Notes under the pieces: generated by a model | Database searches by the model: none | The model's input: the letters and a program-made list of their open reading frames with translations, nothing else | Told to the model about the DNA's origin: nothing | Position numbers and translations under genes: made by a program | In this document: one piece after another, positions 1-13,236 of the stretch | How the letters are laid out: every line of letters starts with the position of its first letter | How positions within the stretch are numbered: position 1 is the first letter of the stretch | Origin: Promethearchaeota archaeon | Lineage (GTDB): Archaea; Asgardarchaeota; Lokiarchaeia; Sigyniarchaeales; SOKP01 | Direction of reading: 5' to 3' | Length of the DNA: 13,236 bases | Assembly: GCA_008080735.1 (NCBI GenBank) | Contig: SHMW01000100.1 | Location: 1-13,236 of the forward strand

Positions 1-267
1 TCTGAATTCTCTCTCAACAATGCCTTTGTGAACACTATAACAGAATTTAGGTAAATCTTCCATGCCCAAACTATTTTTAATCCTAAGTTTTAAGAGAAAG
101 CGTCGGCTACACATTGGAGTAAGTGTGCAAGCTATACGATCAACCTGGCACTCTTTGAAGCAGAGTTCATCGATTCTTTCAATGAGTAGATTAAGCAGTT
201 CTGAATTAAATCGCTCATTTACCGGGTTGCTGAGGAAGCTTAAGATATGCTTTTCTTCTAAGGGCAT
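1..267 (-). CDS. Cys-rich hypothetical protein, 5' part only (runs off the left edge; not in the ORF track)
   Basis: Manual translation from ATG at 267 is open to base 1 (89 codons): MPLEEKHILSFLSNPVNERFNSELLNLLIERIDELCFKECQVDRIACTLTPMCSRRFLLKLRIKNSLGMEDLPKFCYSVHKGIVEREFR. A TATA-like TTTATATA lies upstream at 303..296, followed by an AT-rich intergenic region. Confidence 0.85.
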   Translation of the reverse strand, partial: MPLEEKHILSFLSNPVNERFNSELLNLLIERIDELCFKECQVDRIACTLTPMCSRRFLLKLRIKNSLGMEDLPKFCYSVHKGIVEREFR

Positions 268-295
268 TGGGAGTTGATAGATACTATTAGTTTAA

Positions 296-303
296 TATAT
301 AAA
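296..303 (-). promoter_or_regulatory. Putative archaeal TATA box (TTTATATA) for the 267..1 gene
   Basis: Matches the TTTAWAWA consensus about 29 nt upstream of the ATG. The AT-rich background lowers specificity. Confidence 0.45.
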
Positions 304-527
304 TGTATAAAATCAAATAATTTTTATTGTTATTCTTTATTTCTCTAATCTGAGGTTATTTCACATTATTAGTTATTTGAAATTTAATTCTCATCTTATA
401 ACATATTGCTAAAATATTAAATAAATGATTAAGATTATCTAATCTGAATAATCATAAAAAATTATTAAAACCATTATTAGTATTATATTTTTAACTTATA
501 TTAAGAAGAAAATATAGATCATCAATT

Positions 528-2006
528 ATGCTTCGACAAACCCATATCCTTTATTCTGGTAAACGAGTGTTTACTCATACATTTGCGATGGCCCTAAGAG
601 ATGAAGATCTAAAAAATGTGATCGGAGCCTTACAGCCACAGATCAATATGCCTATTCCTGGCAAAATCCTTCATCGACCTATTTCTGAACAACAAGTTTT
701 CCATTGCGGCTATGGGGATTTTTATTTTCTCATGGTTGCTGATATGGTGGATTCAATTAAATATATGGAAGAAATTCTTGAAAAAGCAATAAAAAAATTT
801 AAAGAATTATTTCCTGACATAGGTACACTGCAGAATTCTGATTCCAAACGAAAACACTTTATCGATTTTTTATATAAGCTTCAAGCAGAATTACATTCAA
901 AAATAGCAATAATAGGGCCAACCAACGCGGGAAAGACCACCTTATATGAAATGCTAACCAATAAAAAAGAAGAACGAAGCATAATGAATTTTGCAAAAGC
1001 TTCTCTACTAAATCTCTATGATTTACAGTTTGATGTGTGGGATTTCCAATTAAAAGATAATTTCTCACTCTTGTGGTCGAAATTTGTAAGCGGATCTGAT
1101 CTTGTCATTTTCATATTCGATGCCTCTAAATATAATTTGAAAGTACTTGATCAATTTCTCACTCTTAAAAGAAAAGAAAGTCAACTTTCCAAATTCATTA
1201 TCATTGCCAATAAAATTGATTTAATTGATGATGAGACTATTGAAAAAATTGAAAATGAATTAGAAATAGAGAACATTGAAAAATTATCTTTAGAGGATTC
1301 AAAGGCAAAACAAACCATACTTGAACTAATTAGTAAAGCACTTCAACTTAAGAAAAAGTTGCCTAACAATTTCGATGATTTAAGAGCTGAAGCTGAAAAT
1401 CTTTATGAAGAAAAGAATTTGGGGAAAGCTTTGGCAAAGTATAAAGAATTGATAAATATCTCAAATTCATATCAACATTTTGAATATTTAAAAGAATTTA
1501 AAGAGACAGCGAAGCAAATAGAAAATAGAATTCAAGAGCGAGCGGAGATTCGCAGAAAAATTCAGAGGAAAAAGAAATTTGCCCCACCCCAAAAAATTAA
1601 GTTCACTAAAAAAATTCAAGTGAAAGACCTTCCAAAAAATCATATTTCGTCAAAAACAATTGAAGCTGAAAATCATAAAGAGCACAAAGACAATTCTACC
1701 CAGAAAAGAAGACTTCGACCGTCAGATGTAAAGATAGATTTAAAATTTAATAATAACCCAGACTTAAAAAAGGAAGAAAGTCAACCCAAGAAACCGCATC
1801 CTGAAGAGAACTATGAAAGTATTGACGATGTTGAAGATATCCCCCAGTTATTGCATGATATGATTAAAAGTAGAGGAAGTCAGCTTAGTTTAAAATTGTG
1901 TATCCAATATATTAACGAGATGGAATCATCTCTTAAAAGAGAGCTTAATCTGGAAGATTTAAAAACTGCCGCAGATTATTTCATCAAGCAAGAAATTTCA
2001 AGATAA
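528..2006 (+). CDS. Multidomain Ras-superfamily (Arf/Rab-like) GTPase: N-terminal longin-like domain, G domain, MIT/TPR-like helices, basic/low-complexity linker, small C-terminal helical domain
   Basis: G1 GPTNAGKTT (915-941), G3-position WDFQL (1038-1052), LVIFIFDAS strand, G4 NKID (1209-1220). The first ~120 aa show the longin-type beta-beta-alpha-beta-beta-beta-alpha-alpha pattern. Helical segment FDDLRAEAENLYEEKNLGKALAKYKELI resembles MIT/TPR. Confidence 0.85.
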   Translation: MLRQTHILYSGKRVFTHTFAMALRDEDLKNVIGALQPQINMPIPGKILHRPISEQQVFHCGYGDFYFLMVADMVDSIKYMEEILEKAIKKFKELFPDIGTLQNSDSKRKHFIDFLYKLQAELHSKIAIIGPTNAGKTTLYEMLTNKKEERSIMNFAKASLLNLYDLQFDVWDFQLKDNFSLLWSKFVSGSDLVIFIFDASKYNLKVLDQFLTLKRKESQLSKFIIIANKIDLIDDETIEKIENELEIENIEKLSLEDSKAKQTILELISKALQLKKKLPNNFDDLRAEAENLYEEKNLGKALAKYKELINISNSYQHFEYLKEFKETAKQIENRIQERAEIRRKIQRKKKFAPPQKIKFTKKIQVKDLPKNHISSKTIEAENHKEHKDNSTQKRRLRPSDVKIDLKFNNNPDLKKEESQPKKPHPEENYESIDDVEDIPQLLHDMIKSRGSQLSLKLCIQYINEMESSLKRELNLEDLKTAADYFIKQEISR

Positions 2007-2028
2007 AGGTAATTGATGTGAGAATATA

Positions 2029-2844
2029 TTGAATATATGTCTAATTTTTTTTTCTGCGACAAATAATACTAAAACTATAGGGGAAGTTATTACGCGAGAA
2101 ATCGAGAAAAATAGTAGATCTGTGAATCTATTATTAATTGATATCACTCCCTATTCTGTCCGCAATCAGAAAGTCAATTTAAAACAATGTGAGAAATTCA
2201 TTTTTGGATTTCCTGTATATGGATGGAGGGCACCAAGCGTTGTGAGAGAATGGCTGAAAACTCTGGAGGGGAAGGGGAGAGAATGTGCTATGTTCTTTAC
2301 TTATGGGGGGATAAATTCTGGCGTGGTTCATTATGATACGTATCAAATCTTAGAAGAAAATGGTTTTAAAGTACTTTCTTCAGCAGAATTTATCGCAAGC
2401 CATACTTATAATTTAGGTGGATGGAATGTCTTGGAAAATAGACCTAATGATGAGGATTTTAAGATAGCTCGCCAATATGCCCAATCGATTTTAAAAAAGT
2501 TCCAGGAATCAGATTTACATTCCTTTCAGATTAAGCCACATGAATATTCAGATAAAACTTTAAAACGCATCGAAAATAATCCAAAAAGAATGGTGAACCC
2601 CCCGAGATGGGCTGCAGAATGCGATGTATGTGGGCTATGTGATAATTTATGCCCCACGAATGCAATTGATGCTGAAAATCAGATAATAAATGAGGAAAAA
2701 TGTATTCGGTGTTTTAGTTGCGTATTAAACTGCCCTGAATCGGTTTTAGAAGTAGATGATTTAACTCGACTATATAAAATGGCATTAAAAGTAGAACATT
2801 TACTAGAAAAAGAAATCAATAACCGCAAAAGTAAAATCTTATGA
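2029..2844 (+). CDS. Flavodoxin-like domain fused to a 2x[4Fe-4S] ferredoxin (EFR1-family-like)
   Basis: N-terminal FFSATNNT loop, GFPVYGW and FFTYGG flavodoxin motifs. C-terminal CDVCGLCDNLCP and CIRCFSCVLNCP. TTG start. Confidence 0.9.
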   Translation: MNICLIFFSATNNTKTIGEVITREIEKNSRSVNLLLIDITPYSVRNQKVNLKQCEKFIFGFPVYGWRAPSVVREWLKTLEGKGRECAMFFTYGGINSGVVHYDTYQILEENGFKVLSSAEFIASHTYNLGGWNVLENRPNDEDFKIARQYAQSILKKFQESDLHSFQIKPHEYSDKTLKRIENNPKRMVNPPRWAAECDVCGLCDNLCPTNAIDAENQIINEEKCIRCFSCVLNCPESVLEVDDLTRLYKMALKVEHLLEKEINNRKSKIL

Positions 2845-2870
2845 AGAGTTTTCCAAGATAATATATATTC

Positions 2871-2890
2871 ATTTATATCATGAAATAAAT
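2871..2890. promoter_or_regulatory. 20-bp near-perfect palindrome directly upstream of the carboxypeptidase gene (possible operator)
   Basis: ATTTATATCA|TGAAATAAAT: 9 of 10 positions pair, and it ends 9 nt before the ATG at 2900. Confidence 0.35.
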
Positions 2891-2899
2891 TATATTCTG

Positions 2900-4393
2900 A
2901 TGTCGCAAATTAAAGAACTCATAATTCATTTTTCGAAACTTAAACAGCTGAAATACATAAACAATCTTTTAAATTGGGACCTTCAAGTTTATATGCCCGA
3001 TGGCTCAAATAAGGGACGCGCTGAATTAATCTCTCTGGTTGGAGAATTGGTTCATAAAAAGTTAATATCAAATAAAACTGAAACCTTAATTTCGGAAGCG
3101 GAACAAAAAAAAGATTTAAGTCTAATCGATGCGGCTATTCTTAGAGAAGCTAAAAGGGAATATCAAAAAGCGATAAAGATCCCCACAGATTTAGTAGTAG
3201 AGATCGCAAAAAATGCCTCCTTAGGTCATAAGGCTTGGGAGAAAGCGCGAAAAAAAAGTGACTTTTCTATTTTTAGACCATACCTTACAAAAATGATTGA
3301 TCTTCAAAAGCAATACGCTGACCTGATTAATATCGGAGAGAATCGATATGATTCCTTATTGGATGATTATGAACCTGGCGCAACTAAGAAATGGCTTTCC
3401 TCGCTTTTTAATAACCTTGCTCCCCAGCTACAGACTATTTTAAAAAAATTGGAAACTTCAGGGGAAGAGCCAGATTCATCCATACTAGAAAATGTATATG
3501 ATGCAAAAAAACAATGGGAATTTTCCAATAGTGTGATTGAAAAGCTTGGATTTGATTTTTCTATAGGAAGGCAAGATAAATCTGTCCACCCATTCACCAC
3601 TGCCGTAGCTTCTGAAGATGTGAGAATAACCACACGGATTATTGAAAACTTTTTGCCGGCAGGATTATTTGGTACGATTCATGAATGCGGACATGCGCTA
3701 TATGATATGGGGTTTATGGAGGAAATTCACGGCACTAATTTAGCAGACGGAAGTTCTTTGGGAATACACGAATCGCAATCACGCATGTATGAAAATTTTG
3801 TTGGGAGAAGTAAGGAATTTTGGAAGTATTGGTATCCACGATTAAAGAATCTTTTTCCTGAAAATTTAGGAGATGTTGCTCTGAATCACTTTTATAAGGC
3901 GATAAATACCGTGAAACCTTCATTGATAAGGGTCGAGGCTGATGAAATCACCTATTCTTTGCATATAATATTACGTTTTGAAATAGAATCCTTGATTTTT
4001 GAAGATCTAATAGAAGTGGAAGAATTGCCTCAAGTCTGGGATGAAAAAATGACTGAATTACTTAATATAACACCTCCAAATGATGCGAAAGGAATTCTAC
4101 AAGATGTCCACTGGTCTGGAGGGGCGTTTGGGTATTTTCCTACTTATACGCTTGGGAATCTCTATGCCGCTCAGATTTACAATGACGCTTTAACTAAAAA
4201 TCCAAATATGCCTTTTGAGTTTACTTCAGGAAATTTTAATACCCTTTTACAATATCTAAGAGAGAATGTCCATCAATATGGGAGTATATTTCATCCCCGG
4301 GATCTTATTCATAAGATTACGGGAGAAGCCTTAAACCCAGAGTATTTCATAACCTATTTGGAGGAGAAATTTTATCCAATTTATAGAGTATAA
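2900..4393 (+). CDS. Metallocarboxypeptidase, family M32 (carboxypeptidase Taq/PfuCP-like)
   Basis: HECGH (HEXXH), HPF, DVRITT, HESQS, IRVEADE, QDVHWS, GYFPTYTLG. Length ~500 aa is typical of the family. Confidence 0.97.
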   Translation: MSQIKELIIHFSKLKQLKYINNLLNWDLQVYMPDGSNKGRAELISLVGELVHKKLISNKTETLISEAEQKKDLSLIDAAILREAKREYQKAIKIPTDLVVEIAKNASLGHKAWEKARKKSDFSIFRPYLTKMIDLQKQYADLINIGENRYDSLLDDYEPGATKKWLSSLFNNLAPQLQTILKKLETSGEEPDSSILENVYDAKKQWEFSNSVIEKLGFDFSIGRQDKSVHPFTTAVASEDVRITTRIIENFLPAGLFGTIHECGHALYDMGFMEEIHGTNLADGSSLGIHESQSRMYENFVGRSKEFWKYWYPRLKNLFPENLGDVALNHFYKAINTVKPSLIRVEADEITYSLHIILRFEIESLIFEDLIEVEELPQVWDEKMTELLNITPPNDAKGILQDVHWSGGAFGYFPTYTLGNLYAAQIYNDALTKNPNMPFEFTSGNFNTLLQYLRENVHQYGSIFHPRDLIHKITGEALNPEYFITYLEEKFYPIYRV

Positions 4394-4414
4394 ACAAAGG
4401 ATAAATTGGACATA

Positions 4415-5821
4415 TCACCAAATTGGGTCAAGTGTCCATAGATCTAACTTTTGAATTTCTATTTCTCCAGCGTCGCTGAAAATGCTAGCTCTAAACCCAT
4501 TTTTATTTCTAAGGTAAATTCTGCTCGAGATGCAAAATTTATTATTTAGATAAATCTCGAAAACGGAATGATCGATGAATATATGGAAATTTATTATAGA
4601 TGAATATGATAATAGATCTATCTGTGCCTTTTCCTTGCCCACCCAAAATCGTTTCTCATCTCTATCATAACCAAAAGAATACCCTTTATCAATTTTTTCT
4701 TGAGAATTTAGACAAATACCAAATCTATTCGAAGATCCTACATCTATTTCTCCCTTGATCTCTATTGCGGATACATAATTTTCTTCTGGAAATAAACATT
4801 GGATGTTATTGATTGACTGATTTGTTAGCTGATAATGCTGATTTCGAAGTCTTTTTAATTCTGGTAAAGGCTCAATAGCCAATTCTTCATTTGGATCAAG
4901 GAAGAGTACTCTTGGCAAGCTTAAGCAACCATTCCATCCAGAAATATCTCCTCCCCCCTTAATCCAACCCAAAAGAATTATTCTCTCCTTTTCCTGGTCT
5001 TCAAGTATATTGGTCGCATAATAACATTTACCATAATCGAGAATGTTCCATTTTTCCGGCTTAAACTCTCTATTTTCATATTCTCCTATAGAATAAATCA
5101 CTCGACCATGTGGGGAAACTATAAGCATATGTCGATTCCCAAGTTTGAAAAAGTTTGGACATTCCCAATTTCTACCACGTTTCTTCGAGCCAATAATAAG
5201 AGGATGGAGAAATTTCCAATCGTATAAATTTTCAGACATATATAACAATACAACCGGTCTAGTGGGAGATACTAGGTGACCTCCCAATACAGCATACCAA
5301 GAATCACCTTCTTTCCAGAGAAACGGATCTCGCCAATCCTTAACCTCAAGATCTTCATGGATTGCCAAGCTCATTACAGGATTTTCGTTTGCTTGGCTAA
5401 ATTTAGTCATTGTTTCATTTCCTATAGCAATCCATTGTTCTGCTCCATCTTTGGGTAATTTATCAGGTCCAATACTAGTATATATTATTATAGGTGTTCC
5501 TTCTTCATTAATAATACAGTCTCCTGAAAAACAATGAGTTTCAGATCTTTCACTGCAAGGTTTCAATGCGATAGGAAGATGCTTCCAATAAACTAAATCT
5601 TTTGATATAGCGTGCCCCCAATGAATATTCCCCCATGTATCTTCAAAGGGATTAAACTGATAAAATAAATGATATGTTCCATTATAAAAAATAGGGCCAT
5701 TGGGATCGTTCATCCAATACGCAAGAGGGAGAAAATGGTAGACAGGTCTTTGAGGGTCTTGTTGAACTTTAGAATTAATTTCTCTTAAATTTTTTTGGAT
5801 ATTTATCGATCGATTATTCAT
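4415..5821 (-). CDS. Glycoside hydrolase family 32 (beta-fructofuranosidase / sucrose-6-phosphate hydrolase-like), cytoplasmic
   Basis: Catalytic motifs WMNDPNG, WRDP, WECP, plus WGHAIS, FSG, LSLPR and a C-terminal beta-sandwich (IFIDHSVFEIY). No signal peptide. Confidence 0.96.
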   Translation of the reverse strand: MNNRSINIQKNLREINSKVQQDPQRPVYHFLPLAYWMNDPNGPIFYNGTYHLFYQFNPFEDTWGNIHWGHAISKDLVYWKHLPIALKPCSERSETHCFSGDCIINEEGTPIIIYTSIGPDKLPKDGAEQWIAIGNETMTKFSQANENPVMSLAIHEDLEVKDWRDPFLWKEGDSWYAVLGGHLVSPTRPVVLLYMSENLYDWKFLHPLIIGSKKRGRNWECPNFFKLGNRHMLIVSPHGRVIYSIGEYENREFKPEKWNILDYGKCYYATNILEDQEKERIILLGWIKGGGDISGWNGCLSLPRVLFLDPNEELAIEPLPELKRLRNQHYQLTNQSINNIQCLFPEENYVSAIEIKGEIDVGSSNRFGICLNSQEKIDKGYSFGYDRDEKRFWVGKEKAQIDLLSYSSIINFHIFIDHSVFEIYLNNKFCISSRIYLRNKNGFRASIFSDAGEIEIQKLDLWTLDPIW

Positions 5822-6118
5822 TTAACAAAATGTTTATACTATTTTTTTCTATTATTTAATTCAAATATGATATTCTTAAAAATATTGGCTAATCCAGCTA
5901 ATTAAAAAGTTTGAAACATGAATAGACTTCTTTCTTAGTTGGTAAAATTTGGTTTTGAGCTAAGATCTAGTAATAATTTCCAAATTATTATTAAAAATCC
6001 TTATATGAATTTGTGTGTAAAAATATGAGAAGATCTTTATCGAAGAGTATAATAGCGATGTTATTTTTTAAATTTAACTAAAAGTGAACCTTTAAAAACG
6101 AGTGGTAAGATTATAAAT

Positions 6119-6757
6119 GTGATAAGTGTGACTGCCCTTGAAAGTGTTAAAAAAGTCAATATTATTTGTCCCTATTGTAAGCATAATTTCCAAAAGGACA
6201 TAGAGGGAGGCAATAATTCAACAAAACTGTTATCAATCCTCATAAAAGACCATCCGAATAGTCAAGATTGCGGTCCTTTTATTGCATTTATCGATAAAAA
6301 TGGTTCTCATCGCGGCTCTCAAAAGATTGACAATGTGGATGAGGTCGATTCGGAAAAAAGTAAGGTGATCGAGGACGCGAGGAGCCGAATTGAAGAGATG
6401 GATGATAAACTACGATTTTATCATCTTAAAATTCCCCCAGAAAAGGGAAGGGCATTCGATCATAAAGTAGCTAAAGTAAGCGATCGTTCTTTTATGAGCA
6501 GTGCGTTCTATATGTATCTTATACAATATTTATTGAATTGCGAAGCTGAAAGCACTTTTGGTATGATTTGCTTGAATGATCATAAGGATCTTGATGGAAT
6601 TTTGGTGTATGGTAAATATTTAGGAATCCTCTATACGATGTATTGGAAGGATCAAATCTCCATTAAGCAAAAATCCTGGGATGATCTCAAAGGATATACG
6701 AATCTAGCAGTAGAAAAGCTGCTAGACTTTTACGATTTAATCGATTTATTATTTTAA
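6119..6757 (+). CDS. Hypothetical protein with an N-terminal Zn-finger-like motif and a C-terminal alpha/beta domain (possibly longin/roadblock-like)
   Basis: CPYC...H..SQDC...FIDKNGSHRG at the N-terminus, a helical linker, then a mixed alpha/beta domain. GTG start at 6119 (alternative GTG at 6128). Confidence 0.75.
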   Translation: MISVTALESVKKVNIICPYCKHNFQKDIEGGNNSTKLLSILIKDHPNSQDCGPFIAFIDKNGSHRGSQKIDNVDEVDSEKSKVIEDARSRIEEMDDKLRFYHLKIPPEKGRAFDHKVAKVSDRSFMSSAFYMYLIQYLLNCEAESTFGMICLNDHKDLDGILVYGKYLGILYTMYWKDQISIKQKSWDDLKGYTNLAVEKLLDFYDLIDLLF

Positions 6758-6802
6758 ATGCTTTCTAATATAACATTTTTCTAGCTTTTCTTGGGAGAGA
6801 TT

Positions 6803-6813
6803 TTTAATATATA
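6803..6813 (+). promoter_or_regulatory. Putative TATA box for the methionine synthase gene (short or leaderless transcript)
   Basis: TTTAATATATA about 20-30 nt upstream of ATG 6834, with no obvious Shine-Dalgarno. Confidence 0.4.
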
Positions 6814-6833
6814 TCAAGTTATCCTAATAAATA

Positions 6834-7895
6834 ATGGTTGATTCGATTGATTATCCAATTATTGATGATATTGGAAGTATCCCCCTTCCCGCGTATGCCA
6901 GGGAAGAAGATTTCAAAGAGATGTATTGGGATCTTTACAAAGCGGTAATCAGCGGAGCTAACTGGGATGAACTTATGCTCCATCGAGGATTTAAGTCCAC
7001 AATTATTCGACCTATAATCGATTCTTTTCAACTTAAAATTAACTGCGGTATCGAAATTCCCACATATTCAAGACATTGGGATATGCATACTCCATTTCTT
7101 TTTCCAATAGAAAATTACGCCATCCAGCCATACCATATTGACAATACGAAAGCAAGAATAATAGAGGTCGACATACTAAGAGAATATGCAAAACATCATT
7201 TTGAGGAGACAGGCATAAAGACTCAATGCAGAGTGAGTGTGACGGGTGCGCTGGAATTATATTTGAAATTAAAAGGATTTGCAGTTTATAAGGACATCGC
7301 TCTCAATTTAGCGCGAAGTATAAACTCGTTCTTTAAGAAAGCAATTTATTCTGATAGATATTTTGAAACTCCTGTAATAGCTATCGATGAGCCTTCAATA
7401 GGGATTATTACTTTTAATCTTATATCAGATGATGATATTGTAGATATATTGGAAAAAGAATCATCAGGATTAAATCAGGAAATTCAAATACATCTACATT
7501 CACTTGCCAAAAGCGAAATTGCCTTAAATTGTAAGAACATTGATGTGTTGACTTGTGAATACGCCAGTAGAACCGATCAGAAAATCCCTAAAAAGATATT
7601 AGAGAAATACGATAAGTTTATGCGAGTTGGCATAACGCGCACCAATATTTCAAATTTAATAGCCGACCAAATTGAGGTCGGTATTCCTCCAAAACACTTC
7701 GCAAACGACGAGGGACTTATCTCTATTATAGACTCAAAAAATAGAATAAAAAAAAGATATAAAGAAGCGATAAAATATTATGGGGATAGATTAAGATATG
7801 TGGGTCCGGATTGTGGACTGATTGGATGGCAGAGTCATAAGGTTGTCTCAGCATTATTGAGTAGAACTGTTTCTGCTGTTAAAGAATTGAGATAA
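6834..7895 (+). CDS. mesC: Single-barrel (core MetE-like) folate-independent methionine synthase, MesC-type
   Basis: DDIGSIPLP, IDEPSIG, IQIHLHS (His-x-His at the MetE His-x-Cys Zn site), CEYA, RVGITRTNI, VGPDCGL. 353 aa is half the length of MetE. The motif set matches my recollection of Methanosarcinales-type MesC, so the subfamily is less certain than the fold. Confidence 0.8.
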   Translation: MVDSIDYPIIDDIGSIPLPAYAREEDFKEMYWDLYKAVISGANWDELMLHRGFKSTIIRPIIDSFQLKINCGIEIPTYSRHWDMHTPFLFPIENYAIQPYHIDNTKARIIEVDILREYAKHHFEETGIKTQCRVSVTGALELYLKLKGFAVYKDIALNLARSINSFFKKAIYSDRYFETPVIAIDEPSIGIITFNLISDDDIVDILEKESSGLNQEIQIHLHSLAKSEIALNCKNIDVLTCEYASRTDQKIPKKILEKYDKFMRVGITRTNISNLIADQIEVGIPPKHFANDEGLISIIDSKNRIKKRYKEAIKYYGDRLRYVGPDCGLIGWQSHKVVSALLSRTVSAVKELR

Positions 7896-7970
7896 ATACA
7901 AATTCTTAGAATTTTAGGGAATTAGCTTAATACCAAAATAATTCATTTTAATAAGAAAATAATAAAGTAG

Positions 7971-7977
7971 AAAAAAA
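7971..7977 (-). terminator. Putative oligo-T terminator downstream of the thiolase
   Basis: T7 on the minus strand about 30 nt after the stop at 8006, in a convergent intergenic gap. Confidence 0.4.
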
Positions 7978-8005
7978 TAATTAAAAGTAATAATTTTAGA
8001 GCAAG

Positions 8006-9199
8006 TTAGAGATTTTCCACTATAGTTGCTTCTGAAACGCCACCGCCACCACACAGTGTAGCAAGTCCGTAAGATACATCTCGCTTCTTCATTTCGTGGA
8101 TAAGTGTAACGATTATTCTCGCTCCTGTGCATCCTACGGGGTGTCCTAAGCCTATTCCAGAGCCATTGACGTTTGTTTTTTCAAAGTCCCAACCTAATTG
8201 CTTTCCTACAGCGACATACTGTGCTGCGAAAGCTTCATTACATTCTACCAGTCCGAGATCTACATATTTCATATTAGCTTGTTTAAGTGCTAATGGGGCG
8301 CTATACATGGGCCCCATTCCCATATATTTCGGGTCATTACCGATTTTACTTATCGTGACGATTTTAACAAGCGGGTCTAACCCAAGCTCTTCCGCTTTTG
8401 CTTGCGTTGTTAGCAATGTCATGCATGCTCCGTCATTAATCCCTGATGAATTACCAGCGGTTACAGTTCCATCTTTTTTAAAGACAGGAGGTAATTTTTG
8501 GAGTGCTTCCATAGTTAAACCTTCCCGGAAGTGCTCATCTTTATCAAAAGTGTAGGTTTTCTTTCTAGTTTTGACTTCTACTGGGATGATCTCATCTTTA
8601 AAACGTCCCGATTTTGTAGCTTCTTCCGCATTATTCTGCGAATCAAGCGCGGCTTTATCTTGCTCTTCTCTCGATATATTGTATTTATCTGCAACATATT
8701 CTGCGGTCATGCCCATAATATATCCTTCTCCAAATACTTTACTTCCAGCGTGGAGTCCTTCCATTATTCCACATTTCATCTCTTTATTACGTAAACGTGC
8801 ACCCCAACGAGCAGAAGGGATGTAATAACTCACATTACTCATACTTTCTGTCCCTCCCGCCAACACGACCTCTGCCTGGTTCGTCATTAAGTCGACCATG
8901 CCAGCTCTCACAGCTTCCATCGCAGAAGTGCATACTCGATTAATCGTCATAGCAGGAACTTCATAAGGAATATCTGCAAGAAGCGCTGCAACACGCGTCA
9001 CATTCATTTCTTCTTGCGGCTCCATACAACATCCCGCTTTAATATCAGAAATGACCGATGGATCAATACCCGTCTCTTCAATGCAATCTTTAATACAATA
9101 ACTCAGCAGTTTACTTGCATTATACGGAAGCAACGAGCCGCCAAAAGTACCGATGGCGGTTCTTTTTGCATAACAAATTACGATATCATTATCTCCCAT
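8006..9199 (-). CDS. atoB: Acetyl-CoA C-acetyltransferase (classical thiolase)
   Basis: RTAIGTFGG, TINRVCTS (nucleophile Cys), AGGTESMS, GTVTAGNSSGINDGA, NEAFAAQ, GHPVG, LCGGGG. ATG at 9199 preferred over the GTG at 9211, which lies within an SD-like GAGTGA. Confidence 0.95.
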   Translation of the reverse strand: MGDNDIVICYAKRTAIGTFGGSLLPYNASKLLSYCIKDCIEETGIDPSVISDIKAGCCMEPQEEMNVTRVAALLADIPYEVPAMTINRVCTSAMEAVRAGMVDLMTNQAEVVLAGGTESMSNVSYYIPSARWGARLRNKEMKCGIMEGLHAGSKVFGEGYIMGMTAEYVADKYNISREEQDKAALDSQNNAEEATKSGRFKDEIIPVEVKTRKKTYTFDKDEHFREGLTMEALQKLPPVFKKDGTVTAGNSSGINDGACMTLLTTQAKAEELGLDPLVKIVTISKIGNDPKYMGMGPMYSAPLALKQANMKYVDLGLVECNEAFAAQYVAVGKQLGWDFEKTNVNGSGIGLGHPVGCTGARIIVTLIHEMKKRDVSYGLATLCGGGGVSEATIVENL

Positions 9200-9389
9200 G
9201 TTAGTTTTCACTCATAAATTTAGTTATTAGTGGTTAAGAAAATAATCGATAAACAAAAAACATTTCTCTTGGGTTGATATGCATTACTTTTCATGATTAT
9301 CGAAATCCTACACTAATCTTAAGAACCATGATTGATTTCTACAAAGCTGTCAAACCTTAAATACAATCTACGATTATTATCTTCACAAA

Positions 9390-9397
9390 TTTATAAA
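9390..9397 (+). promoter_or_regulatory. Putative TATA box (TTTATAAA) for the DOMON-like gene
   Basis: Consensus box 22 nt before the in-frame TTG at 9419, consistent with a leaderless or very short-leader transcript. Confidence 0.45.
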
Positions 9398-9418
9398 AAA
9401 CTACGGGGTTTTACAATT

Positions 9419-10126
9419 TTGACAAATAAAAAATTAATTGGTGGATTTCTTGCGGTCTTTTTAGTCGCTGGGGTTGCTGGAGGGTTTGCCGGTTATTATT
9501 TTCCGCGATTAGATTTCGGCTCATTTAATCCAACGATAGATGGAAATTTTAGTACTTCAGATGGATGGCGGTTCGCAAAATGGCAATTTATAGAATATCT
9601 TACTTTAGATGAGAATTCGACTAATACAAACAATTACTTCTACGTACATTTAACAGATGAATACTTATATGTGCTAATTGATTTTTGTGGAGATACTACG
9701 GGCGATAAAAAGGGAGAGTGGTTAACCATATGGATAGATACAGATAATTCTCAAACGACTTATTCACATACTGGAAAAGGAGGTGGGATGTTGTGTTATT
9801 TAACCGAGAATAGCTCGTATAATGAAACATTTCATCATAATGGAAATTTGTTTGAGACAAATTTAAATAGTTCTAAGGTTAATTTAGGATTTAGTTTCCA
9901 ATCAACAGTTAATTCTAAAATTGAACATCGTGTATTCGAATTAAGAATAGATTCAAGTATATTTGAAGATGATTCTCAAAATGATTTCGCTATTGCTTTT
10001 TTAGGATATGGGACTGCTTTTGTTCCATATTATAATTCTGGATTTTGGGGTGCTCCTTCCAATTTTGCTCAAGAATATAGTATTTCAAATAATATATATG
10101 AAAATCTTTATTTTATATGTGAATAG
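9419..10126 (+). CDS. Membrane-anchored or secreted protein with a DOMON/CBM9-like beta-sandwich domain
   Basis: From TTG 9419: basic n-region (TNKK) and hydrophobic segment LIGGFLAVFLVAGVAGGFAGYYF, then PTIDG..W, YLYVLID, LTIWIDTDN, VFELRI, which are typical of DOMON-like/CBM9 domains. Asn/Ser/Thr-rich with many N-x-S/T sequons. The ORF-track start at 9332 is probably too early. Confidence 0.7.
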   Translation: MTNKKLIGGFLAVFLVAGVAGGFAGYYFPRLDFGSFNPTIDGNFSTSDGWRFAKWQFIEYLTLDENSTNTNNYFYVHLTDEYLYVLIDFCGDTTGDKKGEWLTIWIDTDNSQTTYSHTGKGGGMLCYLTENSSYNETFHHNGNLFETNLNSSKVNLGFSFQSTVNSKIEHRVFELRIDSSIFEDDSQNDFAIAFLGYGTAFVPYYNSGFWGAPSNFAQEYSISNNIYENLYFICE

Positions 10127-10161
10127 AATTAGTTTTATCTTGAGATACAAATACAAATCAC

Positions 10162-10170
10162 TTTTTTTTT
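10162..10170 (+). terminator. Putative archaeal oligo-T terminator
   Basis: T9 run about 35 nt after the stop at 10126. Confidence 0.55.
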
Positions 10171-10204
10171 ATTATAATCACTAAATTATTTCACAGAAGG
10201 GTAC

Positions 10205-10220
10205 AAAAGATTTTAAATAA
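10205..10220 (+). promoter_or_regulatory. Putative BRE+TATA promoter for the GTPase/coiled-coil pair
   Basis: Purine-rich AAAAGA directly followed by TTTTAAATAA, between the T9 run and ATG 10274. Confidence 0.4.
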
Positions 10221-10273
10221 GAATTTTGATAATATTATTAAATCGGTTTTAAGTGGTTGAGTTGTCATAAGAA

Positions 10274-11278
10274 ATGGCTGATGTATATAATGAGATCAAT
10301 CTCAAATTAGTTTTTTTGGGCAGTGGAGGGGTTGGCAAGACTTCCTTAGTAAATGCGCTAACGGGTAAAGTAGTACCAGATCGATATATGCCCACTATTG
10401 GGTCCACAATTAACAAGAAAGAATATTTATTGGAGGATTCGAATTATTTAGTCTCAGTAAATTTATGGGATATCGGAGGTCAGAGAAGTTTCAATCCGCT
10501 TAATCCTGTATTTTTTAGTAATGTTGACATCGCGTTTCTAATTTACGATATAACTAAACCCCAAGAAACAATTGCCGAACTTAATGAGATTTATTTGCCC
10601 AATCTCCTACAAAATACAGGAGAATGTTTAATATTTATTTTAGGTAATAAAATTGATTTGGAGTTTGAAAAAAAAGCGATTAAAGATATTCTAAAGCAAG
10701 AAAGATTTGATAAATATCCTAATATACTCGTCTCTGCTTTACATCAGGAGAATATTGAAGCTGCCGTGGAATATGCCACATACAACTATTTCATTGAAAT
10801 GAGTGAAGAGCTGAAGGAAAATAATGTTAAGATCAATGCTGAAAAGCTTCTGGATGTGTATGGAAAATCCAAAGTAGAGTTGGAAAAGATATTAATTAAT
10901 CTTGAAGATATTAGCTCCATGAAAATTCAGAAAAAGGCACCCGTAAAAGTATCTAAGAAAAAGCTCGAGAATACAGAGATGGAGTTGGAGAGATATCGTT
11001 TAATCCAAGAAAGATTAGAGGATTTAGAAACAATAAAAGAGCAAATTCGAGCATCATTTCGCAATAATTTAATCACAATTGAAGATATGATCCAAGAACT
11101 AAAAACGACACCAATAAGTTCGTTGATTAAAAACATTAACAAAACTCTTACTCAACTGGATTATCTAAAAGGCGATTTTGAACTCAAACTTAATTCATTA
11201 CTCAATATGGATAAATTAGCCAAACAAAAGGAGCCTCCATTATCATTAAAATCTACTACAGAATCGGAGGGAAACTGA
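10274..11278 (+). CDS. Rab-like small GTPase with a C-terminal coiled-coil/helical-hairpin extension
   Basis: Complete motif set: G1 GSGGVGKTS, G2 YMPTIG, G3 WDIGGQ, G4 GNKID, G5 VSAL. Followed by ~160 aa of helical, heptad-rich tail. No CAAX/CC motif. Confidence 0.92.
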   Translation: MADVYNEINLKLVFLGSGGVGKTSLVNALTGKVVPDRYMPTIGSTINKKEYLLEDSNYLVSVNLWDIGGQRSFNPLNPVFFSNVDIAFLIYDITKPQETIAELNEIYLPNLLQNTGECLIFILGNKIDLEFEKKAIKDILKQERFDKYPNILVSALHQENIEAAVEYATYNYFIEMSEELKENNVKINAEKLLDVYGKSKVELEKILINLEDISSMKIQKKAPVKVSKKKLENTEMELERYRLIQERLEDLETIKEQIRASFRNNLITIEDMIQELKTTPISSLIKNINKTLTQLDYLKGDFELKLNSLLNMDKLAKQKEPPLSLKSTTESEGN

Positions 11279-11284
11279 TTTAAA

Positions 11285-11839
11285 ATGCCTAAAAAGGAAA
11301 AAGAAGAAATCGTTTCATTAGCTGAATTTAAAAAATTAAATGTCAAAGTCAAGGATCTTAAAAAACTTATCAACTTAAACAACGAGAAACATAAGGAAAT
11401 CACGGATTCGATTAAACAACAAATTACAGCGCTAGATAAGAAAATCGATAGGACAAATGAGCAGATTGAAGCGCAAATTAAAACTCAAGAAGAAATCATT
11501 ATGGATATGATTCATAAATTTAATGAAGAATTTCTGAAAAATAAGAGCGCTCTCATGGCAAAGATCGATGATATTAAATCGCAACAAGATGTTCTCAAAA
11601 TTTCTTACAGTATCAATGAAAAAAAGTTATTAGATAAAGTCAAAGGGTTAATCCATGAAGAAATGAAAAAATGTGTTCAAGATAATGAAAAAGAGATATT
11701 GATGGACATTTGGATACGCGAATTGAAAAATATTATAAATGACATAGAACAACTAAAAAAAATGGATCCAAAAGAGTTTGCCCTACAAATTGACGAAATT
11801 TCCGCCACTATTGATCTCTTTAAGCAAAAACTCAAATAA
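11285..11839 (+). CDS. All-helical coiled-coil protein, probably co-transcribed with the upstream GTPase
   Basis: Begins 6 nt after the GTPase stop, with GGAGG at 11266-11270. K/E/I/L-rich heptad pattern throughout and almost no Gly/Pro. Confidence 0.85.
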   Translation: MPKKEKEEIVSLAEFKKLNVKVKDLKKLINLNNEKHKEITDSIKQQITALDKKIDRTNEQIEAQIKTQEEIIMDMIHKFNEEFLKNKSALMAKIDDIKSQQDVLKISYSINEKKLLDKVKGLIHEEMKKCVQDNEKEILMDIWIRELKNIINDIEQLKKMDPKEFALQIDEISATIDLFKQKLK

Positions 11840-11844
11840 AAAAA
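11838..11844 (-). terminator. Putative oligo-T terminator for the Fe-S protein gene
   Basis: T7 on the minus strand 12 nt past the stop at 11857, overlapping the stop of the convergent gene. Confidence 0.4.
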
Positions 11845-11856
11845 GGAAGACTAATC

Positions 11857-12999
11857 CTAATCTCGGAGTTTTGGTGGTGGGACAAATACTTTTCTTGCTC
11901 CTTCAATGAGGGATATCGCCGATTCTGGGCAAAAGTGTGCGCATATACCGCATCCGATACACCATTCTGGATTTCTTTCTGCTTTGTTGTTCTCGTTGAG
12001 CTCAATTGCATCAACCGGACATTCTTCGACACATGTACCGCATCCGATGCAGATCTCCTGGTCAATATCTGAAAGAAAATTAGTAGCATTTATCATCGGT
12101 AAAATCCCTTGCTTCCAAAGATTAAATGTTCCACAGCAATCTTTGCAGCAATTGCACACACTTGTCTCATCCCGATCTATTTTTCCGTGGGGATGATAGG
12201 CTTTATGGACCAATCCCGCTTCTTCTGATTTCTGCAAAATCTCCAGAGCCTCTTCTTTTGAAATTTTCCTTCCAAATCCTTGTTCTGCAACAAAACGCGC
12301 CGATTTCCCGAATGTGAAACAATTTTCCCTCATATCAGTGACTTCACATGAATTTCCGAGGAGATCTTGATGTTGTCGGCAAAAACAGTGAGCGACAGTG
12401 ATATCATCGAATTTGTTTATTATATCTTCGATGTTATCGGCTGTTAACACATTCTCTTCGGGTGCTTCTACCTCTTGATCAACTTTGATGGTGATTTCTT
12501 CTCCCTCTATATTTTCATGAAAAGGGACAGTGCGATCTATAGGAGGTATTTTCTTGAATCCAGGGAGGAACATATCATACCGTTCTTGAACAATATCCTC
12601 AAGCTCGTCGAAAAGTTCATCGAACAATTTTGCCATTTTCTTTTCCTTTTCGGTATATTCCACTTTGCGCATGAACACATATTCAAAAATTCCCACCATT
12701 ATTAAAGGCAAAAGACGATACACTCTTACTCCTTTTGAGTTTGGTTGATCGAATAAAGCACCTTTTTTTGCCAGAGAAGTTACATGTCGCAATATTTCCT
12801 CTTCTGGGAGTTCCGTGGTGGATTTGAGTTGGTCTAGAGTTTGAGAAACGCGTCTTTTAAATGCCTTGATAATAAATTCTGCCTCCTCTTCCGTATAAAG
12901 GAGTTTTACGATTTCTAAGAGAGTGTCCGTTATCGGAAATGGAAGCATTCCAGCTTTTACAATTATTTGAGCTGCTTTTTTGTATTGTTTTTCTGACAT
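11857..12999 (-). CDS. Multi-Fe-S protein: N-terminal wHTH-like region, central Cys-rich domain, C-terminal 2x[4Fe-4S] ferredoxin
   Basis: CFCRQ..C..C and CNCCKDCCG central motifs, CIGCGTCVEECP and CIGCGICAHFCP ferredoxin motifs. TLDQLKSTTELPEEEILRHVTSLAKKGAL resembles a wHTH. Confidence 0.88.
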   Translation of the reverse strand: MSEKQYKKAAQIIVKAGMLPFPITDTLLEIVKLLYTEEEAEFIIKAFKRRVSQTLDQLKSTTELPEEEILRHVTSLAKKGALFDQPNSKGVRVYRLLPLIMVGIFEYVFMRKVEYTEKEKKMAKLFDELFDELEDIVQERYDMFLPGFKKIPPIDRTVPFHENIEGEEITIKVDQEVEAPEENVLTADNIEDIINKFDDITVAHCFCRQHQDLLGNSCEVTDMRENCFTFGKSARFVAEQGFGRKISKEEALEILQKSEEAGLVHKAYHPHGKIDRDETSVCNCCKDCCGTFNLWKQGILPMINATNFLSDIDQEICIGCGTCVEECPVDAIELNENNKAERNPEWCIGCGICAHFCPESAISLIEGARKVFVPPPKLRD

Positions 13000-13236
13000 T
13001 TTTAAATGAAAAATTGCTAGTTAGTCTATATATTAGATGATTTTAGTTAAAAATTTTTATATACTTCAATAAGTTTTTTTTTTTAATCTGAATCAGAAAA
13101 ATTGGGAATCTTGAATTGTATCTATAATAATCAACCTTTTTCTTCGGTTCTATTAATGAAAAAAACAATCTGTTTTTAAAAGATATCTATTAGAGACTTT
13201 GTTCTATTCTATTAATTTAATATTTATAGAATTTAG

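What the first reader, a model, noticed from the sequence alone, without database searches (positions are those of the whole stretch)
528..2006. Longin-like + small GTPase + MIT/TPR-like fusion: trafficking-type domains in one archaeal polypeptide
Seen: ~120-aa alpha/beta N-terminal domain (528 to ~895), G domain (~900-1345), three-helix segment (~1368-1540), basic/disordered linker and terminal helical domain. Established: longin domains partner small GTPases in eukaryotes (SRalpha-SRbeta, TRAPP, Mon1-Ccz1, DENN), MIT domains bind ESCRT-III, and longin-GTPase fusions have been reported in Lokiarchaeia. Inference: this larger architecture could link a GTPase-fold module to membrane-remodelling machinery.
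Basis: partly seen in the sequence, partly recalled or inferred. Interest (0 to 1): 0.7.

Follow-up and report, generated by a model that had tools for sequence, protein, structure and literature searches.

The report
Longin-fused switch-dead Asgard GTPase scaffold
This is a real, conserved gene of Loki-type Asgard archaea. It joins an adaptor-type longin domain, a small GTPase that keeps its nucleotide pocket but has lost its on/off switch, a TPR/MIT-like helical bundle and a small tail domain. It is most likely a fixed docking scaffold, and nothing links it to ESCRT-III.

Summary
ORF 528-2006 (+) encodes a 492-aa protein with five parts:
- a sigma-adaptin-type longin domain (aa 1-122);
- an ArfL-type G domain (aa 123-275);
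- a compact three-helix bundle (aa 282-350);
- a conserved basic motif followed by a disordered linker;
- a small three-helix C-terminal domain.

The G domain keeps G1 (GPxNAGKT) and G4 (NKxD). It has lost the switch-I Thr and the DxxGQ of switch II, which now reads WDFQLKDNF. That rebuilt segment is the best-conserved stretch of the protein.

The helical bundle superposes on MIT domains, but with scores no better than generic TPR pieces. By sequence it is TPR-type. No result ties it to ESCRT-III.

The gene is single-copy in 35 of 40 sampled genomes of its own GTDB family. A further-eroded form occurs in the sister family. It was not found in 25 other Asgard families.

It sits in a conserved cluster with a Cys-cluster orphan, a HEAT/coiled-coil protein, an AbrB-helical protein and a longin-Zn protein.

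Best reading: a non-cycling, nucleotide-holding scaffold of that module. Longin-GTPase fusions are already in print, and this scan has found the same family and cluster in other genomes. I class it as a new variant of a known kind.

The parts
528..2006 (+). Whole ORF, 492 aa plus stop: longin, switch-dead G domain, TPR/MIT-like bundle, basic motif, linker, C-terminal domain
528..893 (+). Longin domain, sigma-adaptin type (aa 1-122), with invariant M1, R3, Q4, A20, D72, D75, Q119
   Evidence: Topology bb-a-bbb-aa. AP-2 sigma profile hit at E 2.4e-4. 12 of 31 members hit Clat_adaptor_s weakly. Atlas TM 0.77 and 0.76 to AP-1 sigma and Longin clusters.
894..1352 (+). Small-GTPase (ArfL-type) G domain, aa 123-275
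   Evidence: Pfam Arf 6.5e-15. GerdArfR1 8oun at E 1e-7. VIA Z 14-16 to many G domains.
915..938 (+). G1/P-loop GPTNAGKT (aa 130-137), intact
963..1007 (+). Switch-I equivalent (aa 146-160, ..ERSIMNFAKAS..) without the G2 threonine
1029..1088 (+). Switch-II equivalent FDVWDFQLKDNFSLLWSKFV (aa 168-187). The DxxG glycine is Leu and the catalytic Gln position is Lys. This is the most conserved stretch of the protein (78% mean pairwise identity).
1209..1220 (+). G4 NKID (aa 228-231), intact
1371..1577 (+). Three-helix TPR/MIT-like bundle (aa 282-350)
   Evidence: Models. VIA: katanin p60 MIT Z 8.8, rmsd 1.3 over 65; S. solfataricus Vps4 MIT Z 8.3, rmsd 1.1 over 60; interleaved with TPR rows. The paralogue profile matches consensus TPR.
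1566..1634 (+). Conserved basic motif RKKKFAPPQKIKFTKKIQVKDLP (aa 347-369)
   Evidence: Consensus KKKFxxPxxIKFxKKIxVKxLP. 54% mean identity against 21% in the linker. 13 K+R in aa 340-372.
1635..1832 (+). Variable, disordered, charged linker (aa 370-435)
   Evidence: pLDDT below 50. 21% mean identity and variable length.
1833..2003 (+). Conserved three-helix C-terminal domain (aa 436-492), fold family unresolved
268..527 (.). AT-rich divergent intergenic region shared with the upstream Cys-cluster gene
   Evidence: same divergent layout in L009-L013, L044, L046
1..267 (-). First 89 codons of the conserved neighbour (Cys-cluster protein of about 320-338 aa), cut by the contig end
   Evidence: 83% identity to aa 1-89 of P0264

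Best explanation
The gene encodes a non-cycling scaffold protein derived from the Asgard-specific longin-ArfL GTPases.

Shown by sequence, models and searches:
- The protein has an N-terminal sigma-adaptin-type longin domain and a G domain that keeps the P-loop, the Mg-linked Asp of WD, and NKxD.
- The G domain lacks both gamma-phosphate sensors (switch-I Thr and switch-II Gly) and the catalytic Gln.
- The replaced switch-II segment is under the strongest purifying selection in the protein.
- A TPR/MIT-like three-helix bundle follows, then a conserved polybasic/hydrophobic motif, a disordered tether and a small helical end domain.
- The gene is single-copy and restricted to one order.
- It lies in a fixed cluster with a Cys-cluster orphan, a HEAT/coiled-coil protein, an AbrB-helical protein and a longin-Zn protein.

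Inferred:
- The domain still holds a guanine nucleotide as a structural cofactor but cannot toggle between GDP and GTP shapes.
- The frozen switch face, together with the longin platform, therefore forms a permanent docking surface.
- The helical bundle and the tethered C-terminal domain recruit further partners, most likely the products of the clustered genes.
- The basic motif may contact an acidic surface such as membrane or nucleic acid.
For: Architecture.

Motif states in 31 orthologues and 112 relatives. G1 and G4 are kept. G2 and G3 are replaced by IMNFAK and WDFQLKDNF.

Selection: the switch-II equivalent has 78% mean pairwise identity, against 45% overall and 70% for the P-loop.

Tree: switch-dead proteins form one side of a starred branch (SH-aLRT 96) against canonical longin-ArfL paralogues. 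A sublineage additionally lost NKxD.

Distribution: 35 of 40 genomes of the same family with one copy each, 3 of 3 in the sister family, 0 of 158 elsewhere in the phylum at E <= 1e-40.

Gene cluster: all five cluster genes in six of seven loci of the family and four of them in L044. In the sister family, L043 has GTPase, Cys protein and HEAT/cc on one strand, and L045 keeps only the AbrB-helical neighbour.

The same genome also keeps a canonical paralogue (IPTITGD, WDFAGQEQF), so ordinary switching longin-GTPases coexist with this one.
Against: No biochemical data exist. Nucleotide binding, absence of hydrolysis and every partner are inferred.

Conserved gene order is not contact, and no physical interaction among the cluster products was tested here.

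I could not inspect the model's inter-domain geometry, so a longin/switch-face contact in cis is not shown.

Some GTPases hydrolyse without the canonical Gln. A nearly invariant Gln174 sits two residues upstream of the lost Gly.

The own genome's copy of the cluster is broken by contig ends. The HEAT partner was not found there (genome 93% complete).
Confidence: 0.55

Rival explanations
1. It is still a working GTPase switch that uses non-canonical chemistry. For example, Gln174, Lys176 or a residue supplied by its own longin domain or by a dimer partner could replace the lost Gln, as in GAP longins or dimer-activated GTPases.
For: The P-loop, the Asp of WD and NKxD are invariant or nearly so. 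Gln174 is nearly invariant. The longin domain has invariant R3 and Q4. Longin domains with an arginine finger act as GAPs in FLCN, GATOR1 and CSW (PMC12290439).
Against: Both gamma-phosphate sensors (switch-I Thr and switch-II Gly) are gone in every orthologue, which removes the usual loaded-spring mechanism. MLRQ, including R3 and Q4, is equally conserved in the canonical paralogues, and R3 is present in AP-2 sigma (MIRF). It is therefore not a specific compensation. The sister lineage went on to lose NKxD, as expected once nucleotide cycling no longer matters.
Confidence: 0.2
2. It is the Arf-plus-sigma part of an archaeal adaptor/coat-like assembly. In this reading a sigma-adaptin-type longin domain, an Arf-like domain, the neighbouring HEAT solenoid and a second longin protein together resemble an AP/COPI hemicomplex.
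For: The longin profile matches AP-2 sigma best in the PDB and AP-1 sigma by structure. The neighbour P0265 has HEAT/Cnd1 repeats (Cnd1 27.7 bits against a 26.4 cut-off). The 197-aa neighbour hits Longin weakly (E 0.03-0.07). Atlas clusters of 197-198-aa Promethearchaeota proteins share the longin fold.
Against: The parts list is only loosely alike. Two cluster members, the Cys orphan and the AbrB-helical protein, have no coat counterpart. The G domain belongs to the Asgard-only ArfL group, which Vargova et al. place apart from the Arf family. No membrane element is evident. An earlier check in this scan (e1-2537019, not repeated here) found the HEAT protein no more adaptin-like than ordinary HEAT proteins.
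Confidence: 0.1
3. One reading: the three-helix bundle is a true MIT domain that binds ESCRT-III tails, coupling the GTPase-fold module to membrane remodelling.
For: The bundle superposes on whole MIT domains: katanin p60 Z 8.8, rmsd 1.3 A over 65 of 72 residues; S. solfataricus Vps4 MIT Z 8.3, rmsd 1.1 A over 60 of 74; also MITD1, Vps4p, NRBF2 and USP8. The genome has two ESCRT-III genes with MIM1-like C-termini and a Vps4.
Against: These Z values lie in the range the tool flags as a common helical arrangement, and TPR or designed bundles score the same. Foldseek gives no match at E <= 0.001. The Pfam MIT model detects Vps4 in this genome but not this ORF. Only 3 of 31 orthologues give sub-threshold MIT hits. 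The homologous segment of the paralogues (hhalign probability 98%) matches consensus TPR proteins and no MIT protein. ESCRT genes are not in the conserved neighbourhood.
Confidence: 0.05

Closest known systems
Asgard longin-ArfL GTPase fusions (Klinger et al. 2016, as cited in PMC4917890; 'L-G' and 'L-G-?' architectures of MK-D1 in Tran et al. 2024, PMC10933270)
   Same: An N-terminal longin domain is fused to an Arf-like (ArfL) G domain in Lokiarchaeia. Canonical members share the MLRQ start and the helical segment after the G domain. One such paralogue lies in the same genome.
   Different: This orthologue group has lost the switch-I Thr and DxxGQ and rebuilt switch II as WDFQLKDNF. It also carries its own conserved basic motif and C-terminal domain. 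I found no description of this in the papers I read.
AP-complex sigma subunits / COPI zeta (Pfam Clat_adaptor_s, longin fold)
   Same: Best sequence-profile and structural match of the N-terminal domain. The alignment runs end to end from residue 1.
   Different: The match is below Pfam's own threshold in every member. Here the domain is fused to a G domain and is not a free small subunit packed on an adaptin trunk.
Asgard ArfR GTPases (GerdArfR1, PDB 8OUN/8OUM; Vargova et al., bioRxiv 10.1101/2024.02.28.582541)
   Same: Closest solved G domain by sequence (E 1e-7, aa 113-256).
   Different: ArfR proteins have an N-terminal amphipathic helix and intact switches and bind membranes. ArfL is reported as a separate, Asgard-only group. 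This protein has a longin domain in place of the helix and has dead switches.
Pseudo-GTPases that keep a G fold as a scaffold (from my own knowledge, not checked here: CENP-M, the dynein light intermediate chain, Rnd/RhoH-type constitutively bound proteins)
   Same: A G fold retained with degenerate switch or catalytic motifs and used as a fixed interaction module.
   Different: No homology beyond the G fold. Whether this protein binds nucleotide at all is untested.
MIT domains of Vps4, katanin and MITD1, and single TPR units
   Same: Three-helix bundle geometry over the whole domain. TPR-like A/Y/L packing residues.
   Different: No significant sequence match to MIT. Relatives match TPR. There is no evidence that it binds ESCRT-III.
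SR-alpha SRX domain with SR-beta (eukaryotic SRP receptor)
   Same: A longin-like domain is paired with an Arf-related GTPase. Pfam SRPRB hits at the threshold (25.7 against 25 bits). SR-beta is among the structural matches (Z 14.0-14.3).
   Different: SR-beta is an intact switch and binds SRX in trans. SR-beta does not stand out from other G domains in the searches. There is no SRP context.

Membership tests
Longin domain (sigma-adaptin / Clat_adaptor_s type) | Secondary-structure order b-b-a-b-b-b-a-a (no N-terminal helix, unlike roadblock) | tested here: met
   DSSP of the AF2 model: E2-9, E12-18, H25-40, E48-52, E55-62, E65-72, H77-94, H98-121
Longin domain (sigma-adaptin / Clat_adaptor_s type) | Structural superposition on known longin domains | tested here: met
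   Atlas model aa 1-122: TM by query 0.77 to the AP-1 sigma cluster and 0.76 to a Longin (PF13774) cluster, TM by row 0.72
Longin domain (sigma-adaptin / Clat_adaptor_s type) | Sequence match to the family model above its threshold | tested here: inconclusive
   Profile against PDB: AP-2 sigma at E 2.4e-4 over 1-102. Pfam Clat_adaptor_s only sub-threshold, in 12 of 31 members, best E 8e-4. The window's own copy gives no hit.
Ras-superfamily small GTPase | G1 P-loop GxxxxGK[ST] | tested here: met
   GPTNAGKT, with G130, G135 invariant and K136, T137 nearly so
Ras-superfamily small GTPase | G2 switch-I threonine | tested here: not met
   ERSIMNFAKAS; no Thr in any orthologue at the position aligned to the PTI(T/G) of canonical paralogues and of 8oun
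Ras-superfamily small GTPase | G3 DxxG with the catalytic Gln | tested here: not met
   WDFQLK: Leu at the Gly position and Lys at the Gln position, conserved across the orthologue group
Ras-superfamily small GTPase | G4 NKxD | tested here: met
   NKID; N228, K229 invariant and D231 nearly so. Lost in the sister lineage.
Ras-superfamily small GTPase | G-domain fold and family HMM | tested here: met
   Pfam Arf 55.5 bits against a 22.3 cut-off. VIA Z 14-16, rmsd about 3 A over about 145 residues.
Arf family proper (eukaryotic Arf/Arl/Sar and Asgard ArfR) | N-terminal amphipathic helix directly before the G domain, and placement inside the Arf/ArfR clade | tested here: inconclusive
   A 122-aa longin domain occupies the N-terminus. 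I made no tree with Arf/ArfR sequences. Vargova et al. report ArfL as separate from Arf/ArfR.
MIT domain (PF04212) | Asymmetric three-helix bundle of about 70-80 residues | tested here: met
   Z 8.3-8.8, rmsd 1.1-1.6 A over 60-67 residues of 72-78-residue MIT domains. TPR and designed bundles score equally.
MIT domain (PF04212) | Sequence match to the MIT family model | tested here: not met
   The window's copy gives no hit. 3 of 31 orthologues hit at best E 0.031. The MIT HMM run over the own genome finds Vps4 (52.8 bits) but not this ORF.
MIT domain (PF04212) | Binds MIM helices of ESCRT-III | not testable with these tools
   Needs a binding assay; see Tried and rejected for the co-fold attempt
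TPR-like helical repeat | TPR-type helix A/helix B sequence signature | tested here: inconclusive
   Orthologue profile: SPAG1 TPR at E 0.027 and OGT TPR at E 0.2. Homologous paralogue profile (hhalign probability 98%): consensus TPR proteins at E 1e-5 to 2e-13 summed over repeats, with no single stretch significant. TPR_8 and TPR_2 hit weakly in 11 of 47.
Pseudo-GTPase (nucleotide-binding, non-switching class) | G fold with lost catalytic or switch residues, kept under purifying selection | tested here: met
Pseudo-GTPase (nucleotide-binding, non-switching class) | Binds nucleotide but does not hydrolyse or switch | not testable with these tools
   Requires purified protein

The most novel reading that the evidence does not exclude
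The switch-dead longin-GTPase is the hub of an undescribed Asgard assembly. In this reading a sigma-adaptin-type longin domain, a frozen Arf-like domain, a HEAT solenoid with a coiled coil and a second longin protein pack together like an adaptor hemicomplex. That would make it an archaeal analogue or forerunner of AP/COPI-type adaptors, held permanently in the 'recruited' state.
Probability: 0.1. Interest if true: 0.8.

Novelty: new variant of a known kind. Interest (0 to 1): 0.4.

Why it matters
Asgard archaea carry dozens of small GTPases and longin or roadblock proteins, and almost none has an assigned partner or role. This one is unusual in three ways:
- Its switch was lost once and the replacement surface was then frozen by selection.
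- It is single-copy.
- It keeps the same four uncharacterised neighbours across an order.

[quoted passage not shown] It also gives a natural series (canonical, then switch-dead, then NKxD-lost) that shows how a GTPase becomes a pseudo-GTPase.

It does not currently bear on ESCRT biology. The basic architecture, a longin-ArfL fusion, is already known, and this scan has reported the same family and cluster from other genomes. The added value here is modest.

Tried and rejected
1. Fold searches with the full 492-aa model (Foldseek PDB; VIA wide) returned only G-domain matches. They say nothing about the other domains.

2. Co-fold of the helical bundle (alignment A2, aa 272-352) with the C-terminal 69 residues of the genome's best ESCRT-III homologue (L016). 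Verdict: no answer. The score was 0.02 against a mark of 0.32, and the controls were not run. This is neither for nor against binding.

3. C-terminal domain (aa 428-492). Pfam, NCBIfam and a PDB profile search gave nothing meaningful. hhalign against 11 AAA+ lid segments of the same genome gave P 0.16. hhalign against its four histones gave P 0.009, probability 4.6%, and required an 11-residue deletion in helix 2. The fold family is unresolved. The domain was barely tested in the structure searches, which the helical bundle dominated.

4. The Atlas feature search with the longin domain gave no usable hit.

5. The neighbour P0264 (Cys-cluster protein) has no Pfam, PDB or Atlas relative.

6. The rest of the cluster in the window's own genome. 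Contig C100 ends inside the Cys-cluster gene, and 80 more codons lie on a 240-bp contig, C99. The HEAT/coiled-coil partner was not found with this query in the 93%-complete assembly.

7. The cluster look-up for organism names of the orthologues returned none. I therefore cannot confirm from my own calls that the cultured Lokiarchaeia carry the gene.

8. Considered and set aside: an SRX/SR-beta-like pairing. SR-beta does not stand out among G-domain matches.
Full report
**What is there.**
The window is AT-rich (about 31-39% G+C). It carries an ATG-initiated ORF at 528-2006 (+) of 492 codons. The start is secure: all 31 aligned orthologues begin MLRQ.

A word-indexed search found more than 120 clusters of full-length relatives at 40-74% identity over 99-100% of the length. 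Submitters named them Lokiarchaeota or Promethearchaeota, and sometimes Thor- or Hodarchaeota. An exhaustive search of 1.8 billion representatives gave 422 relatives.

An AF2 model built from 31 orthologues has mean pLDDT 82 and pTM 0.64.

**Domain 1, aa 1-122: longin.**
- The model gives b1-b2-a1-b3-b4-b5-a2-a3, which is the longin order.
- A profile of the domain finds AP-2 sigma as the only significant PDB match. E is 2.4e-4 and the alignment runs from residue 1 to 102 in both.
- Twelve of 31 members give sub-threshold Clat_adaptor_s hits.
- The ESM Atlas model of this same sequence superposes on an AP-1 sigma cluster (TM 0.77) and on a eukaryotic Longin cluster (TM 0.76 and 0.72). It also superposes on Asgard longin-Arf proteins and on 197-198-aa Promethearchaeota proteins.

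**Domain 2, aa 123-275: G domain with a dead switch.**
- Pfam Arf scores 55.5 bits. The closest solved sequence is GerdArfR1, 8OUN/8OUM. Structure searches give Z 14-16 to many G domains.
- G1 (GPTNAGKT) and G4 (NKID) are intact and invariant or nearly so.
- The switch-I Thr is absent (..ERSIMNFAKAS..).
- G3 reads WDFQLKDNF, with Leu at the DxxG glycine and Lys at the catalytic Gln.
- This is not decay. The switch-II equivalent is the most conserved stretch of the protein, with 78% mean pairwise identity. The whole protein has 45% and the P-loop 70%.

**Relatives fall into three states.**
All three start with MLRQ and share the helical segment after the G domain.
- Canonical: IPTITGD, WDFAGQEQF, NKQDL. 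The window's genome has one of these on contig C106.
- Switch-dead but with NKxD kept. This is the present group.
- Switch-dead with NKxD also lost.

In a quick ML tree of longin plus G domain, the switch-dead proteins form one side of a branch with SH-aLRT 96 against the canonical ones. The NKxD-lost set is a subclade with support 96. The tree is rooted at the midpoint only. The canonical state is taken as ancestral because it is universal among GTPases.

**Domain 3, aa 282-350: three-helix bundle.**
A model of aa 268-492 has pLDDT above 90 over this bundle.
- Foldseek finds nothing at E <= 0.001. Its top rows are rich in MIT domains, for example VPS4B MIT with TM 0.65 by target.
- VIA-align gives katanin p60 MIT Z 8.8 (rmsd 1.3 A over 65 of 72 residues). 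It gives S. solfataricus Vps4 MIT Z 8.3 (rmsd 1.1 A over 60 of 74). MITD1, Vps4p, NRBF2 and USP8 also appear.
- TPR fragments and designed bundles are interleaved at Z 7-8.7. This is a range the tool warns is common for helical bundles.
- The Atlas returns TPR clusters.

By sequence the picture is different.
- The window's copy has no MIT hit, and 3 of 31 orthologues reach only E 0.03.
- The MIT HMM finds Vps4 in this genome but not this ORF.
- The homologous segment of the paralogues (hhalign probability 98%) hits TPR models and consensus-TPR structures and no MIT protein.

The segment is therefore a compact MIT/TPR-like bundle, not a generic coiled coil. Membership of the MIT family is not supported.

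**The tail.**
- A conserved basic/hydrophobic motif (consensus KKKFxxPxxIKFxKKIxVKxLP, aa 347-369) comes first.
- A variable, disordered linker follows (21% identity, pLDDT below 50).
- A conserved three-helix domain closes the protein (aa 436-492).
- I could not assign that last domain to a family.

**Distribution.**
Among 201 sampled genomes of the phylum, the gene is present once in 35 of 40 genomes of the window's GTDB family. The further-eroded form is present at 29-30% identity in 3 of 3 genomes of the sister family. It was not found at E <= 1e-40 in 158 genomes of 25 other families.

**Context.**
- In seven loci of the family, the gene is transcribed divergently from a Cys-cluster orphan (318-338 aa) followed by a HEAT-plus-coiled-coil protein.
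- These two are followed, convergently, by an AbrB-like/helical protein and a 197-aa longin-plus-Zn protein. L044 showed no longin-Zn match.
- A Taq-type M32 carboxypeptidase usually lies downstream.
- In the sister family, locus L043 has GTPase, Cys protein and HEAT/coiled-coil protein on one strand. The linkage thus survives rearrangement. Locus L045 keeps only the AbrB-helical neighbour.
- In the window, 1-267 (-) is the first 89 codons of the Cys-cluster gene (83% identity to P0264). The contig ends there, and the rest of the cluster is unassembled in this genome.
- ESCRT-III (two genes) and Vps4 lie on other contigs.

**Mechanism.**
Shown: the architecture, the motif states, the selection pattern, the single-copy distribution and the conserved cluster.

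Inferred:
- The pocket still holds a guanine nucleotide, because the P-loop, the WD Asp and NKxD are kept.
- The protein cannot sense the gamma-phosphate or hydrolyse in the usual way.
- It therefore acts as a permanently 'set' docking scaffold. Its frozen switch face, longin platform, helical bundle and tethered end domain bind partners, most plausibly the cluster products.

I put this at 0.55. The rivals are:
- a non-canonical but working switch (0.2);
- an adaptor/coat-like assembly (0.1);

**Comparison and novelty.**
Longin domains fused to lokiarchaeal Arf-like GTPases were reported in 2016 (five fusions; PMC4917890, citing Klinger et al.). They were catalogued for MK-D1 in 2024, where 26 of 74 GTPases carry longin or roadblock domains (PMC10933270). 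Vargova et al. place this ArfL group apart from the true Arf/ArfR family.

I found no printed description of the switch-dead orthologue group, its extra domains or its cluster in the papers I read.

This scan has already reported the same family and the same cluster from other genomes. My independent tests agree with those notes.

New here are three things. The first is the three-state motif series with a tree. The second is the measurement that the rebuilt switch II is the best-conserved segment. The third is the evidence that the helical module is TPR-type by sequence.

Verdict: real, conserved, and a new variant of a known kind, of moderate interest.

Noticed in passing
window 1-267 (-), and G000 contig C99 1-240: The divergently transcribed neighbour is a Cys-cluster protein with no Pfam, PDB or Atlas relative. 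It is better conserved than the GTPase: 83% against 53% identity to the same related genome. It is cut by the contig end, and its next 80 codons lie on a 240-bp contig.
   Followed up: partly
window 6119-6757 (+): This 212-aa protein has an N-terminal CxxC...H...C / FIDxNxxHRG metal-binding module. The module matches the C-terminal module of the cluster's 197-aa longin-Zn protein (BLASTP E 0.003), so the same module occurs with the domain order swapped.
   Followed up: partly
window 10274-11839 (+): A second small GTPase (334 aa; Ras 77 bits, Roc 74.6 bits) is followed by a 184-aa helical protein. The pair recurs a few kb downstream of the longin-GTPase in related loci L009 and L012.
   Followed up: partly
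window 2029-2844 (+): A 271-aa flavodoxin-like protein with two 4Fe-4S motifs sits between the longin-GTPase and the M32 carboxypeptidase. In four related loci (L009-L012) the M32 gene follows the GTPase directly.
   Followed up: no
L043 (G165:C2) 5518-9144 (-): In the sister family, the NKxD-lost form of the GTPase, the Cys-cluster protein and the HEAT/coiled-coil protein lie head to tail on one strand instead of divergently.
   Followed up: partly
L002 (G000:C106) 1024-2913 (+): The same genome has a canonical longin-ArfL paralogue with intact IPTITGD, WDFAGQEQF and NKQD, a similar helical segment and a long low-complexity tail. The similarity to the query starts 78 nt upstream of the first ATG/GTG/TTG, so its true start is unclear.
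   Followed up: no
window 1833-2003 (+): The C-terminal domain ends ...SLKRELNLEDLKTAADYF.., which recalls the loop-2/helix-3 motif of archaeal histones (GRKKLTIEDMDMAI). The profile comparison with this genome's histones is weak (P 0.009, probability 4.6%) and needs a shortened helix 2.
   Followed up: yes

Follow-up and report, generated by a model that had tools for sequence, protein, structure and literature searches.

A conserved gene pair encoding a Rab-like GTPase and a candidate helical partner in one family of Lokiarchaeia-type Asgard archaea

The window (the whole 13,236-nucleotide stretch of DNA that was analysed; G+C of ~31%) contains two neighboring open reading frames on the plus strand, gene A (10274-11278; 334 aa) and gene B (11285-11839; 184 aa). 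The ORF coordinates bear out the 6-nt gap between them reported in the first-pass annotation, and at this spacing the two genes are probably co-transcribed. The features of the locus, and the evidence by which each was delimited, are as follows:

10162-10170, plus strand: run of nine T residues 3' of the upstream gene (stop at 10126), read from the sequence; candidate archaeal oligo-T terminator
10212-10219, plus strand: TATA-box-like octamer TTTAAATA, with purine-rich CAAAAG just before it, 55 nt 5' of the start codon of A
10274-10798, plus strand: gene A, G domain (residues 1-175); Pfam, TIGR00231, PDB sequence and fold matches, alignment
10799-10975, plus strand: gene A, linker (residues 176-234); in the AF2 model, short helices at residues 177-204 followed by a low-confidence basic stretch
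10922-10954, plus strand: basic stretch KKAPVKVSKKK within the linker (residues 217-227); low confidence in the AF2 model
10976-11224, plus strand: gene A, C-terminal helical hairpin; AF2 (helix 235-278, TTP turn, helix 281-317) and alignments
11225-11278, plus strand: gene A, C-terminal end and stop codon; variable, disordered and free of Cys
11279-11284, plus strand: 6-nt spacer from the stop codon of A to the ATG of B, with GGAGG within the final codons of A; read from the sequence
11285-11455, plus strand: gene B, variable N-terminal part (residues 1-57); alignment, AF2, conservation profile
11456-11839, plus strand: gene B, conserved C-terminal domain (residues 58-184) and stop codon; alignment, AF2, profile
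11857-12999, minus strand: convergent gene for a 380-aa protein with a 4Fe-4S ferredoxin domain

The T9 run, the TATA-like site and the convergent downstream gene had all been proposed as boundaries of a two-gene module, and all three are located as claimed, but the octamer is no more common than chance would make it (7 occurrences in the window versus 6.7 expected), so that only its position argues for a promoter. The T9 run may be a terminator bounding the module on its 5' side. On the 3' side the module is bounded by the ferredoxin-domain gene, which ends at 11857 and occupies the same position in several genera, though not in all. Elsewhere in the window, the minus-strand thiolase gene (8006-9211) stands out by its base composition (G+C of 0.43 at 8001-9000, versus ~0.31-0.36 in the rest of the window). 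Three plus-strand ORFs (6119-6757, 6834-7895 and 9332-10126; 212, 353 and 264 aa, respectively) had no Pfam match at E <= 0.001 and are missing from the corresponding interval of the related loci examined.

By profile and motif criteria, gene A encodes a Ras-superfamily small GTPase, predicted to be switch-competent. Residues 11-167 matched the Pfam families Ras (E = 1.6e-21) and Roc (E = 1e-20), Arf was also matched, and TIGR00231 was recovered at E = 4e-16; the scores of PF00071 (77 bits; cut-off of 21.6) and TIGR00231 (59 bits; cut-off of 42.5) both exceeded their thresholds. [quoted passage not shown] In the PDB, the best matches by sequence and by fold alike were Rab7/Ypt7, with a Thorarchaeota Rab also matched: the G domain aligned over ~160 residues to Rab7 (E = 7e-19) and to Thor-Rab (PDB 7EZB; E = 1e-14), and Foldseek matched it to the Rab7/Ypt7 and Thor-Rab fold at E of about 1e-11. 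A fold search of the Atlas with the A model returned generic GTPases alone. Septin identity was considered and rejected, there being no match to a Septin-type G domain profile among Pfam hits at E up to 1.

Strict membership of the Rab family is defined by the motifs RabF1 to RabF5. When A was aligned with Rab7, RabF5 alone proved well kept (LIYDIT versus LVFDVT), RabF1-F4 being partial (IGSTI for IGADF, SVNLW for TMQIW and FFSNV for FYRGA). The tail of A (ending ...TESEGN) has no Cys that could serve for prenylation and thus no prenylation site, and no such Cys was found in the tails of its homologues. Since RabF1-F4 are partial and the C-terminal Cys is lacking, A by these motifs falls outside the strict Rab family, and "Rab-like" is a fair description. 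The earlier reading of A as a Rab-like GTPase with a helical tail is upheld by the profiles, by Rab7/Ypt7 as nearest matches and by the hairpin of the AF2 model. Two kinds of motif variant were seen among the homologues. In those of genus g3 (L003:267-1265, L005:2240-3235 and L012:2240-3235) G3 reads WELGGQ, Glu replacing the near-universal Asp of DxxG in 3/3 cases. In genus g5 (L004, L006, L007, L009, L010, L011 and L015) the P-loop reads G-x-W-G-V-G-K-T (G-Y-W-N-S-G-K-T in L015), so that Trp occupies the place of Gly12 in Ras. Bulky residues at that position normally block GAP-assisted hydrolysis, and the P-loop Trp suggests altered GTPase kinetics in g5.

The AF2 model of A, built from the 26 homologues, has three parts: the G domain, a linker and an antiparallel hairpin, the last, like the helices and turn of B described below, with pLDDT in the range of ~80-96. 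Conservation extends beyond the G domain into both of the other parts. In the linker, F192, L193, K198, L203, N209 and K221 are conserved, and the hairpin carries a conserved block (F262, N265, I273, K277, I288 and D301-F302-E303) that coincides with a 41-residue segment singled out in the first-pass annotation. A search of the window's own genome for a paralogue of the A tail found none, the tail being unique there.

Gene B begins with a basic MPKKEK stretch, followed by a heptad-like helix whose length and sequence vary among homologues. In the AF2 model (pLDDT 88) the protein comprises one long helix (residues 12-157), a KMDP turn and a second helix (residues 162-183). Invariant residues are D102, I106, E135, E137, L139, W143, I150 and P162. 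Across residues 58-157, 66% of alignment columns are conserved with no 3.5-residue periodicity in the conservation, a pattern indicative of specific contacts made by several faces of the predicted helix; judged by the alignment, every helix face of the domain is under constraint, which is not how a two-stranded coiled coil with a purely structural role behaves.

Searches with B found relatives of its own kind alone. A word-index search returned 152 relatives, whose named members carry the labels Lokiarchaeota, Promethearchaeota or Hodarchaeota, every one being annotated as hypothetical, and a profile of the B domain run against 1.84 billion representatives recovered 70 clusters, all of the same kind and with the domain C-terminal in full-length matches, and no distant relatives. 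No Pfam or NCBIfam family scored above cut-off for B; the hits of B homologues to Nuf2_DHR10-like, Baculo_PEP_C and Apolipoprotein in Pfam were all below cut-off and were read as heptad noise. A profile search of the PDB yielded coiled-coil noise alone (chemoreceptors, apolipoprotein, syntaxin; E > 0.001), and a feature search of the ESM Atlas gave nothing above 0.87 and no family. Identification of B as a known coiled-coil Rab effector, GEF or tether (RILP, FIP, Sec2, golgins) was rejected, as no family profile or solved relative matched. Readings of B as ESCRT-III, SNARE or BORC-like were likewise set aside (no Snf7 or SNARE profile match and no other supporting result); for ESCRT-III, the AF2 model is moreover a single long helix, not the ESCRT-III hairpin core. 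Among proteins of 323-2000 aa neither an A-B fusion nor a longer form of B was found, which is weak evidence. In part of genus g2 (L022-L029 and L041:7634-8617) B reaches ~280-330 aa through extra N-terminal amphipathic repeats that match the Apolipoprotein profile at E = 8e-11, below cut-off; in these same genomes the hairpin turn of A has no Pro, and the A tail is 19-22% identical to that of the window.

The distribution of A and B was followed at two taxonomic levels. Gene B is single-copy and was present in 29/201 sampled genomes of the phylum, all belonging to one family, and at all 29 of these loci a homologue of A lies directly upstream on the same strand (the A tail alone at truncated contigs). 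When 81 genomes of the order were searched with one profile for the A tail and another for the B domain, both genes were found in 48, neither in 31 and A only in 2; both A-only genes sit at a contig end where B would be, and no genome (0/81) had a strong B match in the absence of A. Weak hits of the B profile in frames of 434 and 484 aa (E = 5e-5 and 6e-4) were read as noise. The 31 pair-less genomes include members of the same family as well as single-contig genomes of a sister family, and neither A nor B was found outside this family in any other genome searched. In nearly all genomes the two genes are adjacent and on the same strand. In some genera the spacing rises to ~140 nt, depending on the start codon chosen, so tight translational coupling is not universal.

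Adjacency of this kind could in principle be passive, A and B being neighbors that share no function and have stayed together by inheritance in a young lineage. The pair is limited to one family, and its shared history is accordingly short; the wider neighborhood is also partly conserved, several genera keeping the order 492-aa GTPase, M32 carboxypeptidase, A, B and ferredoxin-domain gene. Yet where the flanks have been swapped (in g4 and part of g2, for unrelated metabolic and transport genes) A and B are still adjacent, and their presence and absence coincide over the 81 genomes, including joint absence inside the family. Against passive inheritance also stand the covariation of the A hairpin with B, described below, and the disruption of both genes in one genome (L021; G129:C216:41377-44811), where A is frameshifted beyond residue ~130 and an in-frame TAG interrupts B at a position occupied by Trp in relatives; this single case may reflect joint decay or an assembly error. 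We consider passive adjacency highly improbable. The synteny check across Asgard genomes thus sides with the earlier proposal of a two-gene module, through conserved adjacency and strict co-occurrence. That A and B form a conserved pair, a lineage-restricted operon of a GTPase and its putative partner, is strongly supported by these genome comparisons, and that the two make up a functional module is very probable.

As to the wider neighborhood itself, the 492-aa protein (528-2006, plus strand) has an Arf/Roc-type G domain at residues 116-260, with N- and C-terminal extensions. Its place and that of the M32 carboxypeptidase (2900-4393) upstream of the A-B pair are kept in g1, g3, g5 and part of g2; the window itself has five further genes between these two and the pair.

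How the two proteins might work together had previously been explained by descent: the C-terminal hairpins of A and B were taken to be paralogous, the products of a duplication, and to use their common fold for heterodimerization, yielding a rod or tether that bears the GTPase. The alignment behind this proposal reproduces exactly in its details (A residues 262-302, B residues 143-183; 8/41 identities, 15 positives), both peptides being modelled by AF2 as helix, LK-x-x-P turn and helix, and conservation along the A tail peaks in the A segment. What did not stand is its significance. The BLOSUM62 score of the alignment is 17, a value that 146 of the 18,000 ungapped pairings of 41-mers from the A tail with 41-mers from B equal or exceed, with the best real pairing (score of 32) elsewhere; plain and heptad-class shuffles of B gave a mean best score of 34, all 2,000 of 2,000 reaching 17, and reversed B gave 36. 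BLASTP between the two tails returned E = 1. At the profile level, hhalign of the two families gave a probability of 0.5% (E of about 0.1) in another register (A 243-277 versus B 146-180), a score about equalled by 4 of 60 column-shuffled B profiles and by the reversed profile. Scored column by column, the register of the first-pass annotation ranks 7th of 17,856, which speaks for it, but 24% of column shuffles reach its score and registers offset by ~21 residues give similar values. Such a pattern of registers and shuffles is what heptad-like helices give. The modelled hairpins also differ in helix length (44 + 37 residues in A versus 146 + 22 in B), with the Pro one position out of line. The likeness of the two C-termini is therefore best read as a shared helix-turn-helix and heptad character; neither the shuffled coiled-coil controls nor hhalign of the tail profiles supports common descent, and paralogous hairpins are very unlikely. 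The covariation reported next would fit a contact between the A hairpin and B, not necessarily by way of B's terminal hairpin.

Pairwise divergence was compared over 45 A-B pairs, whose lineages are non-independent, so that the correlations carry no valid p-value. Divergence of the A hairpin followed that of B closely (r = 0.84-0.91), and given the G domain the partial correlation of hairpin with B was 0.63-0.78 (0.59 and 0.69 inside two subclades), versus 0.18-0.36 for the linker with B and 0.08-0.32 for the hairpin with its own linker. The hairpin of A thus tracks B better than it tracks the linker of its own protein, and this distance covariation is suggestive of a hairpin that couples A to B. 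Inter-protein mutual information over the same number of pairs (45; effective number of ~30) did not separate the hairpin from the G domain, and prediction of the full-length complex, with A and B both supplied as alignments, gave scores of 0.00, 0.48 and 0.14 in runs made without controls, which count neither for nor against binding. A physical complex of A and B is slightly favored, and a contact made through the hairpin of A is a tentative proposal, somewhat less probable than not.

The main rival to a hairpin-mediated contact is that B acts on the G domain, either as a nucleotide-state-dependent coiled-coil effector in the manner of RILP and FIP dimers or as an exchange factor like Sec2/Rabin8, leaving the hairpin of A for self-association, autoinhibition or, with the basic patch, membrane binding. 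Parallel coiled-coil dimers are known to engage the switch regions of eukaryotic Rabs, and Sec2 is itself a coiled-coil GEF. Action on the G domain would fit with the residues of switch I, switch II and the interswitch as the most invariant part of A, and with a long helix of B that is conserved on all faces and bears invariant acidic residues and a Trp; when the hairpin is controlled for, the G domain still has a partial correlation with B above zero (0.25-0.53). Nonetheless, both over the whole set and in one subclade the divergence of B is followed more closely by the hairpin than by the G domain, the A tail and B have exactly identical phyletic distributions, and B has no sequence link to any known effector or GEF family. 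Action of B on the G domain is on this evidence unlikely, although far less so than either paralogous hairpins or passive adjacency.

We favor the reading in which the operon is inherited as a unit and B is a dedicated partner docked by the hairpin of A, and as a whole we give it a probability of roughly 0.6. On this reading, A and B would form a self-contained and probably co-transcribed operon, passed on as a unit within one Lokiarchaeia-type Asgard family. A would be a Rab-like switch that carries, where eukaryotic Rabs have a prenylated tail, a conserved antiparallel hairpin on a linker that bears a basic patch, and B would be its dedicated helical partner, made up of an N-terminal coiled-coil segment of variable length and a conserved C-terminal domain of 127 residues. 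Docking of the A hairpin on the conserved C-terminal helices of B would give a stable, constitutive helical bundle, whereby the GTP/GDP switch head would be tied through the flexible basic linker to a rod whose length the N terminus of B may set. Whether GTP or GDP is bound might in turn control an additional contact made by the switch regions, to B or to some third factor. Carried to its full extent, this model describes an obligate A-B hetero-oligomer, in which a Rab-like switch is hard-wired by its own hairpin to a dedicated rod of genus-dependent N-terminal length: an archaeal equivalent, encoded in an operon, of a Rab with its tether or scaffold, whose origin would be independent of the eukaryotic effectors, and the first cognate partner of an Asgard small GTPase assignable from genome layout alone. 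We offer this extended form as speculation, with the odds clearly against its holding in full.

Asgard archaea encode very many small GTPases, hardly any of which have known partners, because the genes for regulators and effectors do not as a rule lie beside them (PMC10933270, for MK-D1). The A-B pair is an exception, a GTPase strictly co-inherited with a candidate partner, and as such is directly testable by co-expression. Its reach is limited, in that relatives of B could be detected only within a single family of uncultured Lokiarchaeia-type archaea. Confined in this way, the pair bears on how Asgard GTPases are wired and not directly on the ancestry of eukaryotic effectors, and no link runs from it to eukaryotic effector families. 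No description of the pair was found in the literature searched.

Among known systems, A shares its fold, all G motifs and the catalytic Gln with Rab7/Ypt7 and Thor-Rab (7EZB), but these are without its 160-residue linker and helical hairpin, and A in turn has the RabF motifs only in part and no C-terminal Cys. Tran et al. describe Asgard Rabs, Thor-Rab and those of MK-D1, as having no C-terminal extensions, and find that the small GTPase genes of MK-D1 are generally not in operons with regulators (PMC10933270); the A-B pair departs from both statements. Closest in presumed working are Rab7-RILP, Rab11-FIP and Sec4-Sec2/Rabin8, which likewise join a small Rab-type switch to a long alpha-helical protein. 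The genes for RILP, FIP and Sec2/Rabin8, however, lie apart from those of their GTPases, and the proteins contact the switch regions and show no sequence relation to B that could be detected, whereas A is predicted to carry its own helical docking element and forms a fixed operon with B. In layout the pair resembles Rag/Gtr and the Asgard Rag-like pairs, in which a domain C-terminal to the G domain likewise keeps a constitutive partner bound, as the hairpin of A would do, and one Rag-like pair of MK-D1 is encoded in an operon (PMC10933270). Rag/Gtr proteins, GTPases both, dimerize by a roadblock domain of alpha/beta type, in contrast to the all-helical hairpin of A and to B, which has no G domain. 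Septins and Arl13B also place a C-terminal helical segment after a GTPase head, and use it for assembly, but their class of GTPase differs from that of A, and a Septin has paralogous GTPases for partners, whereas A is paired with a protein that is no GTPase. By analogy, then, the A-B pair would work like a Rab with its coiled-coil effector while being laid out like the Rag-type GTPases, as a member of neither family.
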